Shown here: positions 1 to 7,668 of the stretch, in pieces
How the letters are laid out: the number at the start of each line of letters is the position of its first letter
How positions within the stretch are numbered: the first letter of the stretch is position 1
Source: a virus
Lineage: Duplodnaviria > Heunggongvirae > Uroviricota > Caudoviricetes
Reading direction: 5' to 3' (one strand)
Length of the DNA stretch: 7,668 bases
IMG/VR virus record: IMGVR_UViG_2651869696_000012
The notes under the pieces: model-generated
The model's database searches: none
The model's input: the letters and a program-made list of their open reading frames with translations, nothing else
What the model was told of the DNA's origin: nothing
Translations under genes and position numbers: made by a program

Positions 1-20
1 AACTTTTAAGATAAAAGATA

Positions 21-40
21 GATATCCCAGAAAGGATATC
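21..40. promoter_or_regulatory. Perfect inverted repeat GATATCC-n6-GGATATC upstream of the methyltransferase gene; candidate operator
   Basis: Read directly: gatatcc (21-27), spacer cagaaa, ggatatc (34-40). Lies about 80 bp upstream of the ATG at 121. Function is inferred only. Confidence 0.25.
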
Positions 41-120
41 CGTTTAGAAAACCTATTAAGTATCTCTTAAAAGAGAGCAAACCTTGTCAAGAGTGATTGC
101 AATAAAAATTTTTATTTCTT

Positions 121-783
121 ATGTCAATTGAGTGTATTTTAATCGGGAAGCATCATGGGGGTTCTGATTACTGGAGAACTCCATTTTTGTTATTTAAGAA
201 CTTACACCGTGAATTTATTTTCAGTCTGGATGGTGCTGCAACTGAGCATGACGCATTGTTGCCACGGTTCACCGATGATATCCACAATCAGTCATGGGTT
301 GGTGAAAGGGTATTCTGTAACCCACCATACAGCGACACTAAAACATTCCTCGTAAAAGCATCTGAAGCAGATTTAGCGGTATTCCTGATGCCCTACCGAC
401 CCCAAACCATATACTGGCTTAAGCACATCTTCACAAACCTGCTTTGCCATGAAATCCGTATTCTTCATCGTGCAGTTAAATGCCTTCCACCAGCAGGGCA
501 TAACGGGCTTGTTATTCGTTCACCGTTTCCAAGTGCAGTCGTTGTTTTTAAAAAAGAACCACGTAAGCATGAAATTACACAGATGGTTTGCTGTGCTGAC
601 ACGCTATTACCGTTAACCATCATTAACCGTGGTGGACTAAGAGGAAGACCCACCATTTACCCACCTGAGACGCTCGACAGCTTCACAAAGCTATACAGGC
701 AAGGAAAACCCATTAAGTGCATTGCAGATGCTCTCAGAATGCCTCTGAGCACGTCATACAGGATTGCTCAAAGGTTGAGCTAA
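121..783 (+). CDS. Phage-type N6-adenine DNA methyltransferase (Dam family) with C-terminal Hin/resolvase-like HTH domain
   Basis: 220-aa ORF. N-terminal part has W-R-T-P near the N-terminus, FSLDGAAT, and the catalytic NPPY tetrapeptide (..VFCNPPYSD..), the pattern I recall for the phage Dam family (Pfam PF05869). The C-terminal ~45 aa (GRPTIYPPETLDSFTKLYRQGKPIKCIADALRMPLSTSYRIAQRL) aligns by eye with the Hin invertase HTH (GRP...G.P...iA......ST.YR). No Shine-Dalgarno before the ATG (AT-rich leader); first in-frame start after the stop at 103-105. Confidence 0.8.
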   Translation: MSIECILIGKHHGGSDYWRTPFLLFKNLHREFIFSLDGAATEHDALLPRFTDDIHNQSWVGERVFCNPPYSDTKTFLVKASEADLAVFLMPYRPQTIYWLKHIFTNLLCHEIRILHRAVKCLPPAGHNGLVIRSPFPSAVVVFKKEPRKHEITQMVCCADTLLPLTIINRGGLRGRPTIYPPETLDSFTKLYRQGKPIKCIADALRMPLSTSYRIAQRLS

Positions 784-831
784 AATTCTCATATAGAGCA
801 CTGATTATGAGAGTGTTAAAGAGGCGATTTC

Positions 832-851
832 CCCTGTCTGGGGTTATTCGC
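832..851. repeat. Copy 1 of a ~20-bp motif CCCTKTCTGGGGTTAT(T)CGC containing a short CCC/GGG hairpin
   Basis: cccctgtctggggttattcgc read directly; a second copy lies ~170 bp downstream (1001-1019). Confidence 0.5.
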
Positions 852-1000
852 TTTTTACTGGAAGGGTTATTTTACAGAGGTTTTTCAAACCCCCTCAATA
901 ATAGAAACGAGCAACAAACGAAGAGCGAGAAATAAAATATTGAGACTGGTGAACGGGGCCTGTAAAGATTGTTTAAGAAGTCGGTTAAGAAGGTGGCTCT

Positions 1001-1019
1001 CCCTTTCTGGGGTTATCGC
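1001..1019. repeat. Copy 2 of the CCCTKTCTGGGGTTATCGC motif
   Basis: ccctttctggggttatcgc; shares the TCTGGGGTTAT core with the copy at 832-851. Confidence 0.5.
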
Positions 1020-1048
1020 CCTGCATCTTAGTGAGTCCAGGAAGTTCT

Positions 1049-1220
1049 CTGTGAAGGGTCTTGTCAGTCCTTTATATTGGGTGATTACAACTCTTTGAAA
1101 AATAAGAACTTTTAGAAATCACTGTTAAGGTTACAGAGTTAACTGTGAAGAGGCTTGTCAGTTCTCTATATATGGCTAATTACAACTTATTGAAAAATAA
1201 GAACTTTTAGAAGTTACTGT
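1049..1220. repeat. Two tandem ~78-bp imperfect direct repeats (units 1049-1125 and 1143-1220) separated by 17 bp
   Basis: Unit 1 ctgtgaagggtcttgtcagtcctttatattgggtgattacaactctttgaaaaataagaacttttagaaatcactgt; unit 2 ctgtgaagaggcttgtcagttctctatatatggctaattacaacttattgaaaaataagaacttttagaagttactgt. Roughly 80-85% identical by eye. Each starts CTGTGAAG and ends ACTGT. Confidence 0.7.
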
Positions 1221-1302
1221 CAGAGAGGTGAACACTTGATAGATACAGCTTTCCGGTTATGTCAAGCTGTTTTTTAATAGATAGCACAAAATGCTAAAGA
1301 TG

Positions 1303-1331
1303 CCCCTATACCATCTCGTACAGGGGGTTTT
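1303..1331 (+). terminator. Candidate intrinsic terminator (possibly bidirectional)
   Basis: Stem cccctatac (1303-1311) / gtacagggg (1318-1326) with one mismatch, 6-nt loop, then GTTTT. Sits between the repeat region and the 3' end of the minus-strand small ORF. Confidence 0.4.
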
Positions 1332-1340
1332 GAAGGGAGT

Positions 1341-1517
1341 TTAACGGGGTTCTGTGTGGTCATTATCCTTAAGGTCAAGCGTCCATGTACGACCGAACAG
1401 TTTAAATACAACAAGCACTCTGACGAGGATGTAGCGGAGTATCAGACCTGCAATCAGCCCAACACCTCCACCAGCCCATACATCAGGTGACCCCAGTTCA
1501 GGAGGGAGATTTACCAT
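1341..1517 (-). CDS. Hypothetical small membrane protein (58 aa from the internal Met; the track ORF extends to 1586)
   Basis: Minus-strand ORF with a hydrophobic segment (GGVGLIAGLILRYILVRVLVVF). The Met at 1515-1517 is preceded on the minus strand by AAGGA with a 6-nt spacer; the upstream Met at 1586 has no SD and lies inside repeat R1. It is the only minus-strand candidate and is locally GC-richer, so it could be spurious. Confidence 0.3.
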   Translation of the reverse strand: MVNLPPELGSPDVWAGGGVGLIAGLILRYILVRVLVVFKLFGRTWTLDLKDNDHTEPR

Positions 1518-1532
1518 TAGTTTTCCTTGTAA

Positions 1533-1629
1533 GACGCTTTCAATCGCATTCTGACACAAAAAAGTACCTGACCTTATAGTTGACATGAAGAGGCCGTTTA
1601 ACTCGTTACAGAGCGATTGAAGAAGTCTG
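1533..1629. repeat. R1: ~97-bp element with ~20-bp terminal inverted repeats; copy 1 of 2
   Basis: Left arm gacgctttcaatcgcattctgacacaaaaaa, variable core, right arm gtttaactcgttacagagcgattgaagaagtctg. Left arm and reverse complement of right arm match (GACgCTtTCAATCGC..TCTG vs GACttCTTCAATCGCTCTG). Second copy at 3200-3320. Confidence 0.7.
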
Positions 1630-1765
1630 TGTGCAATGCAAAAACCATGCGGCCATTCTCATGGTTGATTCGGTTTATCGAATAAACCTCATAGCCACGC
1701 CTCATATTTTACTCTCCCCATAGAACCATTATACCACAGATGTTAATGAAATGTTAAAAAAATGC

Positions 1766-1806
1766 TTGACATTAGTCTTTGAAAATGCTAGCATTGCCTA
1801 TATAAG
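1766..1806 (+). promoter_or_regulatory. Sigma70-like promoter region for the four-gene cassette (two overlapping candidate configurations)
   Basis: TTGACA (1766-1771), 17-bp spacer, extended -10 TGcTAGCAT (1786-1794); alternatively TTGAAA (1779-1784), 16 bp, TATAAG (1801-1806). A-rich tract immediately upstream (1745-1763) resembles an UP element. First gene starts at 1845. Confidence 0.45.
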
Positions 1807-1844
1807 TTAACAGAGAATTAACAATTATAAGGACTAGCTTATGA

Positions 1845-2402
1845 ATGAACGACAGAGAATTTAGAGCGATGCTTCAGGCATCAAGAGAACGCAACAAGCA
1901 CAACTCCTACAGCTACACAGACACCCCCACCAGCCACGAAGTACCCAAGTTCACCAGAGCAGAGCGCAAAGGCATTGACGAAGTAATTCGGGCAATTACA
2001 CCGAGGGAGCGTTATATGTCAATCAGAAAGAGCACGAAGAACACTATCAAGAATTATTTGAATAACTTTGATTCTTACGAGCAGTCATCAAGCTTGCTTG
2101 ATGATATTTTTATTGGATTCTGTAGAAGTGAAGGTCACCCGAAATACAACAAAAAACTATTTTATCTTCTAAAGAATCTTGATGAAATTAACGCAGCCAG
2201 CGTGACAAATTATCTTCAGCGACAAGCAACCAGACTTAGTTATGAATTACCAAGCGATAAATATTGTGCATTGCTTGCTGTAATGTGTGCAAAGCTAATT
2301 GGTGTTGTTGAACATCATGTTGCCGTTGGGAATATTGAACCAATGGAAAACGAGCAACCAGATTTCGAGTTTGACCCGTATTTAGTTACAGAGGAATTTT
2401 AA
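1845..2402 (+). CDS. Hypothetical protein (185 aa) with acidic C-terminal tail
   Basis: ORF with AAGGA 11 nt upstream; first gene of a translationally coupled cassette; C-terminus ..ENEQPDFEFDPYLVTEEF. No family recognised. Confidence 0.7.
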   Translation: MNDREFRAMLQASRERNKHNSYSYTDTPTSHEVPKFTRAERKGIDEVIRAITPRERYMSIRKSTKNTIKNYLNNFDSYEQSSSLLDDIFIGFCRSEGHPKYNKKLFYLLKNLDEINAASVTNYLQRQATRLSYELPSDKYCALLAVMCAKLIGVVEHHVAVGNIEPMENEQPDFEFDPYLVTEEF

Positions 2403-2403
2403 A

Positions 2404-2685
2404 ATGAAAAACAGACACACTCTAACCCGTATTTCAGAGGAAGCTTTTAATGAGCTTACCAGAATTAAACGAGCGACTAACTTGCCTCATCAAACTGTTA
2501 TGCAACTTGCAATTGCTAAAGAAGTTACTGAGTCGGATTTACTTAAATATCCAGTCTCTAAAGGTCGCAAACACATCCGAATTGCTCAGGACGCTTTAGA
2601 TACTTTGAAGGCACTTAACAGCTTTAAAATTGATATTGCCCGACTATTGAGTATTAAGATTCACAAGTTAGCGATGGAGGTTTAA
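2404..2685 (+). CDS. Putative ribbon-helix-helix-like DNA-binding protein (93 aa)
   Basis: GAGG 9 nt upstream (inside the TTACAGAGG motif). N-terminus NRHTLTRISEEAFNELTRIKRATNLPHQTVMQLAIAKEV fits the beta-strand / helix A / turn / helix B pattern of CopG/Arc-type RHH proteins; assignment by pattern only. Confidence 0.65.
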   Translation: MKNRHTLTRISEEAFNELTRIKRATNLPHQTVMQLAIAKEVTESDLLKYPVSKGRKHIRIAQDALDTLKALNSFKIDIARLLSIKIHKLAMEV

Positions 2686-2900
2686 TGCTATGCGTTACCT
2701 TTGAATACCACACGGATAAAATGATTCGCTACATCTCCGACCTCCTGATTAAAGGAAACGGATTCGGTGACATCCATAACTCAAGAGATATTTTCATTAA
2801 AGCCATTGGCCCAAATGAAGTACTGAAAACAGCAGTTACACCGGAATGGTTTGAGCGTCACAAGATTGAATTAGGTTATTGGGGTGAGGAGGTTTTATGA
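2685..2900 (+). CDS. Hypothetical protein (71 aa)
   Basis: Start overlaps upstream stop (TAATG); GGAGG 4 nt upstream; no recognisable family. Confidence 0.6.
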   Translation: MLCVTFEYHTDKMIRYISDLLIKGNGFGDIHNSRDIFIKAIGPNEVLKTAVTPEWFERHKIELGYWGEEVL

Positions 2901-3184
2901 AACCTTGGCATGAAGATGTTAGACGATATTTTACAGAACACCTTATCTATGATGAATCCAGTGATTCCCTGTGCTGGTCTGATGGAGAGTCAGTCACGAT
3001 AAATACCGACGACTACGGCAACAAAACATTTAATATAGGCCGATATACTTTCTACGTGAAATATGTTGTCTGGTTCCTTTATCATGGCTATCAATCCAAT
3101 AAGCAAATTATCCATCGAAATGGTAACAGAGCCGATACCAGACCAAAAAATCTTATGCAAGTCCGAGACTTTAAGAGAAATTAG
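2897..3184 (+). CDS. Small HNH-type (HNH_3-like) endonuclease-fold protein, apparently degenerate
   Basis: ATGA overlap with upstream gene; GAGGAGG 4 nt upstream. Sequence ..IYDESSDSLCW..GNKTF..YTFYVKYVVWFLYHGYQSNKQIIHRNGNRADTRPKNLMQV follows the architecture of phage HNH proteins (YDPETG..W ... HRLAW ... DHIDGN..NN...NLR) but with substitutions at usually conserved positions (HRL to KYV; DNR/NN to DT). Confidence 0.7.
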   Translation: MKPWHEDVRRYFTEHLIYDESSDSLCWSDGESVTINTDDYGNKTFNIGRYTFYVKYVVWFLYHGYQSNKQIIHRNGNRADTRPKNLMQVRDFKRN

Positions 3185-3199
3185 AAAAATAGCTTCTCA

Positions 3200-3320
3200 G
3201 ACGCTCTCAATCGCATTCTAACGCAAAAAACTATCTTATTTTAGGGTGGGTAATACCACTGTACAGGCTACCCCTGAAAAAGACTGTTTAGCTCGTTACA
3301 GAGCGATTGAGGAGGTCTGG
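3200..3320. repeat. R2: ~121-bp element with ~20-bp terminal inverted repeats; copy 2 of 2
   Basis: Left arm gacgctctcaatcgcattctaacgcaaaaaa, 55-bp variable core, right arm gtttagctcgttacagagcgattgaggaggtctgg. Same arms as R1 at 1533-1629 with a different, longer core. Immediately after the cassette stop (3184) and 20 bp before the next gene. Confidence 0.7.
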
Positions 3321-3340
3321 TAAAAAGGAGATTTTAAGAA

Positions 3341-3670
3341 ATGAGAGAATTAAACTTTCCATTACAAATTATGCTTGATATCGACACAGTAAATATGATT
3401 CAACACTTCGTTGATTCCGGTGTATCAATTGACTTTGACAGGCTGTTAAAGCTGATGGCTGATAATGCAGAAAACATCTCTGACTTTATTCAGTCGGTGG
3501 AGTTTAACGAGCCTCGAATGATGCTACCAATTACCGACTCAAACATGAAAAGATTGGTTATCGAGCAAACGAACAAACACAGTATTTCCCCAGAGCAATT
3601 TTTGAAAGGTGCTGTGACAATCCTGCACAGCGATAATATTCTGGTGACGGATTCTATGAGGGTTCACTAA
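3341..3670 (+). CDS. Hypothetical acidic protein (109 aa)
   Basis: AAGGAG 10 nt upstream; Asp/Glu-rich; no recognisable family. Confidence 0.7.
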   Translation: MRELNFPLQIMLDIDTVNMIQHFVDSGVSIDFDRLLKLMADNAENISDFIQSVEFNEPRMMLPITDSNMKRLVIEQTNKHSISPEQFLKGAVTILHSDNILVTDSMRVH

Positions 3671-3747
3671 TGGGATTGATAATTGCTTGGACAGCTTTAG
3701 GTTTATTTGTTGGTTGCTGGGTGGGCAACGCGGTAAATAAAAATTGA
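3670..3747 (+). CDS. Candidate 25-aa single-pass hydrophobic peptide (MGLIIAWTALGLFVGCWVGNAVNKN)
   Basis: ATG at 3670-3672 overlaps the TAA of the upstream gene (TAATG coupling); stop TGA at 3745-3747. Below the ORF-track cutoff; hydrophobic core with polar C-terminus. Confidence 0.3.
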   Translation: MGLIIAWTALGLFVGCWVGNAVNKN

Positions 3748-3771
3748 TGTTACCAATCTGTTAAAAGGCTG

Positions 3772-3800
3772 TTGACAAATAATCTTAAGCATGACATAAT
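3772..3800 (+). promoter_or_regulatory. Sigma70-like promoter
   Basis: TTGACA (3772-3777), 17-bp spacer, CATAAT (3795-3800); AT-rich upstream. Confidence 0.5.
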
Positions 3801-3806
3801 TGTATA

Positions 3807-3998
3807 TATAGGAAGAGCAATTTTTCCTAAAATCATATTTTCAATAATCCGATGGATGGATATTCTGAGTTGGAAAGGTGCAATGCTTTTCGTCATGGCC
3901 TTTCAGTTTAGTCTGAGAGGTCATCTCAAAAAGTGCTTAATCATTCATTATTGAACCCTTACAGCTTTGCCCTAACTCATGATTAGGGCGTTTTCTTT
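3807..3998 (+). ncRNA. Candidate small RNA (~190 nt) between the promoter and an intrinsic terminator
   Basis: No ORF with an RBS in this unit (the 60-aa track ORF starts inside the -35 box). Internal 12-bp stem ATGGCCTTTCAG (3895-3906) / CTGAGAGGTCAT (3913-3924) with a 6-nt loop; its two non-Watson-Crick positions are G-U wobbles only in the + strand RNA. Ends at the terminator at 3969-3998. Coordinates approximate. Confidence 0.3.
3969..3998 (+). terminator. Intrinsic terminator
   Basis: Stem gccctaa (3969-3975) / ttagggc (3983-3989), 7-nt loop, followed by gTTTTCTTT. Confidence 0.6.
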
Positions 3999-4067
3999 AA
4001 GAGTTTTTAAACAGAGCTTTTAAAGAAAGTTTTTCCTGAAACTTCGTTAACGTTAAAGCAAACCTTC

Positions 4068-4101
4068 AAAGCCCTTCACAGATTATGTTTAGGGCTTTTT
4101 T
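4068..4101 (+). terminator. Second candidate intrinsic terminator
   Basis: aaagccct (4068-4075) / agggcttt (4091-4098) with a 15-nt loop, followed by a T run to 4101. Loop is large, so lower confidence. Confidence 0.45.
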
Positions 4102-4218
4102 CAGCTTTTAAAAAGCATACTTGGCAAACGCCTTTTAAGTCTCTTCTAAGTTCGTAGGCTGTCAGGTGTGCTTTTTAAAAACTGAAACATAAATTATCTT
4201 AGAAGAGGAAAAATAATA

Positions 4219-4923
4219 ATGTCTATCCGTGATGAACATGAAATGATTATCGAAAACAAACCAAGTGCACTTGATATTCACGAATTAAGTTTGCGTGAAT
4301 CTTTTGATAGAGCTTGGCGGGAATCACACGAAGTAAATAAAGGTCCATATATTCCACCAGAACCACTCGAGATTCCAAGAGTTGAAATTGATTTTTCGAT
4401 GAATGAGGAATGTGAGCTTGATTTGAAACTGAAGCTGCAACGCCGATATTTCCAAGCTATTAAAGACTCTCAAGAAGCAATGAGAAGTGTTTACGAGAAA
4501 ATTCAGTCCAAGCTTGAAGACGAAATCGACGAAATGGCTATTTTGATGGAGCTTCAAACCAATTCTTATGCTTATTTCTCTCGACTAGACCGTGACGGTT
4601 GGGGGTATGACCCTGTAGAGATTGGTAAAGTGATTGCAGATTTACCAGAAGGTCAAAGGGTTATTCGTACGGAAAGGGCTATCAGAGCGCCACATCAACT
4701 GTCTCTAATTGTTGCTGATAAATCACAAGCTGAGCTTGAAGAAATTGCCAAAGAGAAACTGATGAAAGCAAGAGAAAATGAGATTAATTTGCTGAAATCA
4801 AGACTGGCTAAGCTGATTAGTGACCATCAAGCGCTGGCTAAGGAGTACCGTCAAGAGTTGGCACAGATTATCAGCTTCAATGATTTTCTGAGTGTTCCAC
4901 GAGAATTTAGCAAGGCTGTTTAA
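4219..4923 (+). CDS. Hypothetical glutamate-rich, probably helical/coiled-coil protein (234 aa)
   Basis: GAGG 10 nt upstream; long charged helical-looking stretches (..AELEEIAKEKLMKARENEINLLKSRLAKLISDHQALAKEYRQELAQ..); no recognisable family. Confidence 0.75.
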   Translation: MSIRDEHEMIIENKPSALDIHELSLRESFDRAWRESHEVNKGPYIPPEPLEIPRVEIDFSMNEECELDLKLKLQRRYFQAIKDSQEAMRSVYEKIQSKLEDEIDEMAILMELQTNSYAYFSRLDRDGWGYDPVEIGKVIADLPEGQRVIRTERAIRAPHQLSLIVADKSQAELEEIAKEKLMKARENEINLLKSRLAKLISDHQALAKEYRQELAQIISFNDFLSVPREFSKAV

Positions 4924-4945
4924 TTATGCATATGTGAGGTGATGA

Positions 4946-5161
4946 ATGATTGATTTAACAGAACGCTATGAAACTATTAAGTCTGTTTGTGAAAACTTAA
5001 AGTTACAAACTAAGCCAGCCTTAAGAATTAAAACCAAACATCAAATTATCACCTCACGCAAACCAAAAACACGCAAGATTCCAAAGTGGTGTATCGACCG
5101 TATCCCTTCCGATGCTCAAATTATAGGTGAAACGGAACTACATTATCTTGTCAGGCATTAA
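4946..5161 (+). CDS. Hypothetical small basic protein (71 aa)
   Basis: TGAGG 6 nt upstream; Lys/Arg-rich (..RIKTKHQIITSRKPKTRKIPKW..); follows the upstream gene after 22 bp. Confidence 0.6.
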   Translation: MIDLTERYETIKSVCENLKLQTKPALRIKTKHQIITSRKPKTRKIPKWCIDRIPSDAQIIGETELHYLVRH

Positions 5162-5210
5162 AAAAGATTGGTTGGGTGTATGAGATAGGTTCTATCGAAT
5201 CTATAACACG

Positions 5211-5252
5211 GGGAGAGATTATCGATATTATTCGGTAGTTTCTCCCTTTTTT
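5211..5252 (+). terminator. Candidate intrinsic terminator after the 71-aa gene
   Basis: Stem gggagaga (5211-5218) / tttctccc (5239-5246), one G-U, 20-nt loop, followed by TTTTTT (5247-5252). Confidence 0.5.
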
Positions 5253-5260
5253 GTATGTGT

Positions 5261-5330
5261 GCTACGTGAAATCTTCTGAACAGATATACCCACCAAAAAT
5301 TATTTTTTACGTAGCTCACGCTTAACAGAG
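5261..5330. repeat. Repeat A: 70-bp element directly upstream of the tape-measure-like gene; copy 1 of 2
   Basis: gctacgtgaaatcttctgaacagatatacccaccaaaaattattttttacgtagctcacgcttaacagag. Contains inverted repeat GCTACGT...ACGTAGC and ends in TTAACAGAG, followed by the SD GAGGTGA. Second copy at 7406-7475. Confidence 0.7.
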
Positions 5331-5344
5331 GTGAAATATGAACA

Positions 5345-7393
5345 ATGGCACAATTTAAAGTTGATAGTTTTATCGTTGAGCTAGGCTTCAATGAAAACGT
5401 TATTAAGAGCTTGCAAAGAGTTGAAAAGGCAGCTTTGCAGTCAGCACAAAGAATTGAAAAGAACCTTAACAAAGGCTTCAAGATTAATACCAAGCAACTT
5501 GACAGCAATCTGACAAGTTCTTTGAAGTCAATGGAAGGAAAAATTAATAAGACCTTTGACCGTCTGGAAGCTAGAGCAAGAAACACAAAAGTTTTCCGTT
5601 TCACAAGTCAGGTTAACGATGCTGTTAATCCTCCAAAACAACCGAGACAGCCACGAATTAGCGGCAACAGAGCAATCACAGCAGCTTATTCAGCTAATAT
5701 GTCTAAGTTAAAGGGCTTTGACCCTATTTTGCAGAAATACATCAAATCTCAGTTTTACGGGCTATCTGCTAAAGCCGGTTCAATGGATTCTTCAAAATTC
5801 AATGAGAAGCTGTCTCAGTTAAATGCTTCAGTCAGAGAAGCAATTGCTAAAGCTAAAGGTCATACATCCACCAGCATTAATGGTGACAGAGCAGCTAGCA
5901 GCCTTGATAACCTGTCTTCGGCAGCAGTCAAAACAGCAGGTGCATTTATCTCAATGCAGGCTGTATTAGCCAGTTATCAGAAGATTATGGAAGTTGGTTT
6001 ACAGCGTGCAAGTGCTGAGCGTTCAATTGATTTCGTATTTGATAAAGATGCAGGTCAGGTAAAAGAGTTCACAAAGTCATTAGCTCAAACAACGGGTTTA
6101 GATATCGCTGAACTGCAATCACAGTTTGCTGGTTTTGGTGCTTCAGCTAAAGAATCTATGGGTATTCAGGGTTCTGAAGAACTTTTTAAAAATATGATTG
6201 GCTATTCTCGTTTAATGGGTCGAAGTGAAGAAGAGATTAAGCGAGCATTAACAGCGCTATCGCAGATGGCTGGTAAGGGTCAGGTGATGGCTGAGGAGCT
6301 GAAAGGTCAATTAGCTGAAGCTGTTCCTGGTATGGTTCAGGTATTCGCTAAAGCAACCGGAAAGACTGAACAGGAATTATTTGATGCCATGAAGAAGGGG
6401 GCTTTAAAATCTGCCGATACTCTTCAGAAGGTCACTCAGGAACTGAATAAACAAATCACCGCTAAAGGTGGCTGGAAAGCCATTTCAGAAAGTACACAGG
6501 CACAACTAGGGAACTTGAAAAACTCTTGGAATACCACGCTTGACAGTATTTTCAGAGGTTCTGAAGATGGTTTACAGGACTTCACAAGAAGCTTAACAAC
6601 GCTTTTAAATAGTCTTGGTGGGAGTGGTAAAAGTCTTGGTGAATCTCTTGGTAGTCTCATGACTTCTATGTCAAGTGGTGTGGATTCATTGACTGATATC
6701 AGCTACAGGGTAAGAGCATTCTTTGATGAGGTGACATTAGCTTACCGTGGTTTAACCGATGAACAAAAGAAAGTAGTTGATGCTTTAGGTTCTGGCTTGA
6801 TTAATAGTTTAAAAGTCTTGGCTGGTGTTATTGCTGTGAATAAAGTTGTTGGTGTAACCAGAAGTATTTACGGGCTTATGACTGCTATCACAAGATTAGG
6901 TCAGGTTGCTGATACTACAGCGGATAACGTGAATAGAAAGAATGGGAAACCATCAAGACTGAATCTTGGGAATATGCTATTAGCTGGTAGCGCTCTCTAT
7001 GCAGGTTATGAAAGATTAGCCTCTACACCTGAACGAATGGAAGCACAAGCTAAATTACCAGAGTTAGCTAAAGAATCTGGACTTAAGCCAGTATTTACTA
7101 TGGACGATGTGAAAGGTTGGTTTAATAGTGCAGCTATGAATCTTGCTAACTTCCAGCATCCAGAATTAAACAACATTAAGCAAGATGCGGCATTAACGAA
7201 TACGGATATCCAAAGCCTGAGAGATGAAATTAGTGCTTTGAGCAAACGTATTCAGGAGCCTGTGAAAGTTTCACTTGGTGGTGAAGTTGCTATTAAACCA
7301 GATGAAACCAGCTTTATGACATTTAACAGCAGTCTGTACGACCAATACGCAGAAGCTACGCTATTAAGTTCATCATTCCCAGAAGATGATTGA
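5345..7393 (+). CDS. Tape-measure-domain protein (682 aa)
   Basis: Long ORF with GAGGTGA 11 nt upstream. Central region ..RALTALSQMAGKGQVMAEELKGQLAEAVPGMVQVFAKATGKTEQELFDAMKKGALKSADTLQKV.. matches, as I recall it, the conserved tape-measure domain of lambda-H-like proteins (TIGR02675-type). Gly/Ser/Ala/Lys-rich with hydrophobic segments (..LAGVIAVNKVVGV..). Short for a classical tape measure and lacks adjacent tail genes. Confidence 0.8.
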   Translation: MAQFKVDSFIVELGFNENVIKSLQRVEKAALQSAQRIEKNLNKGFKINTKQLDSNLTSSLKSMEGKINKTFDRLEARARNTKVFRFTSQVNDAVNPPKQPRQPRISGNRAITAAYSANMSKLKGFDPILQKYIKSQFYGLSAKAGSMDSSKFNEKLSQLNASVREAIAKAKGHTSTSINGDRAASSLDNLSSAAVKTAGAFISMQAVLASYQKIMEVGLQRASAERSIDFVFDKDAGQVKEFTKSLAQTTGLDIAELQSQFAGFGASAKESMGIQGSEELFKNMIGYSRLMGRSEEEIKRALTALSQMAGKGQVMAEELKGQLAEAVPGMVQVFAKATGKTEQELFDAMKKGALKSADTLQKVTQELNKQITAKGGWKAISESTQAQLGNLKNSWNTTLDSIFRGSEDGLQDFTRSLTTLLNSLGGSGKSLGESLGSLMTSMSSGVDSLTDISYRVRAFFDEVTLAYRGLTDEQKKVVDALGSGLINSLKVLAGVIAVNKVVGVTRSIYGLMTAITRLGQVADTTADNVNRKNGKPSRLNLGNMLLAGSALYAGYERLASTPERMEAQAKLPELAKESGLKPVFTMDDVKGWFNSAAMNLANFQHPELNNIKQDAALTNTDIQSLRDEISALSKRIQEPVKVSLGGEVAIKPDETSFMTFNSSLYDQYAEATLLSSSFPEDD

Positions 7394-7405
7394 TAATAGT
7401 CGAAT

Positions 7406-7475
7406 GCTACGTGAAATCTCTTGAACAGATATACCCACTGAAAAATAGAATTTACGTACAACACGCTTAACAGAG
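7406..7475. repeat. Repeat B: second copy of the 70-bp element, directly downstream of the tape-measure-like gene
   Basis: gctacgtgaaatctcttgaacagatatacccactgaaaaatagaatttacgtacaacacgcttaacagag; about 85% identical to copy A by eye; same length and same TTAACAGAG 3' end. Confidence 0.7.
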
Positions 7476-7489
7476 AAAATACTTAAATA

Positions 7490-7533
7490 TCAAAGGCTTG
7501 GTTAAAAATGATTAAAATACACTAAGCCTTTGA
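7490..7533. other. Perfect 10-bp inverted repeat TCAAAGGCTT-n24-AAGCCTTTGA (hairpin or operator)
   Basis: Read directly; flanked by a short direct repeat ATCAAAGG (7488-7495, 7535-7542). No T run on the + strand; the - strand is T-rich after it. Confidence 0.4.
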
Positions 7534-7668
7534 AATCAAAGGAGAATTTAATGATTTACACTAATCAGCTTCGGGTGATGCTGCCAACTTACTGATTTAG
7601 TGTATGATGGTGTTTTTGAGGTGCTCCAGTGGCTTCTGTTTCTATCAGCTGTCCCTCCTGTTCAGCTA

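What the first reader, a model, noticed from the sequence alone, without database searches (positions are those of the whole stretch)
121..783. Dam-family methyltransferase fused to a Hin/resolvase-type HTH
The catalytic part (WRTP, NPPY) is a typical phage orphan N6-adenine methyltransferase, but the last ~45 residues align well with the DNA-binding HTH of Hin-type serine recombinases (GRP...STSYR). No recombinase catalytic domain and no restriction-enzyme partner are present. The extra HTH could target methylation to specific sites or autoregulate the gene; the GATATCC inverted repeat at 21-40 is a candidate binding site.
Basis: partly seen in the sequence, partly recalled or inferred. Interest (0 to 1): 0.6.

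Follow-up and report, generated by a model that had tools for sequence, protein, structure and literature searches.

The report
Adenine methyltransferase with built-in DNA-binding tail
The gene really encodes a small phage-type DNA adenine methyltransferase fused to a resolvase/Hin-like DNA-binding tail, a rare fusion, and it sits in an 11 kb chromosomal island that looks like an undescribed parasite (satellite) of virulent FelixO1-like phages.

Summary
ORF 121-783 is one uninterrupted 220-aa gene with two parts. The first is a Dam-family (PF05869) N6-adenine methyltransferase core (WRTP, D-x-AA, NPPY; M.TaqI-like fold). The second is a conserved beta-hairpin, a GRP arm and a three-helix HTH. 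As a family profile, the tail matches Sin, gamma-delta, Tn3 and Hin recombinase DNA-binding domains.

The fusion is rare, conserved and real:
- Only about 7-10 of 2309 Dam-family clusters carry it.
- It is conserved down to 36-48% identity in Klebsiella, Serratia, Erwinia and Raoultella.
- Both halves are under purifying selection.
- It is absent from phage and plasmid collections.

The gene lies in the variable left arm of a ~11.4 kb island bounded by a large serine recombinase. The island has no GATC sites and ~39% GC. It carries a tape-measure gene and a Dit-like gene 72% identical to a Felixounavirus gene. Window 3-60, which includes the 21-40 palindrome, is a copy of an intergenic block found in 253 FelixO1-like phages.

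The palindrome is therefore not noise. However, its right arm is mutated in 3 of 10 alleles, and it is absent upstream of other alleles with the same HTH.

Best reading (inferred): a methyltransferase switched on by helper-phage infection, not specific for GATC, whose tail acts as its DNA-recognition module. I rate it a new variant of a known kind.

The parts
121..783 (+). Complete gene for the 220-aa methyltransferase-HTH fusion protein (stop codon included).
   Evidence: ORF list. Orthologues of identical length in more than 600 clusters at 90% identity. dN/dS 0.05-0.33 in both halves.
163..615 (+). N6-adenine DNA methyltransferase catalytic domain (residues ~15-165), Pfam Dam PF05869 type with a gamma-class-like fold.
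172..183 (+). W-R-T-P motif (residues 18-21), an N-terminal signature of the Dam PF05869 family.
   Evidence: W18 and P21 are nearly invariant in the 39-sequence alignment.
229..240 (+). D37-G-A-A40, the conserved D-x-A-A motif; inferred cofactor-binding motif.
   Evidence: D37 is invariant and A39/A40 nearly invariant across 39 family members.
319..330 (+). N-P-P-Y catalytic motif IV (residues 67-70).
   Evidence: Read from the sequence. N67, P68 and P69 are invariant in 39 sequences.
577..642 (+). Subfamily-specific connector (residues ~153-174): a beta-hairpin (CADTLLPLTII) absent from plain Dam-family enzymes.
   Evidence: Alignments (plain members end before it). AF2 strands 153-157 and 164-169 with pLDDT of 90 or more.
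643..651 (+). G-R-P arm (residues 175-177), equivalent to the minor-groove arm that precedes the HTH of Hin, Sin and resolvases.
   Evidence: Aligned to 'KGRP' of Sin/Bin3 (2r0q) in the profile search. G175 and P177 are invariant.
664..777 (+). Three-helix resolvase/homeodomain-like HTH (residues 182-219); the recognition helix includes S-T-S-Y-R.
3..60 (+). Regulatory block upstream of the gene that is 86% identical to a single-copy intergenic sequence of FelixO1-like phages.
   Evidence: blastn to GEP101. Alignment. 253 phage records match, all in unannotated DNA. In FelixO1 it lies between divergent ORF85 and ORF84. Present upstream of the gene in 114 of 5426 E. coli genomes.
21..40 (.).
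   Evidence: Present. By count it is not rarer than chance: 11 such repeats against 7.8+-3.2 expected. The phage version is AGATATC-CAGAAA-GATATCT, symmetric on both arms. The right arm is mutated in 3 of 10 island alleles and the left arm is invariant.
58..70 (+). AAGTATCTCTTAA, one copy of a short motif (AAGWATCTSTWAA) that recurs upstream of the gene in both types of upstream region.
   Evidence: The motif was defined after the fact from these same sequences, so it is only a weak lead.
5345..7393 (+). Tape-measure protein gene of the island. It is context, not part of the fusion protein, but it ties the island to Felixounavirus.
   Evidence: PF20155 and PHROG_4036. Best phage matches are Felixounavirus tape-measure proteins, 29% identity over the full length. 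The 5' end is ~79% identical at DNA level to the phage gene.
1..7573 (.). GATC-free, ~40% GC island DNA. The whole window up to the IS1 end belongs to it.
   Evidence: 0 GATC against 23.5+-4.6 expected or 24.8 expected. Sister islands have 0 GATC in ~11.4 kb against about 5 per kb in the flanking chromosome.

Best explanation
What it is (shown). A two-domain protein. Residues ~15-165 form a minimal N6-adenine DNA methyltransferase of the Dam PF05869 family with all family-invariant residues present. Residues ~153-220 form a subfamily-specific beta-hairpin, a GRP arm and a resolvase/Hin-type three-helix HTH. The fusion defines a small, conserved subfamily confined to Enterobacterales. It is carried in small integrase-bearing, phage-related islands.

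Where it is (shown). In E. coli it occupies the variable left-arm slot of a ~11.4 kb island closed by a large serine recombinase and inserted in yecE. The island has no GATC sites and ~39% GC. It carries a tape-measure gene and a Dit-like gene 72% identical to a Felixounavirus gene. The 58 nt upstream of the methyltransferase gene are a copy of a conserved Felixounavirus intergenic block.

How it most likely works (inferred).
1. The island is a satellite-like parasite of virulent FelixO1-type phages.
2. The methyltransferase gene has no recognisable sigma-70 promoter or Shine-Dalgarno sequence. It is probably switched on through the phage-type regulatory block when such a phage infects.
3. The catalytic core resembles M.TaqI, and plain family members have no separate recognition domain. 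The C-terminal HTH therefore probably serves as the enzyme's DNA-recognition and anchoring module.
4. This module would direct m6A to a target other than GATC in island and/or phage DNA. The purpose would be protection of replicating island DNA or interference with the helper. Neither the island nor the presumed helper has a single GATC, and the host Dam enzyme already methylates the chromosome.
For: Architecture:
- Family scans.
- Family-level HTH: 18 of 26 relatives hit HTH_7, best E 5.5e-10; Sin 7e-6, gamma-delta 8e-5, Hin 0.05.
- AF2 pLDDT 87.5 and pTM 0.84 with three C-terminal helices.

Rarity and conservation:
- Of 2309 Dam-family clusters at 50% identity, only about 7-10 align through residue ~219.
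- Relatives of 215-251 aa occur in Erwinia, Raoultella, Klebsiella, Serratia and Pantoea.
- The tail consensus CADTLLxL...GRPTxYD...IPxSTxxRIxQRL is conserved.
- dN/dS is 0.05-0.33 in both halves.

The tail occupies the position of a recognition domain:
- Plain family members stop about 10-20 residues after the last core strand.
- Viral structural matches cover only the core, with TM-score (query-normalised) of 0.57 or less.

Island and helper link:
- Island layout.
- Dit-like protein 72.5% aa and 80% nt identical to the gene after the GEP101 tape-measure gene.
- Tape-measure homology.
- 0 GATC and 38.9% GC in 84 kb of GEP101, against 0 GATC and ~39.5% GC in the islands and about 5 GATC per kb and 50% GC in the flanks.
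- Shared avoidance of 6-bp palindromes.
- 58-nt block shared with 253 FelixO1-like phages.

Expression: no sigma-70-like promoter was found upstream in the closest relative.
Against: - No methylation, DNA-binding or expression data exist here. Target, timing and purpose are all inferred.
- Characterised PF05869 enzymes (T1, HP1 and VT2 Dam, from memory) recognise GATC without any HTH. The core alone can therefore be sequence-specific, and the tail need not set specificity.
- The AF2 output gives no inter-domain error estimate. A fixed HTH-core geometry is suggested only by the pTM.
- Sister islands at yciI-tonB lack the gene entirely and carry an unrelated 221-aa protein in its place. The protein is therefore accessory, not core to the island's life cycle.
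- About half of the E. coli alleles (L001 type) lack the phage-derived upstream block. Phage-triggered expression cannot be general in that form.
- The Klebsiella and Serratia islands that carry relatives are not GATC-free.
Confidence: 0.45

Rival explanations
1. Autoregulator model. The catalytic core has its own specificity. The HTH binds an operator in the gene's own promoter region (the 21-40 palindrome or the AAGWATCTSTWAA motif) to limit methyltransferase expression, or to control neighbouring island genes.
For: - Methyltransferases with a separate HTH region that binds an operator and regulates transcription are established (M.SsoII, PMC3978073; M.Ecl18kI, PMC2760811).
- A palindrome of dimer-operator size lies 81-100 nt upstream of the start codon.
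- It is retained, with symmetric arm changes, between island and phage.
- Diverged relatives in Serratia and Klebsiella each have their own short tandem repeats 46-250 bp upstream of the gene.
- The gene is always embedded in 2-3 kb of non-coding DNA.
Against: - Alleles with a nearly identical HTH (L001 type) have a completely different upstream region without the palindrome.
- 3 of 10 sampled alleles carry an uncompensated change in the right arm, while the left arm is invariant.
- The palindrome belongs to a block inherited from a phage that has no such methyltransferase. A phage or host factor is therefore the simpler ligand.
- Such inverted repeats are no more frequent in the window than chance allows.
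- M.SsoII joins its HTH by a flexible linker at the N-terminus. Here the tail follows a conserved, confidently modelled beta-hairpin at the C-terminus.
Confidence: 0.25
2. The protein is mainly a DNA-binding regulator of the island (repressor, or origin- or att-site-binding factor). The methyltransferase domain would be inactive or would serve only as a dimerisation or cofactor-sensing scaffold.
For: - It is a lone gene in a long non-coding, repeat-rich region next to the recombinase end of the island, in three genera.
- No other clear HTH regulator was detected among the window's ORFs.
- It scores below the NCBIfam equivalog cut-off, and the Pfam match covers only the first half of the model.
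Against: - All family-invariant catalytic and cofactor residues are kept (F34, D37, A39, A40, N67-P-P-Y70, W18, P21).
- The catalytic half is under purifying selection, dN/dS 0.2-0.3.
- Islands without the gene exist and look intact, so it is not the island's essential regulator.
Confidence: 0.08
3. An ordinary GATC-specific phage Dam with a functionally unimportant appended tail, for example a relic of recombination with a neighbouring serine recombinase gene.
For: - It passes the Pfam cut-off for the Dam PF05869 family.
- Small serine recombinase genes with GRP-HTH tails lie directly upstream in sister islands.
Against: - The island and its presumed helper contain no GATC at all, and E. coli already has Dam. 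A GATC enzyme would have no useful substrate.
- The tail is conserved at 36-48% overall identity across genera and is under purifying selection.
- It is only 33% identical to the neighbouring recombinase HTH, so it is not a recent capture.
Confidence: 0.07
4. Artefact: two adjacent genes read as one because of a sequencing or assembly frameshift.
For: None found.
Against: - An identical 220-aa reading frame occurs in 158 complete E. coli genomes with 80% or more coverage, and in five independent assemblies with the exact protein.
- The same architecture is found in other genera.
- The AF2 model is continuous and confident across the junction.
Confidence: 0.01

Closest known systems
Phage-type small Dam methyltransferases (Pfam PF05869; T1, HP1 and VT2/933W Dam)
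   Same: The catalytic core is the same. It carries W-x-T-P, D-x-A-A and NPPY, is about 150 residues long, is an orphan, and sits on a mobile, phage-related element.
   Different: - It has a ~70-residue C-terminal hairpin + GRP + HTH module that fewer than 1% of family clusters possess.
- It fails the NCBIfam equivalog cut-off.
- It resides in a GATC-free element, which makes the family's classical GATC target implausible.
DNA-binding domains of small serine recombinases (Hin, Gin, Sin, gamma-delta/Tn3 resolvase; Pfam HTH_7)
   Same: A G-R-P arm followed by a three-helix HTH at the extreme C-terminus. The family profile and the fold both match these domains.
   Different: - There is no serine-recombinase catalytic domain; the HTH is attached to a methyltransferase.
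- This single sequence is below the HTH_7 cut-off.
- It is only 33% identical to the HTH of the recombinase encoded next door in sister islands.
M.SsoII / M.Ecl18kI-type methyltransferases with a regulatory HTH region
   Same: One polypeptide combines DNA methylation with a separate HTH that can bind a second DNA site (PMC3978073, PMC2760811).
   Different: Those are C5-cytosine enzymes of complete restriction-modification systems, with an N-terminal HTH on a flexible linker and a defined operator between the R and M genes. Here the enzyme is an m6A orphan, the HTH is C-terminal behind a structured hairpin, there is no restriction partner, and no operator has been verified.
Gamma-class N6-adenine methyltransferases with a C-terminal recognition domain (M.TaqI, M.BseCI, CamA)
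   Different: Their recognition domains are large (150-300 residues) and are not HTH folds. Here the module is a 45-residue resolvase-type HTH.
Phage satellites of virulent phages (Vibrio cholerae PLE with ICP1); this comparison concerns the island, not the protein
   Same: It is a small integrated island with a large serine recombinase, mostly unknown genes, and long non-coding repeat regions. Its sequence features are tied to one virulent phage group.
   Different: - The gene content is unrelated.
- It carries its own tape-measure gene and a Dit-like tail gene.
- The helper relationship, excision, replication and packaging are all untested.

Membership tests
Pfam Dam (PF05869) N6-adenine DNA methyltransferase | Profile score above the curated gathering threshold. 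| tested here: met
   52.3 bits against 28.1, E 6.9e-14. All 39 aligned relatives also hit the model.
Pfam Dam (PF05869) N6-adenine DNA methyltransferase | Catalytic (N/D)PP(Y/F) motif, plus the family's W-x-T-P and F-x-x-D-x-A-A motifs. | tested here: met
   NPPY at residues 67-70, WRTP at 18-21, F34/D37/A39/A40. These are invariant or nearly invariant columns of the 39-sequence alignment.
Pfam Dam (PF05869) N6-adenine DNA methyltransferase | Class I SAM-dependent (Rossmann-like) N6-adenine methyltransferase fold. | tested here: met
NCBIfam TIGR01712 phage_N6A_met (equivalog) | Score above the equivalog cut-off, meaning the same function as the characterised phage enzymes. | tested here: not met
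   41.3 bits against a cut-off of 97.05. It is a divergent subfamily, so GATC specificity cannot be transferred to it.
Pfam Dam (PF05869) N6-adenine DNA methyltransferase | Actual transfer of methyl to adenine N6 in DNA, and the target sequence. | not testable with these tools
   Needs a methylome or an enzyme assay. Indirect constraint: 0 GATC in the island and in the presumed helper phage.
Resolvase/Hin-type HTH (Pfam HTH_7, PF02796) | Profile score above the gathering threshold for this protein. | tested here: not met
   19.0 bits against 23.8, E 0.0016.
Resolvase/Hin-type HTH (Pfam HTH_7, PF02796) | Family-level profile similarity to serine-recombinase DNA-binding domains. | tested here: met
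   18 of 26 fusion relatives hit HTH_7, best E 5.5e-10. The tail profile against PDB gives Sin/Bin3 7e-6, gamma-delta 8e-5, Tn3 1.4e-3 and Hin 0.05.
Resolvase/Hin-type HTH (Pfam HTH_7, PF02796) | Three-helix HTH preceded by a G-R-P minor-groove arm. | tested here: met
Small serine recombinase (Hin/Gin/resolvase) | N-terminal catalytic Resolvase domain (PF00239) with the active-site serine. | tested here: not met
   No PF00239 hit in the protein. It is not a recombinase.
Methyltransferase with a regulatory HTH (M.SsoII/M.Ecl18kI type) | HTH region fused to the methyltransferase. | tested here: met
   Yes, but C-terminal and on an m6A enzyme.
Methyltransferase with a regulatory HTH (M.SsoII/M.Ecl18kI type) | Cognate operator in its own promoter region. 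| tested here: inconclusive
   A palindrome is present at 21-40. It is absent from L001-type alleles with the same HTH, and its right arm is mutated in 3 of 10 alleles.
Methyltransferase with a regulatory HTH (M.SsoII/M.Ecl18kI type) | Adjacent restriction endonuclease gene under the same control. | tested here: not met
   No nuclease partner other than a small HNH_3 homing-type ORF 2 kb away. PADLOC classes the protein as an orphan methyltransferase.
Phage satellite (for the island that carries the gene) | Small integrated element with its own integrase but without a full set of virion and packaging genes. | tested here: met
   ~11.4 kb with a large serine recombinase (PF00239+PF07508+PF13408). 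It has only tape-measure and Dit-like structural genes, and no capsid, portal or terminase.
Phage satellite (for the island that carries the gene) | Specific sequence links to a helper phage. | tested here: met
   Dit-like protein 72.5% identical to the Felixounavirus one. The 58-nt regulatory block occurs in 253 FelixO1-like phages. Both show total GATC avoidance and ~39% GC.
Phage satellite (for the island that carries the gene) | Helper-dependent excision, replication and packaging. | not testable with these tools
   Needs infection experiments.

The most novel reading that the evidence does not exclude
The protein is a satellite-encoded, infection-triggered, site-directed methyltransferase. 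Its resolvase-type HTH would recognise the conserved block/palindrome that the island shares with the divergent ORF85/ORF84 promoter region of FelixO1-like phages. The tethered catalytic core would methylate or occlude that site. This would both autoregulate the gene and reprogramme helper-phage transcription. It would be an epigenetic hijacking or defence device on a previously undescribed E. coli satellite of a virulent phage.
Probability: 0.1. Interest if true: 0.85.

Novelty: new variant of a known kind. Interest (0 to 1): 0.55.

Why it matters
- Small Dam-family enzymes are usually treated as interchangeable GATC orphans. A conserved subfamily that has recruited a recombinase-type HTH, and that sits in DNA without a single GATC, points to a natural tethered or retargeted adenine methyltransferase. 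That matters for how methylation specificity evolves, and as a compact scaffold for targeted 6mA tools.
- The context may matter more. The gene marks a family of ~11 kb islands, found in about 4% of complete E. coli genomes. They copy tail genes, a regulatory block and the extreme GATC and palindrome avoidance of FelixO1-like virulent phages.
- If these islands are satellites, they would be an E. coli counterpart of the Vibrio PLE-ICP1 system, for a phage group that is used in typing and biocontrol.

Tried and rejected
1. Chance test of the palindrome. Inverted repeats with 7-bp arms and spacers of 10 nt or less occur 11 times in the window, against 7.8+-3.2 in Markov shuffles. The count alone says nothing. 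The palindrome gained meaning only through its homology to the phage block.
2. Terminator reading of the palindrome. The scan flags it on the minus strand. No gene arrangement in the island or the phage calls for a terminator there, so I did not adopt this.
3. Recent capture of the tail from the neighbouring small recombinase. Rejected: only 33% identity over 43 residues.
4. Analogy to the non-specific adenine methyltransferases Hia5 and Hin1523. Dropped: those enzymes have DPPY and FxGxG motifs and a different architecture (PMC3299994).
5. Rfam scan of the window. Nothing credible.
6. Looking for an operator as a repeated motif. AAGWATCTSTWAA recurs upstream in both upstream types, but it was defined from these same sequences. 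The heptamer CTGTTAA/TTAACAG is 7-fold enriched, but it is spread over coding and non-coding DNA and is also enriched in the phage. Neither can be assigned to this HTH.
7. GATATC enrichment. It is 7 against 1.5 expected in the window, but this is not reproduced in sister islands or in the phage.
8. Similarity of the protein to anything in the Felixounavirus genome. None was found. The phage's own methylase is a PF01555 enzyme, and its HTH_3 protein gives only a generic match to the tail.
9. The afdb50 structure library was unavailable.
10. Literature searches for a yecE island, a satellite with a tape-measure gene, or a Felixounavirus satellite found nothing relevant. The last paper search was badly chosen and found nothing.
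Full report
**1. The observation**

The window holds a single ATG-initiated ORF at 121-783 (+) of 220 codons.

Profile searches confirm the catalytic part:
- Pfam Dam PF05869 scores 52.3 bits against a gathering score of 28.1.
- PHROG_111 'DNA methyltransferase' covers residues 15-151.
- PADLOC classes the protein as an orphan methyltransferase.

The protein does not reach the NCBIfam equivalog threshold for canonical phage N6A methyltransferases (41 against 97 bits). It is therefore a divergent member of the family.

The HTH call is sub-threshold for this one sequence (HTH_7 19.0 against 23.8 bits). It becomes firm at family level (section 2).

**2. Is the fusion real, and how common is it?**

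An exhaustive search of 1.84 billion cluster representatives found 2309 Dam-family clusters. Only about seven full-length ones (P0121-P0126, P0132), plus a few fragments, align through residue ~219. Everything else is a plain enzyme of 140-190 aa that ends shortly after the last core strand.

A profile search with the distant members recovered relatives of 215-251 aa from Erwinia, Raoultella, Klebsiella, Serratia and Pantoea. Several carry pre-computed HTH_7, HTH_28 or HTH_23 hits.

Evidence that the tail is a resolvase-type HTH:
- Of 26 fusion members scanned, 18 hit HTH_7 (best E 5.5e-10) and 19 hit HTH_23.
- A profile of the last ~60 residues finds, among solved structures, the homeodomain-like repeat protein 2lvs, the Sin/Bin3 recombinase (E 7e-6, with the GRP arm aligned), the Sleeping Beauty PAI subdomain, gamma-delta and Tn3 resolvases, and Hin.
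- AlphaFold2 on a 39-sequence alignment gives mean pLDDT 87.5 and pTM 0.84. It shows a mixed alpha/beta core, a beta-hairpin (153-157 and 164-169) and three C-terminal helices.
- Viral predicted structures match only the core.

Among four E. coli alleles, dN/dS is 0.2-0.3 in the core and 0.05-0.33 in the tail. Both halves are therefore translated and constrained.

Another kind of HTH-Dam fusion exists: an N-terminal HTH_17 in P0302. Adding an HTH to this core has thus happened more than once.

**3. Where the gene lives**

The window is the 7668-bp contig JHSV01000132.1. It ends in IS1 at 7574-7668.

In complete E. coli genomes the same DNA is part of a ~11.4 kb insertion that splits yecE. In order, it contains:
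- about 0.5-1.6 kb of non-coding DNA, with or without a 182-190 aa serine recombinase in either orientation;
- the methyltransferase-HTH gene;
- about 1 kb of repeat-rich non-coding DNA;
- six small unknown ORFs and an HNH_3 ORF;
- a tape-measure gene and a Dit-like 'baseplate' gene;
- a 506-aa large serine recombinase.

The gene occurs in 206 of 5426 complete genomes and is always chromosomal. No phage or plasmid record covers 80% or more of the protein.

Sister islands inserted between yciI and tonB share the right-hand genes. They lack the methyltransferase and carry an unrelated 221-aa protein in the same slot. The closest allele (99.2%, strain GN02350) sits on a different right-hand backbone. 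The gene is therefore accessory cargo in a recombining left arm.

Relatives in Serratia and Klebsiella sit in islands of similar size with serine or tyrosine integrases, a lambda-E-type capsid gene, a tape-measure gene or a Dit-like gene. Again the gene stands alone in 2-3 kb of non-coding DNA.

**4. An unexpected property: the island looks like FelixO1-type phage DNA**

- The window has no GATC at all (24 expected). Sister islands have 0 GATC in 11.4 kb, while the flanking chromosome has about 5 per kb. The GATC-free interval coincides with the island.
- GC content is 39-40% in the island against 50% in the flanks.
- The tape-measure protein's best phage relatives are Felixounavirus tape-measure proteins (29% identity over the full length).
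- In phage GEP101 the gene after the tape-measure gene is a Dit-like protein. It is 72.5% identical in protein and 80% identical in DNA to the island's Dit-like gene. The 5' and 3' ends of the tape-measure genes also match at DNA level.
- GEP101 has 0 GATC in 84 kb (292 expected), 38.9% GC and strong avoidance of 6-bp palindromes. The island shares that avoidance: 9 sites observed against about 49 expected from composition, summed over the 24 palindromes that the phage avoids.
- Complete GATC avoidance in coliphages is known, for example in phiX174 (PMC5014478).

FelixO1-like phages are virulent and do not integrate. A small island with its own integrase that copies their tail genes and their compositional signature is most simply read as a satellite-like parasite of these phages. 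No paper in the searched library describes such an element. Induction, replication and packaging are untested.

**5. The palindrome**

By number, inverted repeats of this size are at chance level in the window. Yet window 3-60, which contains the palindrome, is 86% identical to a single-copy intergenic block present in 253 FelixO1-like phage records. In FelixO1 the block lies between the divergent ORF85 and ORF84.

The phage version reads AGATATC-CAGAAA-GATATCT and the island version GATATCC-CAGAAA-GGATATC. The difference is symmetric on both arms. That hints at constraint on the symmetry over the long term.

Within islands, the left arm and the sequence 5' of it are invariant in 10 sampled alleles. 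The right arm has single uncompensated changes in three of them (GAATATC, GGGTATC, GGATATT). Only 114 of the 206 genomes with the gene have this upstream region. The others (L001 type) have an unrelated upstream sequence although their HTH is nearly identical.

The block is therefore a phage-type regulatory element placed in front of the gene. Whether the gene's own HTH, a phage factor or a host factor binds it is open. No sigma-70-like promoter is detected upstream in the closest relative, and no Shine-Dalgarno sequence is visible before the ATG.

**6. How it most likely works**

Shown:
- an intact Dam-family catalytic core;
- a conserved resolvase-type HTH with a GRP arm at the C-terminus;
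- orphan status;
- accessory position in a phage-linked island;
- a phage-derived block upstream;
- no GATC in the island or in the presumed helper.

Inferred:
- (a) The enzyme's useful target is not GATC. Neither the island nor the presumed helper has one, and the host Dam enzyme already covers the chromosome.
- (b) The tail occupies the topological place of the recognition domain of gamma-class enzymes such as M.TaqI (the M.TaqI domain order is established knowledge). It is joined by a structured, conserved hairpin rather than a flexible linker. It therefore probably takes part in substrate recognition or anchoring.
- (c) Expression is probably triggered by phage infection through the copied regulatory block.
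- (d) The pay-off would be protection of replicating island DNA or interference with the phage.

I give this composite 0.45.

The main rival is an M.SsoII-like autoregulator (PMC3978073, PMC2760811) that uses the palindrome or another upstream motif. It gets 0.25. The two readings are not mutually exclusive. A pure regulator with a dead catalytic domain gets 0.08. A plain GATC Dam with an idle tail gets 0.07. An artefact gets 0.01.

**7. Comparison with the known, and novelty**

The protein is a member of Pfam Dam by score, motifs and fold, but it is not an equivalog of the characterised phage enzymes. Its tail belongs to the resolvase/homeodomain-like HTH class at family level, but the protein is not a recombinase. 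Methyltransferases with regulatory HTH regions are known. However, those are C5 enzymes of full restriction-modification systems with N-terminal HTHs.

I found no description of this C-terminal resolvase-HTH/Dam fusion, and public annotation calls it simply 'DNA N-6-adenine-methyltransferase'. I rate it a new variant of a known kind.

The island context (a candidate satellite of Felixounavirus) may be the more novel item. It rests on sequence inference only.

**8. Limits**

- There are no functional data.
- The structure output gives no inter-domain error estimates.
- The allele sample for the palindrome is small (10).
- The short motifs were defined after the fact.
- The statement that characterised PF05869 enzymes methylate GATC is from memory, not from a tool result.

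Noticed in passing
window 1-7573; L001 10255-22181; L002 6504-18318; L008 12329-24454: There is not a single GATC in the island (0 against about 24 expected in the window, and 0 in ~11.4 kb of sister islands). The flanking chromosome has about 5 per kb, and the GATC-free gap coincides with the island. Related islands in Serratia and Klebsiella are not GATC-free.
   Followed up: yes
window 5345-7393 and 3-60; L001 19379-20152; L014 12507-15532; L015 46750-46805: The island shares several features with virulent FelixO1-like phages: a tape-measure gene (29% aa identity, with the gene termini conserved at DNA level), a Dit-like gene (72.5% aa and 80% nt identity), a 58-nt intergenic block, ~39% GC, and total GATC and 6-bp-palindrome avoidance. 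It looks like an undescribed satellite of Felixounavirus.
   Followed up: partly
window 1043-1125 and 1137-1220; also 815-847 and 984-1016: The 1-kb non-coding stretch after the gene contains a ~95-bp tandem duplication (83-88% identical). It also contains two 33-nt repeats, each with a CCCC-N5-GGGG hairpin. Both sets are conserved in L001 and L002. They could be an origin, an RNA or binding sites.
   Followed up: no
window 1728-1794, 1259-1277 and 1754-1772, 1341-1586 (-): There is a divergent pair of strong sigma-70-like promoters: TTAACA-18-TATAAT on the minus strand and TTGACA-17-TAGCAT on the plus strand. 19-nt inverted repeats, each carrying TTGACAT, lie 476 nt apart. A minus-strand ORF of 58-81 aa is called as a gene in some assemblies but is not annotated by PGAP.
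   Followed up: no
window 1122, 1807, 2615, 3443, 3758, 4955, 5322, 5622, 6248, 7323, 7467: The heptamer CTGTTAA/TTAACAG occurs 11 times against 1.6 expected. It occurs about once per kb in all E. coli islands and almost never in the flanks. It is also enriched in phage GEP101 (47 against 21 expected). Two copies sit in near-identical ribosome-binding contexts, before the tape-measure gene and before the next gene.
   Followed up: partly
L002 7227-7775 (+); L008 12920-13489 (-); L007 4460-5029 (-); L002 6836-6875 and 7948-7987: Small serine recombinases (182-190 aa, resolvase/invertase type) lie just upstream of the methyltransferase slot in many sister islands, in either orientation. In L002 the gene is bracketed by 40-nt imperfect inverted repeats, which could mark an invertible or mobile module.
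   Followed up: partly
L006 3552-4217; L007 3405-4070: Sister islands inserted between yciI and tonB have an unrelated 221-aa protein with no Pfam hit in the position of the methyltransferase. The left arm thus looks like a cargo slot, as in other satellites.
   Followed up: partly
window 7574-7668: An IS1 end (100% identical to IS1 of P1 and many plasmids) terminates the contig. It lies about where the Dit-like gene should begin, so that gene is interrupted or the assembly broke there.
   Followed up: partly
L003 9751-9819; L005 9909-9955 and 10666-10784: The diverged relatives have their own short tandem repeats next to the gene: 3 x 23 bp in Serratia, and 4 x 11 bp upstream plus 3 x 22 bp just downstream in Klebsiella. 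These are iteron-like and could be binding sites that co-vary with the HTH.
   Followed up: no
window 121-783 compared with L008 14001-14660: The window allele differs from its closest relative by 5 non-synonymous and 0 synonymous changes (C5H, M90I, C120Y, T190I and one more). The number is too small to be significant.
   Followed up: no
window 2897-3184: A 95-aa HNH_3 (homing-endonuclease-type) ORF lies inside the island's small-gene cluster. It has a weak match to a homing endonuclease gene of phage GEP101.
   Followed up: no
L015 17302-18023: The Felixounavirus GEP101 carries its own DNA methylase of a different family (PF01555), annotated as two adjacent ORFs. The phage therefore also modifies DNA, but not with a Dam PF05869 enzyme.
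   Followed up: partly

What the first reader, a model, noticed from the sequence alone, without database searches (positions are those of the whole stretch)
784..1340. Repeat-dense non-coding region between the methyltransferase gene and the cassette
About 550 bp without a convincing + strand ORF contains a hairpin right after the methyltransferase stop (tctcata, 787-793 / tatgaga, 806-812), two copies of a CCCTKTCTGGGGTTAT(T)CGC motif ~170 bp apart, two tandem ~78-bp repeats (1049-1220) and a terminator-like hairpin (1303-1331). Such arrays are typical of replication origins, partition sites, arrays of regulator binding sites or structured non-coding RNA.
Basis: partly seen in the sequence, partly recalled or inferred. 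Interest (0 to 1): 0.5.

Follow-up and report, generated by a model that had tools for sequence, protein, structure and literature searches.

The report
Helper-phage-like control region of satellite
This 550-base stretch is a conserved non-coding control region of a small mobile element found in about one in ten E. coli genomes. The element borrows genes and non-coding sequence from Felix O1-like phages, so the region is probably where it plugs into that phage's machinery.

Summary
Window 784-1340 has no conserved ORF. It holds a hairpin after the methyltransferase stop, two copies of CCCTKTCTGGGGTTAT, a tandem repeat and a terminator hairpin. The repeat period is 94-95 bp, not 78, and many relatives carry one copy.

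The context is the main result. The window is part of an 11.2-11.4 kb integrative element with a large serine recombinase. Relatives occur in 528 of 5426 complete E. coli genomes, at several insertion sites, and once as a circular metagenome contig. Its tape-measure gene and the following tail gene are homologous to those of Felixounavirus phages (78-93% nucleotide identity for the latter).

The region is modular and selected: 0.88-0.90 identity, against 0.79 at neighbouring third codon positions. Parts derive from the 1.8 kb non-coding DNA around the phage's direct terminal repeat. The hairpin match is significant. The GTTAAGAAG array only resembles the repeat array at the phage genome terminus.

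Two modules form hairpins kept by compensatory changes. They carry an element-wide motif pair, TWACAGAG and CTGTGAAG.

Best reading, confidence 0.4: a helper-mimicking cis-acting region, probably for packaging or DNA processing, plus structured plus-strand RNA modules. An iteron origin and a partition site are not supported.

The parts
121..783 (+). Dam-type DNA N6-adenine methyltransferase with a C-terminal resolvase-type HTH. This is the upstream gene. In other variants it is replaced by a small serine recombinase or an AP2-domain protein.
   Evidence: Pfam PF05869 at 6.9e-14; HTH_7 weak at 1.6e-3. PHROG 111. Variant left arms.
784..816 (+). Hairpin directly after the methyltransferase stop codon (787-793 with 806-812). 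It is linked to the methyltransferase module.
   Evidence: -8.8 kcal/mol, z -2.9. Present only in methyltransferase-bearing relatives.
817..862 (+). Motif copy 1. An interrupted stem (GGCGA..CCCC/GGGG..TCGCT) followed by TTTTT, probably the intrinsic terminator of the methyltransferase gene. It is homologous to a hairpin in the terminal non-coding region of Felixounavirus phages.
   Evidence: -18.3 kcal/mol, z -2.1. 37 nt at 86% identity to REP8 79012-78978. Smith-Waterman z 11.
870..970 (+). Domain I, a long hairpin. The outer helix is TTTTACAG (870-877) with CTGTAAAG (960-967). The inner helix is CTCAATA (894-900) with TATTGAG (938-944). The loop is purine-rich and about 37 nt long. The domain starts with the element-wide TWACAGAG motif at 872.
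   Evidence: The inner helix sits at the same positions in three sequence families with different sequences. Single-sequence folds. Mosaic breakpoints fall at 872 and about 965-970.
971..997 (+). Short tandem array GTTTAAGAAG (971-980) and GGTTAAGAAGG (983-993), ending in TGGC (994-997). Relatives have 2-4 copies. It resembles the TGTTAAGAAA array (2-5 copies) that ends at the Felixounavirus direct-terminal-repeat terminus (...GTTAAGGGGGC|).
   Evidence: for the phage termini. Smith-Waterman z 4.5, 0 of 200 shuffles. Genome-wide nhmmer gives only E 2.3.
992..1020 (+). Motif copy 2, a hairpin (GGTGG..CCC/GGG..TCGCC) without a T-run. In some relatives a 25-nt palindrome identical to phage DNA sits just before it.
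   Evidence: 25 of 25 nt identical to REP8 in L012. The alignment and locus listings show the same insert in L013 and an expanded form in L007 and L011.
1041..1135 (+). 95-nt unit, copy 1. It holds an invariant CTGTGAAG (1049-1056), a variable hairpin (1055-1071), conserved TATAT..ATTACAACT..TTGAAAAATAAG..TTTTAGAA, a second helix (1080-1085 with 1116-1121), and TTACAGAG at 1131.
1136..1232 (+). 95-nt unit, copy 2. This is the only unit in single-copy relatives, and it ends in ACTGTCAGAGAGG.
   Evidence: Mean pairwise identity 0.90.
1236..1277 (-). Candidate minus-strand promoter pointing into the repeats. A-tract at 1277-1270, TTGACA at 1265-1260, an 18-nt spacer, and TATCAA at 1241-1236. It resembles the plus-strand promoter at 1754-1794.
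   Evidence: Inverted repeat I8. TGTCAAG is invariant in 16 relatives. The -10 element is weak, and the scanner did not call this site.
1303..1336 (.). Bidirectional terminator hairpin between the repeat region and the convergent small ORF.
   Evidence: Flipped in place in L009 and L011.
1341..1517 (-). Conserved small membrane-protein gene (58-62 aa, one hydrophobic helix), convergent with the region.
   Evidence: The protein is conserved in two allelic forms, including an in-frame indel. Identity is 0.92 at codon positions 1 and 2 against 0.79 at position 3. PGAP annotates it in several genomes.

Best explanation
Window 784-1340 is the non-coding control region of an 11.2-11.4 kb integrative element that lives off Felix O1-like (Felixounavirus) virulent phages. 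The region is built from exchangeable modules:
- two hairpins that close the methyltransferase gene;
- a 100-nt long-hairpin domain;
- a short GTTAAGAAG repeat array plus a hairpin, related to the helper phage's terminal-repeat end and its neighbouring hairpin;
- one or two copies of a 95-nt hairpin module;
- a bidirectional terminator.

I think the central module imitates the helper's genome-end region. Helper DNA-processing factors, most probably the packaging machinery, would then act on the element.

The flanking hairpin modules are probably made as plus-strand RNA. They carry the element-wide motif pair TWACAGAG and CTGTGAAG. That pair would tie the region to the regulation of the element's own operons.

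**Shown:**
- the anatomy of the region;
- its conservation;
- the modular mosaicism;
- the gene and sequence homology to the phage;
- the compensatory helices.

**Inferred:**
- that the element is transferred by the phage;
- that the array is a packaging or terminus site;
- that the modules act as RNA.
For: **Element context.**
- Relatives occur in 528 of 5426 complete E. coli genomes.
- They are inserted in yecE, next to yciI/tonB, or next to ymdF, always with a 507-aa serine recombinase at one end.
- There was no match in the plasmid collection. In the phage collection only the IS1 end of the window matched at megablast level.
- One metagenome contig of 11,233 bp has a 55-nt terminal overlap and holds element DNA only.

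**Helper link.**
- The gene after the tape-measure gene is 78-93% nucleotide-identical and 72% amino-acid-identical to the Felixounavirus REP8 gene after its own tape-measure gene.
- The tape-measure protein's best phage relatives are all Ounavirinae.

**Non-coding homology to the phage's 1.8 kb terminal region.**
- Hairpin 819-855.
- A 25-nt palindrome in variants.
- A 24 of 24 nt match at window 5178-5201.
- A 250-300 bp homolog of the other terminal-repeat boundary in the left arm of all six variants tested.

**Phage termini.**
- Felixounaviruses package with a 581-bp direct terminal repeat (PMC8303462; annotated in MW481326).
- The terminus follows a variable-number TGTTAAGAAA array, and window 961-997 parallels that array.

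**Selection and structure.**
- Units and block E show 0.88-0.90 pairwise identity, against 0.79 at neighbouring third codon positions.
- Compensatory helices are seen.
Against: - The match of the repeat array to the phage terminus is weak. A profile search of the whole phage genome gives E 2.3 there.
- The two boundary-like sequences in the element lie in the opposite relative orientation to the phage. They cannot simply define phage-like ends, and no inverted variant was found.
- No contig ends at these sites.
- An 11 kb genome would badly underfill an 86 kb capsid, and no capsid-resizing gene was recognised.
- No promoter for a plus-strand RNA was found.
- Thermodynamic z-scores of the units are near zero.
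- RNAalifold on MAFFT alignments predicts little or nothing.
- The 95-nt units have no phage counterpart.
Confidence: 0.4

Rival explanations
1. Regulatory RNA locus in the style of P4 CI or P1 c4. The region would be transcribed into structured RNA whose CUGUGAAG(G) and CUGUAAAG sequences pair with the UWACAGAG-type sequences in the leaders of the element's operons. That pairing would hold those operons off, or time them, until a helper infects.
For: - TWACAGAG occurs 9 times in the window, all on the plus strand, mostly in leaders or at ribosome-binding sites. Only 0.58 are expected.
- In the three complete loci examined the motif is almost confined to the element. The only copy seen in flanking chromosome is one in L003.
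- CTGTRAAG occurs three times in the region.
- TCTGTGAAGG has a perfect conserved complement, CCTTCACAGA, in the 410-nt leader of ORF234 in the 32 loci and contigs that cover both sites ([I15], 102).
- Helices are kept by compensatory changes, and G.U pairs occur only on the plus strand.
- Terminators bracket the region.
Against: - The complementarity is only 6-10 nt.
- Both partners are invariant, so there is no covariation test. The variable part of the unit does not covary with the target.
- Several motif variants would break the pairing.
- No promoter was found.
- No Rfam family matches.
Confidence: 0.25
2. Array of DNA sites for the element's own DNA-binding proteins. Candidates are the resolvase-type HTH on the methyltransferase or small recombinase, the AP2 protein, or a small downstream protein. 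The region would then act as an operator and promoter region, with one motif present in both orientations.
For: - TTACAG and CTGTAA/CTGTGA are the same sequence in two orientations.
- The alternative left-arm genes seen all carry, or are annotated with, DNA-binding domains.
- A promoter-like site points into the repeats and resembles the ORF185 promoter.
- The long invariant stretches in the units fit protein sites better than RNA helices.
Against: - The motif upstream of genes is strictly on one strand.
- Helix sequences change while pairing is kept. A sequence-specific protein site would not tolerate that.
- No binding protein is identified.
Confidence: 0.15
3. Origin of replication of the element. 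The repeats would be iterons for an element-encoded initiator, as in Vibrio PLE, or a copy of the helper's origin.
For: - The region is repeat-rich, non-coding and relatively AT-rich at 1100-1300 (29-35% GC), and lies next to conserved genes of unknown function.
- The phage's terminal region, to which parts are homologous, is packed with TAACA-type repeats and an AT-rich tract and could hold an origin.
- PLE and the E. coli satellites of Barth et al. have origins next to repA.
Against: - The unit is 95 bp long, with only one copy in many relatives.
- There are no DnaA boxes.
- No RepA_N or other initiator was found. ORF185 has no family and no structural match.
- Compensatory helix changes are not expected of iterons.
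Confidence: 0.12
4. Decaying leftovers of recombination with phage DNA, plus ordinary terminators, with no function of their own.
For: - Blocks B and C are mosaic and variable (0.69-0.73 identity).
- The tandem duplication is polymorphic.
- Folding energies are unremarkable.
Against: - Units and block E are as conserved as non-synonymous sites of the neighbouring gene, and more conserved than its third codon positions.
- The region is present in every variant, including those with different left arms and insertion sites.
- Helices are kept by compensatory change.
Confidence: 0.05

Closest known systems
Helper-derived packaging sites of phage satellites (P4 cos copied from P2; cos sites of SaPIbov5-type and E. 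coli PICIs)
   Same: A small integrative element without terminase genes carries non-coding DNA related to the helper's genome-end region. It also carries a few helper-related virion genes.
   Different: - The helper here packages by direct terminal repeats, not cos.
- The match at the terminus itself is weak.
- The two boundary-like sequences are in the wrong relative orientation.
- Packaging was not shown.
Vibrio cholerae PLE, satellite of the virulent phage ICP1
   Same: - A large serine recombinase sits at one end.
- Most genes have unknown function.
- The helper candidate is a virulent myovirus.
- Long non-coding stretches with repeats are present.
   Different: - PLE is about 18 kb and has a RepA_N initiator with an iteron origin and its own packaging specificity. 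None of these was found here.
- There is no sequence relationship.
Putative E. coli satellites of Barth, Nguyen and Seed 2023 (NAR Genom Bioinform, PMC10448857)
   Same: They are E. coli integrative elements of about 13 kb that also encode a tape-measure protein and one baseplate component but no full tail module. A subset has a serine recombinase.
   Different: - Those elements have RepA_N, a major capsid protein and a decoration protein.
- Their linked phages are Justusliebigvirus.
- Five genomes carrying the present element are absent from their list.
- The present element is linked to Ounavirinae.
P4 CI RNA with seqA/seqB/seqC, and P1 c4 antisense RNA
   Same: Short sequences are repeated on one strand, with complementary partners in the leaders of the element's own operons.
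   Different: - The complementarity is shorter.
- No RNA was demonstrated.
- There is no sequence or Rfam relationship.
Short-repeat arrays at the concatemer junction of T7-type phages (from my own knowledge, not tested here)
   Same: Arrays of short repeats lie within and next to a direct terminal repeat. The Felixounavirus terminal region shows this pattern.
   Different: The phage family and the sequences are different. The role of such repeats is not settled even in T7.

Membership tests
Iteron-type replication origin | Three or more direct repeats of about 17-22 bp at regular spacing | tested here: not met
   The large repeat has a 94-95 bp period, with 1.8 copies here and one copy in many relatives. 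The only short array is the 12-13 nt GTTAAGAAG repeat, 2 copies here and 2-4 in relatives.
Iteron-type replication origin | A cognate initiator gene next to the repeats | tested here: not met
   No Rep, RepA_N or primase family in any of the 10 ORFs. The ORF185 model (pLDDT 64) has no PDB fold match.
Iteron-type replication origin | DnaA boxes and an AT-rich unwinding element | tested here: not met
   No TTWTNCACA in 784-1340. GC falls only to 29-35%.
Plasmid or phage partition site (parS) | ParA/ParB-type genes nearby and ParB-box inverted repeats | tested here: not met
   No partition protein family in the window's ORFs, and none annotated in three complete elements. The element is chromosomally integrated.
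Satellite packaging site copied from the helper | A helper phage can be named from shared genes | tested here: met
   The gene after the tape-measure gene is 78-93% nucleotide-identical to Felixounavirus REP8. The tape-measure protein's best hits are Ounavirinae. This is a computational link only.
Satellite packaging site copied from the helper | Sequence homology to the helper's terminase cleavage or recognition site | tested here: inconclusive
   The architecture parallels the phage terminus array, with local z 4.5. Genome-wide, nhmmer gives E 2.3. Neighbouring hairpin and palindrome homologies are significant.
Satellite packaging site copied from the helper | Element DNA is found in helper particles with ends at the site | not testable with these tools
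   Only a circular-looking metagenome contig was found. No contig ends at 961-1020.
Phage satellite (general) | An integrase, excision, no full virion gene set, and dependence on a helper | tested here: inconclusive
   The element has a serine recombinase, several insertion sites, a circular contig, and only two tail-related genes. Dependence on a helper was not tested.
Antisense or immunity RNA of P4 CI / P1 c4 type | Repeated sequences complementary between a small RNA and the leaders it controls | tested here: inconclusive
   A 10-nt perfect complement is conserved in all 32 loci and contigs that cover both sites. The pairing to TWACAGAG sites is 6-8 nt and imperfect. There is no covariation.
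Antisense or immunity RNA of P4 CI / P1 c4 type | A stable processed small RNA exists | not testable with these tools
   No expression data are available. No Rfam match.
Rho-independent terminator | A G+C-rich stem followed by a U-run | tested here: met
   817-862: -18.3 kcal/mol followed by UUUUU. 1303-1336: a 9-bp stem, then UUUU on the plus strand and CAUCUUU on the minus strand.
Any curated RNA family (Rfam 15) | A match to a covariance model | tested here: not met
   Nothing in 784-1340 at E up to 1. Nothing in the whole element or the phage terminal region at gathering score.

The most novel reading that the evidence does not exclude
The window belongs to an undescribed family of satellites of Felix O1-like virulent coliphages. 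Window 784-1340 would be its helper-recognition region: a condensed imitation of the phage's terminal-repeat end used to get satellite DNA cut and packaged. It would be combined with structured RNA modules that keep the satellite silent until the helper arrives. This would be the first satellite shown to exploit a phage that packages by direct terminal repeats.
Probability: 0.3. Interest if true: 0.8.

Novelty: new variant of a known kind. Interest (0 to 1): 0.6.

Why it matters
Felix O1-like phages are common virulent phages of E. coli and Salmonella. They are used in phage typing, biocontrol and therapy.

An element present in about a tenth of E. coli genomes carries its own versions of two of their tail genes and pieces of their genome-end DNA. 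Such an element is likely to ride on these phages, interfere with them, or both.

If the region studied here is where the phage machinery is captured, two consequences follow:
- It gives a direct handle on how a satellite can exploit terminal-repeat packaging, which is not known for any satellite.
- It gives a simple marker for strains that may resist or parasitise therapeutic Felixounaviruses.

I found no description of this element family in six literature searches. The only similar E. coli elements in print are linked to a different phage group.

Tried and rejected
- **Integron attC sites, retron msr/msd, CRISPR-like repeats, TnpB/IscB guide RNAs.** I considered these from the inverted repeats around 1526-1629 and 3193-3319. 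I dropped them because no reverse transcriptase, Cas, TnpB or integron integrase is present and the GTTRRRY consensus is not met.
- **TWACAGAG as a helper-phage promoter.** In REP8 the motif is not enriched upstream of genes and lies mostly inside coding DNA. A k-mer enrichment test was uninformative.
- **An invertible switch driven by the small serine recombinase.** The left-arm boundary homolog has the same orientation in every locus where it was detected, whichever recombinase type or orientation is present.
- **ORF185 as a replication initiator.** It has no Pfam or PHROG function. All listed homologs are unannotated enterobacterial proteins. The AlphaFold model has pLDDT 64 and no PDB match at E below 0.1.
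- **RNAalifold on MAFFT alignments.** For the units it gave only a weak hairpin, at -2.1 kcal/mol. For domain I it gave nothing, because the three families are misaligned by one column. I scored the helices directly instead.
- **Rfam.** No match.
- **nhmmer profile of the GTTAAGAAG array against the whole phage genome.** Not significant.
- **Sigma-70 promoter for a plus-strand RNA.** None found.
- **CsrA-type GGA motif.** I considered this by eye and rejected it because GGA is not conserved after ACAGAG.
- **Plasmid collection.** No match.
Full report
**1. What is in the sequence**

Window 784-1340 follows the stop codon (781-783) of a Dam-type methyltransferase gene at 121-783. Pfam gives PF05869 at 6.9e-14 with a weak C-terminal resolvase-type HTH.

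- The hairpin 787-793/806-812 folds at -8.8 kcal/mol with z -2.9.
- CCCTKTCTGGGGTTAT occurs exactly twice, at 832 and 1001, with none expected by chance.
- The tandem repeat at 1049-1220 has a period of 95 bp, 1.8 copies and 85% identity (families D3 and D5).
- The hairpin 1303-1331 is real but stronger on the minus strand: -15.6 kcal/mol and z -3.1, against -11.8 and z -0.5 on the plus strand.
- No ORF is shared among relatives. The longest ORFs are 16-86 aa in varying frames and strands.

**2. What the window belongs to**

The last 95 bases are IS1. The rest has no counterpart in the plasmid collection. It has no close counterpart in the phage collection either.

It does match 528 of 5426 complete E. 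coli genomes at 85-91% identity, always on the chromosome. In three annotated examples the element is 11.4 kb. It lies inside yecE or between yciI and tonB. A further example lies next to ymdF.

The layout of the element, in order, is:
- a 1.6 kb unannotated left arm;
- the methyltransferase, or in other variants a small serine recombinase or an AP2-domain protein;
- the region studied here;
- four small genes, including an HNH endonuclease;
- further small genes;
- a tape-measure protein;
- a gene annotated 'phage baseplate protein';
- a 507-aa serine recombinase on the opposite strand.

Among one genome per species, the conserved downstream gene (ORF185) was found only in Escherichia albertii and one Citrobacter. 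Protein searches add Shigella and some Salmonella.

A metagenome scan found 56 contigs. One of them, 11,233 bp long, has a 55-nt terminal overlap and contains element DNA only, which is the signature of a circular form.

**3. The phage link**

A sensitive search of the region against phages gave one marginal hit. Window 819-855 matched an unannotated stretch of Felixounavirus phages REP8 to REP12. Reading that stretch showed further shared sequence, so I fetched the whole REP8 genome and compared it with several element variants.
- The element's 'baseplate' gene is 78% (L001) to 93% (L003) nucleotide-identical to the REP8 gene that follows its tape-measure gene. At the protein level it is 72% identical.
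- The first 114 nt of the tape-measure gene are 77% identical. The rest of the protein is about 30% identical to Ounavirinae tape-measure proteins only.
- No other element protein has a REP8 homolog.

Non-coding matches all fall in one 1.8 kb gene-free region of the phage, REP8 78775-80570. They are:
- the hairpin (Smith-Waterman z 11);
- a 25-nt palindrome present in some variants;
- 24 of 24 nt at window 5178-5201;
- a 250-300 bp homolog in the left arm of all six variants tested.

That phage region contains the genome ends. Felixounavirus Pr103Blw packages with a 581-bp direct terminal repeat (PMC8303462). The repeat is annotated in its record, and several independent records start at the same base.

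Read in the element's orientation, the repeat ends ...TTGTTAAGAAATTGTTAAGAAAATGTTAAGGGGGC|. Other phages have 2-5 copies of the short repeat.

**4. Anatomy of the region in the light of 22 relatives**

The region is a chain of modules. Mosaic breakpoints fall at 872, about 965-970, 988 and 1041.

- **(a) 784-862.** A hairpin, then motif copy 1. Copy 1 is an interrupted stem followed by TTTTT, at -18.3 kcal/mol. I read it as the terminator of the methyltransferase gene. This part occurs only with that gene.
- **(b) 870-970, domain I.** It begins with TTACAGAG. In three sequence families, 59-69% identical to each other, a 6-7 bp helix sits at the same positions with different sequences: CTCAATA/TATTGAG, TGATAAG/CTTATCA and CAATAGG/TCTATTG. 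It encloses a purine-rich loop of about 37 nt. An outer helix, TTTACAG/CTGTAAA, is kept in two of the three families.
- **(c) 971-997.** GTTTAAGAAG and GGTTAAGAAGG, ending in TGGC. Relatives have 2-4 copies.
   - The preceding TGTAAAGATTG and the array parallel the phage's TGTAGGGATTG plus its array.
   - The local alignment is better than all 200 shuffles, at z 4.5.
   - A profile search of the whole phage genome scores the terminus at only E 2.3, although 4 of the 9 best hits fall in the 1.8 kb terminal region.
   - I therefore treat this as a lead, not a result.
- **(d) 992-1020.** Motif copy 2, a hairpin without a T-run. In L012 and L013 the phage palindrome sits just before it, and L007 and L011 carry an expanded form of it.
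- **(e) 1041-1232.** One or two 95-nt units.
   - Each has an invariant CTGTGAAG and a hairpin whose stem changes by compensation. One pair is A-U in 17 units and G-C in 13.
   - Long invariant stretches follow, and then a second helix with many U.G pairs on the plus strand. Those pairs would be A.C mismatches on the other strand.
   - Overall, 92% of cells pair, against 33-48% when the partner is slid. There are 22 double changes against 10 +/- 3.5 in shuffles.
   - Folding energies are ordinary, with z about -0.4.
- **(f) 1233-1340.**
   - A conserved stretch holds a promoter-like site on the minus strand: an A-tract, a perfect TTGACA, and a weak -10 element TATCAA. It resembles the plus-strand promoter at 1754-1794.
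   - The hairpin at 1303-1331 follows, and it is inverted in place in two relatives.
   - Beyond it lies a minus-strand gene at 1341-1517 for a 58-62 aa membrane protein. That gene evolves as a protein: 0.92 identity at codon positions 1 and 2 against 0.79 at position 3, with an in-frame indel between alleles.

**5. Selection**

Mean pairwise identity is 0.90 for the unit and 0.88 for block (f). The neighbouring gene's third codon positions stand at 0.79. Blocks (b) and (c) are more variable, at 0.69-0.73, because they exist as alternative families.

**6. An element-wide motif pair**

TWACAGAG occurs 9 times in the window, all on the plus strand, with 0.58 expected. In three full loci it is almost confined to the element. 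One copy in L003 lies in flanking chromosome. It sits in leaders or at ribosome-binding sites at 1808, 2386, 3296, 5323 and 7468, and twice inside the region at 872 and 1131.

Its partial complement, CTGTRAAG, occurs three times in the region. The extended form TCTGTGAAGG has a perfect complement at about 4072-4081, in the long leader of ORF234, in the 32 loci and contigs that cover both sites. That target does not covary with the variable hairpin of the unit.

The pair could close RNA domains, pair in trans, or be one DNA site in two orientations. The data do not decide between these.

**7. How it most likely works**

The element has no terminase, capsid or recognisable replication gene. It does have fresh gene exchange with Felixounaviruses, and homologs of both boundaries of their terminal repeat. 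An element like that must be recognised by helper factors somewhere, and this region is one of the two places with helper-like non-coding DNA.

I therefore rank a helper-mimicking cis-acting role first, at 0.4. Packaging or DNA processing at 961-1020 is the most probable form of that role. The hairpin modules would act as plus-strand RNA tied to the element's own regulation.

The main objections are these.
- The terminus match is weak.
- The two boundary-like sequences face the wrong way relative to the phage. No inverted variant was found among the loci where the boundary homolog was detected.
- There is a size mismatch between an 11 kb element and an 86 kb capsid.
- No promoter was found for the proposed RNA.

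The rivals are:
- a P4 CI-like regulatory RNA (0.25);
- an array of protein-binding sites (0.15);
- an origin of replication (0.12), with no iterons, DnaA boxes or initiator;
- functionless remnants (0.05).

**8. Comparison with what is known**

The closest functional parallels are the helper-derived packaging sites of P4 and of cos-type SaPIs and PICIs, and the overall design of Vibrio PLE.

The closest described E. coli elements are the putative satellites of Barth et al. 2023. Those also carry a tape-measure gene and one baseplate gene. They differ in having RepA_N and capsid genes, and they are linked to Justusliebigvirus phages. Five genomes carrying the present element are not in their list.

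Six literature searches found no description of a Felixounavirus-linked element. No Rfam family matches.

**9. Verdict**

The finding is real and more interesting than its wording suggests, but its function is inferred. It is a new variant of a known kind: a satellite-type control region that copies helper non-coding DNA. Interest 0.6.

Noticed in passing
window 7574-7668: The window ends in IS1 (95 of 95 nt identical to IS1 in P1 and other records). IS1 cuts the element's 'baseplate' gene about 25 bp after its start at 7551.
   Followed up: partly
window 5345-7393 and L001 22379-23152: The element carries its own tape-measure protein (682 aa, about 30% identical to Felixounavirus tape-measure proteins, with a near-identical N-terminal 38 codons). 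It also carries a copy of the phage gene that follows the tape-measure gene (72% aa; up to 93% nt identity in L003). It has no other tail genes. This suggests substitution into, or poisoning of, helper tails.
   Followed up: partly
L057 (metagenome contig ERZ506742 NODE_633, 11233 bp): The contig has a 55-nt terminal overlap and contains only element DNA, with the recombinase end joined to the left arm. It looks like the excised circular form. I did not analyse the attP junction.
   Followed up: partly
window 1526-1629 and 3193-3319: A roughly 100-nt module is repeated twice (80-86% identity). Each copy has a long imperfect inverted repeat (AGACGC..CAATCGC / GCGATTG..GTCT) and ends in GTTACAGAGCG. 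The first copy is absent from some relatives (L004, L005, L007, L014). A sequence in the left arm (L001 about 14430) is the reverse complement of window 3191-3207.
   Followed up: partly
window 5260-5330 and 7405-7475: A 71-nt module (85% identity) precedes both the tape-measure gene and the baseplate gene. It holds a hairpin (CTACGTGAAA/TTTTACGTAG) and ends in CTTAACAGAG. TTTACGTAGC resembles the TTTACGTAAC repeats just outside the phage terminus.
   Followed up: no
window 5178-5201: 24 of 24 nt are identical to Felixounavirus REP8 78919-78896. The stretch contains the palindrome GATAGgttCTATC and lies just before a strong terminator at 5210-5247. It is a possible shared protein-binding site.
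   Followed up: no
window 3-60: 58 nt at 86% identity to a REP8 intergenic region (2209-2264) between divergent genes. The stretch contains the hairpin GATATCCCAGAAAGGATATC and lies just upstream of the methyltransferase gene.
   Followed up: no
window 3772-4218: The best sigma-70-like promoter in the window (TTGACA, 17 nt, CATAAT; 11 of 12) starts a leader of about 410 nt before ORF234. The leader has a 28-nt inverted repeat (4099-4126 with 4160-4187) and the conserved CCTTCACAGA complement of the unit motif.
   Followed up: partly
window 1341-1517, minus strand: A conserved small gene encodes a 58-62 aa protein with one hydrophobic helix, in two allelic forms. It could be a toxin, an exclusion protein or a holin-like protein. 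No family was found.
   Followed up: partly
L004 945-1493, L007 230-805, L010 1256-1780 and other left arms: The slot before the region is variable cargo. It holds a methyltransferase-HTH, one of two unrelated small serine recombinases in either orientation, or an AP2-domain protein that is 42% identical to part of a REP8 HNH endonuclease.
   Followed up: partly
L033 29000-33800 (REP8 early region): Each small early gene of the phage is preceded by a near-identical leader (ATCAACGGGGAGG..CTTCCCCACTAAGTAAAACCCTTAAACTAGGAGATTC). This is a repeated 5' UTR module with a hairpin.
   Followed up: no

What the first reader, a model, noticed from the sequence alone, without database searches (positions are those of the whole stretch)
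872..7475. Recurrent TTA(A)CAGAG motif near gene starts and inside both repeat families
GTTACAGAG or TTAACAGAG occurs at 872-879, 1130-1138, 1605-1613 (R1), 1807-1815 (just after the cassette promoter), 2385-2393 (18 bp before the RHH gene start), 3295-3303 (R2), 5322-5330 (repeat A) and 7467-7475 (repeat B), with a TTAAACAGAG variant at 4007-4016. That is far more than expected by chance for an 8-9-mer in under 8 kb. It may be a regulator binding site, a phage-specific promoter element, or an RNA processing or translation-initiation signal; several copies overlap SD-like AGAGG.
Basis: seen in the sequence. Interest (0 to 1): 0.45.

Follow-up and report, generated by a model that had tools for sequence, protein, structure and literature searches.

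The report
Recurrent intergenic motif in satellite-like island
A short DNA word, TTA(A)CAGAG, really does recur in almost every gap between genes of this E. coli mobile island, which looks like a parasite of Felix O1-type phages; it is most likely a binding site for a small regulator, but this is unproven and the word is not kept in distant relatives.

Summary
There are five TTACAGAG, three TTAACAGAG and one TTAAACAGAG, all on the + strand, and eight of the nine lie in the 26% of the window that is non-coding. An unbiased scan picks this family as the most over-represented word. It stays significant in intergenic DNA after paralogous copies are masked (5 copies against 0.15 expected; 0 of 150 simulations).

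It is not a general translation signal: only 2 of 9 copies act as Shine-Dalgarno sequences. It is not a fixed-distance promoter hexamer. It is not a Felix O1 signal (11 observed, 8.3 expected).

Four copies sit in paralogous regulatory cassettes (R1/R2, A/B). One of these (5322) arose where an inserted cassette meets an older ribosome-binding site.

Within the E. coli lineage the motif is somewhat better conserved than its flanks (0.96 against 0.88). Islands at 65-69% protein identity mostly lack it.

The window is part of an ~11.5 kb island with a serine integrase, found in 528 of 5426 complete E. coli genomes. It carries Felix O1-type tape-measure and distal-tail genes. My best guess (confidence about 0.33) is that the motif is an asymmetric operator for the island's TraY/AvtR-like single-chain tandem-RHH protein.

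The parts
872..879 (+). Motif copy TTACAGAG, about 15 nt after the terminator-like hairpin that follows the Dam-HTH gene (822-857).
   Evidence: The block T[TC]ACAGAG-N3-TTTCAA is kept in three divergent flank contexts: the window, L004 5876 and L015 6944.
1131..1138 (+). Motif copy TTACAGAG at the end of unit 1 of a 95-bp tandem repeat (1049-1220). Unit 2 ends in a degenerate copy, TTACTGTCAGAG, at 1214-1225.
   Evidence: Exact in 12 of 14 islands; two read TTTCAGAG.
1606..1613 (+). Motif copy TTACAGAG in the 3' arm of cassette R1 (1532-1629), within the conserved core ctcgTTACAGAGcgattga.
   Evidence: R1 is a paralog of R2. Variants TTACAGGG (L002) and CTACAGAG (Salmonella L040) occur.
1807..1815 (+). 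Motif copy TTAACAGAG, 12 nt downstream of the -10 box of the sigma-70-like promoter at 1766-1794 (TTGACA-17-TAGCAT) and 29 nt before ATG 1845. It is followed by a second TTAACA (TTAACAGAGAATTAACA).
   Evidence: TTAACAG is conserved but the last 2-3 bases vary (AGAG, AGGA, AGAA; L015 reads TTAACAAGAG).
2386..2393 (+). Motif copy TTACAGAG inside the last codons of the 185-aa ORF. Its AGAGGA is the SD of the 93-aa gene (ATG 2404).
   Evidence: Replaced by ATTTTGGAGG in 5 of 16 islands.
3296..3303 (+). Motif copy TTACAGAG forming the 3' strand of the long R2 hairpin (3198-3319), 45 nt before ATG 3341.
   Evidence: RNA fold -47.8 kcal/mol, z = -5.7. The hairpin is conserved, with 5 compensatory pairs. 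The orthologous 8-mer in the divergent islands is TTATAATG or TTAGAATG.
4007..4016 (+). Variant TTAAACAGAG in the apical part of a hairpin (3993-4027) just after the terminator at 3968-3990 of a putative small-RNA unit (promoter 3772-3800).
   Evidence: z = -3.7. The stem covaries but the loop sequence is not kept in L011, L015 or L016.
5322..5330 (+). Motif copy TTAACAGAG at the 3' end of cassette A (about 5257-5330). AGAGGTG is the SD of the tape-measure gene.
   Evidence: Cassette A is an insertion polymorphism between the terminator (5210-5247) and the pre-existing SD. Five of 13 filled islands read TTAAAGAGG.
7467..7475 (+). Motif copy TTAACAGAG at the 3' end of cassette B (about 7400-7475), 84 nt before the Dit-like gene (ATG 7551).
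   Evidence: Divergent islands read TTATCAAGA or TTAACATAA here.
5261..5315 (.). Inverted repeat GCTACGTGA (5261-5269) / TTACGTAGC (5307-5315) bracketing weak -35/-10-like hexamers (TGAACA 5277-5282, TATTTT 5301-5306). Cassette B has the same arrangement (7406-7414 / 7452-7459).
   Evidence: The 9-bp arms are conserved in E. coli, Citrobacter and other islands although the spacer changes. This is better conserved than the motif itself.
2404..2685 (+). 93-aa single-chain tandem ribbon-helix-helix protein, the candidate binder of the asymmetric motif.
   Evidence: AF2 pLDDT 90.4 with beta-alpha-alpha twice. Foldseek top hits are the chains I take from memory to be TraY in F-plasmid relaxosome entries (hit descriptions name only the entry), DndE and AvtR. 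A homolog at 33-35% identity sits at the same position in alternative-module islands.

Best explanation
TTA(A)CAGAG (core TTA(A)CAG) is a DNA-level, asymmetric protein-binding site. It sits in or at the 3' edge of short regulatory cassettes (promoter plus hairpin units) that head the island's transcription units.

The most likely binder is the island's own 93-aa single-chain tandem ribbon-helix-helix protein. In such a protein the two different beta-strands would form one sheet that reads one asymmetric site of about 8 bp. Binding just downstream of the weak promoters (+5 to +26) would repress or co-ordinate the operons: the regulator's own operon, the 109-aa gene, the tape-measure gene and the Dit gene. 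This would hold until a Felix O1-type helper phage infects.

Shown here: the enrichment, the intergenic and strand bias, the cassette anatomy, the protein fold and the helper link. Inferred: who binds the motif and what binding does.
For: The motif is the top over-represented family in intergenic DNA even after paralogs are masked. Every sizeable intergenic gap holds one or two copies.

Motif columns are more conserved than the +-40 nt flanks across 20 islands, 0.957 against 0.878 on average.

The 872-type site keeps T[TC]ACAGAG-N3-TTTCAA in three diverged contexts.

An unrelated cassette at the same position upstream of the 107-aa gene carries TTACAGAG on the opposite strand. It does so in E. 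coli islands and in the divergent L015. This argues for DNA-level rather than RNA-level recognition.

The motif lies 5-26 nt downstream of predicted -10 boxes (P1766, cassettes A/B, R1), a typical operator position.

The 93-aa protein is a confident tandem RHH and a core gene of the island family.

From my own knowledge, RHH sheets read units of 7-9 bp (MetJ metbox 8 bp, omega heptads 7 bp), and I recall F TraY binding asymmetric sites as a monomer.

Five of the nine copies lie in the exchangeable module that encodes this protein, and the alternative module has none.
Against: There are no binding data.

In islands at 65-69% identity the orthologous positions read differently: TTATCAAGA, TTAACATGA, TTAACATAA, TTAACAAGAG, and TTATAATG in the R2 stem. 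L015 has an 87%-identical RHH with identical beta-strands, yet keeps only 2-3 copies.

Several E. coli islands tolerate changes: TTAAAGAGG in 5 of 13, and site 2386 lost in 5 of 16.

The right-hand copies (R2, 4007, A, B) persist in islands that carry the other RHH type (L024).

Each copy also has a local rationale of its own: an SD, a hairpin stem, or a cassette junction.

Over the whole window with paralogs masked, the enrichment is not significant.
Confidence: 0.33

Rival explanations
1. There is no single function. The recurrence is a composite of three things: cassette paralogy (R1, R2, a left-arm copy and an int-internal copy; A and B; the tandem unit), local constraints that happen to overlap (SD AGAGG, hairpin stems, a cassette-to-RBS junction), and a purine-rich coding-strand bias.
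For: The 5322 copy is created where an inserted cassette (ending ...CGCTTAAC) meets a pre-existing SD. The 2386 copy is the end of a coding sequence plus an SD. The R2 copy is one strand of a covarying stem whose ortholog reads TTATAATG. The 4007 copy is a variable hairpin loop. R2, cassette B and left-arm copy j share TAGCTC..TTA(A)CAGAG, which suggests deeper paralogy. The CAGAG/CTCTG asymmetry of 22:4 is expected from composition, 17:6.7. The motif is absent as a recurrent word in L011 and L016. Over the whole window with paralogs masked the corrected P is about 0.25.
Against: In intergenic DNA with paralogs masked, 5 copies remain against 0.15 expected, and no simulation reaches this. The motif is better conserved than its flanks. 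The same 8-mer appears on the other strand in a non-homologous cassette at the same position.
Confidence: 0.27
2. The motif is the island's dispersed version of a helper-phage DNA word. The core CTTAACAG is the reverse complement of the CTGTTAAG iteron, which is phased at about 10 bp and fills the terminal-repeat region of Felixounaviruses. A helper protein that binds those iterons (an end-binding, packaging or replication factor) would also touch the island's sites. This would couple island expression, replication or packaging to infection.
For: The Felix O1 non-coding gap at 12.3-13.9 kb holds about 25 CTTGTTA/CTGTTAAG copies, 10- to 80-fold denser than the rest of the genome. That gap contains the 581-bp direct terminal repeat annotated in phage Pr103Blw. 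The island's ORF-less left arm has five CTTAACAG copies plus other related words. A segment of about 130 nt in that arm is 74-75% identical to Felixounavirus genome-end DNA, with E = 2e-11. TTATAGAGCG occurs in tandem in Felix O1 and TTACAGAGCG in the R cassettes.
Against: Only the three TTAACAGAG copies contain the full iteron, and the five TTACAGAG copies do not. The window copies are solitary, not phased arrays. In Felix O1, CTTAACAG outside the terminal array is not intergenic (1 of 13). The full motif is not enriched there (11 against 8.3).
Confidence: 0.15
3. The motif is an RNA-level element in 5' leaders or intercistronic RNA: a processing site, a binding site for a translational regulator, or an SD-enhancing sequence.
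For: All nine window copies are on the transcribed strand, downstream of predicted promoters and upstream of genes. Two overlap genuine SDs. R2 is a very stable long hairpin of the kind RNase III cuts.
Against: Distance to start codons varies from 16 to 84 nt, and four copies have no gene downstream. The copies share no common secondary-structure context (stem, loop or unpaired). A conserved copy lies on the opposite strand in the alternative cassette. Rfam finds nothing.
Confidence: 0.12
4. The motif is the core element (-10-like or start-site element) of promoters read by a helper-modified RNA polymerase.
For: Copies follow terminators at 872, 4007 and cassette A, where new transcription must start. 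One intergenic Felix O1 copy lies right after a terminator-like hairpin (seen in the sequence) upstream of the terminase operon. The timing control of Felix O1 transcription is unknown (PMC3185647).
Against: At 2386 and 5322 a start downstream of the motif would remove the SD. There is no enrichment in Felix O1 and only 2 of 11 copies there are non-coding. There is no constant partner element or spacing.
Confidence: 0.08

Closest known systems
Operators of ribbon-helix-helix regulators (MetJ 8-bp metboxes, omega-protein 7-bp heptads on pSM19035, F-plasmid TraY sby sites)
   Same: A short 7-9 bp unit recurs at several promoters of one replicon and is read by an RHH beta-sheet. As I recall from my own knowledge, TraY and AvtR are single-chain tandem RHH proteins that read asymmetric sites. 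The island's 93-aa protein has this fold.
   Different: Classical RHH operators come as two or more adjacent units, whereas here most copies are solitary. Binding is untested. The motif is not retained in distant islands that keep the protein.
Mobile regulatory cassettes of T4-type phages (PeSL: promoter plus stem-loop units at module borders)
   Same: Repeats of 70-120 bp with promoter-like hexamers and a stem-loop sit between gene modules. They show presence/absence polymorphism: cassette A is inserted in about 60% of islands. R1/R2 and A/B are paralogs.
   Different: There is no sequence relation to PeSLs. The element here is an integrated island, not a T4-type phage. This comparison rests on my own knowledge of that literature.
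PLE satellites of Vibrio cholerae phage ICP1
   Same: Both have a large serine integrase and a virulent myovirus as apparent helper. Both encode their own tape-measure and baseplate-proximal protein: PLE11 builds chimeric, shorter tails (PMC12987554), and here the TMP is 682 aa against 742 aa in Felix O1 while Dit is 73% identical. Both have a large ORF-less arm, a smaller ORF-less gap with a predicted small RNA, and an HNH nuclease (PMC9410903).
   Different: There is no protein homology to PLE genes. The island is smaller (about 11.5 kb), with a different host and helper, and no replication initiator is recognisable in this module type. Mobilisation is untested. No PLE promoter or operator motif is described for comparison.
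Shared late-promoter site of P2/P4 (TGT-N12-ACA bound by Ogr/Delta)
   Same: A short cis-element is repeated in front of several transcription units of a satellite and ties them to one trans-factor.
   Different: That site is a dyad at a fixed position (-55) and is present in the helper genome too. TTA(A)CAGAG is asymmetric, variably placed and absent as a signal from Felix O1. This comparison is from my own knowledge.

Membership tests
Shine-Dalgarno / translation-initiation signal | Purine-rich anti-SD complement 5-13 nt upstream of the start codon of a real gene | tested here: not met
   True for 2386 (ATG 2404) and 5322 (ATG 5338/5345) only. The other seven copies lie 29-84 nt from a start or have no gene downstream.
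Promoter core element (sigma-70-like or phage-specific) | Fixed spacing to a partner hexamer and to the transcription start | tested here: not met
   The motif lies +5 to +26 downstream of predicted -10 boxes, with no constant partner. TTAACA read as a -35 has no -10 at 16-18 nt. Real start sites cannot be tested here.
Felix O1-type (helper) regulatory motif | Enriched in the helper genome, preferentially intergenic and co-oriented with genes | tested here: not met
   11 copies against 8.3 +- 2.7 expected. 2 of 11 are non-coding, against 9% non-coding DNA.
Felixounavirus terminal-repeat iteron (CTGTTAAG / CTTAACAG) | The same 8-mer | tested here: inconclusive
   The three TTAACAGAG copies contain TTAACAG (two contain CTTAACAG). 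The five TTACAGAG copies lack one A.
Felixounavirus terminal-repeat iteron (CTGTTAAG / CTTAACAG) | Tandem arrays phased at about 10 bp | tested here: not met
   Window copies are solitary. Only the island's left arm, outside the window, shows array-like density.
RHH operator | Unit of 7-9 bp close to promoters of the replicon that encodes the RHH protein | tested here: met
   The motif is 8-10 bp, sits next to P1766, R1 and cassettes A/B, and a tandem-RHH gene lies at 2404-2685.
RHH operator | Specific binding by the protein | not testable with these tools
   Needs EMSA, footprinting or ChIP.
RHH operator | Site and protein co-vary or are co-retained across relatives | tested here: inconclusive
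   The alternative-module region has no copy. However, L015 has the same beta-strands yet few copies, and L024 has the other RHH type yet keeps four copies.
Mobile promoter/stem-loop cassettes | Short paralogous repeats at gene-module borders with a stem-loop, promoter-like hexamers and presence/absence polymorphism | tested here: met
   A/B are 85 nt and 94% identical in L002. R1/R2 are paralogs. Cassette A is present or absent among islands. The inverted repeat GCTACGTGA/TCACGTAGC is conserved.
Known RNA families (Rfam) | Covariance-model match | tested here: not met
   Only two sub-threshold hits, neither at a motif copy.
Type III restriction-site strand bias (CAGAG, StyLTI-type) | One-strand bias of the 5-mer beyond what composition predicts | tested here: not met
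   CAGAG 22 and CTCTG 4, against 17.2 and 6.7 expected from an order-3 model.
PLE-like phage satellite (for the island that holds the motif) | Integrase-bounded island with helper-derived virion genes but no capsid, terminase or replication set of its own | tested here: met
   The island has a large serine recombinase, and TMP and Dit are homologous to Felix O1 ORF67/68. Of the island proteins I compared, only these two and the HNH have Felix O1 homologs. It occupies at least three att sites.
PLE-like phage satellite (for the island that holds the motif) | Helper-dependent excision, replication and transduction | not testable with these tools
   Needs infection experiments.

The most novel reading that the evidence does not exclude
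TTA(A)CAGAG is the operator code of a TraY/AvtR-like single-chain RHH master regulator. That regulator silences a previously undescribed, widespread E. coli, Salmonella and Citrobacter family of PLE-like satellites that parasitise virulent Felix O1-type phages. Helper infection would lift the repression so that the island expresses its own tape-measure and distal-tail proteins, builds chimeric tails about 60 residues shorter in tape-measure length, and is packaged through a mimic of the helper's terminal-repeat boundary.
Probability: 0.18. Interest if true: 0.72.

Novelty: new member of a known kind. Interest (0 to 1): 0.42.

Why it matters
If the motif is a real operator, it gives a direct handle on how this island is switched on. 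The handle consists of one small protein, one 8-9 bp word, and a few promoters to mutate.

The island is common: it is in about 10% of complete E. coli genomes. It looks like an enterobacterial counterpart of the Vibrio PLE satellites, aimed at Felix O1-type phages, which are widely used for typing and therapy. A regulatory code for it would help predict when such islands fire and interfere with those phages.

If the motif is only a by-product of cassette duplication, it is an ordinary feature of mosaic mobile DNA.

Tried and rejected
1. Helper promoter motif. From memory I expected a Felix O1 late-promoter word (CTAAATACCCC-like) in cassettes A/B, but Felix O1 has no such word. The Felix O1 paper reports only sigma-70-like promoters and unknown timing control.

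2. Similarity of cassettes A, B, R1 and R2 to sequenced phages. There is none. Only the first 135 nt of the TMP gene and the Dit start match Felixounaviruses. The inverted repeat GCTACGTGA/TCACGTAGC is not used in Felix O1.

3. Invertible segment. The small recombinase gene lies in either orientation in different islands, but the segments are not homologous, so this is mosaic replacement and not inversion.

4. Resolvase/Hin-type half-site, or a target of the Dam-HTH_7 fusion. The resemblance is only TTAnCA, and islands without the Dam gene keep the motif. I dropped this as untestable.

5. Type III restriction avoidance. Rejected.

6. Small-RNA seed pairing. The + strand has a single CTCTGT (1046), and the putative sRNA from P3772 has no anti-motif.

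7. SD plus small ORFs downstream of each copy. Only tiny ORFs of 15-24 codons with weak starts follow the copies, which is not convincing.

8. R 3' arm as a relic of the integrase gene. A 13-mer, TTACAGAGCGATT, is shared with the int gene (antisense), but similarity fades beyond it. Left as a note.

9. A recurrent alternative word in the islands with the other RHH type. None was found beyond RBS-like strings.

10. A first look-elsewhere test with an over-loose family definition gave P = 0.11-0.73. I replaced it with a p-value-based test.

11. Defence-system and NCBIfam libraries gave no function for the island proteins beyond an orphan methylase and the TMP.

12. Literature searches found no described Felixounavirus satellite.

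Full report
**1. The observation**

The window holds five TTACAGAG (872, 1131, 1606, 2386, 3296), three TTAACAGAG (1807, 5322, 7467) and one TTAAACAGAG (4007). All are on the + strand. Shuffles expect 0.35 and 0.13 copies of the two main words. An order-3 Markov model expects 0.96 for the family. Eight of nine copies lie in the 2002 non-coding bases (P = 1.6e-4).

A reader can always find some repeated word, so I scanned every '8-mer with one flexible base run' family and compared the best p-value with simulations.
- TTA{1,3}CAGAG is itself the best family.
- In intergenic DNA it is unmatched in 150 simulations. This holds after masking R1, cassette A and the second tandem unit (5 copies against 0.15 expected).
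- Over the whole window with paralogs masked it is not significant (38 of 150).

The feature is real, and it is an intergenic feature.

**2. Where the window comes from**

Bases 7574-7668 are an IS1 end that interrupts the last gene. The rest matches a chromosomal island in 528 of 5426 complete E. coli genomes at 85-91% identity. It has no match among plasmids or sequenced phages.

Full copies are about 11.5 kb and contain, in order:
- an ORF-less left arm of about 1.6 kb;
- a Dam-type methylase fused to a resolvase-type HTH;
- a small minus-strand ORF;
- genes of 185, 93 and 71 aa and an HNH gene;
- a 109-aa gene;
- a second ORF-less gap of about 550 bp;
- genes of 234 and 71 aa;
- a tape-measure gene and a Dit-like gene;
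- a large serine recombinase.

The island is inserted in yecE, between yciI and tonB, or next to a locus encoding an FMN-reductase-family protein and YccJ. Relatives occur in Salmonella and Citrobacter.

The Dit-like protein is 73% identical to the Felix O1 gene just after its tape-measure gene. The tape-measure protein is 28-29% identical over its full length (682 against 742 aa). Its first 135 nt are about 80% identical at the DNA level.

A segment of about 130 nt in the left arm is 74-75% identical to non-coding DNA at Felixounavirus genome ends (E = 2e-11). That region spans the right boundary of the 581-bp direct terminal repeat annotated in phage Pr103Blw.

This anatomy parallels the Vibrio PLE satellites of the virulent phage ICP1. 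PLEs also carry a large serine integrase, ORF-less gaps, an HNH nuclease and their own tape-measure protein, which makes chimeric shorter tails (PMC12987554, PMC9410903). I found no paper describing a Felixounavirus satellite.

**3. Anatomy of the nine copies**

- 872 follows the terminator of the methylase gene.
- 1131 ends unit 1 of a 95-bp tandem repeat. Unit 2 ends in a degenerate copy.
- 1606 and 3296 sit in paralogous cassettes R1 and R2, which share the core ctcgTTACAGAGcgattga.
- R2 folds into a 120-nt hairpin (-47.8 kcal/mol, z = -5.7). The motif is its 3' strand. Five pairs covary across islands.
- 1807 lies 12 nt after the -10 box of a good sigma-70-like promoter.
- 2386 is the end of the 185-aa ORF, and its AGAGGA is the SD of the next gene.
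- 4007 is the top of a hairpin that follows the terminator of a putative small-RNA unit (promoter 3772-3800).
- 5322 and 7467 end the paralogous cassettes A and B.

Cassettes A and B contain a 9-bp inverted repeat, GCTACGTGA...TCACGTAGC, that brackets weak promoter-like hexamers. Cassette A is an insertion. Some islands go straight from the terminator to gaggtgaaatATG, while others carry the cassette in between. The 5322 motif is therefore the cassette end fused to an older ribosome-binding site, and 5 of 13 filled islands read TTAAAGAGG there.

**4. Conservation**

Across 20 islands, motif columns are 0.957 identical on average and the +-40 nt flanks 0.878. The R-type, 1131 and B copies are the best kept. 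Copies 1807, 2386 and 5322 vary.

The 872-type site keeps T[TC]ACAGAG-N3-TTTCAA in three diverged contexts.

Where R2 is replaced by a non-homologous cassette, that cassette carries TTACAGAG on the opposite strand about 70 nt upstream of the same gene. This holds in E. coli islands and in the divergent L015.

In islands at 65-69% identity the motif is not recurrent. The orthologous positions read TTATCAAGA, TTAACATGA, TTAACATAA, TTAACAAGAG and, in the R2 stem, TTATAATG. The inverted repeat of cassette B and the hairpins are kept there, so those are the more durable features.

**5. What the motif is not**

- It is not a general SD (2 of 9 copies).
- It is not a fixed-distance promoter element.
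- It is not a known RNA family.
- It is not a restriction-avoidance bias.
- It is not a Felix O1 signal. Felix O1 has 11 copies against 8.3 expected, and only 2 are non-coding.

The related word CTTAACAG is the reverse complement of the ~10-bp-phased iteron that fills the Felixounavirus terminal repeat. It is frequent in the island's left arm. Outside the terminal array in Felix O1, however, it is not intergenic (1 of 13 copies).

**6. A candidate reader**

The 93-aa protein is a confident single-chain tandem RHH: pLDDT 90.4, with beta-alpha-alpha twice. Its best structural matches are chains of the F-plasmid relaxosome that I take to be TraY, then DndE, then the archaeal-virus regulator AvtR. 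It is conserved across the family. Islands with the alternative left module have a homolog at 33-35% identity at the same position.

A tandem RHH makes one asymmetric beta-sheet and would read one asymmetric site of about 8 bp. That fits solitary, oriented 8-9 bp copies placed just downstream of promoters. This is an inference from general knowledge of RHH proteins, not a result.

Two facts weaken it. L015 keeps the protein but few copies. L024 has the other RHH type but keeps four copies.

**7. Verdict**

The motif is real and intergenic-specific. It is partly inflated by paralogous cassettes and is specific to this lineage.

| Reading | Confidence |
|---|---|
| DNA operator, probably for the tandem RHH | about 0.33 |
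| No unitary function | about 0.27 |
| Link to a helper iteron-binding factor | about 0.15 |
| RNA-level signal | about 0.12 |
| Promoter core | about 0.08 |

The surrounding island is the more striking object: a likely PLE-like satellite of Felix O1-type phages.

Noticed in passing
window 1-7573 (whole island seen in L001 18200-29700 and L002 3378-14760): The window is part of an ~11.5 kb island bounded by a large serine recombinase, present in 528 of 5426 complete E. coli genomes and in Salmonella and Citrobacter, at three or more att sites. It carries Felix O1-type TMP and Dit genes but no capsid, terminase or obvious replication genes. It is probably an undescribed PLE-like satellite of Felixounaviruses.
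   Followed up: partly
L002 4097-4231 (island left arm, just upstream of the window): A non-coding segment is 74-75% identical (E = 2e-11) to Felixounavirus genome-end DNA spanning the right boundary of the 581-bp direct terminal repeat. It includes an exact 29-mer, ATCATGAGGTAGATTCTACCGAATCAACT, shared with phage DE7. This may mimic the helper's packaging or cleavage site.
   Followed up: partly
window 487-494, 1468-1475, 1927-1934, 5868-5875 (all - strand): There are four Chi sites (GCTGGTGG), all in one orientation, against 0.12 expected (0 of 200 shuffles). CCACCAGC and TCCACCAG are the most over-represented 8-mers in the window. This could protect a linear replication or packaging intermediate from RecBCD.
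   Followed up: partly
window 7574-7668: An IS1 terminal sequence interrupts the Dit-like gene 23 nt after its ATG (7551) and ends the contig, so this copy of the island is probably defective.
   Followed up: yes
window 3772-3990 and 3993-4190: A strong sigma-70-like promoter (TTGACA-17-CATAAT with an extended TG) is followed about 165 nt later by an intrinsic terminator. Two more hairpins and a 27-nt inverted repeat come before the 234-aa gene. This looks like a small RNA or an attenuated leader. The promoter is conserved in divergent islands. PLEs have a predicted sRNA in a similar ORF-less gap.
   Followed up: partly
window 5261-5315 and 7406-7459: The 9-bp inverted repeat GCTACGTGA / T(C/T)ACGTAGC brackets weak promoter-like hexamers upstream of the TMP and Dit genes. 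It is conserved in E. coli, Citrobacter and other islands despite spacer turnover. It is a better candidate operator pair than the motif under study.
   Followed up: partly
window 121-783: The Dam-family N6-adenine methyltransferase carries a C-terminal resolvase-type HTH_7 domain (residues 175-215), an unusual fusion that could target methylation to specific sites.
   Followed up: no
window 5344-5478: Only the first 135 nt of the tape-measure gene are about 80% identical at the DNA level to Felixounavirus TMP genes. The rest is 28-29% identical at the protein level, and the protein is 60 aa shorter than Felix O1's. This suggests a conserved N-terminal interaction module on an otherwise replaced ruler.
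   Followed up: partly
L020 10725, L002 13952 (+ strand, inside the serine recombinase gene, antisense): The 13-mer TTACAGAGCGATT of cassettes R1 and R2 recurs inside the integrase gene of yecE-type islands. It is either another site or a trace of the cassette's origin.
   Followed up: partly
Felix O1 (L009) 12300-13930; Pr103Blw L018/L019: The Felixounavirus terminal-repeat region is packed with about 25 CTTGTTA(G)/CTGTTAAG words at a period of about 10 bp, 10- to 80-fold denser than the rest of the genome. I found no description of this in the papers read.
   Followed up: partly
window 1049-1220: A 95-bp tandem repeat (1.8 copies, 85% match) lies in the non-coding gap between the methylase gene and the minus-strand small ORF. 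It may be an origin or iteron region of this module type. The divergent island L015 has a single unit.
   Followed up: no

What the first reader, a model, noticed from the sequence alone, without database searches (positions are those of the whole stretch)
1533..3320. Four-gene cassette bracketed by two copies of an inverted-repeat element (R1/R2)
R1 (1533-1629) and R2 (3200-3320) share ~30-bp left and right arms that are inverted repeats of each other (GACGCTYTCAATCGCATTCT... / ...AGAGCGATTGARGARGTC) around a variable core of 32 vs 55 bp. They sit directly upstream and directly downstream of the cassette 1845-3184 (unknown 185 aa, RHH-like, unknown 71 aa, HNH-like). This resembles miniature inverted-repeat elements or the repeated promoter/stem-loop linker sequences that flank exchangeable gene modules in some phages; it could equally be a structured cis-regulatory RNA (the right arm ends in a GAGGAGG SD-like sequence). 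I cannot match it to a named element.
Basis: partly seen in the sequence, partly recalled or inferred. Interest (0 to 1): 0.7.

Follow-up and report, generated by a model that had tools for sequence, protein, structure and literature searches.

The report
Conserved hairpin repeat in phage-related island
R1 and R2 are two copies of a roughly 110-135 base hairpin-forming repeat found only in one small phage-related island of Escherichia, where it marks the joints between swappable gene blocks and probably acts as an RNA stem-loop, so it does not frame a mobile four-gene cassette.

Summary
The repeat is real. R1 (1526-1634) and R2 (3191-3323) share both arms, and the arms are inverted repeats.

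The "bracketed cassette" reading does not hold.
- The window is part of an 11-13 kb serine-integrase island present in about 10% of complete E. coli chromosomes.
- Across 82 related loci, 113 copies of the element occupy only three fixed intergenic sites. One of these, site A, lies outside the window and is inverted. None occurs elsewhere in the genomes.
- R2 is almost always present. It folds into a long hairpin (-44 to -48 kcal/mol, z -3.3 to -5.9). Together with the ribosome-binding site and start codon of the next gene, it forms a block of about 150 nt that is about 95-100% conserved, while the genes on either side are swapped or only 40-85% identical.
- R1 is a shorter, weakly folding, optional copy. 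It lies beyond a divergent promoter pair, in the leader of a leftward 58-aa membrane-protein gene.
- The HNH gene is an optional insert.

Best reading: a conserved intergenic stem-loop "linker", transcribed with its neighbours. It probably acts in RNA processing, stability or translation, and it serves as the homology patch at which modules are exchanged. The mechanism is inferred, not shown.

The island itself carries tail genes related to Felix-O1-like phages and looks undescribed.

The parts
1526..1634 (+). R1: short (109 nt) 'site B' copy of the repeat. It is optional among islands.
   Evidence: nhmmer E 4.8e-27. It is a clean presence/absence polymorphism. It folds weakly on the + strand (z -0.4) and better on the - strand (z -1.9).
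3191..3323 (+). R2: full-length (133 nt) 'site C' master copy, a long imperfect hairpin.
   Evidence: nhmmer E 3.7e-39. MFE -47.8 kcal/mol, z -5.9, with 0 of 200 shuffles as stable. Full-length copies are present in 338 E. coli genomes.
3195..3344 (+). Ultra-conserved block: R2 plus the spacer, Shine-Dalgarno site (AAGGAG) and ATG of the 109-aa gene.
   Evidence: Per-position conservation is 0.94-1.00 in 48 unique contexts, apart from one apical-loop allele and a few single positions at 0.64-0.91. It drops to 0.32 at 3345 and to 0.06-0.77 left of 3195.
1606..1613 (+). TTACAGAG octamer inside the R1 3' arm.
   Evidence: TWACAGAG occurs 9 times in the window, all on the + strand, against 0.58 expected.
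3296..3303 (+). TTACAGAG octamer inside the R2 3' arm. It is base-paired in the predicted hairpin.
   Evidence: Within CTCGTTACAGAGC, 10 of 13 columns are invariant and the other 3 nearly so in 41 long copies.
3165..3176 (+). Left copy of a 12-nt direct repeat (GAGACTTTAAGA) flanking R2.
   Evidence: 11/12 identical to 3328-3339. 11 of 2000 shuffles reach this.
3328..3339 (+). Right copy of the flanking direct repeat (GAGATTTTAAGA). It overlaps the Shine-Dalgarno region of the 109-aa gene.
1341..1517 (-). Leftward gene for a 58-aa hydrophobic protein. R1 lies in its predicted 5' leader.
   Evidence: 30 alleles; variable sites by codon position are 16/4/30. It is annotated as a CDS in L001.
1728..1794 (.). 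Back-to-back sigma-70-like promoters that separate R1 from the cassette.
   Evidence: Minus strand 1757->1728, 11/12 match. Plus strand 1766-1794, 10/12 match.
1845..2900 (+). Three conserved cassette genes (185, 93 and 71 aa), function unknown.
   Evidence: ORFs. No family or PDB match.
2897..3184 (+). HNH_3 endonuclease gene, an optional insertion between the 71-aa gene and R2.
   Evidence: PF13392, E 1.8e-8. Present in about half of the 59 site-C contexts; in the rest the 66-78 aa gene abuts R2.
3341..3670 (+). 109-aa gene downstream of R2. Its alleles are highly variable.
   Evidence: 40-86% nucleotide identity between islands. The low-confidence model shows two beta-alpha-alpha (RHH-like) units.

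Best explanation
R1 and R2 are copies of an island-specific imperfect palindrome of about 110-135 nt. It belongs to a small mosaic serine-integrase island of Escherichia.

R2 is the functional master copy. It is transcribed from the promoter at 1766-1794 as part of the operon that runs from the 185-aa gene through the 109-aa gene. In the RNA it forms a long stem-loop directly in front of the translation start of the 109-aa gene.

I infer that it works as an RNA punctuation element, in one or more of these ways:
- as a double-stranded processing site (RNase III type);
- as a decay barrier that uncouples the fate of upstream and downstream messages;
- as a structure that shapes expression of the 109-aa gene.

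Because it is the one stretch kept nearly identical between islands, it is also where homologous recombination swaps the neighbouring gene modules.

R1 is a truncated, degenerate derivative. It was inserted into the leader of the divergent 58-aa membrane-protein gene, where the strand that is transcribed is the one that folds better.

Shown: the copies, their sites, the fold stability, the conservation pattern and the module swapping. Inferred: transcription through R2, and the processing, stability or translation role.
For: 1. Distribution. 113 copies in 82 loci fall in three fixed intergenic sites only. There are none elsewhere in 5426 E. coli genomes apart from 30-nt partial hits. In a scan of species-representative genomes, only E. 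albertii carries it outside E. coli.
2. Fold. Every long variant folds far better than shuffled sequence: z -5.9, -5.3, -4.7, -4.0, -3.3/-4.4.
3. Pairing. 90.8% of cells are paired against 86.7% in shuffles (0/500) and 33-49% in slid controls. Five pairs are compensated between the two main sequence variants. One C-G to U-A change occurs in the L127 allele.
4. Conservation. R2 plus the Shine-Dalgarno site and ATG is conserved at 0.94-1.00 with sharp edges (one apical-loop allele aside). The 109-aa gene is 40-86% identical, and the upstream gene is HNH, or absent, or a 35-38% identical relative.
5. Module swapping. Each upstream type is found with each downstream allele class, so modules have been re-assorted across R2.
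6. Transcription. No + strand promoter-like site lies within or after R2, and there is no terminator-like T-run after it. Read-through from upstream is therefore the simplest route to the 109-aa gene.
7. Strand asymmetry. Site-B copies fold better on the island's minus strand (-33.0 vs -27.4 kcal/mol, 29 of 30), which is the strand of the 58-aa gene leader. Inverted site-A copies fold better on the island's plus strand (9 of 11).
8. Precedent. Comparable palindromic intergenic repeats act through RNase III or RNase E on co-transcribed messages (Correia, ERIC: PMC2649163, PMC2229807). Conserved stem-loop linkers mediate module shuffling in T4-like phages (PMC4122927).
Against: - There are no transcript data; transcription and processing are entirely inferred.
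- Covariation is weak. Only 7 pairs change on both sides (161 of 500 shuffles do as well), and 5 of them trace to a single split between the two variants.
- Arm-swap chimeras show compensation in one direction only.
- The two variants pair in different registers.
- Near-total sequence identity, loops included, is more than a hairpin should need. It could reflect recent spread or gene conversion rather than selection.
- R2 folds equally well on both strands.
- The element works in either orientation at the DNA level, and one allele has a flipped apex. Both points fit a DNA palindrome as well.
- Predicted sequestration of the Shine-Dalgarno site by the base of the hairpin is inconsistent between alleles.
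Confidence: 0.45

Rival explanations
1. A selfish, MITE-like palindromic insertion with no function. It was copied a few times within and between islands and has been partly lost again through hairpin-promoted deletion.
For: - Clean presence/absence at site B, flanked by a 3-nt repeat TGT.
- Clean presence/absence at site A, flanked by an imperfect 9-15 nt direct repeat.
- R2 is flanked by an 11/12 direct repeat.
- Copies occur in both orientations.
- Site-A copies carry the sequence variant that sits at site C in a divergent island lineage. This suggests transfer of the element as a unit.
Against: - Only three sites are ever occupied, and there are no copies outside the island in 5426 genomes.
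- The ends of the copies are ragged rather than defined termini.
- No transposase with matching ends was found. The IS1 in the window is unrelated.
- R2 is essentially never lost and ranks among the best-conserved stretches of the island. Neutral junk would not behave this way.
Confidence: 0.2
2. A DNA-level site. The palindrome extrudes as a cruciform or folds in single-stranded DNA and serves island replication, packaging or recombination. It could be a target of the HNH nuclease, of one of the two serine recombinases, or of a helper-phage protein.
For: - The element occurs in both orientations.
- There are up to three copies per island.
- One allele has a flipped apex, as expected from arm-arm recombination.
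- Both strands of R2 fold equally well.
- It sits next to HNH in half the islands.
- The island looks like a phage satellite that would need cis sites.
- A related hairpin arm occurs in small mobilisable plasmids.
Against: - HNH is optional while R2 is not.
- No inversion between the inverted A and C copies, and no deletion between the direct B and C copies, is seen in 82 loci.
- Conservation extends seamlessly into the Shine-Dalgarno site and start codon of the next gene. This points to an expression signal.
- The associated octamer is strictly strand-specific and co-oriented with transcription.
Confidence: 0.15
3. A transcriptional insulator or terminator-type hairpin that stops read-through or antisense transcription between modules.
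For: - It is a very stable hairpin between genes.
- On the minus strand, R2 is followed 8 nt later by a T-rich run (AGCTATTTTTCTAATTT; read).
- At site A, other islands carry canonical terminator-like hairpins in the same spot.
Against: - No T-run directly follows the stem on the + strand, and the consensus scan does not call it.
- The terminators at site A face the other way from the repeat copy.
- The 109-aa gene has no promoter of its own after R2, so full termination there would silence it.
Confidence: 0.12
4. One reading: R1 and R2 are paired recombination or boundary sites that make the four genes a mobile or exchangeable cassette, in the manner of integron attC sites.
For: R1 and R2 are direct repeats on either side of the genes. 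The gene content next to R2 does vary.
Against: - The cassette is intact in islands that lack R1.
- R1 lies beyond the cassette's promoter, in another gene's leader.
- No hybrid R or empty site is found among 113 copies.
- The cassette never occurs outside the island or on plasmids.
- There is no integron integrase, and by inspection no attC core motifs.
Confidence: 0.03

Closest known systems
PeSL (promoter-early stem-loop) linkers of T4-like phages (Arbiol 2010; Comeau 2014, PMC4122927)
   Same: Both are short, conserved intergenic stem-loop units repeated within one mobile genome. Both sit at the borders of variable genes and serve as points of exchange between otherwise unrelated sequences.
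   Different: PeSLs combine an early sigma-70 promoter with a terminator stem-loop and occur at high density. R2 has no predicted + strand promoter and no T-run. There are only 1-3 copies. The hairpin is much longer (~60-nt arms). The host element is a chromosomal island, not a T4-like phage.
ERIC / IRU 127-bp imperfect palindromes of enterobacteria (PMC2229807)
   Same: They are similar in size, are imperfect palindromes, lie between genes, are co-transcribed and occur in both orientations. ERICs modulate the stability of flanking messages in an orientation-dependent way.
   Different: There is no sequence relationship. ERICs are dispersed in many chromosomal copies, whereas R is confined to three sites of one island family.
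Correia / NEMIS (CREE) elements of Neisseria (PMC2649163, PMC2229807)
   Same: Both are elements of 100-155 bp with inverted-repeat arms. Transcripts of Correia elements form long hairpins that RNase III binds or cleaves. Both show insertion polymorphism between strains.
   Different: CREE has defined 24-bp terminal repeats, a TA target duplication, an IHF site and outward promoters, and hundreds of copies. R has none of these.
Intergenic RNase III processing hairpins of phage T7 and the lambda N leader (textbook knowledge, not tested here)
   Same: Both are related stem-loops with internal loops, repeated between genes of a polycistronic message and placed just upstream of translation starts.
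   Different: Cleavage is demonstrated for T7 and lambda. For R it is only inferred from about 23 paired positions in the lower stem.
Integron attC sites
   Same: Both are imperfect inverted repeats of 57-141 bp with a variable centre, lying next to gene cassettes and folding as single strands.
   Different: There is no IntI integrase and no R''/R' core motifs. The 'cassette' has its own promoter and several genes. No cassette excision or shuffling products are seen.

Membership tests
MITE (ERIC / Correia type) | Terminal inverted repeats | tested here: met
   The arms are inverted repeats (16 nt, 81% complementary in R1; CAGAC...GTCTG plus a 10-bp stem in R2). They are hairpin arms rather than defined termini.
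MITE (ERIC / Correia type) | Target-site duplication of fixed length | tested here: inconclusive
   Site B has a 3-nt TGT repeat. Site A has an imperfect 9-15 nt repeat. Site C has an 11/12 repeat. The lengths differ and the element ends are ragged.
MITE (ERIC / Correia type) | Many dispersed copies in the host genome | tested here: not met
   Only three fixed sites in the island are occupied. There are no full copies elsewhere in 5426 E. coli genomes.
MITE (ERIC / Correia type) | A parent transposase or IS with matching ends | tested here: not met
   None was found in the island. The IS1 end at 7573 is unrelated.
PeSL linker | Sigma-70 early promoter inside the unit | tested here: not met
   There is no + strand promoter-like site in R2. 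R1 has a 10/12 match (CTGACA-18-TATAGT), but its -10 element is not conserved among alleles.
PeSL linker | Stem-loop terminator | tested here: inconclusive
   The stem-loop is present and strong, but no T-run follows it and the scan does not call it.
PeSL linker | Lies at the junction of exchanged or indel modules | tested here: met
   R2 is conserved while its flanks are unrelated or 40-86% identical. The upstream and downstream types are re-assorted.
Integron attC | Adjacent IntI tyrosine integrase and R''/R' core sites | tested here: not met
   The island's recombinases are serine type. By inspection, the arm ends carry no RYYYAAC/GTTRRRY motifs.
Intrinsic terminator | GC-rich stem directly followed by a T-run | tested here: not met
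   Neither R1 nor R2 is among the 7 terminator-like sites. No T-run follows on the + strand.
Any Rfam RNA family | Match to a curated covariance model | tested here: not met
   No hit at E <= 1 over R1 or R2.
RNase III processing site | About two turns of double-stranded RNA | tested here: met
   The lower stem of R2 has 6+10+2+5 pairs interrupted by small internal loops.
RNase III processing site | Cleavage by RNase III | not testable with these tools
   This needs in vitro cleavage or an rnc mutant.

The most novel reading that the evidence does not exclude
The island is an undescribed satellite, or tail-interference element, of Felix-O1-like virulent phages in Escherichia. On this reading the R hairpins, together with the strand-specific octamer UWACAGAG that they carry, are its cis-acting control or mobilisation signals. 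Examples would be a helper-responsive RNA switch, or a packaging or replication site read by an island- or phage-encoded factor. They would not be a generic stem-loop.
Probability: 0.15. Interest if true: 0.7.

Novelty: new member of a known kind. Interest (0 to 1): 0.4.

Why it matters
On its own, the element adds one more example to the class of conserved palindromic intergenic linkers. It is an unusually clean example. A 150-nt block stays nearly identical while the genes on both sides are replaced, which makes it a good natural case for testing how such linkers drive module exchange and gene expression.

The wider value lies in the host element. It is a small island, common in E. coli (~10% of complete genomes), that carries a tape-measure gene and a distal-tail gene related to Felixounavirus. 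Its non-coding signals are better conserved than its proteins. If it proves to be a satellite or defence island against Felix-O1-like phages, which are used in phage therapy and typing, then R2 and the TWACAGAG motif are the obvious handles for dissecting its regulation.

Tried and rejected
1. Sakai SpLE2. I first recalled the island as this element and rejected the idea. Only about 9 O157-type genomes carry it, and SpLE2 is listed next to sbcB (PMC3519850).
2. TWACAGAG as a helper-phage promoter. In Felixounavirus EC6 the motif occurs 18 times against 9.1 expected, on both strands and mostly inside genes. This is not supported.
3. Similarity to known phages. There is none for 780-4220 even in sensitive mode, and none on plasmids.
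4. boxA/nut-like or LexA-box readings of the arms. The resemblance is on the wrong strand or has the wrong spacing, judged by inspection only, so I dropped it.
5. Sequestration of the 109-aa gene's Shine-Dalgarno site by the hairpin base. The mean pairing probability is 0.64, but the partners are inconsistent across 55 contexts. I did not rely on it.
6. Reciprocal arm-swap test for co-evolution. Compensation appears in one direction only.
7. Within-variant covariation. Changes are mostly one-sided.
8. Search for more distant islands to find a non-homologous hairpin at the same position. The viral-contig scan with an alignment of the 71-aa family returned only the same contigs. The genome scan found only E. 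albertii.
9. Structure prediction of the 93-aa and 109-aa proteins. pLDDT was 55 and 60, too low for fold searches. There are no PDB sequence relatives, and the two proteins are not detectably related to each other.
10. Defence-system and NCBIfam scans of the cassette proteins gave nothing beyond an orphan methyltransferase.
Full report

Yes. The repeat finder pairs 1526-1576 with 3193-3243 (80% over 51 nt) and 1588-1629 with 3278-3319 (86% over 42 nt). It also finds the arm-arm inverted repeat 1532-1547 / 1613-1628 (81% complementary). R1 lacks about 23 nt at the apex relative to R2. A profile built from the copies places them at 1526-1634 and 3191-3323. No Rfam family matches either copy at E <= 1.

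**Where the window comes from**

- The window has no DNA relative among 50,697 phage records or 72,556 plasmids, apart from an IS1 end at 7573-7668.
- It matches chromosomes of 528 of 5426 complete E. coli genomes at mostly 80-95% identity.
- In annotated genomes it is part of an 11-13 kb island inserted in yecE. A divergent lineage sits between yciI and tonB.
- The island is bounded by a 507-aa large serine integrase. At the other end it usually carries a 182-aa resolvase/invertase-type recombinase.
- Its gene order is: a Dam-like methyltransferase fused to a resolvase-type HTH; the leftward 58-aa gene; the cassette; the 109-aa gene; a long non-coding stretch; 234-aa and 71-aa genes; a tape-measure protein; and a Dit-like tail protein.
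- I first thought this was Sakai SpLE2. That is wrong.

**How many copies, and where**

I scanned one genome per species (only E. albertii gave real hits) and the metagenome collection with a gapped arm pattern. Adding viral contigs and annotated genomes, a profile search found 113 copies in 82 loci, 75 of them distinct.

Mapping the flanks to a reference island shows that every copy lies at one of three sites:

| Site | Position | Form |
|---|---|---|
| A | Between the small recombinase gene and the methyltransferase gene | Full-length, inverted relative to the others; about 10 loci; not in this window |
| B | R1 position | Short form; present in some islands and absent in others |
| C | R2 position | Full-length; present in essentially all islands |

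A sensitive search of all E. coli genomes with R2 alone finds full copies only in these islands. It also finds 30-nt partial matches in a few small plasmids. No copy has hybrid flanks. So there is no sign of deletion between R1 and R2, or of inversion between A and C.

**R1 does not flank the cassette**

- R1 ends at 1634 and the first cassette gene starts at 1845.
- Between them lie two strong back-to-back promoter-like sites: minus strand 1757->1728 (11/12 with TG) and plus strand 1766-1794 (10/12).
- To the left of R1, starting at 1517, is a leftward 58-aa hydrophobic ORF. It is a real gene: among 30 alleles, variable sites fall 16/4/30 by codon position.
- R1 is therefore in that gene's predicted leader, just upstream of its ribosome-binding site.
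- R1 is a clean indel. Empty alleles read TAAATTTCC|TGT where filled ones read TAAATTTCCT[TGT]AAGACGC...GGTC[TGT].
- The cassette is intact in islands without R1.

**The cassette is three genes plus an optional HNH**

Upstream of R2, about half of 59 contexts have the 95-aa HNH_3 gene. In the others a 66-aa homologue of the 71-aa gene, or a 35-38% identical 69-78 aa relative (identities), abuts R2 directly. HNH therefore behaves as a free-standing nuclease gene inserted next to R2.

**Structure**

- R2 folds into one long hairpin: -47.8 kcal/mol, z -5.9, with 0 of 200 shuffles as stable. Its reverse complement is similar (z -5.5).
- Other alleles do the same. An apical-loop allele gives z -5.3. 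An allele whose apical ~32 nt are flipped gives z -4.7. The second main variant (V2) gives z -3.3 to -4.4.
- V2 occurs at site A, and at site C of the yciI-tonB lineage. Its left arm pairs with CGTTACAGAGC itself rather than with GCGATTGAGGAG.
- R1-type copies fold weakly on the + strand (z -0.4 to -1.3) and better on the - strand (z -1.8 to -2.8).
- On 41 distinct long copies with the R2 structure, 90.8% of cells pair, against 86.7% in shuffles (0/500) and 33-49% when partners are slid.
- Only 7 pairs change on both sides (161/500 shuffles do as well), and five of these are the single V1/V2 split.
- Arm-swap chimeras lose about 15 kcal/mol in one direction and gain in the other.
- Overall, a long hairpin is clearly maintained, but classical covariation support is modest.

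**Conservation**

This is the most telling result.

- Against the window, R2 is 97-100% identical in most islands. In the same islands the 109-aa gene is 40-86% identical, and the upstream 300 nt are either about 96-100% identical (HNH present) or unrelated.
- In 48 unique contexts, per-position conservation is 0.94-1.00 from 3195 to 3344, apart from one apical-loop allele and a few single positions (0.64-0.91). This block is R2 plus the spacer, the AAGGAG Shine-Dalgarno site and the ATG. Conservation falls to 0.32 four bases into the coding sequence and to 0.06-0.77 left of 3195.
- Each upstream type is found with each class of downstream allele, so the modules have been re-assorted across this block.
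- Other non-coding stretches of the island are also better conserved than its genes.

**Strand and motif clues**

- Site-B copies fold 5.6 kcal/mol better on the island's minus strand (29 of 30). That is the strand of the 58-aa gene leader.
- Inverted site-A copies fold 3 kcal/mol better on the island's plus strand (9 of 11). Site-C copies show no preference.
- The copies within each class are closely related, so this amounts to two weak observations in favour of an RNA role.
- The octamer TWACAGAG, which sits in the 3' arm of every copy, occurs 9 times in the window, all on the + strand, against 0.58 expected.
- It shows the same strand bias in other islands: 8:1, 8:3, 6:1 and 9:1.
- It lies near translation starts at 1808, 2386, 5323 and 7468. 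It is not a recognisable Felixounavirus signal.

**Origin of the copies**

- R2 is flanked by an 11/12 direct repeat, GAGAYTTTAAGA (p about 0.006 in local shuffles).
- Site-A copies are flanked by an imperfect 9-15 nt repeat. They occupy a spot where other islands carry unrelated terminator-like hairpins.
- Site-A copies carry the V2 sequence that sits at site C in the divergent lineage.
- The element has therefore been inserted as a unit at least twice. But its ends are ragged, it has only three sites, and it has no cognate transposase. It is not a working MITE.

**Interpretation**

The descriptive conclusions are firm:
- the element is an island-specific hairpin repeat at three fixed sites;
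- R2 is the constrained master copy, fused to the downstream translation start;
- R1 is an optional degenerate copy in another gene's leader;
- the cassette is not a bracketed unit.

The mechanism is inferred. I favour an RNA stem-loop that punctuates the operon, through processing, stability or translation of the 109-aa gene. The same conserved block doubles as the homology patch for module exchange. My confidence in this is about 0.45. The rivals are a selfish palindromic insertion (0.2), a DNA-level cis site (0.15), an insulator or terminator (0.12), and the cassette-bracketing model (0.03).

**Comparison with known systems**

It works most like PeSL linkers of T4-like phages (PMC4122927) and like ERIC or Correia palindromes that act on co-transcribed messages (PMC2229807, PMC2649163). 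It fails defining features of each: there is no internal promoter, no T-run, no dispersed copies, no defined termini and no sequence similarity. It is best filed as a new member of the general class of conserved palindromic intergenic linkers.

Noticed in passing
window 5345-7393; L001 27305-28078: The island's tape-measure protein is 29% identical over its full length to Felixounavirus tape-measure proteins. Its Dit-like protein is about 76% identical to the gene that follows the tape-measure gene in those phages. No paper describing this island as a satellite or defence element was found. It looks like an undescribed element aimed at Felix-O1-like phages, and it is present in about 10% of complete E. 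coli genomes.
   Followed up: partly
window 872, 1131, 1606, 1808, 2386, 3124, 3296, 5323, 7468: The octamer TWACAGAG occurs 9 times, all on the + strand, against 0.58 expected. The same strand bias is seen in other islands. Its function is unknown. It is not enriched between genes in Felixounavirus EC6.
   Followed up: partly
window 5260-5330 and 7405-7475: A second repeat pair (85% over 71 nt). Each copy is a hairpin (GCTACGTGAAA...TTTTACGTAGC) followed by CACGCTTAACAGAG. The copies lie just upstream of the tape-measure gene and of the Dit-like gene. The first copy follows a canonical terminator at 5210-5247.
   Followed up: no
window 3772-4187: A strong promoter-like site (TTGACA-17-CATAAT with TG) is followed by terminator-like hairpins at 3968-3990 and about 4068-4100, and by a 28-nt-arm hairpin at 4099-4187. 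This could be a candidate small RNA or a long leader. This non-coding stretch is mostly 92-96% conserved while neighbouring genes are 68-85% conserved.
   Followed up: no
window 1341-1517 (- strand) and 1551-1580 (+ strand): The 58-aa hydrophobic protein gene is conserved. The core of R1 holds a + strand promoter-like site, CTGACA-18-TATAGT. It would produce an RNA antisense to that gene's leader, a layout reminiscent of type I toxin-antitoxin pairs. The -10 element is not well conserved among R1 alleles.
   Followed up: partly
window 7551-7668: The Dit-like gene starts at 7551 and is cut after 22 nt by an IS1 end at 7573. This copy of the island is damaged.
   Followed up: partly
window 121-783: The Dam-like N6-adenine methyltransferase carries a C-terminal resolvase-type helix-turn-helix (HTH_7, below the Pfam cut-off). 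This is an unusual fusion.
   Followed up: no
window 1043-1220; 815-847 / 984-1016: A tandem repeat with a 95-nt period (83-88% identity) and another 33-nt repeat pair lie in the non-coding region between the methyltransferase gene and the 58-aa gene.
   Followed up: no
L012 about 17826-17838 (island coordinate 10827): An exact 13-nt match to the R right arm (TTACAGAGCGATT) lies inside the large serine integrase gene on its antisense strand. It is conserved in other islands. It may be chance (E 0.003 in that small search) or a pairing target.
   Followed up: partly
L140 192-223 (NZ_CP159215 5494-5525): 30 of 32 nt of the R left arm recur in small mobilisable E. coli plasmids. There the sequence is also one arm of a hairpin (TTCTGACGC A6 ... 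A6 CGCGTCAGAA). The meaning is unknown.
   Followed up: partly
L127 685-818: One R2 allele has its apical ~32 nt reverse-complemented relative to all others, while the stem is kept.
   Followed up: partly

What the first reader, a model, noticed from the sequence alone, without database searches (positions are those of the whole stretch)
1845..3184. Translationally coupled cassette of small proteins with an RHH-like member
Four ORFs are packed with overlapping or near-overlapping junctions (stop 2402 / start 2404; TAATG at 2685; ATGA at 2897), each with a good SD. One looks like an RHH DNA-binding protein, one is HNH-like and two are unknown. Together with the flanking R1/R2 repeats this looks like an accessory module (regulatory, toxin-antitoxin-like or anti-defence) rather than core phage machinery. 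I cannot assign a function.
Basis: inference. Interest (0 to 1): 0.45.

Follow-up and report, generated by a model that had tools for sequence, protein, structure and literature searches.

The report
Small-gene operon of an E. coli island
The four tightly packed small genes are real and form the main promoter-driven operon of an apparently undescribed 11.5-kb chromosomal island in about 8-10% of E. coli genomes; it carries tail genes like those of Felix O1-type phages, one gene encodes an unusual single-chain double ribbon-helix-helix DNA-binding protein, and the operon's function is untested.

Summary
ORF1 (1845-2402), ORF2 (2404-2685), ORF3 (2685-2900) and ORF4 (2897-3184) are intact, coupled genes under purifying selection (median dN/dS 0.09-0.21).

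ORF2 is a confident single-chain double ribbon-helix-helix protein (pLDDT 90). Its best fold matches are TraY and DndE. ORF4 is a minimal HNH_3 domain with no DNA-targeting domain and a partly degenerate active site. ORF1 and ORF3 are orphans confined to Enterobacteriaceae, and ORF1 has no recognisable fold.

The context is not a phage. None of 50,697 phage or 72,556 plasmid records encodes these proteins. The window lies in a ~11.5 kb island bounded by serine recombinases and found at three or more E. coli sites. The island's Dit-like tail protein is 66% identical to a Felixounavirus protein.

ORF1-ORF2 is the conserved core behind a conserved sigma-70 promoter. ORF3-ORF4 is a swappable block that has spread recently between diverged islands. 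R1 and R2 are real and about 95% conserved, but R1 is often absent, so they do not delimit the cassette.

The toxin-antitoxin reading is contradicted and the anti-defence reading has no support. Best reading: the island's regulatory/DNA-transaction operon plus an exchangeable accessory pair. This is inferred, not shown.

The parts
1766..1794 (+). Rightward sigma-70 promoter of the cassette: TTGACA (1766-1771), 17 nt, extended -10 TGcTAGCAT (1786-1794)
   Evidence: Scored 10 of 12 with a TG motif. Both hexamers are conserved in all 13 aligned loci. Transcription from it has not been shown.
1728..1757 (-). Divergent leftward promoter: TTAACA, 18 nt, TGgTATAAT, back-to-back with the cassette promoter and reading towards the small membrane-protein ORF
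   Evidence: Scored 11 of 12 with a TG motif. Conserved in the 13-locus alignment.
1806..1822 (+). Conserved inverted repeat GTTAAC-N6-TTAAC in the predicted 5' leader of the operon. It contains one copy of the TTAACAGAG motif and is a candidate operator.
   Evidence: Read from the sequence. Conserved with small variation in 13 loci. No binding has been tested.
1845..2402 (+). ORF1, 185 aa. An island-specific helical protein of unknown fold. It is the conserved first gene of the operon and evolves fast (alleles down to 58% identity within E. coli).
2404..2685 (+). ORF2, 93 aa. A single-chain double ribbon-helix-helix (beta-alpha-alpha twice) DNA-binding protein.
2685..2900 (+). ORF3, 71 aa. 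An orphan small protein that is part of the exchangeable block.
   Evidence: No family was found. Only 25 clusters exist, essentially all Escherichia/Shigella. A second allele class at 36-40% identity occurs in L002, L008 and L014. The ATG at 2685 and the 71-aa frame are kept in 6 loci, and dN/dS is 0.18.
2897..3184 (+). ORF4, 95 aa. A minimal HNH_3 (I-HmuI-type) domain without a DNA-targeting domain.
   Evidence: Pfam HNH_3 gives E 1.8e-8 and PHROG families annotated HNH endonuclease match. ORF4 is 29% identical (E 9e-8) to the N-terminal half of an AP2-HNH protein encoded in L005, which itself matches I-HmuI, PDB 1u3e. H73 and N85 are kept, but Ile72 replaces the Asp of the DH pair. Class-2 alleles have Phe at the His position. 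dN/dS is 0.09.
1526..1632 (.). R1, a 107-nt conserved non-coding element with 16-nt inverted arms. It lies between the small leftward ORF and the divergent promoters and is present in only some islands.
   Evidence: Defined by repeats D2, D4 and I20. Copies average 94% identity against 75% for ORF1 DNA. It is absent in L001, L004, L012 and L013. As RNA it is not unusually stable on the + strand (z -0.77).
3193..3322 (+). R2, a 130-nt conserved non-coding element between ORF4 and ORF5. It can form a long hairpin with a 23-bp outer helix.
   Evidence: RNA MFE is -47.8 kcal/mol with z -5.7. Mean identity is 95.5% across 10 loci whose flanks average 71%. The outer helix is 100% pairable but invariant, so covariation gives no evidence. 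No T-run follows and no terminator was called there. It occurs in only 417 of 5,426 genomes with a median of 1 copy. There is no Rfam match.
1341..1517 (-). Small leftward ORF (58 aa from the ATG at 1517) encoding a protein with one hydrophobic helix. It is transcribed divergently from the cassette.
   Evidence: ORF list. Annotated as a 62-aa hypothetical protein in RefSeq relatives. Conserved in Citrobacter at L004 9055-9237. No family was found.
3341..3670 (+). ORF5, 109 aa. The next gene downstream of R2 and probably the continuation of the same transcript. It is part of the conserved island backbone.
   Evidence: It is present in all related loci, including L008, which lacks ORF1-4. dN/dS is 0.235. 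No family and no phage homologue were found.

Best explanation
The four genes form the rightward, sigma-70-driven, translationally coupled operon of a small integrative island. The island is satellite-like or a defence island, not a phage, and is bounded by serine recombinases.

The operon has two layers.

1. A conserved core, ORF1-ORF2. ORF2 is a monomeric pseudo-dimer of two ribbon-helix-helix units and inserts a two-stranded beta-ribbon into the DNA major groove, as TraY does. Being asymmetric, it most likely recognises asymmetric sites on the island's own DNA. Candidate sites are the one-strand-only TTA(A)CAGAG motif, the GTTAAC-N6-TTAAC repeat in the operon leader, and the R1/R2 elements. 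Through these sites it would control transcription from the divergent promoter pair, or organise island DNA for excision or replication. ORF1 would be its island-specific partner. ORF1 evolves fast and has deep allele classes, as expected for a specificity or sensing component.

2. An exchangeable accessory block, ORF3-ORF4. It moves between diverged islands by recombination together with R2. ORF4 is a bare HNH_3 domain with no targeting domain and weakened catalytic residues, so its nuclease activity is doubtful and would need a partner.

Shown: gene reality, coupling, promoter conservation, the ORF2 fold, the ORF4 domain, the core-versus-variable split, and the island context.
Inferred: DNA binding by ORF2, its sites, the regulatory role, and any role of ORF1, ORF3 and ORF4.
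For: - Real, coupled genes.
- A conserved promoter and a back-to-back divergent promoter in 13 loci.
- The ORF2 double-RHH model and its fold matches to TraY, DndE, single-chain Arc, AvtR and VirC2. TraY is documented as a monomer carrying a whole RHH dimer fold and binding the DNA major groove through its two beta-strands (bioRxiv 10.1101/2024.12.19.629322).
- ORF2's beta-strand residues are invariant across alleles. In parallel, the non-coding R elements are 94-95% conserved and TTA(A)CAGAG is enriched: 8 copies against ~0.5 expected, all on the + strand, recurring in every related island.
- ORF1 and ORF2 are retained wherever this module type occurs, while the genes after ORF2 vary: ORF3+HNH, HNH class 2 plus other genes, or a 128-aa HTH protein.
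- An ORF1 relative sits in the same position of an analogous Dam / tape-measure / large-serine-recombinase island in another bacterium.
- In L008 the same slot holds a different module that also contains an ORF2 homologue (hhalign 96%) and an ORF3 homologue (40% identity), plus a replication-initiator-like protein. This marks the slot as the island's DNA-transaction/regulation region.
- The ORF3-ORF4-R2 block is 96-100% identical across islands whose ORF1 is 64-95% and ORF5 43-84% identical.
Against: - No experiment or binding-site evidence links ORF2 to any site.
- Variation of the leader motif (CAGAG, CAGAA, CAGGA) does not track ORF2 alleles.
- ORF2 reaches no curated RHH family threshold. 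DndE scores only E 0.1 (Pfam) and 0.0044 (NCBIfam).
- ORF1 has no fold or family match, so its 'partner/specificity' role rests on position and evolutionary rate alone.
- TraY and DndE, the closest folds, are not classical repressors, so a DNA-processing role is equally compatible.
- The promoter is a consensus match only, and no transcript data are available.
Confidence: 0.45

Rival explanations
1. Replication module. ORF1 is the island's replication initiator. ORF2 is an origin-binding accessory factor, acting like TraY at oriT. ORF4 is a nicking HNH enzyme that opens the excised circle for rolling-circle replication. R1/R2 or the upstream repeats serve as the origin.
For: - In L008, ORF1's position is occupied by a protein matching phage replication-initiator families (phrog_270 E 3e-7, phrog_428, phrog_678).
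- ORF2's best fold match, TraY, is a relaxosome accessory factor.
- ORF4 belongs to the I-HmuI lineage. I-HmuI is a nicking enzyme (from my own knowledge).
- Repeat-rich non-coding DNA lies just upstream, at 784-1340.
- Satellites such as PLE carry their own initiator and a repeat-containing origin (PMC7145576, abstract).
Against: - ORF1 has no detectable similarity to the L008 initiator-like protein (hhalign probability 0.2%) or to any known initiator.
- ORF4 is absent from many islands (L004, L006, L007).
- ORF4's allele classes differ at the catalytic His, so it cannot be an essential replication nickase.
Confidence: 0.2
2. ORF3-ORF4 is a selfish, free-standing homing-endonuclease-type insertion, or the decaying remnant of one. 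It spreads between islands by cleavage-stimulated or ordinary recombination and contributes nothing to the operon's function.
For: - The HNH_3 domain is typical of phage homing endonucleases.
- Presence or absence varies in an otherwise homologous context.
- The block is 96-100% identical, with low dS (0.02-0.17), across islands whose flanks are saturated with substitutions.
- Nuclease genes are known to sit at boundaries of genetic exchange in phages (PMC10055350, abstract).
Against: - ORF4 lacks any DNA-recognition domain. The related AP2-HNH protein has one.
- Ile replaces the Asp next to the catalytic His, and class-2 alleles lack the His.
- ORF4 is nevertheless under strong purifying selection (dN/dS 0.09), which argues for a retained function other than homing.
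- ORF3 travels with it and has its own diverged allele classes.
Confidence: 0.25
3. Toxin-antitoxin or abortive-infection module. ORF2 is an RHH antitoxin and autorepressor, and a downstream gene (ORF3 or the HNH protein) is the toxin.
For: - The genes are small and have overlapping stop/start codons.
- The island may be defence-related, given its tail-gene homologues of a virulent phage.
Against: - Both RHH units fill ORF2's 93 residues, leaving no C-terminal toxin-binding tail.
- Near-identical ORF2 alleles are followed by different genes: ORF3, HNH class 2 or a 128-aa HTH protein. A cognate toxin would co-vary with its antitoxin.
- No toxin, antitoxin or defence family was hit in Pfam, NCBIfam or PADLOC.
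Confidence: 0.06
4. Helper-interference or anti-defence effectors. The small proteins, especially ORF1 and ORF3, target proteins of an infecting Felix O1-type phage or host defence systems, as many small satellite proteins do, rather than regulating the island.
For: - ORF1's many deep allele classes and rapid divergence (1,091 clusters at 90%; 58-92% identity among loci) resemble arms-race proteins.
- The island is linked to Felixounavirus through its tail genes.
- The slot after ORF2 has variable gene content.
Against: - ORF1 is under overall purifying selection (dN/dS 0.21).
- ORF1 is the conserved first gene behind a housekeeping-type promoter.
- No similarity to any known anti-defence or interference protein was found.
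- Nothing here tests protein-protein targets.
Confidence: 0.15

Closest known systems
F-plasmid TraY (relaxosome accessory protein) and other natural single-chain double-RHH proteins (DndE, AvtR, VirC2)
   Different: - Sequence identity is 6-13%, and no curated family threshold is reached.
- There is no relaxase, conjugation genes or dnd cluster nearby.
- ORF2 sits in an operon with orphan proteins inside a recombinase-bounded island.
- Its DNA sites and role are unknown.
I-HmuI / AP2-HNH phage homing endonucleases (Pfam HNH_3, PF13392)
   Same: ORF4 passes the HNH_3 gathering score. It aligns with the N-terminal nuclease half of an AP2-HNH protein, which in turn matches I-HmuI, PDB 1u3e.
   Different: - ORF4 is only 95 aa and has no AP2 or other DNA-binding domain.
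- Ile replaces the Asp of the DH pair.
- A second allele class in the same slot has Phe instead of the catalytic His.
- No close phage homologue exists.
[quoted passage not shown]
   Same: This is a compact island with a large serine recombinase at one end, many small orphan ORFs on one strand and conserved non-coding repeats. It also has a sequence link to a virulent myovirus group. PLE features are taken from PMC7145576 and PMC6002521 (abstracts).
   Different: - No protein homology to PLE genes was sought or seen.
- This island is smaller (~11.5 kb) and carries its own tape measure and Dit-like tail genes.
- Induction, excision, replication or transduction by any phage is untested.
Divergently transcribed regulatory switch regions of satellites and temperate phages (for example SaPI stl/str)
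   Same: Two conserved, back-to-back sigma-70-type promoters drive a leftward small gene and a rightward operon whose second gene is a small DNA-binding protein. The SaPI comparison comes from my own knowledge.
   Different: - There is no homology to Stl, Str, CI or Cro-type proteins.
- The DNA-binding protein is a double RHH rather than an HTH.
- The leftward gene encodes a small membrane protein rather than a repressor.

Membership tests
Ribbon-helix-helix superfamily, single-chain double-RHH subgroup (TraY / DndE / AvtR / VirC2) | Two consecutive beta-strand / helix / helix units in one polypeptide that pack as a pseudo-dimer | tested here: met
   The AF2 model has pLDDT 90.1 and pTM 0.82, with elements E5-11 H12-25 H29-37 and E55-61 H62-71 H78-92. 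This is a prediction, not a solved structure.
Ribbon-helix-helix superfamily, single-chain double-RHH subgroup (TraY / DndE / AvtR / VirC2) | Structural similarity over both units to solved members | tested here: met
Ribbon-helix-helix superfamily, single-chain double-RHH subgroup (TraY / DndE / AvtR / VirC2) | Significant match to a curated sequence model of an RHH family | tested here: not met
   Only sub-threshold DndE hits were found: Pfam E 0.1 at 13.4 bits against a cut-off of 25, and NCBIfam E 0.0044 at 17.4 bits against 71.85. PDB sequence and profile searches found nothing.
Ribbon-helix-helix superfamily, single-chain double-RHH subgroup (TraY / DndE / AvtR / VirC2) | Sequence-specific DNA binding through the beta-ribbon | not testable with these tools
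   The evidence is indirect only. The beta-strand residues H5, T6, R9, R55, H57 and R59 are invariant in 22 sequences down to 61% identity.
HNH_3 / I-HmuI-type HNH endonucleases | Match to Pfam PF13392 above the gathering score | tested here: met
   ORF4 scores 34.3 bits against a cut-off of 24.8, E 1.8e-8, over residues 53-89. PHROG families annotated HNH endonuclease also match.
HNH_3 / I-HmuI-type HNH endonucleases | Catalytic His of the HNH motif and the terminal Asn | tested here: inconclusive
   The window's allele keeps H73 and N85. The class-2 alleles in the same slot (L002, L005, L014) have Phe at the His position.
HNH_3 / I-HmuI-type HNH endonucleases | Asp immediately before the catalytic His (a metal ligand in I-HmuI, recalled from my own knowledge) | tested here: not met
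   ORF4 has Ile72 where the AP2-HNH relative has Asp (IDH against IIH).
HNH_3 / I-HmuI-type HNH endonucleases | An attached DNA-recognition domain (AP2, NUMOD, IENR or similar) that gives target specificity | tested here: not met
   ORF4 ends after the HNH_3 core at 95 aa. The related 174-aa protein carries an AP2 domain that ORF4 lacks.
Type II toxin-antitoxin module | A fixed cognate pair: an antitoxin with a toxin-binding extension and a co-inherited toxin of a known family | tested here: not met
   ORF2 has no extension beyond the two RHH units. The gene downstream of ORF2 differs between islands. No toxin or defence family was hit.
Phage satellite (PLE-like) or phage-related integrative island | Integrase and defined insertion into a chromosomal site | tested here: met
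   In relatives, a 507-aa large serine recombinase sits at one end and the DUF72 gene (yecE) is split around ~11.5 kb. Other copies lie at ymdF-wrbA and yciI-tonB. The window itself stops at an IS1 before that end.
Phage satellite (PLE-like) or phage-related integrative island | Lacks a full virion gene set but shows a specific link to a helper phage | tested here: inconclusive
   Only two structural genes are present. The tape measure protein is 29% identical over its full length to Felixounavirus tape measure proteins. The Dit-like protein is 66% identical to EC6 gp046. This shows relatedness, not dependence.
Phage satellite (PLE-like) or phage-related integrative island | Induction, excision, replication and packaging triggered by a helper phage | not testable with these tools
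   This needs infection experiments.
Free-standing homing endonuclease gene | Sporadic presence in otherwise homologous loci, with evidence of recent lateral spread | tested here: met
   205 of 418 cassette-bearing genomes have the full block, while others lack it. The block is 96-100% identical across diverged islands.
Free-standing homing endonuclease gene | An active, site-specific nuclease | tested here: inconclusive
   The domain is present, but it has no targeting domain and a weakened active site. Activity is not testable here.

The most novel reading that the evidence does not exclude
The cassette is the control/DNA-transaction operon of a previously undescribed family of E. coli and Enterobacteriaceae islands. 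These islands would parasitise or block virulent Felix O1-type myoviruses, as an E. coli counterpart of Vibrio PLE. Uniquely, they carry their own tape measure and distal-tail genes. ORF1 would be a fast-evolving phage-sensing or specificity factor. ORF2, a rare natural single-chain double RHH, would read an island-wide asymmetric DNA signal (TTA(A)CAGAG and the R elements).
Probability: 0.25. Interest if true: 0.8.

Novelty: new variant of a known kind. Interest (0 to 1): 0.5.

Why it matters
If the best reading is right, this operon controls an island present in roughly one in ten complete E. coli genomes that I could not find described in the searchable literature. The island has two tail-initiation genes matching those of Felix O1-type virulent phages, one of them at 66% identity.

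Satellites or defence islands directed at virulent phages are well documented in Vibrio (PLE) and marine bacteria but not in E. coli. An E. coli example would be experimentally very tractable, and it is relevant to phage therapy because Felix O1-like phages are used in therapy cocktails.

Independently of that, ORF2 adds a new and easily testable member to the small group of natural single-chain double-RHH proteins. ORF1 and ORF3 are conserved orphan families with no fold or function assigned.

If instead the operon is merely a regulatory cassette of a decaying element, the result is of modest, mainly annotational value.

Tried and rejected
1. **Palindromic operator.** AATGCTAGCATT (1784-1795) overlaps the -10, but the exact palindrome exists only in this window. 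Other loci have non-palindromic variants, and the sequence is simply the extended -10. Rejected.

2. **R1/R2 as a MITE-like mobile element.** R1 is present in some loci and absent in others, and it has terminal inverted arms. However, R-like sequence occurs in only 417 of 5,426 genomes, with a median of one copy, always tied to this island family. Rejected.

3. **R2 as a proven RNA structure.** The hairpin is very stable. The 23-bp outer helix never varies, the inner variants are only wobble-type, and shuffles match the observed score. R1 copies carry pair-breaking changes. Left as plausible but unproven.

4. **TTA(A)CAGAG as a copy of a Felixounavirus promoter signal.** The motif is not enriched in EC6 positions 1-45000. 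Only half of that genome was tested.

5. **ORF1 as a diverged homologue of the L008 replication-initiator-like protein.** No similarity.

6. **L008's 98-aa protein as an HNH relative.** This by-eye impression is not supported (Pfam).

7. **ORF5 as a paralogue of ORF2.** This was a by-eye double beta-alpha-alpha pattern. hhalign gives probability 0.8%.

8. **The 234-aa and 71-aa genes upstream of the tape measure gene as tail assembly chaperones.** No similarity to the EC6 chaperones and no phage homologues.

9. **Sequence searches of ORF1, ORF2 and ORF4 against PDB chains.** Only noise.

10. **Rfam.** Only two sub-threshold hits at 4066-4218, and none in the cassette or R elements.

11. **AlphaFold-database fold search for ORF1.** The library was unavailable.

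12. **Eight literature searches** on yecE, satellite, tape measure, serine recombinase, Felixounavirus, PLE-like and TraY. No description of this island or cassette was found. Absence from an open-access library is not proof of novelty.
Full report
**1. The observation**

The window contains four same-strand ORFs at exactly the stated coordinates: 1845-2402 (185 aa), 2404-2685 (93 aa), 2685-2900 (71 aa) and 2897-3184 (95 aa).

The junctions, read from the sequence, are as follows.
- ORF1 to ORF2: TAA, one base, then ATG at 2400-2406.
- ORF2 to ORF3: TAATG at 2683-2687.
- ORF3 to ORF4: ATGA at 2897-2900.

ORF2, ORF3 and ORF4 have strong, well-spaced Shine-Dalgarno sequences: GAGGA with 8 nt, GGAGG with 4 nt and GAGGAGG with 4 nt. 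ORF1 has AAGGA with an 11-nt spacer, which is acceptable but not ideal. Its start at 1845 is supported by the N-terminus MNDREF/MRDAEF, which is conserved even in distant relatives.

These are genes, not chance ORFs.
- In 6-12 related loci all frames are intact.
- Substitutions concentrate at third codon positions.
- Median pairwise dN/dS is 0.21 (ORF1), 0.145 (ORF2), 0.18 (ORF3) and 0.09 (ORF4).
- The 71-aa form of ORF3, starting in the TAATG overlap, is kept in all six loci that have it. RefSeq sometimes annotates a shorter 59-aa form.

**2. The four proteins**

*ORF2.* An AlphaFold2 model built on 22 homologues is confident (pLDDT 90.1, pTM 0.82). It shows strand 5-11, helices 12-25 and 29-37, a short linker helix, then strand 55-61 and helices 62-71 and 78-92. 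That is two ribbon-helix-helix units in one chain.

- TraY is described as a monomer containing the whole RHH dimer fold, binding the DNA major groove through its two strands and binding its sites in a train (bioRxiv 10.1101/2024.12.19.629322).
- At the sequence level only sub-threshold DndE signals exist. I therefore file ORF2 as RHH-fold by prediction, not as a member of any curated family.
- The residues of both beta-strands are invariant in all alleles down to 61% identity.

*ORF4.* It passes the Pfam HNH_3 threshold.

- It aligns at 29% identity (E 9e-8) with the N-terminal half of a 174-aa AP2-HNH protein encoded elsewhere in a sister island. That protein matches the I-HmuI homing endonuclease, PDB 1u3e.
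- ORF4 stops after the nuclease core and has no DNA-recognition domain.
- It keeps the motif His (H73) and the terminal Asn (N85), but has Ile where the relative has the Asp of the 'DH' pair.
- A second allele class (~40% identical) occupying the same slot in other islands has Phe instead of the His.
- Nuclease activity is therefore not a conserved property of this slot, although ORF4 is under the strongest purifying selection of the four genes.

*ORF1.* It has no family in Pfam, PHROGs, NCBIfam or PADLOC.

- Its homologues form 1,091 clusters at 90% identity, all Enterobacteriaceae and all annotated 'hypothetical'.
- An exhaustive HMMER scan of 1.84 billion representatives found only 22 hits. 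These include four longer proteins (274-317 aa, 28-35% identical) that share the region ~56-167.
- The AF2 model is confident only in that core (pLDDT 82-92 for 61-165).

*ORF3.* It is an orphan with 25 clusters, essentially all Escherichia/Shigella. A second allele class at 36-40% identity exists.

**3. The setting is an island, not a phage**

- The concatenated four proteins find nothing in 50,697 phage records or 72,556 plasmid records at E<=1e-3. DNA searches of those collections match only the IS1 end at 7574-7668.
- By contrast, 528 of 5,426 complete E. coli genomes match parts of the window, always on the chromosome.
- In an annotated relative the island is ~11.5 kb and splits the DUF72 gene (yecE). 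The gene order is: small serine recombinase/invertase, Dam methyltransferase with an HTH tail, small leftward ORF, the four-gene cassette, ORF5, a ~234-aa gene, a ~71-aa gene, tape measure protein, 'baseplate protein', and a 507-aa large serine recombinase.
- Sister islands sit at ymdF-wrbA and yciI-tonB in E. coli and at yciI-tonB in Citrobacter.
- The 'baseplate protein' is a Dit-like distal tail protein. It is 66% identical (E 3e-121) to the protein encoded immediately after the tape measure gene of Felixounavirus EC6.
- The tape measure protein is 29% identical over its full length to Felixounavirus tape measure proteins.
- No other island protein has a phage homologue.
- Eight literature searches found no description of such an island.

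**4. Anatomy of the cassette across islands**

- The cassette region is found in 418 genomes, complete in 205.
- ORF1 and ORF2 always occur together behind a conserved promoter: TTGACA, 17 nt, extended -10 TGcTAGyAT at 1766-1794. A back-to-back divergent promoter (1757-1728) reads towards a small membrane-protein ORF.
- The genes after ORF2 vary:
  - ORF3 plus HNH class 1 (this window, L001, L009-L013);
  - HNH class 2 plus a 128-aa protein with a C-terminal HTH (L005);
  - HNH class 2 plus an 84-aa protein plus ORF3 class 2 (L014; L002 also carries HNH class 2 and ORF3 class 2);
  - the 128-aa protein alone (L004, L006, L007).
- In L008 the whole stretch from the Dam gene to R2 is replaced by a different module. 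It contains a protein matching phage replication-initiator families (phrog_270, E 3e-7), a 98-aa protein, an ORF2 homologue (hhalign 96%, 33% identity), a 76-aa protein and an ORF3 homologue (40% identity).
- A distant ORF1 relative occupies the same relative position in an analogous Dam / tape-measure / large-serine-recombinase island beside cmoA/cmoB in another bacterium.
- Identity to the window is mosaic: ORF1 64-95%, ORF2 86-94%, ORF3-ORF4-R2 96-100% and ORF5 43-84%. ORF3 and ORF4 also have very low dS.
- ORF1-ORF2 is therefore a conserved core of this island type, and ORF3-ORF4(-R2) is a recently spreading, exchangeable block.

**5. The repeats**

- R1 (about 1526-1632) and R2 (about 3193-3322) share two conserved arms at 80% and 86% identity. 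Each copy has its own 16-nt inverted termini.
- Across islands they are far better conserved than the neighbouring genes: R2 95.5% against 71% for its flanks, and R1 94% against 75% for ORF1. They are therefore functional cis elements.
- R2 can fold into a very stable hairpin (-47.8 kcal/mol, z -5.7). No T-run follows it and no terminator was called there, so read-through into ORF5 is likely.
- The 23-bp outer helix never varies, inner variants are only wobble-type, and R1 copies carry pair-breaking changes. Covariation therefore gives no support either way.
- R1 is missing from L001, L004, L012 and L013. R-like sequence is restricted to this island family. The R elements are neither cassette boundaries nor a MITE.
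- A short motif, TTA(A)CAGAG, occurs 8 times in the window against ~0.5 expected, always on the + strand. It lies in both R elements and just upstream of ORF1, ORF2, ORF5, the tape measure gene and the Dit-like gene. It recurs in all sister islands. It is not enriched in the tested half of phage EC6.

**6. Most likely mechanism**

The best-supported reading is that this is the island's main sigma-70-driven operon.

- ORF2 is a monomeric pseudo-dimeric RHH protein that binds asymmetric sites on island DNA. It would either regulate the divergent promoter pair or organise DNA for excision or replication.
- ORF1 is its island-specific, fast-diverging partner.
- ORF3-ORF4 is an exchangeable accessory pair of uncertain activity.

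The steps that are shown are gene reality, coupling, promoter conservation, folds and domains, the core-versus-variable architecture and the island context. DNA binding, the binding sites and the regulatory or processing role are inferred. I give this about 0.45.

The rivals are:
- a replication module (0.2). The positional analogy with L008 speaks for it. ORF1 has no homology to an initiator, and ORF4 is dispensable.
- ORF3-ORF4 as a selfish homing-endonuclease-type insertion (0.25). This is compatible with the main reading.
- helper-interference or anti-defence effectors (0.15);
- a toxin-antitoxin module (0.06). This is contradicted by ORF2's architecture, by its variable partners and by the absence of any toxin or defence family hit.

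**7. Comparison with the known, and verdict**

- ORF2 works like TraY, DndE and AvtR at the fold level but is not a member of their sequence families.
- ORF4 is a member of HNH_3 by the curated threshold, but it lacks two features of active homing enzymes.
- The island resembles PLE-type satellites in layout, but none of the behaviours that define a satellite has been tested.

The 'phage', 'flanking repeats', 'toxin-antitoxin' and 'anti-defence' elements are not supported.

The cassette itself is a new variant of a known kind: a small regulatory/DNA-transaction operon of a mobile element. Its main interest comes from its rare double-RHH protein, its two orphan families and, above all, the seemingly undescribed island linked to Felix O1-type phages in which it sits.

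Noticed in passing
whole window; L001 18200-29700; L004-L008: The window is part of a ~11.5 kb chromosomal island bounded by a small and a large serine recombinase. It matches 528 of 5,426 complete E. coli genomes and occurs at three or more integration sites: within yecE, at ymdF-wrbA and at yciI-tonB. I found no description of it in the searchable literature.
   Followed up: partly
window 5345-7393 and 7551-7573; L004 16831-17610; L015 28886-31926: The island carries its own tape measure gene (29% identical over its full length to Felixounavirus tape measure proteins) and a Dit-like distal tail gene. The Dit-like protein is 66% identical (E 3e-121) to the protein encoded right after the tape measure gene of virulent phage EC6. 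This suggests a satellite or tail-assembly-interference relationship with Felix O1-type phages.
   Followed up: partly
window 7574-7668: An IS1 terminus interrupts the Dit-like gene (ATG at 7551) after about eight codons, so this particular island copy has lost that gene.
   Followed up: partly
window 872, 1131, 1606, 1807, 2386, 3296, 5322, 7467: The motif TTA(A)CAGAG occurs 8 times against ~0.5 expected, always on the + strand. Most copies lie just upstream of gene starts or inside R1 and R2, and the motif recurs in all sister islands. It is a possible island-wide regulatory or processing signal.
   Followed up: partly
window 5260-5330 and 7405-7475: A second pair of 71-nt repeats (85% identical) precedes the tape measure and Dit-like genes. 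Each copy has its own inverted arms (CTACGTGAAA...TTTACGTAG) and ends in TTAACAGAG. RNA folding z scores are -2.1 and -2.3.
   Followed up: partly
window 784-1340: A 550-nt non-coding region lies between the Dam gene and the small leftward ORF. It holds two tandem ~95-nt repeats (1043-1125 and 1137-1220, in two segments) and another repeat pair (815-847 and 984-1016). It could be an origin or a promoter array.
   Followed up: no
window 1341-1517 (- strand): A conserved small ORF (58-62 aa) with one hydrophobic helix is transcribed divergently from the cassette by a strong consensus promoter (1757-1728). In this window R1 lies in its 5' leader. It could be a small membrane toxin, an exclusion protein or a lysis-type protein.
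   Followed up: no
window 3341-3670: ORF5 (109 aa) is a conserved backbone gene directly after R2. By eye it shows two strand-helix-helix-like segments, like ORF2, but it has no detectable homology to ORF2 (hhalign probability 0.8%). Its fold was not predicted.
   Followed up: partly
window 4099-4187: A 28-nt inverted repeat (86% complementary, 33-nt loop) lies upstream of the 234-aa gene. It gives only sub-threshold Rfam hits (a plant microRNA family and a Streptococcus sRNA family) that are almost certainly spurious.
   Followed up: no
window 4219-4923; L005 11799-12509: RefSeq names the ~234-aa backbone protein 'transposase' in several genomes. Here it matches no transposase family; the only hit is a sub-threshold DUF7384 match. 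It has no phage homologue.
   Followed up: partly
window 121-783: The island's Dam-type N6-adenine methyltransferase carries a C-terminal resolvase-type HTH (HTH_7, E 0.0016). The same fusion is seen in the analogous island of another bacterium (L017 6174-6914).
   Followed up: no
L016/L017 5700-16825: An analogous island lies beside cmoA/cmoB in a different bacterium. Its order is Dam-HTH, a 146-aa gene, an ORF1-like 274-aa gene, HTH proteins, a small resolvase, a tape measure gene and a large serine recombinase. The island architecture therefore extends beyond the Escherichia/Citrobacter group.
   Followed up: partly

What the first reader, a model, noticed from the sequence alone, without database searches (positions are those of the whole stretch)
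2897..3184. Minimal HNH-type protein with substitutions at conserved positions
The 95-aa protein keeps the overall layout of phage HNH_3-type endonucleases (YD..W N-terminal motif, central hydrophobic block, H-x-N-G-N ... N-L), but positions that are usually His/Asn are replaced (KYVVW instead of HRLAW; D-T instead of N-N), and it ends shortly after the core with no DNA-binding extension. It may be an inactive HNH fold reused as a DNA-binding or regulatory subunit, for instance a terminase-associated HNH-like factor or a homing-endonuclease remnant.
Basis: partly seen in the sequence, partly recalled or inferred. Interest (0 to 1): 0.5.

Follow-up and report, generated by a model that had tools for sequence, protein, structure and literature searches.

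The report
Truncated HNH nuclease fold lacking metal site
This small, well-conserved Escherichia gene encodes the front part of a phage HNH homing-endonuclease fold that has lost both metal-binding residues and its DNA-binding tail, so it is most likely a non-cutting binding protein rather than the "HNH endonuclease" that databases call it.

Summary

The decisive changes were missed. I72 replaces the metal-ligand Asp (I-HmuI D74). The helix carrying the metal-binding Asn (I-HmuI N96) is not predicted, because the protein ends 10 residues after the "N-L" Asn. Only the general-base His (H73) and the "N-L" Asn (N85) remain.

Across 107 related modules these two ligands are kept or lost together (Fisher p = 1e-21). 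A syntenic 90-aa variant in 67 other E. coli genomes has Phe in place of the His.

The gene lies in an 11-12 kb serine-recombinase island, confined to Escherichia, whose tail genes resemble those of Felix O1-like phages.

Best reading: a selected, catalytically inactive HNH_3 module that acts as a binding or regulatory subunit. Its exact partner is unknown. Interest is modest.

The parts
2897..3184 (+). 95-aa HNH_3-like gene (hnhL), stop codon included
2886..2892 (+). Shine-Dalgarno GAGGAGG, 4 nt upstream of the ATG
   Evidence: Read directly from the sequence.
3059..3061 (+). Codon K55, at the position of the conserved His of 'HRLAW' (I-HmuI H56)
   Evidence: Alignments. His occupies this position in 33/45 last modules and 13/15 single-module proteins. 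K55 is invariant in the query lineage and in the His-less variant.
3110..3115 (+). Codons I72-H73: Ile replaces the metal-ligand Asp (I-HmuI D74); the general-base His (I-HmuI H75) is kept
   Evidence: The I72 codon varies only synonymously (ATC/ATT) among alleles.
3137..3139 (+). Codon T81, at the conserved Asn of 'D-N-R' (I-HmuI N83)
   Evidence: Asn occupies this position in 37/45 last modules.
3149..3154 (+). Codons N85-L86: the retained 'N-L' pair (I-HmuI N87-L88)
   Evidence: N85 is conserved in 106 of 107 related modules.
3155..3184 (+). C-terminal tail M87-N95 plus stop codon. No helix is predicted. R94 sits at the +9 position where catalytic relatives have the metal-binding Asn (I-HmuI N96).
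   Evidence: +9 residue table. (no helix after strand 86-88; pLDDT below 50 for residues 93-95). (Pfam match stops at profile position 39 of 46).
2685..2900 (+). orf71a, a 71-aa ORF translationally coupled to hnhL (ATGA overlap). A homologue lies next to the HNH-like gene in every island copy fetched, with the gene order swapped in the His-less variant islands.
   Evidence: No Pfam, PHROG, NCBIfam or PADLOC match.
1845..2685 (+). orf185 and orf93, the upstream genes of the same tightly packed operon (1-nt gap, then a 1-nt overlap)
   Evidence: Gene order is conserved in all island copies. orf93 has a weak DndE-like match only.

Best explanation
The gene encodes a stand-alone, catalytically inactive derivative of the I-HmuI/HNH_3 homing-endonuclease catalytic domain. 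It keeps the N-terminal helix, the four-stranded sheet, the central helix and the beta-hairpin of the His-Me finger. It has lost the Asp before the catalytic His, the whole alpha-helix that carries the metal-binding Asn, and the C-terminal AP2-type DNA-binding domain. It therefore cannot assemble the one-metal active site. Selection maintains it as a binding module, either for nucleic acid through its basic C-terminal half or for a protein partner through its acidic sheet face. It probably works together with the adjacent orf71a product inside the operon of a mobile serine-recombinase island. Shown here: fold, residue equivalences, loss of both metal ligands, purifying selection, and synteny with a His-less variant. 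Inferred: lack of nuclease activity. Speculative: what it binds.
Against: The general-base His (H73) and the N-L Asn (N85) are strictly conserved in the query-type alleles, so some phosphate-binding or residual chemistry cannot be excluded. N95, the last residue, is invariant and lies one position beyond the expected Asn; D91 is nearby. If the tail ordered on DNA, one of them might contact a metal. The AF2 tail has low confidence and the MSA holds only 19 sequences. The sheet region that contacts DNA in I-HmuI has a net charge of -5 here, outside the -2 to +10 range of 107 other modules. This argues against I-HmuI-like DNA binding and leaves the binding target open. No biochemical data exist. 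The module sample consists of hits to an Asp-less query, so it is biased towards Asp-less modules.
Confidence: 0.65

Rival explanations
1. It is still an active minimal nuclease or nickase with a non-canonical metal site. H73 would act as general base, and the metal would be held by N95, D91, N75/N77 or DNA phosphates. DNA targeting would be supplied in trans by a partner such as orf71a or orf93.
For: H73, N75, G76, N77, D80, R82, N85 and L86 are all retained and invariant among the alleles. N95 lies at +10, one residue from the canonical +9 Asn. From general knowledge, some His-Me nucleases such as I-PpoI and Serratia nuclease use a single protein ligand (an Asn) for the metal.
Against: That single ligand is always the helix Asn/His, and the helix is exactly what is missing here. 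The Asp is replaced by a hydrophobic Ile. The syntenic variant that fills the same slot has Phe for the His and ends 4 residues after N-L. D91 is Gly in one natural allele. Asp-less and Asn-less states co-occur as a class, which points to a coherent loss of the site.
Confidence: 0.15
2. It acts in trans as a partner, regulator or decoy of canonical HNH_3-AP2 endonucleases, encoded either by the island itself or by an infecting Felix O1-like phage. In that case it would play the role of the Asp-less N-terminal module found fused to catalytic modules in tandem proteins.
For: In 45 multi-module proteins, Asp-less modules precede a usually catalytic last module. Some island copies carry a canonical 174-aa HNH_3-AP2 protein that is 47% identical to Felix O1 ORF95. 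Felix O1 encodes several such endonucleases. The query's sheet face is acidic, which is more typical of a protein-binding or DNA-mimicking surface.
Against: Only 3 of the 8 island contexts shown carry the canonical enzyme, whereas the degenerate gene is in all of them. No interaction data exist. Proteins made only of Asp-less modules also occur, so such modules do not always need a fused catalytic partner.
Confidence: 0.12
3. It is a functionless remnant of a homing endonuclease whose 3' half was deleted, still an open reading frame only because the event is recent.
For: It looks like the first 90 residues of an HNH_3-AP2 gene. Occasional frameshifted or truncated copies exist in the databases (P0004-P0009).
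Against: pN/pS is 0.09 with 16 purely synonymous variable codons. The ORF is intact in 226 complete genomes and is better conserved than its neighbours. It is translationally coupled and has a strong RBS. A 39%-identical variant is conserved at the same locus, which implies long-term maintenance.
Confidence: 0.04
4. It is a terminase-associated HNH packaging factor of the HK97 gp74 type.
Against: No terminase, portal or capsid gene occurs in the window or in any of the island copies examined. The Pfam match is to HNH_3 only, not PF01844, and the protein has a single Cys, so no CxxC zinc site. Both metal ligands are missing.
Confidence: 0.03

Closest known systems
I-HmuI (PDB 1U3E), HNH homing endonuclease of Bacillus phage SPO1; Pfam HNH_3, His-Me finger group 2
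   Different: D74 becomes I72. N96 and its helix are absent. H56 becomes K55 and N83 becomes T81. The C-terminal helices and HTH DNA-binding domain are missing (95 aa against 174 aa). The sheet region is acidic.
Phage HNH_3-AP2 endonucleases, for example Felix O1 ORF95, ORF106 and ORF128, and the 174-aa protein in some copies of the same island
   Same: The closest canonical sequence relatives: 29-30% identity over residues 2-89 or 33-89, including the N-terminal 'W-x-E-x-V-x-R-Y' helix.
   Different: They have the full H / D-H / N-N / N-L / Asn(+9) set plus an AP2 domain. The query stops right after N-L-M-Q and lacks the Asp and the Asn(+9).
Asp-less HNH_3 modules: N-terminal or internal repeats of multi-module HNH_3 proteins, and short stand-alone proteins (P0010, P0042, P0067, P0071). 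These are unnamed, and I found no description of them in the literature.
   Same: Same signature: no Asp before the His, no Asn at +9, no AP2 domain, with W59, N85 and L86 kept. Pfam matches stop at about profile positions 36-42 of 46.
   Different: The query is a single free-standing module confined to Escherichia. It carries K55-Y56 and T81 and has an unusually acidic sheet. Only P0010, the L003 variant and P0024 share 'KYV(V/I)WFL'.
Smad MH1 and NFI DNA-binding domains (degenerate His-Me fingers)
   Different: The structural similarity is only distant and there is no sequence relationship. Those domains lack the His and bind zinc, and their DNA binding has been shown experimentally. Here it has not been tested.
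HK97 gp74 / GVE2-type terminase-associated HNH proteins
   Same: Small phage-borne proteins of the HNH superfamily.
   Different: They belong to a different Pfam family (PF01844 type, with zinc-binding cysteines) and sit next to terminase genes. Neither feature applies here.

Membership tests
Pfam HNH_3 (PF13392) / I-HmuI-like His-Me finger | Sequence match above the curated gathering score | tested here: met
   34.3 bits against a cut-off of 24.8, E = 1.8e-8. The match covers profile positions 2-39 of 46 only.
Pfam HNH_3 (PF13392) / I-HmuI-like His-Me finger | Fold of the I-HmuI N-terminal catalytic domain | tested here: met
Catalytically competent His-Me (HNH) nuclease | General-base His at the end of the first beta-strand (I-HmuI H75) | tested here: met
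   H73. It is replaced by Phe in the syntenic variant.
Catalytically competent His-Me (HNH) nuclease | Asn/His in the first turn of the alpha-helix that binds the metal (I-HmuI N96) | tested here: not met
   The residue at +9 from N85 is R94, the chain ends at N95, and no helix is predicted. The rule comes from PMC5714182.
Catalytically competent His-Me (HNH) nuclease | D/E/H immediately before the catalytic His as second metal ligand (I-HmuI D74) | tested here: not met
   I72.
Catalytically competent His-Me (HNH) nuclease | The conserved middle Asn of the H-N-N motif (the 'N-L' Asn, I-HmuI N87) | tested here: met
   N85-L86, conserved in 106 of 107 related modules.
Catalytically competent His-Me (HNH) nuclease | Metal-dependent DNA cleavage in vitro | not testable with these tools
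   Requires purified protein.
HNH_3-AP2 / I-HmuI-type homing endonuclease | C-terminal DNA-binding domain (AP2, NUMOD or HTH) that gives target specificity | tested here: not met
   No further Pfam domain; the protein ends 10 residues after N85.
Terminase-associated HNH (HK97 gp74-like) | Gene located next to terminase and portal genes | tested here: not met
   None is present in the window or in the island copies examined.
Terminase-associated HNH (HK97 gp74-like) | PF01844-type HNH motif with a CxxC zinc site | tested here: not met
   Only HNH_3 matches, and the sequence has a single Cys.
Decaying homing-endonuclease pseudogene | Relaxed selection, frameshifts and patchy presence | tested here: not met
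   pN/pS 0.09; the ORF is intact in all 9 alleles; the position in the island is fixed.
Non-catalytic His-Me finger binding domain (Smad MH1-like principle) | Loss of active-site residues with retention of the fold under selection | tested here: met
Non-catalytic His-Me finger binding domain (Smad MH1-like principle) | Demonstrated DNA or partner binding | not testable with these tools
   Only the charge distribution could be examined: sheet -5, core +5.

The most novel reading that the evidence does not exclude
The 11-12 kb serine-recombinase island is a PLE-like satellite or anti-phage island aimed at virulent Felix O1-type myophages. It carries a Felix O1-like tape measure protein and ORF68-like baseplate protein, but no capsid or packaging genes. 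In this reading the 95-aa protein, with orf71a, is a domesticated, catalytically dead copy of the phage's own HNH_3-AP2 homing endonuclease. It would be used to bind the helper's DNA, or the helper's endonuclease or its target site, to hijack or block the phage.
Probability: 0.1. Interest if true: 0.75.

Novelty: new variant of a known kind. Interest (0 to 1): 0.38.

Why it matters
RefSeq names this protein "HNH endonuclease" in several hundred E. coli genomes, and the exact sequence is indexed in about 11,000 assembly blocks. The evidence here says it almost certainly cannot cut DNA by the HNH mechanism, so that annotation is misleading.

More generally, HNH_3 modules fall into two coherent classes. 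One is catalytic, with Asp plus helix Asn, usually followed by AP2. The other has lost both ligands together and recurs as N-terminal repeats or as small free-standing proteins. I found no description of that second class in the literature. It gives a simple sequence rule (Asp before the His, plus Asn nine residues after the N-L Asn) for separating real nucleases from pseudo-nucleases in phage annotation.

The host island may be of greater interest than the gene. It is small and mobile, inserts at several chromosomal sites through interchangeable large serine recombinases, and carries tail genes resembling those of a virulent phage.

Tried and rejected
- A single-sequence phmmer search against the PDB returned only spurious scFv antibody hits. 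The profile search was needed to reach I-HmuI.
- Single-sequence AF2 was unusable (pLDDT 44). The 19-sequence MSA fixed this.
- The word-indexed homologue search found only near-identical Escherichia proteins. The exhaustive scan was needed.
- NCBIfam and PADLOC gave nothing for the protein.
- tblastn against phage records gave only three weak hits.
- I first assumed that the 'N-L' Asn was the metal ligand. Counting along the I-HmuI chain showed it is N87, and that the metal ligand N96 lies nine residues later. I then redid the tabulation.
- The original I-HmuI structure paper is not in the library, so the roles of H56 and N83 (here K55 and T81) remain unassigned.
- An RNA-structure reading of the conserved inverted repeat downstream of the gene was tested and is not supported by covariation. 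There is no Rfam match.
- Literature searches for the island, for Felix O1 satellites and for degenerate HNH_3 modules found nothing relevant.
- A toxin-antitoxin or nuclease-immunity reading of the orf71a/hnhL pair was considered. I set it aside because the nuclease site is missing, and missing entirely in the His-less variant.

Full report
**The observation**

The ORF at 2897-3184 (+) exists as described and encodes 95 aa. A GAGGAGG ribosome-binding site sits four bases before the ATG. The ATG overlaps the TGA of the upstream 71-aa ORF (ATGA), so the two are translationally coupled. Pfam HNH_3 matches residues 53-89 at 34.3 bits, above the curated cut-off of 24.8 (E = 1.8e-8), but only over profile positions 2-39 of 46. 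Three PHROG HNH-endonuclease families also match. The similarity is therefore real. RefSeq already names the orthologues "HNH endonuclease".

**Relatives**

A word-indexed search found only near-identical Escherichia proteins. An exhaustive HMMER scan of 1.84 billion representative proteins gave just 66 hits at E <= 1e-3. These were the protein's own cluster, then a 78-aa protein at 42% identity (P0010), then HNH_3 proteins at 25-44% identity. Among one genome per species for 185,579 species, only Escherichia albertii carries a relative. The lineage is an isolated, Escherichia-restricted offshoot of HNH_3.

**Fold**

With a 19-sequence alignment, AlphaFold2 gives a confident model (mean pLDDT 91.7, pTM 0.83). 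Its elements are helix 6-15, strands 16-19, 24-27, 43-47 and 50-53, helix 54-63, and a beta-hairpin at 71-73 and 86-88. A short tail follows that is not helical, and confidence is low for residues 93-95.

| Search | Top result |
|---|---|
| Foldseek against the PDB | I-HmuI first |
| Foldseek against viral models | More than 100 predicted phage HNH or homing-endonuclease structures, TM up to 0.83 |

**Active site**

A profile built from the alignment recovers I-HmuI at E = 1.5e-9. Counting along the chain gives these equivalences:

| I-HmuI | Query | State |
|---|---|---|
| H56 | K55 | replaced |
| D74 | I72 | replaced (metal ligand lost) |
| H75 | H73 | kept (general base) |
| N82-N83 | D80-T81 | replaced |
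| N87-L88 | N85-L86 | kept |
| N96 | nothing equivalent | R94 is at that spacing; the protein ends at N95 |

The literature gives D74, H75 and N96 as the catalytic residues of I-HmuI (PMC12724721). For the whole superfamily, the site is built on the beta-strand His and the Asn/His in the first turn of the helix. That helix residue binds the metal directly, often helped by a D/E/H just before the His (PMC5714182).

The query keeps the His but has lost both metal ligands, one by substitution and one by truncation of the helix. The roles of H56 and N83 in I-HmuI could not be checked, because the structure paper is not held.

**Is this loss a pattern or an accident?**

I extracted all 107 HNH_3-like modules from the 63 full-length hits.

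- Asp at position 72 and Asn at +9 are both present in 44 modules, both absent in 56, and split in only 7 (Fisher p = 1.1e-21).
- Modules with both are usually the last or only module. In the examples scanned with Pfam, a weak AP2 domain follows them, and Pfam matches them over positions 1-46.
- Modules with neither are mostly the N-terminal or internal repeats of two- and three-module proteins (43 of 47 non-terminal modules), or short free-standing proteins such as P0010, P0042 and P0067. Pfam matches to these stop at positions 36-42.

The query belongs to this second, coherent class. The sample is biased towards relatives of an Asp-less query. That bias does not affect the co-variation itself.

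**The closest relatives have gone further**

In some copies of the same island, the slot is filled by a 90-aa protein that is 39% identical to the query. It reads I-I-F-R-D-G-N where the query reads I-I-H-R-N-G-N, and it ends four residues after N-L. It is present in 67 of 5426 complete E. coli genomes and falls just below the Pfam threshold. P0024 contains two His-less 'KYVVWFL' modules interleaved with mostly sub-threshold HTH-type Pfam matches; only MarR_2 (29.0 bits) reaches its cut-off. K55, Y56, W59, N85 and L86 are invariant across both island variants. H73, T81 and D80 are not. Whatever function the island requires of this slot, it does not need the catalytic His.

**The gene is in use**

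It occurs in 226 of 5426 complete E. coli genomes, always on the chromosome, at >= 95.8% nucleotide identity. The surrounding island is only 85-91% identical between the same genomes. Among nine distinct alleles, 22 codons vary and only six change the amino acid: H5N, T13A, I47V, V54M, Q70K and D91G. None of these is at a motif position. pN/pS is 0.09, and the excess of synonymous change is significant (binomial p = 9e-9). This rules out a decaying remnant.

**Charge**

The sheet segment (residues 16-50) has a net charge of -5. [quoted passage not shown] The -5 value lies outside the range of all 107 other modules (-2 to +10, mean +2.9). The core segment (residues 51-88) is unusually basic at +5. 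DNA binding in the I-HmuI manner is therefore doubtful. A protein partner, or backbone binding through the basic half, are both possible.

**Neighbourhood**

The gene is the last of a tightly packed operon: orf185, orf93, orf71a, hnhL. An orf71a homologue lies next to the HNH-like gene in every copy examined. In the His-less variant islands it follows the gene instead of preceding it. This is weak evidence for a functional pair.

The whole unit is an 11-12 kb island that ends in a large serine recombinase (Resolvase + Recombinase + Zn ribbon). It is inserted at four or more chromosomal sites, each with a different recombinase:

- within yecE
- between yciI and tonB
- next to wrbA/yccJ
- between msyB and a lipid A acyltransferase gene

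It has no capsid, portal or terminase gene. This excludes the terminase-associated reading.

Its tape measure protein aligns end to end with that of Felix O1 (28% identity, E = 2e-69). Its Dit-like protein is 73% identical to Felix O1 ORF68, which follows the tape measure gene in that virulent myophage, the same order as in the island. Three of the eight island contexts shown carry, in place of the Dam-like methyltransferase, a canonical 174-aa HNH_3-AP2 protein with the complete catalytic set. That protein is 47% identical to Felix O1 ORF95 and 29% identical to the query over residues 2-89. The degenerate gene plausibly derives from this kind of phage homing endonuclease.

**Conclusion**

The most likely explanation is a catalytically dead HNH_3 module kept by selection as a binding or regulatory subunit of the island.

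- Shown: fold, residue equivalences, loss of both metal ligands, class behaviour, selection and synteny.
- Inferred: absence of nuclease activity.
- Open: what it binds.

Rivals in order of likelihood are:

1. A non-canonical active site. This is disfavoured by the missing helix, the hydrophobic Ile and the His-less variant.
2. A trans-acting partner or decoy for canonical HNH_3-AP2 enzymes. This is compatible with the main reading but untested.
3. A functionless remnant. This is contradicted by selection.
4. A terminase cofactor. This is contradicted by context and motif type.

Degenerate His-Me fingers are known in principle (Smad MH1). A ligand-less, helix-less HNH_3 class, and this stand-alone member, appear to be undescribed. 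I therefore rate it a new variant of a known kind, of modest interest.

Noticed in passing
window 1-7668; L001 13378-24760; L002, L003, L004, L019-L026: The window is part of an 11-12 kb island that ends in a large serine recombinase and is inserted at four or more chromosomal sites: yecE, yciI/tonB, near wrbA/yccJ, and msyB/lipid A acyltransferase. Each site has its own recombinase. The island has no capsid, portal or terminase genes but carries a tape measure protein and a Dit-like tail protein. It looks like a satellite-like or minimal mobile element. I found no description of it in the literature.
   Followed up: partly
window 5345-7393 (tape measure protein); L001 22379-23152 (Dit-like); Felix O1 L027 11882-14907: The island's Dit-like protein is 73% identical to Felix O1 ORF68. 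Its tape measure protein aligns over its full length with Felix O1 ORF67 (28% identity, E = 2e-69), and the gene order is the same. Hits occur in 299 records, mostly Felixounavirus-type virulent myophages. This hints that the island interacts with, or derives from, that phage group.
   Followed up: partly
window 1526-1629 and 3193-3322: A repeated intergenic module of about 105-130 nt (80-86% identical) flanks the orf185-orf93-orf71a-hnhL operon. Copy B starts 9 nt after the hnhL stop codon and folds as a long hairpin (-47.8 kcal/mol, z = -5.7). Its 19-mer core lies just downstream of the HNH-like gene in every related locus fetched except L003, where one base differs. Covariation does not support an RNA structure and there is no Rfam match. 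It could be an operator, a processing site or a recombination boundary.
   Followed up: partly
L020 6852-7376 (-), also L021, L025 and L012: In some island copies the Dam-like methyltransferase slot holds a canonical 174-aa HNH_3-AP2 endonuclease with the full catalytic set. It is 47% identical to Felix O1 ORF95. The variable region therefore swaps between a methyltransferase, a small resolvase/invertase and a homing-type endonuclease.
   Followed up: partly
L003 8440-8712; L016 1-273; L018 2762-3031: A 90-aa His-less variant (I-I-F-R-D-G-N) occupies the same slot in 67 of 5426 E. coli genomes and in E. albertii. There the orf71a-like partner lies downstream rather than upstream, sometimes with an extra 87-aa ORF in between.
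   Followed up: yes
window 121-783: The Dam-type N6-adenine methyltransferase matches Pfam Dam over its N-terminal 83 residues only (PHROG 111 covers residues 15-151). It has a C-terminal resolvase-type HTH (weak HTH_7 and HTH_23 matches) and matches PADLOC 'orphan methyltransferase'. This gene is the most divergent one between island copies (70-85% nucleotide identity).
   Followed up: no
window 7573-7668: The window ends in an IS1 terminus (100% identical to IS1 copies in P1 and SfIV records). It lies where other island copies have the Dit-like gene, so this copy of the island is disrupted by IS1.
   Followed up: partly
window 4219-4923: The 234-aa ORF upstream of the tape measure gene is named 'transposase' by PGAP in some genomes (for example L005 and L008-L010). 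It has no supporting Pfam, PHROG or NCBIfam transposase match here, so that name looks unreliable.
   Followed up: no
window 4099-4187: A 28-nt inverted repeat (86% complementary, 33-nt spacer) lies just upstream of orf234. It produced a sub-threshold, certainly spurious, Rfam miRNA match. It may be a terminator or an operator.
   Followed up: no
proteins P0013-P0064 (one search hits): Many proteobacterial or phage 'HNH endonucleases' of about 250-300 aa are tandem proteins. One or two ligand-less HNH_3 modules are followed by one catalytic module, and by a weak AP2 match in the examples scanned with Pfam. Some proteins consist only of ligand-less modules (P0025, P0038, P0040, P0043, P0049, P0055, P0068). 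This architecture does not seem to have been described.
   Followed up: partly

What the first reader, a model, noticed from the sequence alone, without database searches (positions are those of the whole stretch)
3772..4101. Promoter-to-terminator unit with no credible ORF: candidate phage sRNA
A near-consensus sigma70 promoter (TTGACA-17-CATAAT) is followed ~190 bp later by a clean intrinsic terminator and ~70 bp further by a second one. The only ORF in between starts inside the -35 box and has no RBS. The unit contains a 12-bp stem (3895-3924) whose two non-canonical pairs are G-U wobbles only in the + strand transcript, which argues for selection on RNA structure in that orientation.
Basis: partly seen in the sequence, partly recalled or inferred. 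Interest (0 to 1): 0.55.

Follow-up and report, generated by a model that had tools for sequence, protein, structure and literature searches.

The report
Structured leader RNA of satellite tail operon
The promoter-to-terminator unit is real and strongly conserved, but it is best read as the front part of a long, folded control region (a transcription stop followed by a hairpin that hides the ribosome-binding site) in front of the tail-gene operon of an uncharacterised ~11-kb mobile island of E. coli, not as a proven free-standing small RNA.

Summary
Observation confirmed. The promoter (TTGACA-17-CATAAT with extended -10 TG, 3772-3800) is one of the two best sigma-70 matches in the window. Two + strand intrinsic terminators follow (3968-3998, 4068-4101), and the 12-bp stem 3895-3924 has two G-U pairs. 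The window belongs to an ~11-kb island inserted in yecE. The island has a serine recombinase and tape-measure and Dit-like tail genes, and related leaders occur in 478 of 5426 complete E. coli genomes.

In 56 homologous leaders from E. coli, E. albertii, Citrobacter and metagenomes, the promoter, a 5' hairpin, an invariant motif (GTGCAATGC core) and the long hairpin are kept. At least one terminator is always present. Hairpins keep pairing through G-C/G-U/A-U changes and some compensatory changes. The + strand folds better than the - strand in 53 of 53 leaders. No ORF is conserved and Rfam has no match.

The unit always sits upstream of, and co-oriented with, the same 234-236-aa gene. Between terminator and gene lies a 25-31-bp hairpin (4099-4187). 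Its apical loop is complementary to that gene's Shine-Dalgarno region, and the two covary across sequence types. The mRNA must therefore start upstream of this hairpin, most simply at this promoter. Best reading: an attenuating, SD-sequestering operon leader. A trans-acting role for the terminated ~190-nt RNA remains possible but unproven.

The parts
3747..3774 (+). Three direct repeats TGTT(A/G) at ~11-bp spacing (3747, 3758, 3769). The last overlaps the -35. Candidate binding array for a DNA-binding regulator.
   Evidence: The repeats are kept in all leaders while the spacers between them vary. Their function is inferred.
3772..3800 (+). Sigma-70 promoter: TTGACA, 17-nt spacer, CATAAT, with extended -10 TG. 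The inferred transcription start is at about 3806-3808.
   Evidence: 11/12 match plus TG. Invariant in alignment A1. Present in all 56 leaders. The start site was not measured.
3809..3829 (+). P1: 5'-terminal hairpin of 8 bp with loop GCAAU, a purine-rich 5' arm and a pyrimidine-rich 3' arm.
   Evidence: Folds. 23 sequence variants all keep 6-10 bp. RNAalifold predicts it, with compensatory changes at 4 pairs.
3830..3872 (+). Variable segment that exists in three sequence types. The window carries type W, which contains CAATAATCCGATGGATGGATA. It forms small hairpins and is a site of mini-hairpin insertions in homologues.
   Evidence: The 21-nt stretch 3842-3862 is identical, in sense orientation, to codons of the other allele of the downstream gene.
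3873..3892 (+). Invariant motif GAAAGGTGCAATGCTTTTCG, with core GTGCAATGC at 3878-3886. The 5' half is unpaired in the centroid fold and the 3' half forms the base of P3. It resembles an SD plus AUG.
   Evidence: Invariant in alignments A1 and A2. The core was the search anchor for most metagenome loci. It is independently kept in BLAST- and protein-selected loci, including Citrobacter.
3885..3934 (+). P3: long hairpin made of an outer 7-8-bp stem (3885-3892 with 3927-3934) and an inner 12-bp stem (3895-3906 with 3913-3924).
   Evidence: 26 sequence variants all fold. In the covariance-model alignment A4, 91.9% of cells are paired against 39-52% when partners are slid. Many G-C/G-U/A-U changes and 4 pairs with changes on both sides.
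3968..3998 (+). Terminator 1: GCCCTAA/TTAGGGC stem followed by TTTTCTTT. The interrupted U tract suggests a leaky terminator. It is absent in about a quarter of homologues.
   Evidence: compensatory GCCCTC/GAGGGC in Citrobacter.
3991..4029 (+). Middle hairpin of about 15 bp that overlaps the U tract of terminator 1.
   Evidence: I11. A G-U to G-C change is seen in L005 and a new covarying stem in L164 and L170.
4068..4101 (+). Terminator 2: AAAGCCCT/AGGGCTTT stem followed by T6. A terminator of this GCCCT...AGGGC-T(4-7) type (T5-6 in most) precedes P6 in every leader.
   Evidence: (I12).
4099..4187 (+). P6: long hairpin (28-nt arms; 22-31 bp across homologues) with at least five sequence types. 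The apical loop carries an anti-SD sequence, UCUCUUCUAAG at 4140-4150.
   Evidence: (I1). It is more stable on the + strand in 38 of 42 unique variants.
4198..4221 (+). SD region CUUAGAAGAGG (4198-4208) and the ATG (4219) of the 234-aa gene. The SD region pairs with the P6 loop over 11 bp.
   Evidence: Complementarity is present and covaries in all P6 types. Own duplex energy is -16.6 kcal/mol against -6.9 +/- 2.4 for shuffled SD regions, and the gamma type is specific against the other types.
4219..4923 (+). First gene of the downstream operon (234 aa, predicted coiled coil, function unknown). It is followed by a 71-aa gene, the tape-measure gene (5345-7393) and, in intact islands, a Dit-like gene.
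1631..1639 (-). GCAUUGCAC in the leftward transcript, inside the small ORF 1705..1598. It is the exact complement of the invariant core of the leader RNA and is a candidate trans target.
   Evidence: Present in 13 of about 21 informative loci and absent in islands with the other regulatory module.

Best explanation
The interval is the promoter-proximal part of a ~410-nt cis-regulatory leader (3772-4218). This leader gates the tail-gene operon (234-aa gene, 71-aa gene, tape-measure protein, Dit-like protein) of an ~11-kb integrative, satellite-like island.

Proposed sequence of events:
1. A strong sigma-70 promoter starts transcription at about 3807.
2. The nascent RNA folds into a 5' hairpin (P1), a variable hairpin, an invariant motif and a long hairpin (P3).
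3. Most polymerases stop at terminator 1 or 2, releasing RNAs of about 190 nt and 295 nt.
4. Transcripts that read through form hairpin P6, whose apical loop base-pairs with the Shine-Dalgarno region of the first gene and blocks translation.
5. Expression therefore needs two locks to be released: read-through of the terminators and opening or cleavage of P6. The trigger is probably a factor of the island or of an infecting helper phage. It could act on the invariant RNA motif or on the TGTTR repeats at the promoter.

Shown here: sequence anatomy, conservation, covariation, strand polarity, obligatory linkage to the gene, and loop-SD covariation.

Inferred: the transcription start, termination efficiency, regulated read-through, the identity of the trigger, and RNase III-type processing of P6.
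For: Promoter and terminators are present and + oriented.

The conserved core of the intergenic region in 478 E. coli genomes runs from just upstream of the promoter to the second terminator (query 77-429 = window 3747-4099).

All 53 leaders with enough flank have the same gene family downstream, co-oriented, with a 295-480-nt UTR. Most were found through the RNA motif, not the gene.

No + strand promoter-like site lies between 3800 and 4219.

Structure is conserved beyond the terminators. P6 exists in at least five sequence types, always as 22-31 bp.

The P6 loop and SD covary:
- alpha: CUCUUCUAAG / CUUAGAAGAG
- beta: UUCUAAGUGU / ACACUUAGAG
- gamma and delta: UUCACCUC / GAGGUGAA
- epsilon: CCUCUAAGUG / CAUUUAGAGG
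Own duplex energy is -16.6 kcal/mol against -6.9 +/- 2.4 for shuffled SD regions.

Hairpins P1, P3 and terminator 1 are predicted independently by RNAalifold. P3 is 91.9% paired against 39-52% for slid controls.

The + strand leader is more stable than the - strand in 53 of 53 leaders, by 21.6 kcal/mol on average.

The ORF from the invariant AUG varies from 4 to 50 codons, with different peptide sequences beyond the first few residues.
Against: There are no expression data. The transcription start, termination and read-through are all inferred.

Transcripts from the upstream operon (1845-3748) could also enter the leader. No terminator separates them, so P6 does not prove that the mRNA starts at this particular promoter.

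The covariation statistics for P3 are modest: score 0.154 against a shuffle mean of 0.134, reached by 6 of 500 shuffles. Most changes are one-sided. The sequences are closely related and mosaic, so independent events are few.

Alpha, beta and epsilon P6 loops are related to each other. Clear independent loop-SD covariation rests mainly on alpha-like against gamma/delta types.

The function of the invariant motif is unexplained by this model.

No antiterminator or RNA-binding protein was identified. Structure models of the neighbouring proteins were of low confidence.
Confidence: 0.6

Rival explanations
1. Free-standing trans-acting small RNA. The ~190-nt terminated transcript is the functional product. 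It base-pairs through its invariant single-stranded motif with mRNAs of the island, the host or a phage. Its position upstream of the operon is incidental or secondary.
For: The unit is bounded by a promoter and a terminator. It has a 5' hairpin and a terminator hairpin, as many sRNAs do. An invariant 12-20-nt motif sits next to variable flanks. The core GUGCAAUGC is exactly complementary to GCAUUGCAC inside the SD-led small ORF of the leftward transcript (1631-1639). This site is conserved in 13 loci. About 0.08 such matches are expected by chance over the island.
Against: The RNA is never found away from the 234-236-aa gene. The leftward complementary site is only 9 bp, lies in coding sequence, shows no covariation, and is missing from islands with the alternative regulatory module, where the motif is nonetheless invariant. 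No other complement of the motif exists in the island. There is no Rfam family. Conserved structure continues past the terminators.
Confidence: 0.2
2. P4/P1-type immunity RNA. A stable RNA processed from the leader acts on nascent transcripts of the same operon and forces premature termination at the downstream terminators. This would keep the island's late genes off until a helper phage interferes.
For: The overall anatomy matches P4's PLE-CI-timm arrangement: a constitutive-looking promoter, a structured leader RNA, terminators, then the operon, all in a phage-dependent element (established knowledge of P4; anatomy). The invariant motif resembles the 3' arm of P6 and can pair with its 5' arm.
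Against: There is no similarity to the C4/CI RNA family or to any other Rfam family at E <= 1. The motif-P6 arm complementarity is not better than shuffles (typical z about -1.4, range +0.4 to -3.3). No conserved repeated seqA/seqC-like sites were found. The modules recombine freely, without linked changes.
Confidence: 0.08
3. Processive antitermination site of the lambda PR'/6S/tR' (Q) or HK022 put type. The promoter-proximal DNA or RNA element modifies RNA polymerase so that it ignores the leader terminators and later ones. The ~190-nt RNA would be the default by-product, like lambda 6S RNA.
For: A near-consensus promoter is followed by an RNA of about 190 nt ending at a terminator, directly upstream of structural genes. 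The promoter region is invariant, with conserved repeats. In the window, a further strong terminator (5210-5247) lies inside the operon before the tape-measure gene. This is a special case of the best explanation.
Against: No Q-like or other antiterminator was recognised in the island. The closest tail-gene relatives are virulent Felixounavirus phages, not lambdoid phages. The internal terminator is not seen in a divergent homologue. A 27-nt insertion between the start site and P1 is tolerated in many homologues. No put model exists to test against.
Confidence: 0.1
4. Small-protein gene. The ORF from the ATG at 3856 (32 aa), or from the invariant AUG at 3884 (23 aa), would be the functional product.
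For: The invariant motif looks like an SD (AAGGUG) followed 2 nt later by AUG, and the first three codons (MLF/MLS) are nearly constant.
Against: The ORF from 3884 ranges from 4 to 50 codons, with different sequences beyond the first few codons, across 54 leaders. The region holding the ATG at 3856 exists in three unrelated sequence types with indels. Substitutions in 3895-3924 preserve base pairing, not codons.
Confidence: 0.02

Closest known systems
Lambda late leader (PR' promoter, 194-nt 6S RNA, tR' terminator)
   Same: A strong promoter makes an RNA of about 190 nt that ends at an intrinsic terminator directly upstream of co-oriented structural genes. The short RNA is the default product of a gated operon.
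   Different: No sequence similarity and no Q-like protein were found. The element is a small island whose tail genes resemble those of virulent Felixounavirus phages. This leader has a second terminator and an SD-sequestering hairpin, which lambda lacks.
Satellite P4 immunity leader (PLE promoter, CI RNA, timm) and the P1/P7 C4 RNAs (Rfam RF01695)
   Same: A phage-dependent mobile element in which a structured RNA encoded in the leader of a key operon is coupled to premature termination.
   Different: cmscan finds no match to that family. No conserved internal complementary sites equivalent to seqA/seqB/seqC were found. Processing is untested.
SD-sequestering leader folds (for example hok mRNA fold-back inhibition, and RNase III-activated phage mRNAs such as lambda cIII and T7 early mRNAs)
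   Same: A cis RNA element pairs with the Shine-Dalgarno region and keeps a gene untranslated until the RNA is refolded or cleaved. P6 is long enough (22-31 bp) to be an RNase III substrate.
   Different: Here the SD pairs with the apical loop of a long upstream hairpin, forming a pseudoknot-like contact. No antisense partner is known. RNase III involvement is only inferred.
Type III toxin-antitoxin loci (ToxIN)
   Same: Promoter, non-coding RNA, intrinsic terminator, then a co-oriented protein gene, with the terminator setting the RNA:protein ratio.
   Different: No tandem repeat array was found, only a 2.7-copy AT-rich 13-nt repeat at 4000-4034 in the middle hairpin. The downstream protein is a predicted coiled coil followed by tail genes, not a ToxN-like nuclease.

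Membership tests
Sigma-70 promoter | -35 and -10 hexamers close to consensus with a 16-18-nt spacer | tested here: met
   TTGACA-17-CATAAT with extended -10 TG, 11/12. Conserved in all homologues.
Sigma-70 promoter | Mapped transcription start or demonstrated activity | not testable with these tools
   No expression data are available.
Intrinsic (Rho-independent) terminator | G+C-rich hairpin immediately followed by a U tract on the transcribed strand | tested here: met
   Terminator 1 was found by the scan. Terminator 2 is visible in the sequence and folds. Neither has a T-run on the - strand. A terminator of this type precedes P6 in every leader.
Any Rfam 15 family (including C4/P4 CI RNA, known sRNAs and riboswitches) | Covariance-model match at or near the gathering score | tested here: not met
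   cmscan at E <= 1 gives only two spurious sub-threshold hits, both to the 4066-4218 region: a plant miRNA model on the - strand and a Streptococcus sRNA model at E = 0.82.
Trans-acting base-pairing sRNA | Independent gene whose conservation is not tied to one neighbouring gene | tested here: not met
   All 53 leaders with enough flank have the same gene downstream, co-oriented.
Trans-acting base-pairing sRNA | Conserved accessible seed with a conserved complementary target | tested here: inconclusive
   An invariant motif is present. A 9-nt exact complement lies in the leftward small ORF in 13 of about 21 loci. It is absent in the other island type, and there is no covariation.
Cis-regulatory operon leader (attenuator plus translational operator) | Fixed position and orientation upstream of the regulated gene, with a terminator between promoter and gene | tested here: met
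Cis-regulatory operon leader (attenuator plus translational operator) | RNA structure that occludes the ribosome-binding site, supported by covariation | tested here: met
   P6 loop-SD complementarity of 9-13 bp in all sequence types, covarying.
Cis-regulatory operon leader (attenuator plus translational operator) | Regulated alternative structure or identified effector | tested here: not met
   No conserved antiterminator pairing was found. Motif-P6 arm pairing is not above shuffles. The effector is unknown.
P4-type immunity RNA | Stable RNA complementary to repeated sites in its own leader | tested here: not met
Type III toxin-antitoxin | Tandem repeat array encoding the antitoxin RNA | tested here: not met
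   TRF finds only a 2.7-copy AT-rich 13-mer in the middle hairpin.
Small-protein gene | ORF length and peptide sequence conserved among homologues | tested here: not met
   ORF lengths range from 4 to 50 codons with different peptide sequences beyond the first few residues.

The most novel reading that the evidence does not exclude
The leader RNA domain (P1, variable hairpin, invariant GUGCAAUGC motif, P3) could be a new class of switch through which a tail-gene-carrying satellite senses infection by a virulent Felixounavirus-like helper. A phage or island factor binding the motif would convert polymerase or RNA to a read-through, translatable state. The released ~190-nt RNA would also act in trans on the island's leftward small-ORF transcript, through the 9-nt complementarity. 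That would make it a bifunctional immunity/induction RNA of a previously undescribed satellite family.
Probability: 0.15. Interest if true: 0.75.

Novelty: new member of a known kind. Interest (0 to 1): 0.5.

Why it matters
The island family carrying this leader occurs in about 9% of complete E. coli genomes. It also occurs in E. albertii and Citrobacter, and homologous proteins carry Shigella and Salmonella source names. It appears undescribed: my literature searches found nothing, and all its genes except the recombinases, the methylase, the HNH endonuclease, the tape-measure gene and the baseplate/Dit-like gene are annotated as hypothetical.

The island encodes its own tape-measure and Dit-like tail-initiator proteins, distantly related to those of virulent Felixounavirus phages. 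That suggests a satellite or defence element that interferes with, or borrows, tail assembly.

The leader described here is the most conserved non-coding part of the island and is the obvious control point of the tail operon. Knowing that it combines attenuation with SD sequestration gives direct, testable handles for finding out what switches the element on: terminator, P6-loop and invariant-motif mutants. It also adds a well-supported new structured RNA family to a class of elements where RNA-based control is so far known mainly from P4.

Tried and rejected
1. Rfam scan at E <= 1: nothing relevant.

2. tRNA/tmRNA and tandem-repeat scans: none. This rules out a tRNA-like RNA or a ToxI-like array.

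3. Phage and plasmid collections: no homologue of the leader or of the 234-aa gene; only IS1 matches.

4. Coding hypotheses: rejected, because ORF length and sequence are not conserved.

5. Pairing of the invariant motif with the 5' arm of P6, as an antiterminator or anti-P6 idea: energies are not better than shuffles.

6. Search for the complement of the motif as a 17-mer with up to 3 mismatches in the window and in a whole island: only the motif itself was found. The 9-nt site at 1631-1639 was found later, by eye and by regular expression.

7. Crude duplex scan of the 190-nt RNA against the translation-start regions of the window's genes: uninformative, giving long gapped duplexes with z mostly between -1 and +1.

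8. Correlating the variable-segment type, P1 type or P3 type with the P6 type or the gene allele: none seen by inspection of the leader lists (not formally tested). The modules are mosaic.

9. AlphaFold models of the 109-aa upstream protein (pLDDT 50) and the 234-aa downstream protein (pLDDT 57): too poor for fold searches.

10. Literature searches for the island, for yecE-integrated satellites, for Felixounavirus satellites and for the motif string: nothing pertinent.

11. The idea that the operon is punctuated by several conserved terminators: dropped. The strong 5210-5247 terminator is not detected in a divergent homologue.
Full report
**1. What is in the sequence**

- Promoter: TTGACA at 3772-3777, a 17-nt spacer and CATAAT at 3795-3800, with a TG one base upstream of the -10. 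It scores 11/12 and ties for the best sigma-70 match in the window.
- Terminator 1: stem 3968-3990 followed by TTTTCTTT, found by the scan.
- Terminator 2: AAAGCCCT at 4068-4075 pairing with AGGGCTTT at 4091-4098, then T6. The scan missed it because its loop is longer than 8 nt. It is plain in the sequence, in the repeat finder and in the folds.
- Both terminators carry a T-run only on the + strand.
- The 12-bp stem 3895-3906/3913-3924 has exactly two G-U pairs.
- The + strand RNA folds better than dinucleotide shuffles: z = -3.45 for 3807-3998 and -5.69 for 3807-4101.
- Promoter-like motifs as a class are not enriched in the window (22 found against 18.5 expected). The case for the promoter therefore rests on conservation.

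**2. Context**

The window is not from a known phage or plasmid. Only its last 95 bases (IS1) match those collections.

It belongs to an ~11-kb island inserted in yecE (DUF72), between yecN and yecD of E. coli. The gene order is:
- a small resolvase-like recombinase;
- in the window, a Dam-like methylase with a helix-turn-helix domain (121-783; in L001/L002 this position holds the small recombinase-family gene, relation not tested);
- about 1 kb without annotated genes, holding a divergent pair of strong promoters (1757-1728 on the - strand, 1766-1794 on the + strand);
- a rightward operon of small unknown genes, including an HNH endonuclease and a 109-aa protein;
- a 25-aa hydrophobic ORF (3671-3748);
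- the 470-bp region under study;
- a 234-aa gene, a 71-aa gene, a tape-measure gene (5345-7393) and a Dit-like 'baseplate' gene;
- a large serine recombinase.

The tape-measure protein is closest, at 29% identity over its full length, to those of virulent Felixounavirus phages. Homologues of the intergenic region occur in 478 of 5426 complete E. coli genomes, always on the chromosome. Their shared core is window 3747-4099, from just upstream of the promoter to the second terminator.

**3. Comparative set**

I collected 56 different homologous leaders.
- 16 came from E. coli genomes chosen across the BLAST ranking.
- One came from E. albertii, found through the protein.
- About 35 came from viral-contig and metagenome collections, found with a 16-mer of the RNA.
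- Four divergent copies, including Citrobacter freundii, were found through 65-69%-identical proteins.

Because most were found through the RNA motif, their gene context is an unbiased observation. Every leader with enough flank (53 of 53) is followed by the same gene family, co-oriented. That family has two very different alleles, MSIRDEHE... and MTNDLYING.... The 5' UTR is 295-480 nt.

**4. Architecture and evidence for RNA-level selection**

All leaders share the same order of elements.
- The promoter, preceded by three TGTT(A/G) direct repeats at about 11-bp spacing. The spacers between the repeats vary.
- P1, a 5' hairpin. All 23 variants fold, and RNAalifold predicts it with compensatory changes.
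- A variable segment of three unrelated sequence types.
- An invariant motif GAAAGGTGCAATGCTTTTCG. The core AGTGCAATGCTT is kept even in Citrobacter.
- A (CATT)n spacer.
- One or two terminators. Terminator 1 is missing in about a quarter of leaders, but a GCCCT...AGGGC-T(4-7) terminator (T5-6 in most) is always present.
- P6, a long hairpin (28-nt arms; 22-31 bp across homologues).
- The SD and ATG of the gene.

For P3, a covariance-model alignment of 52 sequences (29 distinct) has 91.9% of cells paired, against 39-52% when partners are slid by 1-3 columns. Most changes are G-C/G-U/A-U transitions, and four pairs change on both sides. The covariation score exceeds all but 6 of 500 shuffles. 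That is modest but consistent.

The whole leader is more stable as + strand RNA than as - strand RNA in 53 of 53 cases, by 21.6 kcal/mol on average.

No ORF is conserved. The ORF from the invariant AUG at 3884 ranges from 4 to 50 codons with different sequences. The ATG at 3856 lies in the segment that exists in three unrelated versions.

Rfam has nothing. There are no tRNA-like genes and no tandem repeat array, only a 2.7-copy AT-rich 13-nt repeat in the middle hairpin.

**5. The decisive observation: P6 and the Shine-Dalgarno region**

P6 exists in at least five sequence types that all form a long hairpin. In each type the apical loop is complementary to the SD region of the downstream gene, and the two change together.

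| P6 type | Loop | SD region |
|---|---|---|
| alpha | CUCUUCUAAG | CUUAGAAGAG |
| beta | UUCUAAGUGU | ACACUUAGAG |
| gamma / delta | UUCACCUC | GAGGUGAA |
| epsilon | CCUCUAAGUG | CAUUUAGAGG |

In the window (alpha type) the contact is 11 bp, 4140-4150 with 4198-4208. The complementarity extends beyond the purine core of the SD into flanking bases.

The mean duplex energy with the leader's own SD region is -16.6 kcal/mol, against -6.9 +/- 2.4 for shuffled SD regions. The gamma/delta type is specific when tested against the other types.

This is a translational lock, and it means that P6 is part of the mRNA. P6 begins within the U tract of terminator 2, and no + strand promoter-like site lies between 3800 and 4219. 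The mRNA must therefore come from read-through of the terminators. The source is most simply the 3772 promoter, though transcripts of the upstream operon could contribute, since no terminator separates them.

**6. Interpretation**

The interval is the promoter-proximal two-thirds of a cis-regulatory leader with two locks: attenuation at one or two intrinsic terminators, and SD sequestration by P6.

A ~295-nt species ending at terminator 2 is also expected. Terminator 1 has an interrupted U tract and is dispensable in some homologues, so it is likely leaky.

What releases the locks is unknown. Three features point to specific factors:
- the invariant RNA motif;
- the conserved TGTTR repeats at the promoter;
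- the length of P6, which makes it a plausible RNase III substrate.

A trigger linked to helper-phage infection is a reasonable inference for an element that carries tail genes. It remains an inference.

**7. Could the short RNA also act in trans?**

One lead supports this. The core GUGCAAUGC is exactly complementary to GCAUUGCAC in the transcript from the leftward promoter (1757-1728). The site lies inside a small ORF with a good SD (1705..1598; 35 aa here, 28 aa in homologues without a 21-nt in-frame hairpin insertion). It is present in 13 of about 21 loci that include that region.

Four points weigh against it.
- The match is only 9 bp, with about 0.08 expected by chance over the island.
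- It is in coding sequence.
- It shows no covariation.
- It is absent from islands that carry a different regulatory module yet keep the motif invariant.

I therefore give a primary trans-acting role about 0.2, and treat a dual role as the most novel reading not excluded.

A P4-like self-targeting immunity RNA is less likely. There is no C4/CI similarity, and the motif's complementarity to the P6 arm is not above shuffles. A Q- or put-like antitermination site is a special case of the leader model that I cannot test. No antiterminator was recognised.

**8. Novelty and verdict**

The mechanisms proposed (attenuation, SD sequestration) are well known. The RNA family, and apparently the island family, are not described. 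Rfam has no match, nothing turned up in the literature searches, and no paper holds the motif string.

I rate it a new member of a known kind, of moderate interest (0.5). The stand-alone sRNA label is only partly right. The real value is as the control point of an abundant, uncharacterised, tail-gene-carrying island.

Noticed in passing
window 3671-3748 (+): A 25-aa hydrophobic ORF (MGLIIAWTALGLFVGCWVGNAVNKN) overlaps the stop codon of the 109-aa gene (TAATG). It is unannotated in RefSeq. It is conserved as a peptide in two types (21 aa and 25 aa) across about 54 homologues, so it is likely a real small membrane protein.
   Followed up: partly
homologous leaders L003-L006, L010, L011, L014, L015, L026, L163, L167 and others; window 1669-1690 (-): A family of mini hairpins, (T)GAGG-stem-(N)TTC(N)-stem-CCGAA, of about 20-27 nt. 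They are inserted at different sites in different homologues: just after the transcription start, before the invariant motif, inside terminator loops, and in frame (21 nt) inside the leftward small ORF. In the leader and leftward-ORF insertions examined they lie in the transcribed orientation. There are 55 hits in 421 kb of island loci. They look like a small mobile or protein-binding RNA hairpin.
   Followed up: partly
window 1598-1757 (-): A strong leftward promoter (TTAACA-18-TATAAT, 11/12 plus TG) is followed by GGGGAGAG (SD) and a 35-aa ORF (MRRGYEVYSINRINHENGRMVFALHTDFFNRSVTS). This ORF is conserved, whereas the larger 81-aa ORF 1586..1341 is not (its ATG is CAGG in homologues). It contains GCATTGCAC, complementary to the invariant motif of the leader RNA.
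   Followed up: partly
window 3842-3862 versus L008 2098-2118, L009 2154-2174, L079 1952-1972: A 21-nt stretch of the leader's variable segment (CAATAATCCGATGGATGGATA) is identical, in the same orientation, to codons ~140-146 (NNPMDGY) of the alternative allele of the downstream gene in other islands. L008 carries both copies about 620 nt apart. It is unexplained; it may be a recombination footprint or a shared binding site.
   Followed up: partly
window 3747-3774 (+): Three direct repeats TGTT(A/G) at about 11-bp spacing lie upstream of, and overlapping, the -35. They are conserved while the spacers diverge, which suggests a DNA-binding regulator acts at this promoter. The arrangement loosely resembles a Pho-box-like direct-repeat array.
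   Followed up: partly
whole window; L001, L002, L164-L170: The host element is an ~11-kb island in yecE with a large serine recombinase, a small resolvase-like recombinase, and tape-measure and Dit-like genes closest to Felixounavirus (29% identity). It has no capsid or terminase genes. It is present in about 9% of complete E. coli genomes and also in E. albertii and Citrobacter. It is possibly an undescribed satellite or a tail-interference defence element.
   Followed up: partly
window 7574-7668: An IS1 end begins 180 bp after the tape-measure gene, where intact islands carry the Dit-like gene. This copy of the island is therefore probably disrupted by IS1 at that point.
   Followed up: no
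window 3939-3953: The spacer after P3 contains a (CATT)n microsatellite-like run. Its length varies among homologues (about 2-4 units), which indicates a tolerant linker.
   Followed up: no
window 5210-5247 (+): A strong intrinsic terminator (16-bp stem plus T5) lies between the 71-aa gene and the tape-measure gene, inside the presumed operon. It was not detected at the equivalent place in the divergent homologue L167.
   Followed up: partly
window 3341-3670 (+): The 109-aa protein immediately upstream of the leader is predicted, at low confidence (pLDDT 50), as two beta-alpha-alpha units. That would fit a tandem ribbon-helix-helix DNA-binding fold. There are 3454 protein clusters in the database, and the 120 listed are named hypothetical or unnamed.
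   Followed up: partly

What the first reader, a model, noticed from the sequence alone, without database searches (positions are those of the whole stretch)
5261..7475. Tape-measure-like gene flanked by 70-bp direct repeats (A/B)
Near-identical 70-bp elements lie immediately before the start codon (5261-5330) and immediately after the stop codon (7406-7475) of the 682-aa gene. Copy A directly follows a terminator and supplies the 5' leader; copy B is not followed by an obvious gene. A single gene bracketed by direct repeats suggests a cassette acquired or exchanged by recombination between repeated regulatory elements, or a repeated promoter/operator unit.
Basis: partly seen in the sequence, partly recalled or inferred. 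Interest (0 to 1): 0.6.

Follow-up and report, generated by a model that had tools for sequence, protein, structure and literature searches.

The report
Repeated control palindrome before tail genes
The two 71-base repeats are copies of a palindromic control element placed in front of each of two phage-tail genes in a small mobile island of E. coli, not the borders of a swappable gene cassette, and the same kind of element occurs, not annotated as such in the T7 and P1 records I read, in phages T7 and P1.

Summary
The repeat is real: 5260-5330 and 7405-7475 share 60/71 bases, against at most 41/71 in shuffles. Copy B is followed by a gene. ATG 7551 starts a phage baseplate gene that an IS1 end (7574) cuts after 23 nt. 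The window is part of an ~11-kb serine-recombinase island found in about 10% of complete E. coli genomes. Its tape-measure and baseplate genes derive from lytic Felix O1-like phages, where the two genes abut without a spacer.

Each repeat has inverted arms (GCTACGTGAAATCT / AGATTTCACGTAGC, fixed spacing) around a promoter-like core with an invariant TAnnnT, followed by the box CACGCTTAACAGAG. Copy B precedes the baseplate gene in every sampled island that retains it. Copy A is missing in about a third of islands that still carry the gene. No locus shows the gene deleted or replaced, and similarity breakpoints fall inside the gene.

The cassette reading is therefore not supported, while the repeated regulatory unit reading is. 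Whether the unit is a promoter-operator or an RNA hairpin is unresolved, because no covariation was found. The arms belong to a wider element class also present in T7 (gene 18.5 start), P1 (cre promoter region) and other phages. I found no description of that class.

The parts
5210..5253 (+). Intrinsic-terminator-like hairpin plus T-run ending the 234-aa/71-aa operon, immediately upstream of copy A
   Evidence: 16-pair stem at 5210-5247 followed by TTTTTTG. It is conserved in all islands, including those without copy A.
5260..5330 (+). Repeat copy A (71 nt), the leader of the tape-measure gene
   Evidence: It is present in about two thirds of sampled islands.
5261..5274 (.). Copy A 5' arm GCTACGTGAAATCT
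   Evidence: The core CTACGTGAA is nearly invariant.
5277..5306 (+). Copy A promoter-like core: TGAACA (5277-5282), 18 nt, TATTTT (5301-5306)
   Evidence: Read from the sequence. T-A-n-n-n-T is invariant in 17 island variants. Activity is inferred, not shown.
5302..5315 (.). Copy A 3' arm ATTTTTTACGTAGC, overlapping the -10-like hexamer
5317..5330 (+). Copy A box CACGCTTAACAGAG, running into the Shine-Dalgarno GAGGTG (5328-5333)
   Evidence: It is part of the strand-specific TTA(A)CAGAG signal (8 observed against 0.28 expected).
5345..7393 (+). Tape measure protein gene, 682 aa
   Evidence: It is 29% identical to Felixounavirus TMPs, and its first 136 nt are 76% identical to the phage PHB11 gene.
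7405..7475 (+). Repeat copy B (71 nt), the leader of the baseplate gene
   Evidence: It is present in every sampled island that retains a baseplate gene.
7406..7419 (.). Copy B 5' arm GCTACGTGAAATCT
7422..7451 (+). Copy B promoter-like core: TGAACA, 18 nt, TAGAAT
   Evidence: sigma-70-type match with 9 of 12 positions.
7447..7460 (.). Copy B 3' arm AGAATTTACGTACA
7462..7475 (+). Copy B box CACGCTTAACAGAG
7482..7541 (+). Conserved strong hairpin between copy B and the baseplate ribosome-binding site
   Evidence: z = -4.3 for 7405-7550. Variants mostly keep pairing through G-U. It is absent in L007/L021-type islands.
7551..7573 (+). First 23 nt of the phage baseplate protein gene (MIYTNQL..), truncated
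   Evidence: The full gene in L001 is 80% aa and 91% nt identical to the Felixounavirus gene directly after the phage TMP.
7574..7668 (.). IS1 terminus that interrupts the baseplate gene or ends the contig
   Evidence: 100% identity to the IS1 end, including the terminal inverted repeat annotated in P1.

Best explanation
Each 71-nt repeat is a cis-regulatory 'gene head' that gives one tail gene its own expression control. The window lies in an ~11-kb integrative island that carries two adjacent tail genes of Felix O1-like phage origin, tape measure and a baseplate protein. In the phage these genes abut. In the island each is preceded by this module. The module has four parts: (1) a 5' arm GCTACGTGAAATCT; (2) an A/T-rich core with a sigma-70-like -35/-10 pair (TGAACA, 18 nt, TAGAAT or TATTTT); (3) the complementary 3' arm overlapping the -10 hexamer and the predicted start point; and (4) a leader box CACGCTTAACAGAG next to the ribosome-binding site.

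The most likely mechanism is a promoter. Its two inverted arms lie 41 bp apart centre to centre, at about -45 and over -10/+1. They would act as sequence-specific sites for a regulator that keeps the gene silent until a signal arrives, plausibly infection by the related phage.

Shown: the repeat, its anatomy, its conservation, its position between terminator and ribosome-binding site, the gene downstream of copy B, its absence from the phage's own TMP-baseplate junction, and the optional nature of copy A. Inferred: promoter activity, the existence and identity of a binding protein, and induction by phage.
For: Copy B heads a real gene. Copy A sits between a terminator and the TMP ribosome-binding site, so a new start of transcription is needed there. 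In phage PHB11 the two genes abut (27809-30016 and 30016-30813) and no arm or box is present. All 37 copies (23 variants) keep ACGTGAA-N38-ACGTA (N39 in one). T-A-n-n-n-T is invariant in 17 island variants while the rest of the core varies. Copy B scores as a sigma-70-type site. The arms are conserved in sequence without compensatory change, and some lineages keep only the 3' half, which fits sequence-specific recognition. In P1 the same palindrome (116-174) overlaps the annotated cre promoter P3cre, whose -10 hexamer (124-129) lies in the 5' arm. The island's second repeat family also has inverted arms around a promoter-like core. Felixounavirus early genes each carry a repeated promoter-hairpin-leader cassette. 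The dam leader at window 1-114 is homologous to a phage promoter region.
Against: There are no transcription data. The -35-like hexamer is present in only one of three core variants. Outside the island lineage the -10-like hexamer is weak (CAGATT) or absent. No candidate regulator is shared between the island and the P1-like contexts. PHB11 has no matching sites. In T7 the element encloses the ribosome-binding site and AUG of gene 18.5, which looks more like an RNA-level role. Islands without copy A have only the terminator before the TMP gene, so a dedicated promoter is not obligatory.
Confidence: 0.55

Rival explanations
1. The unit works as an RNA hairpin in the transcript. It could be a 5'-leader or intercistronic stem-loop that stabilises the mRNA, blocks exonucleases after the upstream gene, or sets translation of the downstream gene, rather than a DNA promoter/operator.
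For: The + strand folds better than shuffles (z = -2.05 and -2.22; the minus strand does not). L007_B has a perfect 14-bp stem. The T/C alternation before ACGTAG keeps G-U or G-C pairing (12 GU, 5 GC). In T7 the stem encloses the ribosome-binding site and AUG of gene 18.5, just after the sequence I take from memory to be the R18.5 RNase III site. In many lineages a start codon lies 15-41 nt downstream. Copy B begins 11 nt after the TMP stop codon.
Against: Covariation is not above controls in the island set (score reached by 90/500 shuffles) or the cross-lineage set (115/500). Single-arm changes are not compensated (L008_A G>A; Citrobacter AAA>ATT). RNAalifold finds no consensus structure. Some lineages keep the 3' arm sequence without a partner. 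Orientation relative to the neighbouring gene flips in P1 and L028. There is no Rfam match.
Confidence: 0.22
2. The repeats are recombination substrates that bracket an exchangeable tape-measure cassette. This would resemble the promoter/stem-loop cassettes proposed to shuffle genes in T4-type phages.
For: The sub-segments of the repeat are shuffled between positions A and B in different islands (window_A equals L005_B; window_B equals L004_B). TMP alleles differ in length (682-725 aa) and fall to 45-65% identity. Copy A looks like a secondary duplication of copy B.
Against: None of 32 loci shows the deletion or replacement product. All two-copy loci keep a TMP-sized interval. Breakpoints lie inside the gene and all over the island. 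Copy-A-less islands still have the gene. No arm-like motif lies at the island ends. The 27-nt spacing between arms does not fit serine- or tyrosine-recombinase core sites (established knowledge). The small recombinase gene is missing from several islands that have both copies.
Confidence: 0.05
3. The unit is a selfish or mobile mini-palindrome that inserts into intergenic DNA of unrelated phages and elements, with regulatory effects only as a by-product.
For: Distribution is sporadic across unrelated genomes: T7, P1-like plasmids, Gajwadongvirus-type podoviruses, and this island. Copy A is present or absent with sharp borders: the minimal leader GTAT|GAGGTGAAA compares with GTAT-GTGT[GCTACG...GCTTAACA]GAGGTGAAA. 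The terminal inverted repeats are long, up to 24 bp in L026.
Against: No target-site duplication is visible. No associated transposase or homing nuclease is shared. Each phage genome examined has a single copy. Copy B is fixed in the sampled islands that retain a baseplate gene.
Confidence: 0.13

Closest known systems
Palindrome in the cre regulatory region of phage P1 (nt 116-174, overlapping promoter P3cre/pR1) and its copies upstream of Cre-like genes in P1-like phage-plasmids
   Same: The arms match (GCGCTACGTAAAATCTG / CAGATTTCGCGTAGCGC against GCTACGTGAAATCT / AGATTTCACGTAGC). The ~53-nt span is the same, and a similar box follows the 3' arm (GCGCACTTAGC against GCTCACGCTTAAC). It lies 18-35 nt before a gene start and overlaps an annotated promoter.
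   Different: The P1 arms are longer and the centre is unrelated. The neighbouring genes are recombinases, not tail genes. Each genome has a single copy. The P1 record does not annotate the palindrome itself, so its function there is also unknown.
Sequence around the start of phage T7 gene 18.5 (36884-36935), downstream of E. coli promoter E
   Same: It has the exact 14-mer CTACGTGAAATCTG and TTTTTACGTA at the same ACGTGAA-N38-ACGTA spacing.
   Different: In T7 the loop holds the ribosome-binding site and AUG, and the 3' arm is coding (LEFLRK). In the island the whole unit is upstream of the ribosome-binding site.
Repeated promoter/stem-loop cassettes of large lytic phages: PeSL units of T4-type phages (recalled from memory, Arbiol et al. 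2010) and the repeated early cassettes seen here in Felixounavirus PHB11 (80-86.7 kb)
   Same: One repeated promoter-plus-inverted-repeat-plus-leader unit stands before each gene. The leader CTTAAACTAGGAG resembles CTTAACAGAGG.
   Different: In the phage cassettes the hairpin lies between the -35 and -10 hexamers, whereas here the arms lie outside the core. There is no sequence similarity to the arms. The gene-shuffling role proposed for PeSL units was tested here and not seen.
PLE satellites of Vibrio cholerae (parasites of the lytic myovirus ICP1), as an analogue for the surrounding island
   Same: It is a small chromosomal island with a large serine recombinase and no capsid or packaging genes. 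It has sequence ties to a strictly lytic myovirus group.
   Different: No protein homology to PLE was sought or seen. Excision, replication and packaging are untested. This island carries tail genes, and no helper has been demonstrated.
REP/BIME intergenic palindromes of enterobacteria
   Same: They are short intergenic imperfect palindromes found after genes, and they can stabilise upstream mRNA (established knowledge).
   Different: The sequence is different and A/T-rich, with a long 27-nt centre. The copy number is low, and the element is found in phages and islands rather than spread over the chromosome.

Membership tests
T7/P1-type phage palindrome class (defined here) | 5' arm CTACGTGAAATCT(G) and 3' arm (C)AGATTTYRCGTAG in inverted orientation | tested here: met
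   The island arms differ from the consensus at 0-3 positions.
T7/P1-type phage palindrome class (defined here) | Fixed spacing ACGTGAA-N38-ACGTA (span about 53 nt) | tested here: met
   The spacing is N38 in 36 of 37 island copies (N39 in L019_B) and also in T7 and the P1-like copies.
T7/P1-type phage palindrome class (defined here) | Box (C)GCAC(GC)TTA / CGTCACC directly after the 3' arm | tested here: met
   The island has GCTCACGCTTAAC.
Sigma-70 promoter | -35 and -10 hexamers at 16-18 nt spacing | tested here: inconclusive
   Copy B scores 9/12 and copy A 8/12 by eye. TAnnnT is invariant but the -35 is not conserved.
Sigma-70 promoter | Mapped transcription start | not testable with these tools
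   No expression data are available.
Intrinsic terminator | G+C-rich stem followed by a U-run | tested here: not met
   The scan does not call either copy. No T-run follows the 3' arm.
Structured RNA family (Rfam) | Match to a curated covariance model | tested here: not met
   Searches found no hit at the element with E up to 1.
Structured RNA (any) | Compensatory base changes in the stem | tested here: not met
T7-type RNase III processing site | About 20 bp or more of duplex with an internal loop | tested here: not met
   The stems are 9-14 bp with a 27-33-nt loop. In T7 the sequence I take from memory to be the R18.5 site lies just upstream of the element.
PeSL-like mobile regulatory cassette | Repeated promoter/stem-loop units flanking a single ORF | tested here: met
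PeSL-like mobile regulatory cassette | Gene gain, loss or replacement between units in related genomes | tested here: not met
Site-specific recombination site (res/hix/att/lox) | Two 11-13-bp inverted half-sites around a short (2-8 bp) crossover spacer | tested here: not met
   The arms are separated by 27 nt. No arm-like motif lies at the island ends.
MITE-like element | Terminal inverted repeats plus target-site duplication | tested here: inconclusive
   Inverted ends are present. No duplication is seen at the copy A filled/empty comparison.
Known satellite families (P4-like, PICI, cfPICI, PLE, PICMI), for the surrounding island | Family marker genes (e.g. psu/sid/delta/alpha; alpA/pri-rep; capsid genes) | tested here: not met
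   Pfam, PHROGs, NCBIfam and PADLOC scans give only Dam MTase, HNH, TMP, baseplate and serine recombinase.
Phage satellite (generic) | Helper-dependent excision, replication and packaging | not testable with these tools
   There is only indirect evidence: phage-derived genes and shared non-coding segments.

The most novel reading that the evidence does not exclude
The window belongs to an undescribed family of E. coli/Citrobacter/Erwinia islands that parasitise or defend against strictly lytic Felix O1-like phages. The islands supply their own tape measure and baseplate-core proteins. Each of these genes is switched by a palindromic element of a conserved class that is also present in T7 and P1 and for which I found no description. 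Because this class keeps its A/T-rich arm sequence even in G+C-rich phage contigs, it would be a general phage control signal read by a conserved, probably host-encoded, factor.
Probability: 0.3. Interest if true: 0.8.

Novelty: new variant of a known kind. Interest (0 to 1): 0.55.

Why it matters
Repeated regulatory cassettes in front of individual genes are a known design in large lytic phages, so the repeat itself is not a new principle. Two things go beyond that.

First, the arms define a sequence-conserved palindrome with fixed geometry. It occurs in model phages T7 and P1, in other podoviruses and in this island. It carries no palindrome annotation in the P1 and T7 records I read and has no Rfam match, and a literal search of the literature found only an incidental T7 construct sequence. 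A signal shared by such different genomes suggests a common reader, either a host factor or RNA polymerase itself. It is directly testable in T7 or P1.

Second, the repeats mark the two genes that a small serine-recombinase island has taken from lytic Felix O1-like phages. This points to a possible satellite or tail-interference system for a phage group used in Salmonella and E. coli typing and therapy.

Tried and rejected
- **Rfam:** scans of the window and of six phage loci gave nothing at the element.
- **BLAST against phages:** blastn of the repeat against 50,697 phage records found only chance-level hits.
- **Copy of a Felixounavirus promoter:** the arms, the box and the inverted-repeat pattern are absent from PHB11. 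The phage's recurrent intergenic motifs are different.
- **CTTAACAG:** it is enriched in PHB11 (22 against 5.4 expected, 8 in the first 520 nt). TTA(A)CAGAG is only 2-fold enriched and mostly coding. I treat this as suggestive only.
- **P1 late-promoter -22 box (AAGTGACTT):** unrelated.
- **Shared protein reader:** P1 Cra and all island proteins were compared with the P1-like contexts. Nothing is shared except a Cin-type invertase.
- **Hairpin covariation:** tested in island copies and across lineages, not above controls.
- **Leader peptide:** a 22-27-codon ORF ending at the TAA of the box is open in all island variants, but it has no Shine-Dalgarno sequence and is not kept in other lineages (read). 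Dropped.
- **Resemblances recalled from memory:** P1 ParB boxA (ATTTCAC), the DnaA box, NusB/E boxA, the MS2 operator, and the T7 class II pause signal. None fits in spacing or conservation, and none was tested further.
- **Tai tail-assembly-inhibition systems:** unrelated proteins.
- **Literature:** searches for a Felix O1-associated satellite or a satellite with a tape measure gene found none. The P1 genome paper is not held.
Full report
**Observation**

The window holds one long direct repeat, 5260-5330 and 7405-7475. The copies share 60 of 71 bases. In 100 shuffles the best 71-nt match never exceeded 41.

Between the copies lies a 682-aa ORF (5345-7393) that matches tape-measure models (PF20155; TIGR02675). 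Copy A follows a terminator-like hairpin with a T-run (5210-5247) and ends 14 nt before the start codon. Copy B starts 11 nt after the stop codon.

The last 95 nt of the window are an IS1 end. ATG 7551, preceded by GGAG, is the start of the 'phage baseplate protein' gene of related loci, cut here after 23 nt.

**Context**

The window has no close match in phage or plasmid collections apart from IS1. It does match a chromosomal region in 528 of 5426 complete E. coli genomes.

In uninterrupted relatives this is an ~11-12 kb island. Its gene order is:
- an optional small recombinase;
- a Dam methylase with an HTH tail;
- several small ORFs;
- an HNH nuclease;
- ORFs of 234 aa and 71 aa;
- the tape measure gene;
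- the baseplate gene;
- a large serine recombinase on the other strand.

The island is inserted at four or more sites: yciI/tonB, inside a DUF72 gene, dinB/lafU, and ymdF/wrbA. Most of its proteins match nothing in Pfam, PHROGs, NCBIfam or PADLOC.

The baseplate protein is about 80% identical in protein, and 91% over 521 nt, to a Felixounavirus gene lying directly after the phage tape measure gene. The island tape measure protein is only 29% identical to the phage protein, although its first 136 nt are 76% identical. In phage PHB11 the two genes abut with no spacer. The repeats are therefore island-specific insertions ahead of each gene.

Short, near-identical non-coding segments are shared between the island and the phage: 25/25, 33/35, 23/24 and 25/27 nt. 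Window 1-114, the dam leader, aligns to a phage divergent promoter region. Related islands exist in Citrobacter, E. albertii, another Escherichia species and, more distantly, Erwinia amylovora. I found no paper describing such an element.

**Anatomy of the repeat**

I compared 37 copies (23 variants) from E. coli genomes, IMG/VR and other species. The conserved parts are:
- the arms GCTACGTGAAATCT and AGATTTCACGTAGC, which form a perfect 14-bp inverted repeat in L007;
- the spacing ACGTGAA-N38-ACGTA (N39 in L019_B);
- a T-A-n-n-n-T hexamer just before the 3' arm;
- the box CACGCTTAA(C)AGAG.

The inner core comes in three interchangeable versions, and the 3' segment comes in several more. These are shuffled between positions A and B in different islands. 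In this window the core reads TGAACA, 18 nt, then TAGAAT (copy B, scored 9/12 by the scan) or TATTTT (copy A).

The box belongs to a wider signal. TTA(A)CAGAG occurs eight times on the + strand and never on the - strand, against 0.28 expected, mostly just upstream of genes.

**Test of the cassette idea**

Copy A is missing from L002 and L007 and from the Citrobacter, E. albertii and Escherichia sp. islands. There the terminator is followed directly by the ribosome-binding site, yet the gene is present. Copy B precedes the baseplate gene in every sampled island that retains it.

Of 32 loci with enough upstream sequence:
- 19 have two copies;
- 11 have copy B only;
- 2 have an IS inside the gene;
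- none has the terminator close to the baseplate start, which is the predicted A-by-B deletion product.

All 17 two-copy metagenome loci keep an interval of 2144-2275 nt. Sliding identity between islands shows a patchwork everywhere, with breakpoints inside the gene. The gene is therefore not a discrete unit bounded by the repeats.

**RNA or DNA?**

The + strand folds somewhat better than shuffles (z about -2). However, the stem core never varies, single-arm changes are not compensated, and covariation does not exceed the shuffle controls. There is no Rfam match.

**A wider class**

A scan for the arms alone found the same inverted repeat, at the same span, in unrelated viral contigs, and a second pattern gave at least 120 contigs.
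- **P1:** it carries the element at 116-174, between loxP and cra-cre. The -10 hexamer of the annotated promoter P3cre lies in the 5' arm, and the record does not annotate the palindrome.
- **P1-like contigs:** a Cre-type gene starts 18-29 nt downstream.
- **Gajwadongvirus-type podoviruses such as ECBP5:** there is one copy, in a non-coding region next to what look like phage-polymerase promoters.
- **T7:** the element lies at 36884-36935 and encloses the ribosome-binding site and AUG of gene 18.5, downstream of E. coli promoter E (sequence from PMC11863960).

Across about 25 lineages the arm sequences are kept, even in G+C-rich contigs. Some lineages keep only the 3' half. RNAalifold finds no common structure, and covariation is again at control level. 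No protein is shared between the island and these contexts.

**Interpretation**

The best-supported reading is that each repeat is a regulatory head giving one captured tail gene its own control. Most likely it is a promoter framed by two operator-like arms.

This matches two other observations. The island's second repeat family has inverted arms around CTGACA-18-TATAGT, with one compensatory change. The Felixounavirus early region has one repeated promoter-hairpin-leader cassette per gene.

An RNA-level role, a selfish mini-palindrome and the cassette model remain as rivals with decreasing support. Promoter activity, the regulator and any link to phage infection are inferences.

Noticed in passing
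window 1-7573; loci L001-L008, L021-L024: The window is part of an ~11-12 kb island with a large serine recombinase, found at four or more chromosomal sites in 528 of 5426 complete E. coli genomes. It carries tape measure and baseplate genes of Felix O1-like lytic phages but no capsid or packaging genes. Related islands occur in Citrobacter and Erwinia. It looks like an undescribed satellite or defence island.
   Followed up: partly
window 1-114: The leader of the Dam methylase gene aligns to the divergent promoter region of Felixounavirus PHB11 (8225-8490). The alignment includes a 25/25-nt identical stretch (window 3-27) with a hairpin and a CCTTGTCAAG box.
   Followed up: partly
window 1526-1629 and 3193-3319: This is a second repeated intergenic unit, 80-86% identical. 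It has long inverted arms (AGACGCTYTCAATCGC / GCGATTGARGARGTCT) showing one compensatory U-A to C-G change, a promoter-like core (CTGACA-18-TATAGT) and a TTACAGAG motif in the 3' arm. Copy 2 folds with z = -5.7.
   Followed up: partly
window 4099-4187: A near-perfect hairpin with 28-nt arms (z = -7.3) lies upstream of the 234-aa ORF. Its only Rfam hits are spurious ones below threshold.
   Followed up: partly
window 815-847/984-1016 and 1043-1125/1137-1220: Further direct and tandem (~95-nt period) repeats lie in the 560-nt non-coding region after the dam gene. Short GTTAAGAAGG-type strings there resemble iterated motifs at the left end of the phage genome.
   Followed up: partly
window 872, 1131, 1606, 1807, 2386, 3296, 5322, 7467: TTA(A)CAGAG occurs eight times on the + strand only (0.28 expected), mostly just upstream of gene starts. 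Its function is unknown, and it partly overlaps Shine-Dalgarno sequences.
   Followed up: partly
window 7482-7541: A strong conserved hairpin lies between copy B and the baseplate ribosome-binding site. Its 5' arm repeats the string ATCAAAGG that also forms the ribosome-binding site. Variants mostly keep pairing through G-U, which suggests an RNA-level role. It is absent in L007/L021-type islands.
   Followed up: partly
window 7574-7668: An IS1 terminus interrupts the baseplate gene after 23 nt. The window probably ends there because the assembly broke in the IS.
   Followed up: yes
window 5338-5358: A six-codon mini-ORF (ATG AAC AAT GGC ACA ATT TAA) overlaps the tape measure start. The Shine-Dalgarno GAGGTG is better spaced for it than for the annotated ATG at 5345.
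   Followed up: no
window 121-783: The Dam-type N6-adenine methyltransferase carries a C-terminal resolvase-type helix-turn-helix (weak HTH_7 hit), an unusual fusion that could bind DNA specifically.
   Followed up: no
L009/L010 (phage PHB11) 80200-86700: The Felixounavirus early region is built from about a dozen repeated promoter-hairpin-leader cassettes, one before each small gene. An example is TTTACA-GGGGGCTTAA..TTAAGCCCC-AGATAAAG ... CCTTAAACTAGGAGATTCAAAAATG.
   Followed up: no
L145 (P1) 116-174; L264 (T7) 36884-36935; L263 (ECBP5) about 6040-6103: The same conserved palindrome occurs in model phages with no palindrome annotation in the P1 and T7 records I read. In the ECBP5 group it sits in a 430-nt non-coding region with iteron-like repeats, next to what look like phage-polymerase promoters.
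   Followed up: partly
L001 about 18560-18600, L005 about 3640-3690, L008 about 2540-2590 (minus strand): A partial third copy of the repeat (5' arm plus about 8 nt, TCTACGTGAAATCTGTATAG) lies on the opposite strand about 1.3 kb inside the left end of several islands, outside this window.
   Followed up: no

What the first reader, a model, noticed from the sequence alone, without database searches (positions are those of the whole stretch)
5345..7393. Tape-measure-domain protein in a non-structural gene context
The 682-aa protein carries what I read as a tape-measure domain, but it is preceded by small early-type genes, a terminator and a repeat rather than tail-tube and chaperone genes, and no tail genes follow within the window. 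It is also short for a tape measure of a long-tailed phage. It may be a structural or ejection protein of a short-tailed phage, a rearranged prophage remnant, or a repurposed tape-measure-domain protein.
Basis: partly seen in the sequence, partly recalled or inferred. Interest (0 to 1): 0.55.

Follow-up and report, generated by a model that had tools for sequence, protein, structure and literature searches.

The report
Tape measure gene on a satellite-like island
The 682-aa gene is a genuine phage tail tape measure homologue, but it sits on a small, actively excising 11-kb island of Escherichia that carries only two tail genes copied from virulent Felix O1-like phages, which makes the island look like a previously undescribed phage satellite that builds hybrid tails.

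Summary
ORF 5345-7393 (682 aa) carries a tape measure domain (Pfam TMP_3 E=4e-19; phrog_4036 E=1e-83) in a non-structural context.

The window is a whole contig from a ~11.4-kb island:
- Gene order is Dam, five small genes including an HNH, p234, p71, TMP, a Dit-like hub gene, then a large serine recombinase.
- In this copy IS1 cuts the Dit gene after codon 8.
- Related islands occur in about 10% of complete E. coli genomes, at three att sites, each paired with its own integrase allele.
- All genes are under purifying selection (dN/dS 0.17-0.34).
- Two independent assemblies contain the excised circle with a precise attP junction.

Only TMP and Dit have phage homologues, both in virulent Felixounavirus. 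TMP is collinear at 29% identity, with conserved termini, and is 17-63 aa shorter than the phage TMP. The Dit N-domain reaches 90% DNA identity to the phage.

These are the same two components (TMP and the Dit-like BhuB) that Vibrio PLE satellites substitute to build chimeric tails on the lytic phage ICP1 (Nature 2026).

Best reading: a PLE-like satellite or anti-phage island that targets Felix O1-like phages. I found no prior description. Hijacking of the phage is inferred, not shown.

The parts
3..60 (.). Phage-like ~58-nt element containing a hairpin, upstream of the Dam gene
   Evidence: 86% identical to wV8 23865-23920, the divergent gp45/gp46 intergenic region, with a 25-nt exact core. 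It is conserved in every Dam-bearing island examined: L009, L010, L012, L008.
121..783 (+). DNA N6-adenine methyltransferase with a C-terminal HTH (variable left-end cargo)
   Evidence: Pfam Dam PF05869 E=7e-14; HTH_7 E=1.6e-3; PADLOC orphan MTase. It is absent from the L001 and L089 variants, which carry a 221-aa ORFan instead.
784..1844 (.). Non-coding region of about 1 kb with a 95-nt tandem repeat (1049-1220), repeat D7, and a small hydrophobic minus-strand ORF (1341-1517)
   Evidence: Function unknown. It could hold an origin, iterons or regulatory RNAs (inference).
1526..1629 (+). Regulatory repeat D2/D4, copy 1, upstream of the p185 operon; copy 2 lies at 3193-3319 upstream of p109
   Evidence: 80-86% identical copies; each contains a promoter-like site, CTGACA-18-TATAGT at 1551-1580 in copy 1.
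1845..3184 (+). Operon p185-p93-p71a-HNH endonuclease
   Evidence: Tightly packed or overlapping ORFs; HNH_3 E=1.8e-8; dN/dS 0.19-0.29. The p185 family has 1091 clusters in Escherichia, Shigella and Salmonella, all annotated hypothetical.
3341..3670 (+). p109, island-specific ORFan
   Evidence: No family hits; dN/dS 0.28.
3772..3990 (+). Candidate small RNA: near-consensus sigma-70 promoter (3772-3800) followed by an intrinsic terminator (3968-3990)
   Evidence: Promoter matches 11 of 12 positions with an extended -10 TG; terminator-like site also found. The core is conserved in 6 islands. No Rfam family matches.
4099..4187 (+). Conserved hairpin (28-nt arms) whose loop is antisense to the phage TMP translation-initiation region
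   Evidence: Inverted repeat I1. It is nearly invariant across 6 divergent islands. Loop 4141-4155 is the perfect complement of wV8 43229-43243, which lies 14-28 nt before the phage TMP ATG. Only 12 of 2000 shuffled loops give a match of 15 nt or more anywhere in the phage. The target is invariant in 21 Felixounavirus-like contigs.
4219..5161 (+). p234 (helical, coiled-coil-like) and p71b (basic), immediately upstream of the TMP gene
   Evidence: The p234 family is confined to these islands, with 40 hits. The AF2 model has pLDDT 56 and long helices at 60-114 and 170-224. Neither protein matches the phage TAC family Phage_TAC_15.
5210..5247 (+). Intrinsic terminator that isolates the TMP transcription unit
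   Evidence: 16-pair stem followed by a T-run; conserved in all islands.
5260..5330 (+). D1 promoter/operator element, copy 1, upstream of TMP
   Evidence: 71-nt repeat. An inverted repeat, GCTACGTGAAA...TTTTACGTAGC, flanks TGAACA-N18-TAnnnT. It is not present in the phage.
5345..7393 (+). Island tape measure protein, 682 aa
   Evidence: It is 28.9% identical to wV8 gp73 over 100% of its length, E=5e-72. The N-terminal ~45 aa (68-77% identity), a central block, and the C-terminal LLSSS[FY]PE[DE][DE] motif are conserved with the phage. dN/dS is 0.34.
7405..7475 (+). D1 promoter/operator element, copy 2, upstream of the Dit-like gene
   Evidence: 85% identical to copy 1. Present upstream of Dit in 8 of 8 islands examined.
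7550..7573 (+). First 8 codons (MIYTNQLR) of the Dit-like baseplate hub gene, truncated by IS1
   Evidence: Matches the N-terminus of the intact Dit genes in relatives. The intact protein hits Pfam Dit_like PF21821 at E=4e-20 and phrog_3721 at E=4e-136.
7574..7668 (.). IS1 terminal inverted repeat and start of insA; the contig ends here
   Evidence: 100% identical to IS1 in phage P1 and in thousands of plasmids. The sister contig L012 also breaks here.

Best explanation
The ORF encodes a functional tape measure protein that belongs to a ~11.4-kb integrative, excising island, not to a phage. The island family occurs in Escherichia, Shigella and Citrobacter. The island carries only two virion genes, TMP and the adjacent Dit-like hub protein, and both derive from the tail module of virulent Felix O1-like myoviruses (Felixounavirus). 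The most likely mechanism is as follows. The island is a phage satellite, or satellite-like anti-phage element, that responds to Felixounavirus infection by excising through its large serine recombinase and expressing TMP and Dit from a shared promoter/operator (D1). The island TMP keeps the phage-like N-terminal ~45 aa and the C-terminal LLSSSxPExx motif. The island Dit keeps a near-phage N-domain. Both should therefore plug into phage-made baseplates, tubes and sheaths, giving chimeric tails about 6-9 nm shorter than the phage's, at the expense of normal phage tails. This is the strategy shown experimentally for Vibrio PLE satellites on phage ICP1. A conserved hairpin whose loop is antisense to the phage TMP ribosome-binding region may additionally repress the phage's own TMP. 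What is shown: the homology, the island structure, purifying selection, three att sites, precise excision to a circle, and recent gene exchange with the phage. What is inferred: induction by the phage, incorporation of island proteins into tails, packaging and transfer of the island, interference with the phage, and the antisense function of the hairpin.
For: (1) TMP identity is established, and the protein is collinear over its full length with Felixounavirus TMPs. (2) Island anatomy: five chromosomal copies inspected in intact E. coli relatives all end in Dit and a large serine recombinase and have no capsid, terminase, tube or sheath genes. The boundaries were mapped against K-12 empty sites and give a size of 11.1-11.5 kb. 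(3) Mobility: there are three att sites (yecE, the tonB start codon, near ymdF), each paired with its own integrase allele at 30-37% identity between alleles. L089 is a circular assembly with a 55-nt end overlap, and its junction equals the island's right end plus the 13-bp core CAATGACCCTTGA plus its left end, which is attP. L088, from an independent sample, also carries an attP-type junction. (4) Maintained function: matches occur in 528 of 5426 complete E. coli genomes. dN/dS is 0.17-0.34 for all 10 genes, with dS up to 1.3. There are more than 120 TMP clusters of conserved length. (5) Phage origin and ongoing contact: only TMP and Dit match phage wV8. The L001 Dit N-domain is 90% identical in DNA to wV8 but only 71-84% identical to other islands. 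The TMP termini are conserved while the body is 12-45% identical. A ~58-nt stretch of phage intergenic DNA lies upstream of Dam. (6) Precedent: PLEs use a large serine recombinase, have a lytic myovirus helper, and encode TMP, TAC and BhuB at 20%, 20% and 41% identity to ICP1, producing chimeric tails 10 nm shorter (PMC12987554). ICP1 BhuB (Gp78) is in the same Pfam family, Dit_like, at E=1.2e-17. (7) Co-regulation: the D1 element precedes Dit in 8 of 8 islands and TMP in 5 of 8. (8) The antisense hairpin is described.
Against: There is no experimental or metagenomic evidence that the island is packaged, transduced or induced by a Felixounavirus. No replication initiator, small terminase, capsid-size determinant or tail assembly chaperone could be recognised, and the structure models of p234 and p185 were too poor to use. 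The IMG/VR hits are integrated copies next to other prophages, not free particles. An 11-kb genome in an 86-kb-capacity head would need capsid remodelling or concatemer packaging, and no gene for either is evident. The circular contigs prove an attP junction but not replication or helper dependence. In this particular window the Dit gene is inactivated by IS1, so this copy may be defective. The 15-nt antisense match could instead reflect cis-regulation of p234, because the loop is also complementary to 10 nt of p234's own RBS and that RBS resembles the phage TMP RBS.
Confidence: 0.6

Rival explanations
1. The island is a pure anti-phage defence element. TMP and Dit act as dominant-negative 'poison subunits' that enter Felixounavirus tail assembly and abort it, as in the tail-assembly interference of Tai, Tab and Rta. 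The island is never packaged; it spreads by integrase-mediated excision plus generalized transduction or other routes.
For: No packaging, capsid or replication genes are recognisable. Phage-compatible termini and N-domain combined with divergent bodies are what a poison subunit would need. Tail-assembly interference is an established defence strategy (PMC11364771; Rta in PMC12987554). The antisense hairpin against the phage TMP start region fits interference.
Against: A poison subunit would not need a full-length, length-conserved, purifying-selected 680-725 aa TMP together with a complete Dit and dedicated co-regulated promoters. Precise excision to a circle and integrase or att-site swapping indicate selection for horizontal mobility. 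In the only tested precedent, the TMP serves satellite transmission. The two roles are not mutually exclusive.
Confidence: 0.25
2. The region is a decaying remnant of a prophage or of an integrated Felix O1-like phage, and the TMP is a leftover with no current function.
For: It is annotated simply as 'tape measure protein' and 'phage baseplate protein' in RefSeq. IS1 has disrupted Dit in this copy. Shigella L006 shows rearrangement.
Against: Felixounaviruses are virulent and have no integration module. Apart from variable left-end cargo genes, gene order is identical at three different att sites. Every gene has dN/dS of 0.17-0.34 at dS up to 1.3. TMP length is conserved across more than 120 clusters. 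The element excises precisely.
Confidence: 0.03
3. The TMP-like protein has a non-virion role for an integrative element unrelated to phage parasitism, for example superinfection exclusion at the inner membrane by competing with incoming TMPs for host entry factors, or a secretion or ruler function.
For: TMPs of some phages engage inner-membrane or periplasmic host factors during injection (HK97 references cited in PMC11364771). The protein has one hydrophobic segment around aa 480-505, as does the phage TMP.
Against: This would not explain the co-carried, co-regulated Dit with up to 90% DNA identity to the phage. It would also not explain conservation of precisely the TMP termini, which are plausibly assembly contacts within the tail (the role of these segments is inferred). 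No secretion-system genes are present in the island.
Confidence: 0.07

Closest known systems
[quoted passage not shown]
   Same: Both have a large serine recombinase integrase. Both are small islands without capsid, terminase or sheath genes. The helper lineage is a virulent contractile-tailed phage in both cases. Both carry a diverged TMP (20% identity to the helper in PLE, 29% here) that is shorter than the helper's, plus a Dit_like-family hub protein (BhuB at 41% in PLE; the island Dit at about 81% aa here). ICP1 Gp78 and the island Dit share Pfam PF21821. ICP1's own tail and neck genes are annotated as similar to Felix O1 and phiEa21-4 proteins. A regulatory RNA aimed at helper tail-gene transcripts is known for PLE (SviR) and is a candidate here.
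   Different: The host differs (Enterobacteriaceae rather than Vibrio) and so do the att sites. The island is about 11.4 kb against about 18 kb for PLE. No tail assembly chaperone is recognisable. No homologues of PLE replication, capsid-remodelling or nuclease genes could be tested because no PLE sequence was available in the collections. Dit is far closer to the helper than BhuB is, with evidence of recent recombination. Nothing about the life cycle has been demonstrated.
Felixounavirus tail module (wV8 gp71/72 TAC, gp73 TMP, gp74 Dit-like)
   Same: TMP and Dit are adjacent in the same order. Both belong to the same Pfam families as the phage proteins. The TMP N-terminal ~45 aa and the C-terminal LLSSSxPExx motif are shared, and the Dit N-domain is 80-90% identical.
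   Different: The island lacks the TAC, tube, sheath, remaining baseplate genes, fibres and all head genes. The TMP body is only 12-45% identical and 17-63 aa shorter. The Dit C-terminal ~70 aa are island-specific. The genes have their own promoter/operator (D1), which is absent from the phage.
EPIP satellites of Mycolicibacterium (bioRxiv Dec 2025, PMC12822802)
   Same: They are satellites with a serine integrase that encode their own TMP, and their particles have altered tail length.
   Different: EPIPs also encode a small terminase, head-tail connectors, a scaffold and a major capsid protein. Their helper is a temperate siphovirus prophage and their tails are longer, not shorter. No homology to the island was tested.
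Tail-assembly-interference defences (Tai systems, PMC11364771; PLE11 Rta)
   Same: The predicted outcome, fewer functional helper tails, would be the same.
   Different: Those proteins are not TMP or Dit homologues. PADLOC finds no known defence protein in the island apart from an orphan methyltransferase.

Membership tests
Phage tail tape measure protein (Pfam TMP_3 / TIGR02675) | Profile match above the curated threshold | tested here: met
   PF20155 scores 69.7 bits against a cutoff of 41. TIGR02675 scores 50.9 bits against 21.35. phrog_4036 E=1e-83.
Phage tail tape measure protein (Pfam TMP_3 / TIGR02675) | Full-length collinearity with a TMP from a phage with a characterised tail module | tested here: met
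   100% query coverage and 28.9% identity to wV8 gp73, E=5e-72. Both termini and the hydrophobic segment align.
Phage tail tape measure protein (Pfam TMP_3 / TIGR02675) | Genomic position between the tail assembly chaperone and the baseplate hub / distal tail gene | tested here: inconclusive
   A Dit_like gene follows directly. The upstream genes p234 and p71b do not match Phage_TAC_15 or any other TAC family.
Phage tail tape measure protein (Pfam TMP_3 / TIGR02675) | Present inside the tail and determines its length | not testable with these tools
   This needs virion proteomics and electron microscopy.
Phage satellite (general definition) | Own integrase, discrete boundaries and specific att sites | tested here: met
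   The integrase is a large serine recombinase with Resolvase, Recombinase and Zn_ribbon_recom domains. There are three att sites, each with its own integrase allele, and the attB, attL, attR and attP sequences were reconstructed. The integrase lies outside this window.
Phage satellite (general definition) | Lacks a complete set of virion and lysis genes and is much smaller than a phage | tested here: met
   The island is 11.1-11.5 kb and TMP and Dit are its only structural genes.
Phage satellite (general definition) | Excises as a circular form | tested here: met
   L089 is a circular contig with a 55-nt overlap and a precise attP junction. L088 is a permuted contig with an attP junction.
Phage satellite (general definition) | Induced by, packaged by and transferred with a helper phage | not testable with these tools
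   Only indirect signs exist: recent recombination with Felixounavirus and phage-derived non-coding DNA.
Phage satellite (general definition) | Autonomous replication module (initiator plus origin) | tested here: inconclusive
   No Rep, primase or helicase family hits were found. A 1-kb repeat-rich non-coding region is a candidate origin. The p185 model failed at pLDDT 41.
PLE family (Vibrio cholerae) | Large serine recombinase integrase and a virulent myovirus helper | tested here: inconclusive
   The large serine recombinase is present. The helper is inferred only from homology to Felixounavirus.
PLE family (Vibrio cholerae) | tmp-tac gene cluster conserved in all PLEs | tested here: not met
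   tmp is present but no tac is recognisable. The island has tmp plus a Dit_like BhuB-type gene, which only some PLEs carry.
PLE family (Vibrio cholerae) | Homology of the core PLE genes (RepA, TcaP, NixI, SviR and others) | not tested
   No PLE sequence was available in the searchable collections. The island ORFans have no annotated homologues.
PICI / cf-PICI / P4-like satellites | Tyrosine integrase, AlpA, Pri-Rep or primase, and packaging or capsid genes (cf-PICI), or psu/delta/sid (P4) | tested here: not met
   None of these families is hit by any island protein in Pfam, PHROGs or NCBIfam.
Cryptic or decaying prophage | Relaxed selection, pseudogenes and lineage-specific erosion | tested here: not met
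   dN/dS is 0.17-0.34 for all genes. Gene order is conserved at three sites. The element excises.

The most novel reading that the evidence does not exclude
Escherichia, Shigella and Citrobacter harbour a widespread family of minimalist satellites of virulent Felix O1-like phages, present in about 10% of complete E. coli genomes and not previously recognised. These islands hijack the phage by replacing just two tail-core parts, the tape measure and the Dit-like hub, with their own versions. They may simultaneously silence translation of the phage's tape measure with a conserved antisense RNA hairpin. That would make them an independent, possibly convergent, counterpart of the Vibrio PLE/ICP1 system in the best-studied model bacterium.
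Probability: 0.45. Interest if true: 0.88.

Novelty: new variant of a known kind. Interest (0 to 1): 0.78.

Why it matters
Satellite-encoded tape measures and chimeric tails were first demonstrated in 2025-26, for PLE in Vibrio cholerae. Apart from PLE, the only other report is the descriptive mycobacterial EPIP preprint. Outside Vibrio, the PLE paper itself lists only predicted tmp genes in some cf-PICIs.

A second, unrelated-looking system in E. coli would show that swapping tail-core parts is a general satellite strategy. It would also give a genetically tractable model (E. coli plus Felix O1-like coliphages) for asking how a TMP and hub pair is selectively incorporated.

It has practical relevance too. 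Felixounaviruses are used for Salmonella and E. coli biocontrol, typing and therapy. An island present in about one in ten E. coli genomes that interferes with their tail assembly would affect host-range prediction.

Finally, these genes are currently annotated as ordinary prophage 'tape measure' and 'baseplate' proteins. Prophage and satellite finders may therefore be misclassifying the element.

Tried and rejected
**Source of the window.** Megablast against the phage and plasmid collections matched only the IS1 end.

**Function of the island ORFans.**
- Pfam, PHROGs, NCBIfam and PADLOC gave nothing beyond Dam, HNH, TMP and Dit.
- phmmer against PDB sequences for p234 and p185 returned only noise.
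- The AlphaFold models of p234 (pLDDT 56) and p185 (pLDDT 41) were too poor for fold searching, so no fold search was run.
- p234 and p71b as tail assembly chaperones: they show no similarity to wV8 gp71/gp72 or to Phage_TAC_15.

**Regulatory DNA and RNA.**
- D1 repeat as a borrowed phage promoter: it has no significant match in wV8.
- Rfam: the only hit was a spurious miRNA match to the hairpin.
- A genome-wide RNA duplex-energy scan of the hairpin loop against wV8 timed out. I replaced it with an exact-match and shuffle statistic.

**Evidence for free particles or wider distribution.**
- IMG/VR search for free particles: all 4 hits are integrated or partial copies.
- The one-genome-per-species scan returned only 3 loci because the peptide seeds were too specific.

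**Co-adaptation of TMP and Dit.** The hypothesis that the TMP C-terminal third and the Dit C-terminal part are obligatorily co-adapted holds in 9 of 10 islands, but L016 is a recombinant. I therefore downgraded it to 'usually co-inherited'.

**Literature.** Nine searches found no paper linking Felix O1-like phages to a satellite and none describing this island.
Full report
**1. Checking the observation**

The ORF at 5345-7393 (+) exists exactly as described and encodes 682 aa. It carries a bona fide tape measure domain:
- Pfam TMP_3, E=3.6e-19, 69.7 bits against a 41-bit cutoff.
- TIGR02675, E=1.4e-13.
- phrog_4036 'tail length tape measure protein', E=1.1e-83.

The unusual context is also real. 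Upstream lie a Dam-type methyltransferase, five small ORFans, an HNH endonuclease, and 234-aa and 71-aa ORFans with no structural signatures. A strong terminator sits at 5210-5247. A 71-nt direct repeat (D1) lies at 5260-5330 and again at 7405-7475.

Two corrections are needed:
- A tail gene does begin after the TMP, at 7550, but it is cut after eight codons by an IS1 end at 7574-7668.
- The protein is not short for its lineage (see section 3).

**2. Where the window comes from**

The window is an entire 7,668-bp assembly contig (JHSV01000132.1) that breaks at the IS1 repeat. A sister assembly places the same sequence inside the chromosomal gene yecE. Apart from IS1, no phage or plasmid record matches it. 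Related sequence occurs in 528 of 5,426 complete E. coli genomes and is always chromosomal.

In intact relatives the gene order is:
- a small serine recombinase and/or Dam, or alternatively a 221-aa ORFan;
- about 1 kb of repeat-rich non-coding DNA;
- p185, p93, p71, HNH, p109;
- about 0.5 kb of non-coding DNA;
- p234, p71, TMP, a 'phage baseplate protein';
- a large serine recombinase on the opposite strand, then host genes.

The 'baseplate protein' is a Dit_like protein (PF21821, E=4e-20; phrog_3721 over its full length). The recombinase has Resolvase, Recombinase and Zn-ribbon domains. There are no capsid, terminase, portal, tube, sheath or fibre genes.

**3. Origin of the two tail genes**

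A tblastn search against 50,697 phage records shows that the TMP is collinear over 100% of its length with the TMP of Felixounavirus, the virulent Felix O1-like myoviruses, at about 29% identity. The Dit-like protein is about 81% identical to the Felixounavirus gene immediately downstream of that TMP.

Against the complete wV8 genome, only these two genes have protein-level matches. The single other DNA match is the short non-coding element in section 6. Similarity is strongly patterned.

TMP:
- The first ~45 aa are 68-77% identical to the phage (75% at DNA level).
- One central block is about 65% identical.
- The extreme C-terminal motif LLSSS[FY]PE[DE][DE] is shared with the phage.
- The remainder is 12-45% identical.

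Dit:
- The N-terminal ~190 aa are 80-90% identical to the phage.
- The C-terminal ~70 aa are island-specific.
- At DNA level, the L001 Dit N-domain is 90% identical to wV8 but only 71-84% identical to other islands. That indicates recent recombination between phage and island.

Island TMPs are 679-725 aa against 742 aa in the phage. In the PLE system a 95-aa difference gave tails 10 nm shorter. At roughly 1.5 Å per residue (my own knowledge), a 60-aa deficit predicts tails about 6-9 nm shorter.

**4. The island is a maintained, mobile element**

I mapped the boundaries against K-12 empty sites. The island is 11.1-11.5 kb with 7-13 bp junction overlaps. Three insertion sites were seen: inside yecE, at the tonB start codon, and near ymdF. 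Each site is paired with a distinct integrase allele, and the alleles are 30-37% identical to one another.

All ten genes show purifying selection (dN/dS 0.17-0.34) across copies that have diverged to dS 0.1-1.3. The TMP family comprises more than 120 clusters at 90% identity, with length essentially fixed.

The decisive evidence comes from two contigs in independent samples that are circular permutations of the island with no host DNA:
- **L089:** an 11,429-nt ENA metagenome scaffold with a 55-nt terminal overlap. Its junction reads island right end, then CAATGACCCTTGA, then island left end. This is the attP predicted from attL and attR of L001 and attB of K-12.
- **L088:** a Logan assembly contig that joins the ends of the L011-type island.

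The element therefore excises precisely. This excludes a decaying prophage remnant. That reading was already implausible, because Felixounaviruses have no integration module.

**5. Comparison with what is known**

Mathur, Boyd et al. (Nature 2026) showed the following for Vibrio cholerae PLEs, which are satellites of the lytic myovirus ICP1 and integrate with a large serine recombinase:
- They encode TMP, TAC and, in some variants, a baseplate hub protein BhuB, at 20%, 20% and 41% identity to the ICP1 proteins.
- These proteins replace the phage's own in chimeric tails that are 10 nm shorter.
- tmp is required for PLE transduction.

[quoted passage not shown] They list only predicted tmp genes in Vibrio PLE-like elements and in some cf-PICIs.

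I found that ICP1 Gp78 (BhuB) belongs to the same Pfam family as the island Dit (Dit_like, E=1.2e-17). ICP1's tail module is itself annotated as similar to Felix O1 and phiEa21-4 proteins. The E. coli island therefore carries exactly the TMP and hub pair that PLE11 substitutes. It takes that pair from the phage lineage that infects its own host, and it uses the same class of integrase.

A mycobacterial satellite class, EPIP, also encodes a TMP but has a very different gene set. Nine literature searches found nothing that links Felix O1-like phages to a satellite or describes this island.

**6. Regulation**

- **D1.** This element is an inverted repeat (GCTACGTGAAA ... TTTTACGTAGC) flanking a promoter-like TGAACA-N18-TAnnnT. 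It precedes Dit in 8 of 8 islands and TMP in 5 of 8, always after the terminator. The two tail genes are therefore separate but co-regulated units. D1 is not phage-derived.
- **D2/D4.** A second repeated module precedes p185 and p109.
- **Phage-like element.** About 58 nt of phage intergenic DNA, including a hairpin, lie upstream of Dam in all Dam-bearing islands.
- **Candidate sRNA and hairpin.** In the p109-p234 spacer there is a near-consensus promoter plus terminator (3772-3990) and a hairpin at 4099-4187 that is almost invariant across divergent islands.
- **Antisense match.** The hairpin loop is perfectly antisense to 15 nt lying 14-28 nt upstream of the wV8 TMP start codon. Only 0.6% of shuffled loops find a match that long anywhere in the phage. 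The target is invariant in 21 Felixounavirus-like contigs.
- **Caveat.** The loop is also complementary to 10 nt of p234's own ribosome-binding region, so a purely cis role is possible. PLE's sRNA SviR binds ICP1 TAC and BhuB transcripts, which makes trans-repression of the phage TMP an attractive but untested idea.

**7. Mechanism and confidence**

Best-supported explanation (about 0.6): the island is a satellite-type element that responds to Felixounavirus infection. It excises and expresses its own TMP and Dit. Their phage-compatible interfaces let them nucleate tails from phage parts, at the phage's expense.

- **Shown:** homology, anatomy, selection, mobility, and gene exchange with the phage.
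- **Inferred:** induction, incorporation into tails, packaging and interference.

The main rival (about 0.25) is a defence-only island in which TMP and Dit act as poison subunits. Other non-virion roles for the TMP (about 0.07) and a prophage remnant (about 0.03) are unlikely.

Weaknesses of the favoured reading:
- No recognisable replication, packaging, capsid-sizing or chaperone genes.
- Unusable structure models for p234 and p185.
- No particle-level evidence.
- In this particular copy, Dit is knocked out by IS1.

**8. Verdict**

The fuller answer is a discrete, excising 11-kb island that carries a TMP and hub pair derived from Felixounavirus. It is a new variant of the recently established 'satellite with its own tape measure' kind, apparently undescribed, common in E. 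coli, and directly testable.

Noticed in passing
window 7550-7668: IS1 is inserted after codon 8 of the Dit-like gene, and both available assemblies of this island variant break here. This copy probably lacks a functional hub protein while keeping an intact TMP.
   Followed up: partly
window 4099-4187 (loop 4141-4155); wV8 43229-43243: A conserved hairpin has a loop that is a perfect 15-nt antisense match to the region just upstream of the Felixounavirus TMP start codon. The loop is also complementary to 10 nt of the island p234 RBS (4198-4207), and that RBS resembles the phage TMP RBS. wV8 itself carries same-sense loop-like copies at 42368-42384 and just before its Dit start.
   Followed up: partly
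window 3772-3990: A near-consensus sigma-70 promoter (TTGACA-17-CATAAT with an extended -10) is followed about 170 nt later by an intrinsic terminator. This is a candidate small RNA whose core (GAAAGGTGCAATGCTTTTCG) is conserved among islands. It matches no Rfam family.
   Followed up: partly
L001 17422-17434 and 28880-28892; L014 (K-12) 1588-1600: One island variant integrates at a 13-bp core (CAATGACCCTTGA) that includes the tonB start codon. The tonB ORF is regenerated, but its native upstream region is moved 11.4 kb away and replaced by island DNA. TonB expression, which is relevant to phage and colicin sensitivity, might therefore be altered.
   Followed up: no
window 3-60; wV8 23865-23920: A ~58-nt element containing a hairpin is 86% identical to the divergent gp45/gp46 intergenic region of the phage. 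It sits upstream of the island Dam gene in every Dam-bearing island. It may be a borrowed phage regulatory site or a recombination scar.
   Followed up: partly
window 1526-1629 and 3193-3319: A second pair of ~100-nt repeats (D2/D4, 80-86% identical) lies upstream of the p185 operon and of p109. This suggests two co-regulated gene sets, D2/D4 and D1, and hence possibly an early/late cascade.
   Followed up: no
window 1049-1220 and 815-1016: A 95-nt tandem repeat (1.8 copies, 85% match) and a further 33-nt repeat pair lie in a 1-kb gene-free stretch. These are candidate origin, iteron or RNA genes. In L001 the equivalent gene-poor stretch is about 2.5 kb.
   Followed up: no
window 1341-1517 (-): A small minus-strand ORF (58-81 aa) contains a strongly hydrophobic helix (GGGVGLIAGLILRYILVRVLVVF). 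It is divergent from the p185 operon, is called as a gene in the source assemblies, and is annotated in L002 and L011. It could be a small membrane protein or toxin-like peptide.
   Followed up: no
L009 11138-11848; L010 9580-9864: Some island genes exist as very divergent alleles at the same position. p234 is only 29% identical in L009, where RefSeq calls it 'transposase'. The HNH is only 34% identical in L010. The TMP C-terminal third has three allele groups (31-49% identity between groups), which are co-inherited with Dit C-terminal alleles in 9 of 10 islands.
   Followed up: partly
L091/L092 (Vibrio phage ICP1 35.5-62 kb): ICP1's sheath, baseplate wedge, a neck protein and NrdD are annotated as similar to Felix O1 and phiEa21-4 (Ounavirinae) proteins. 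Its Gp78 is annotated 'endolysin' in RefSeq but is a Dit_like protein, the BhuB of the PLE paper. The helpers of PLE and of this island may therefore share a distantly related tail architecture.
   Followed up: partly
window 121-783: The Dam-like methyltransferase matches only the N-terminal half of the Pfam and TIGR models (profile positions 9-82 of 169) and falls below the NCBIfam cutoff. It carries a C-terminal resolvase-type HTH. This is an unusual architecture, and the gene belongs to a variable left-end cargo slot: other islands carry a DNA invertase and/or a 221-aa ORFan there.
   Followed up: no
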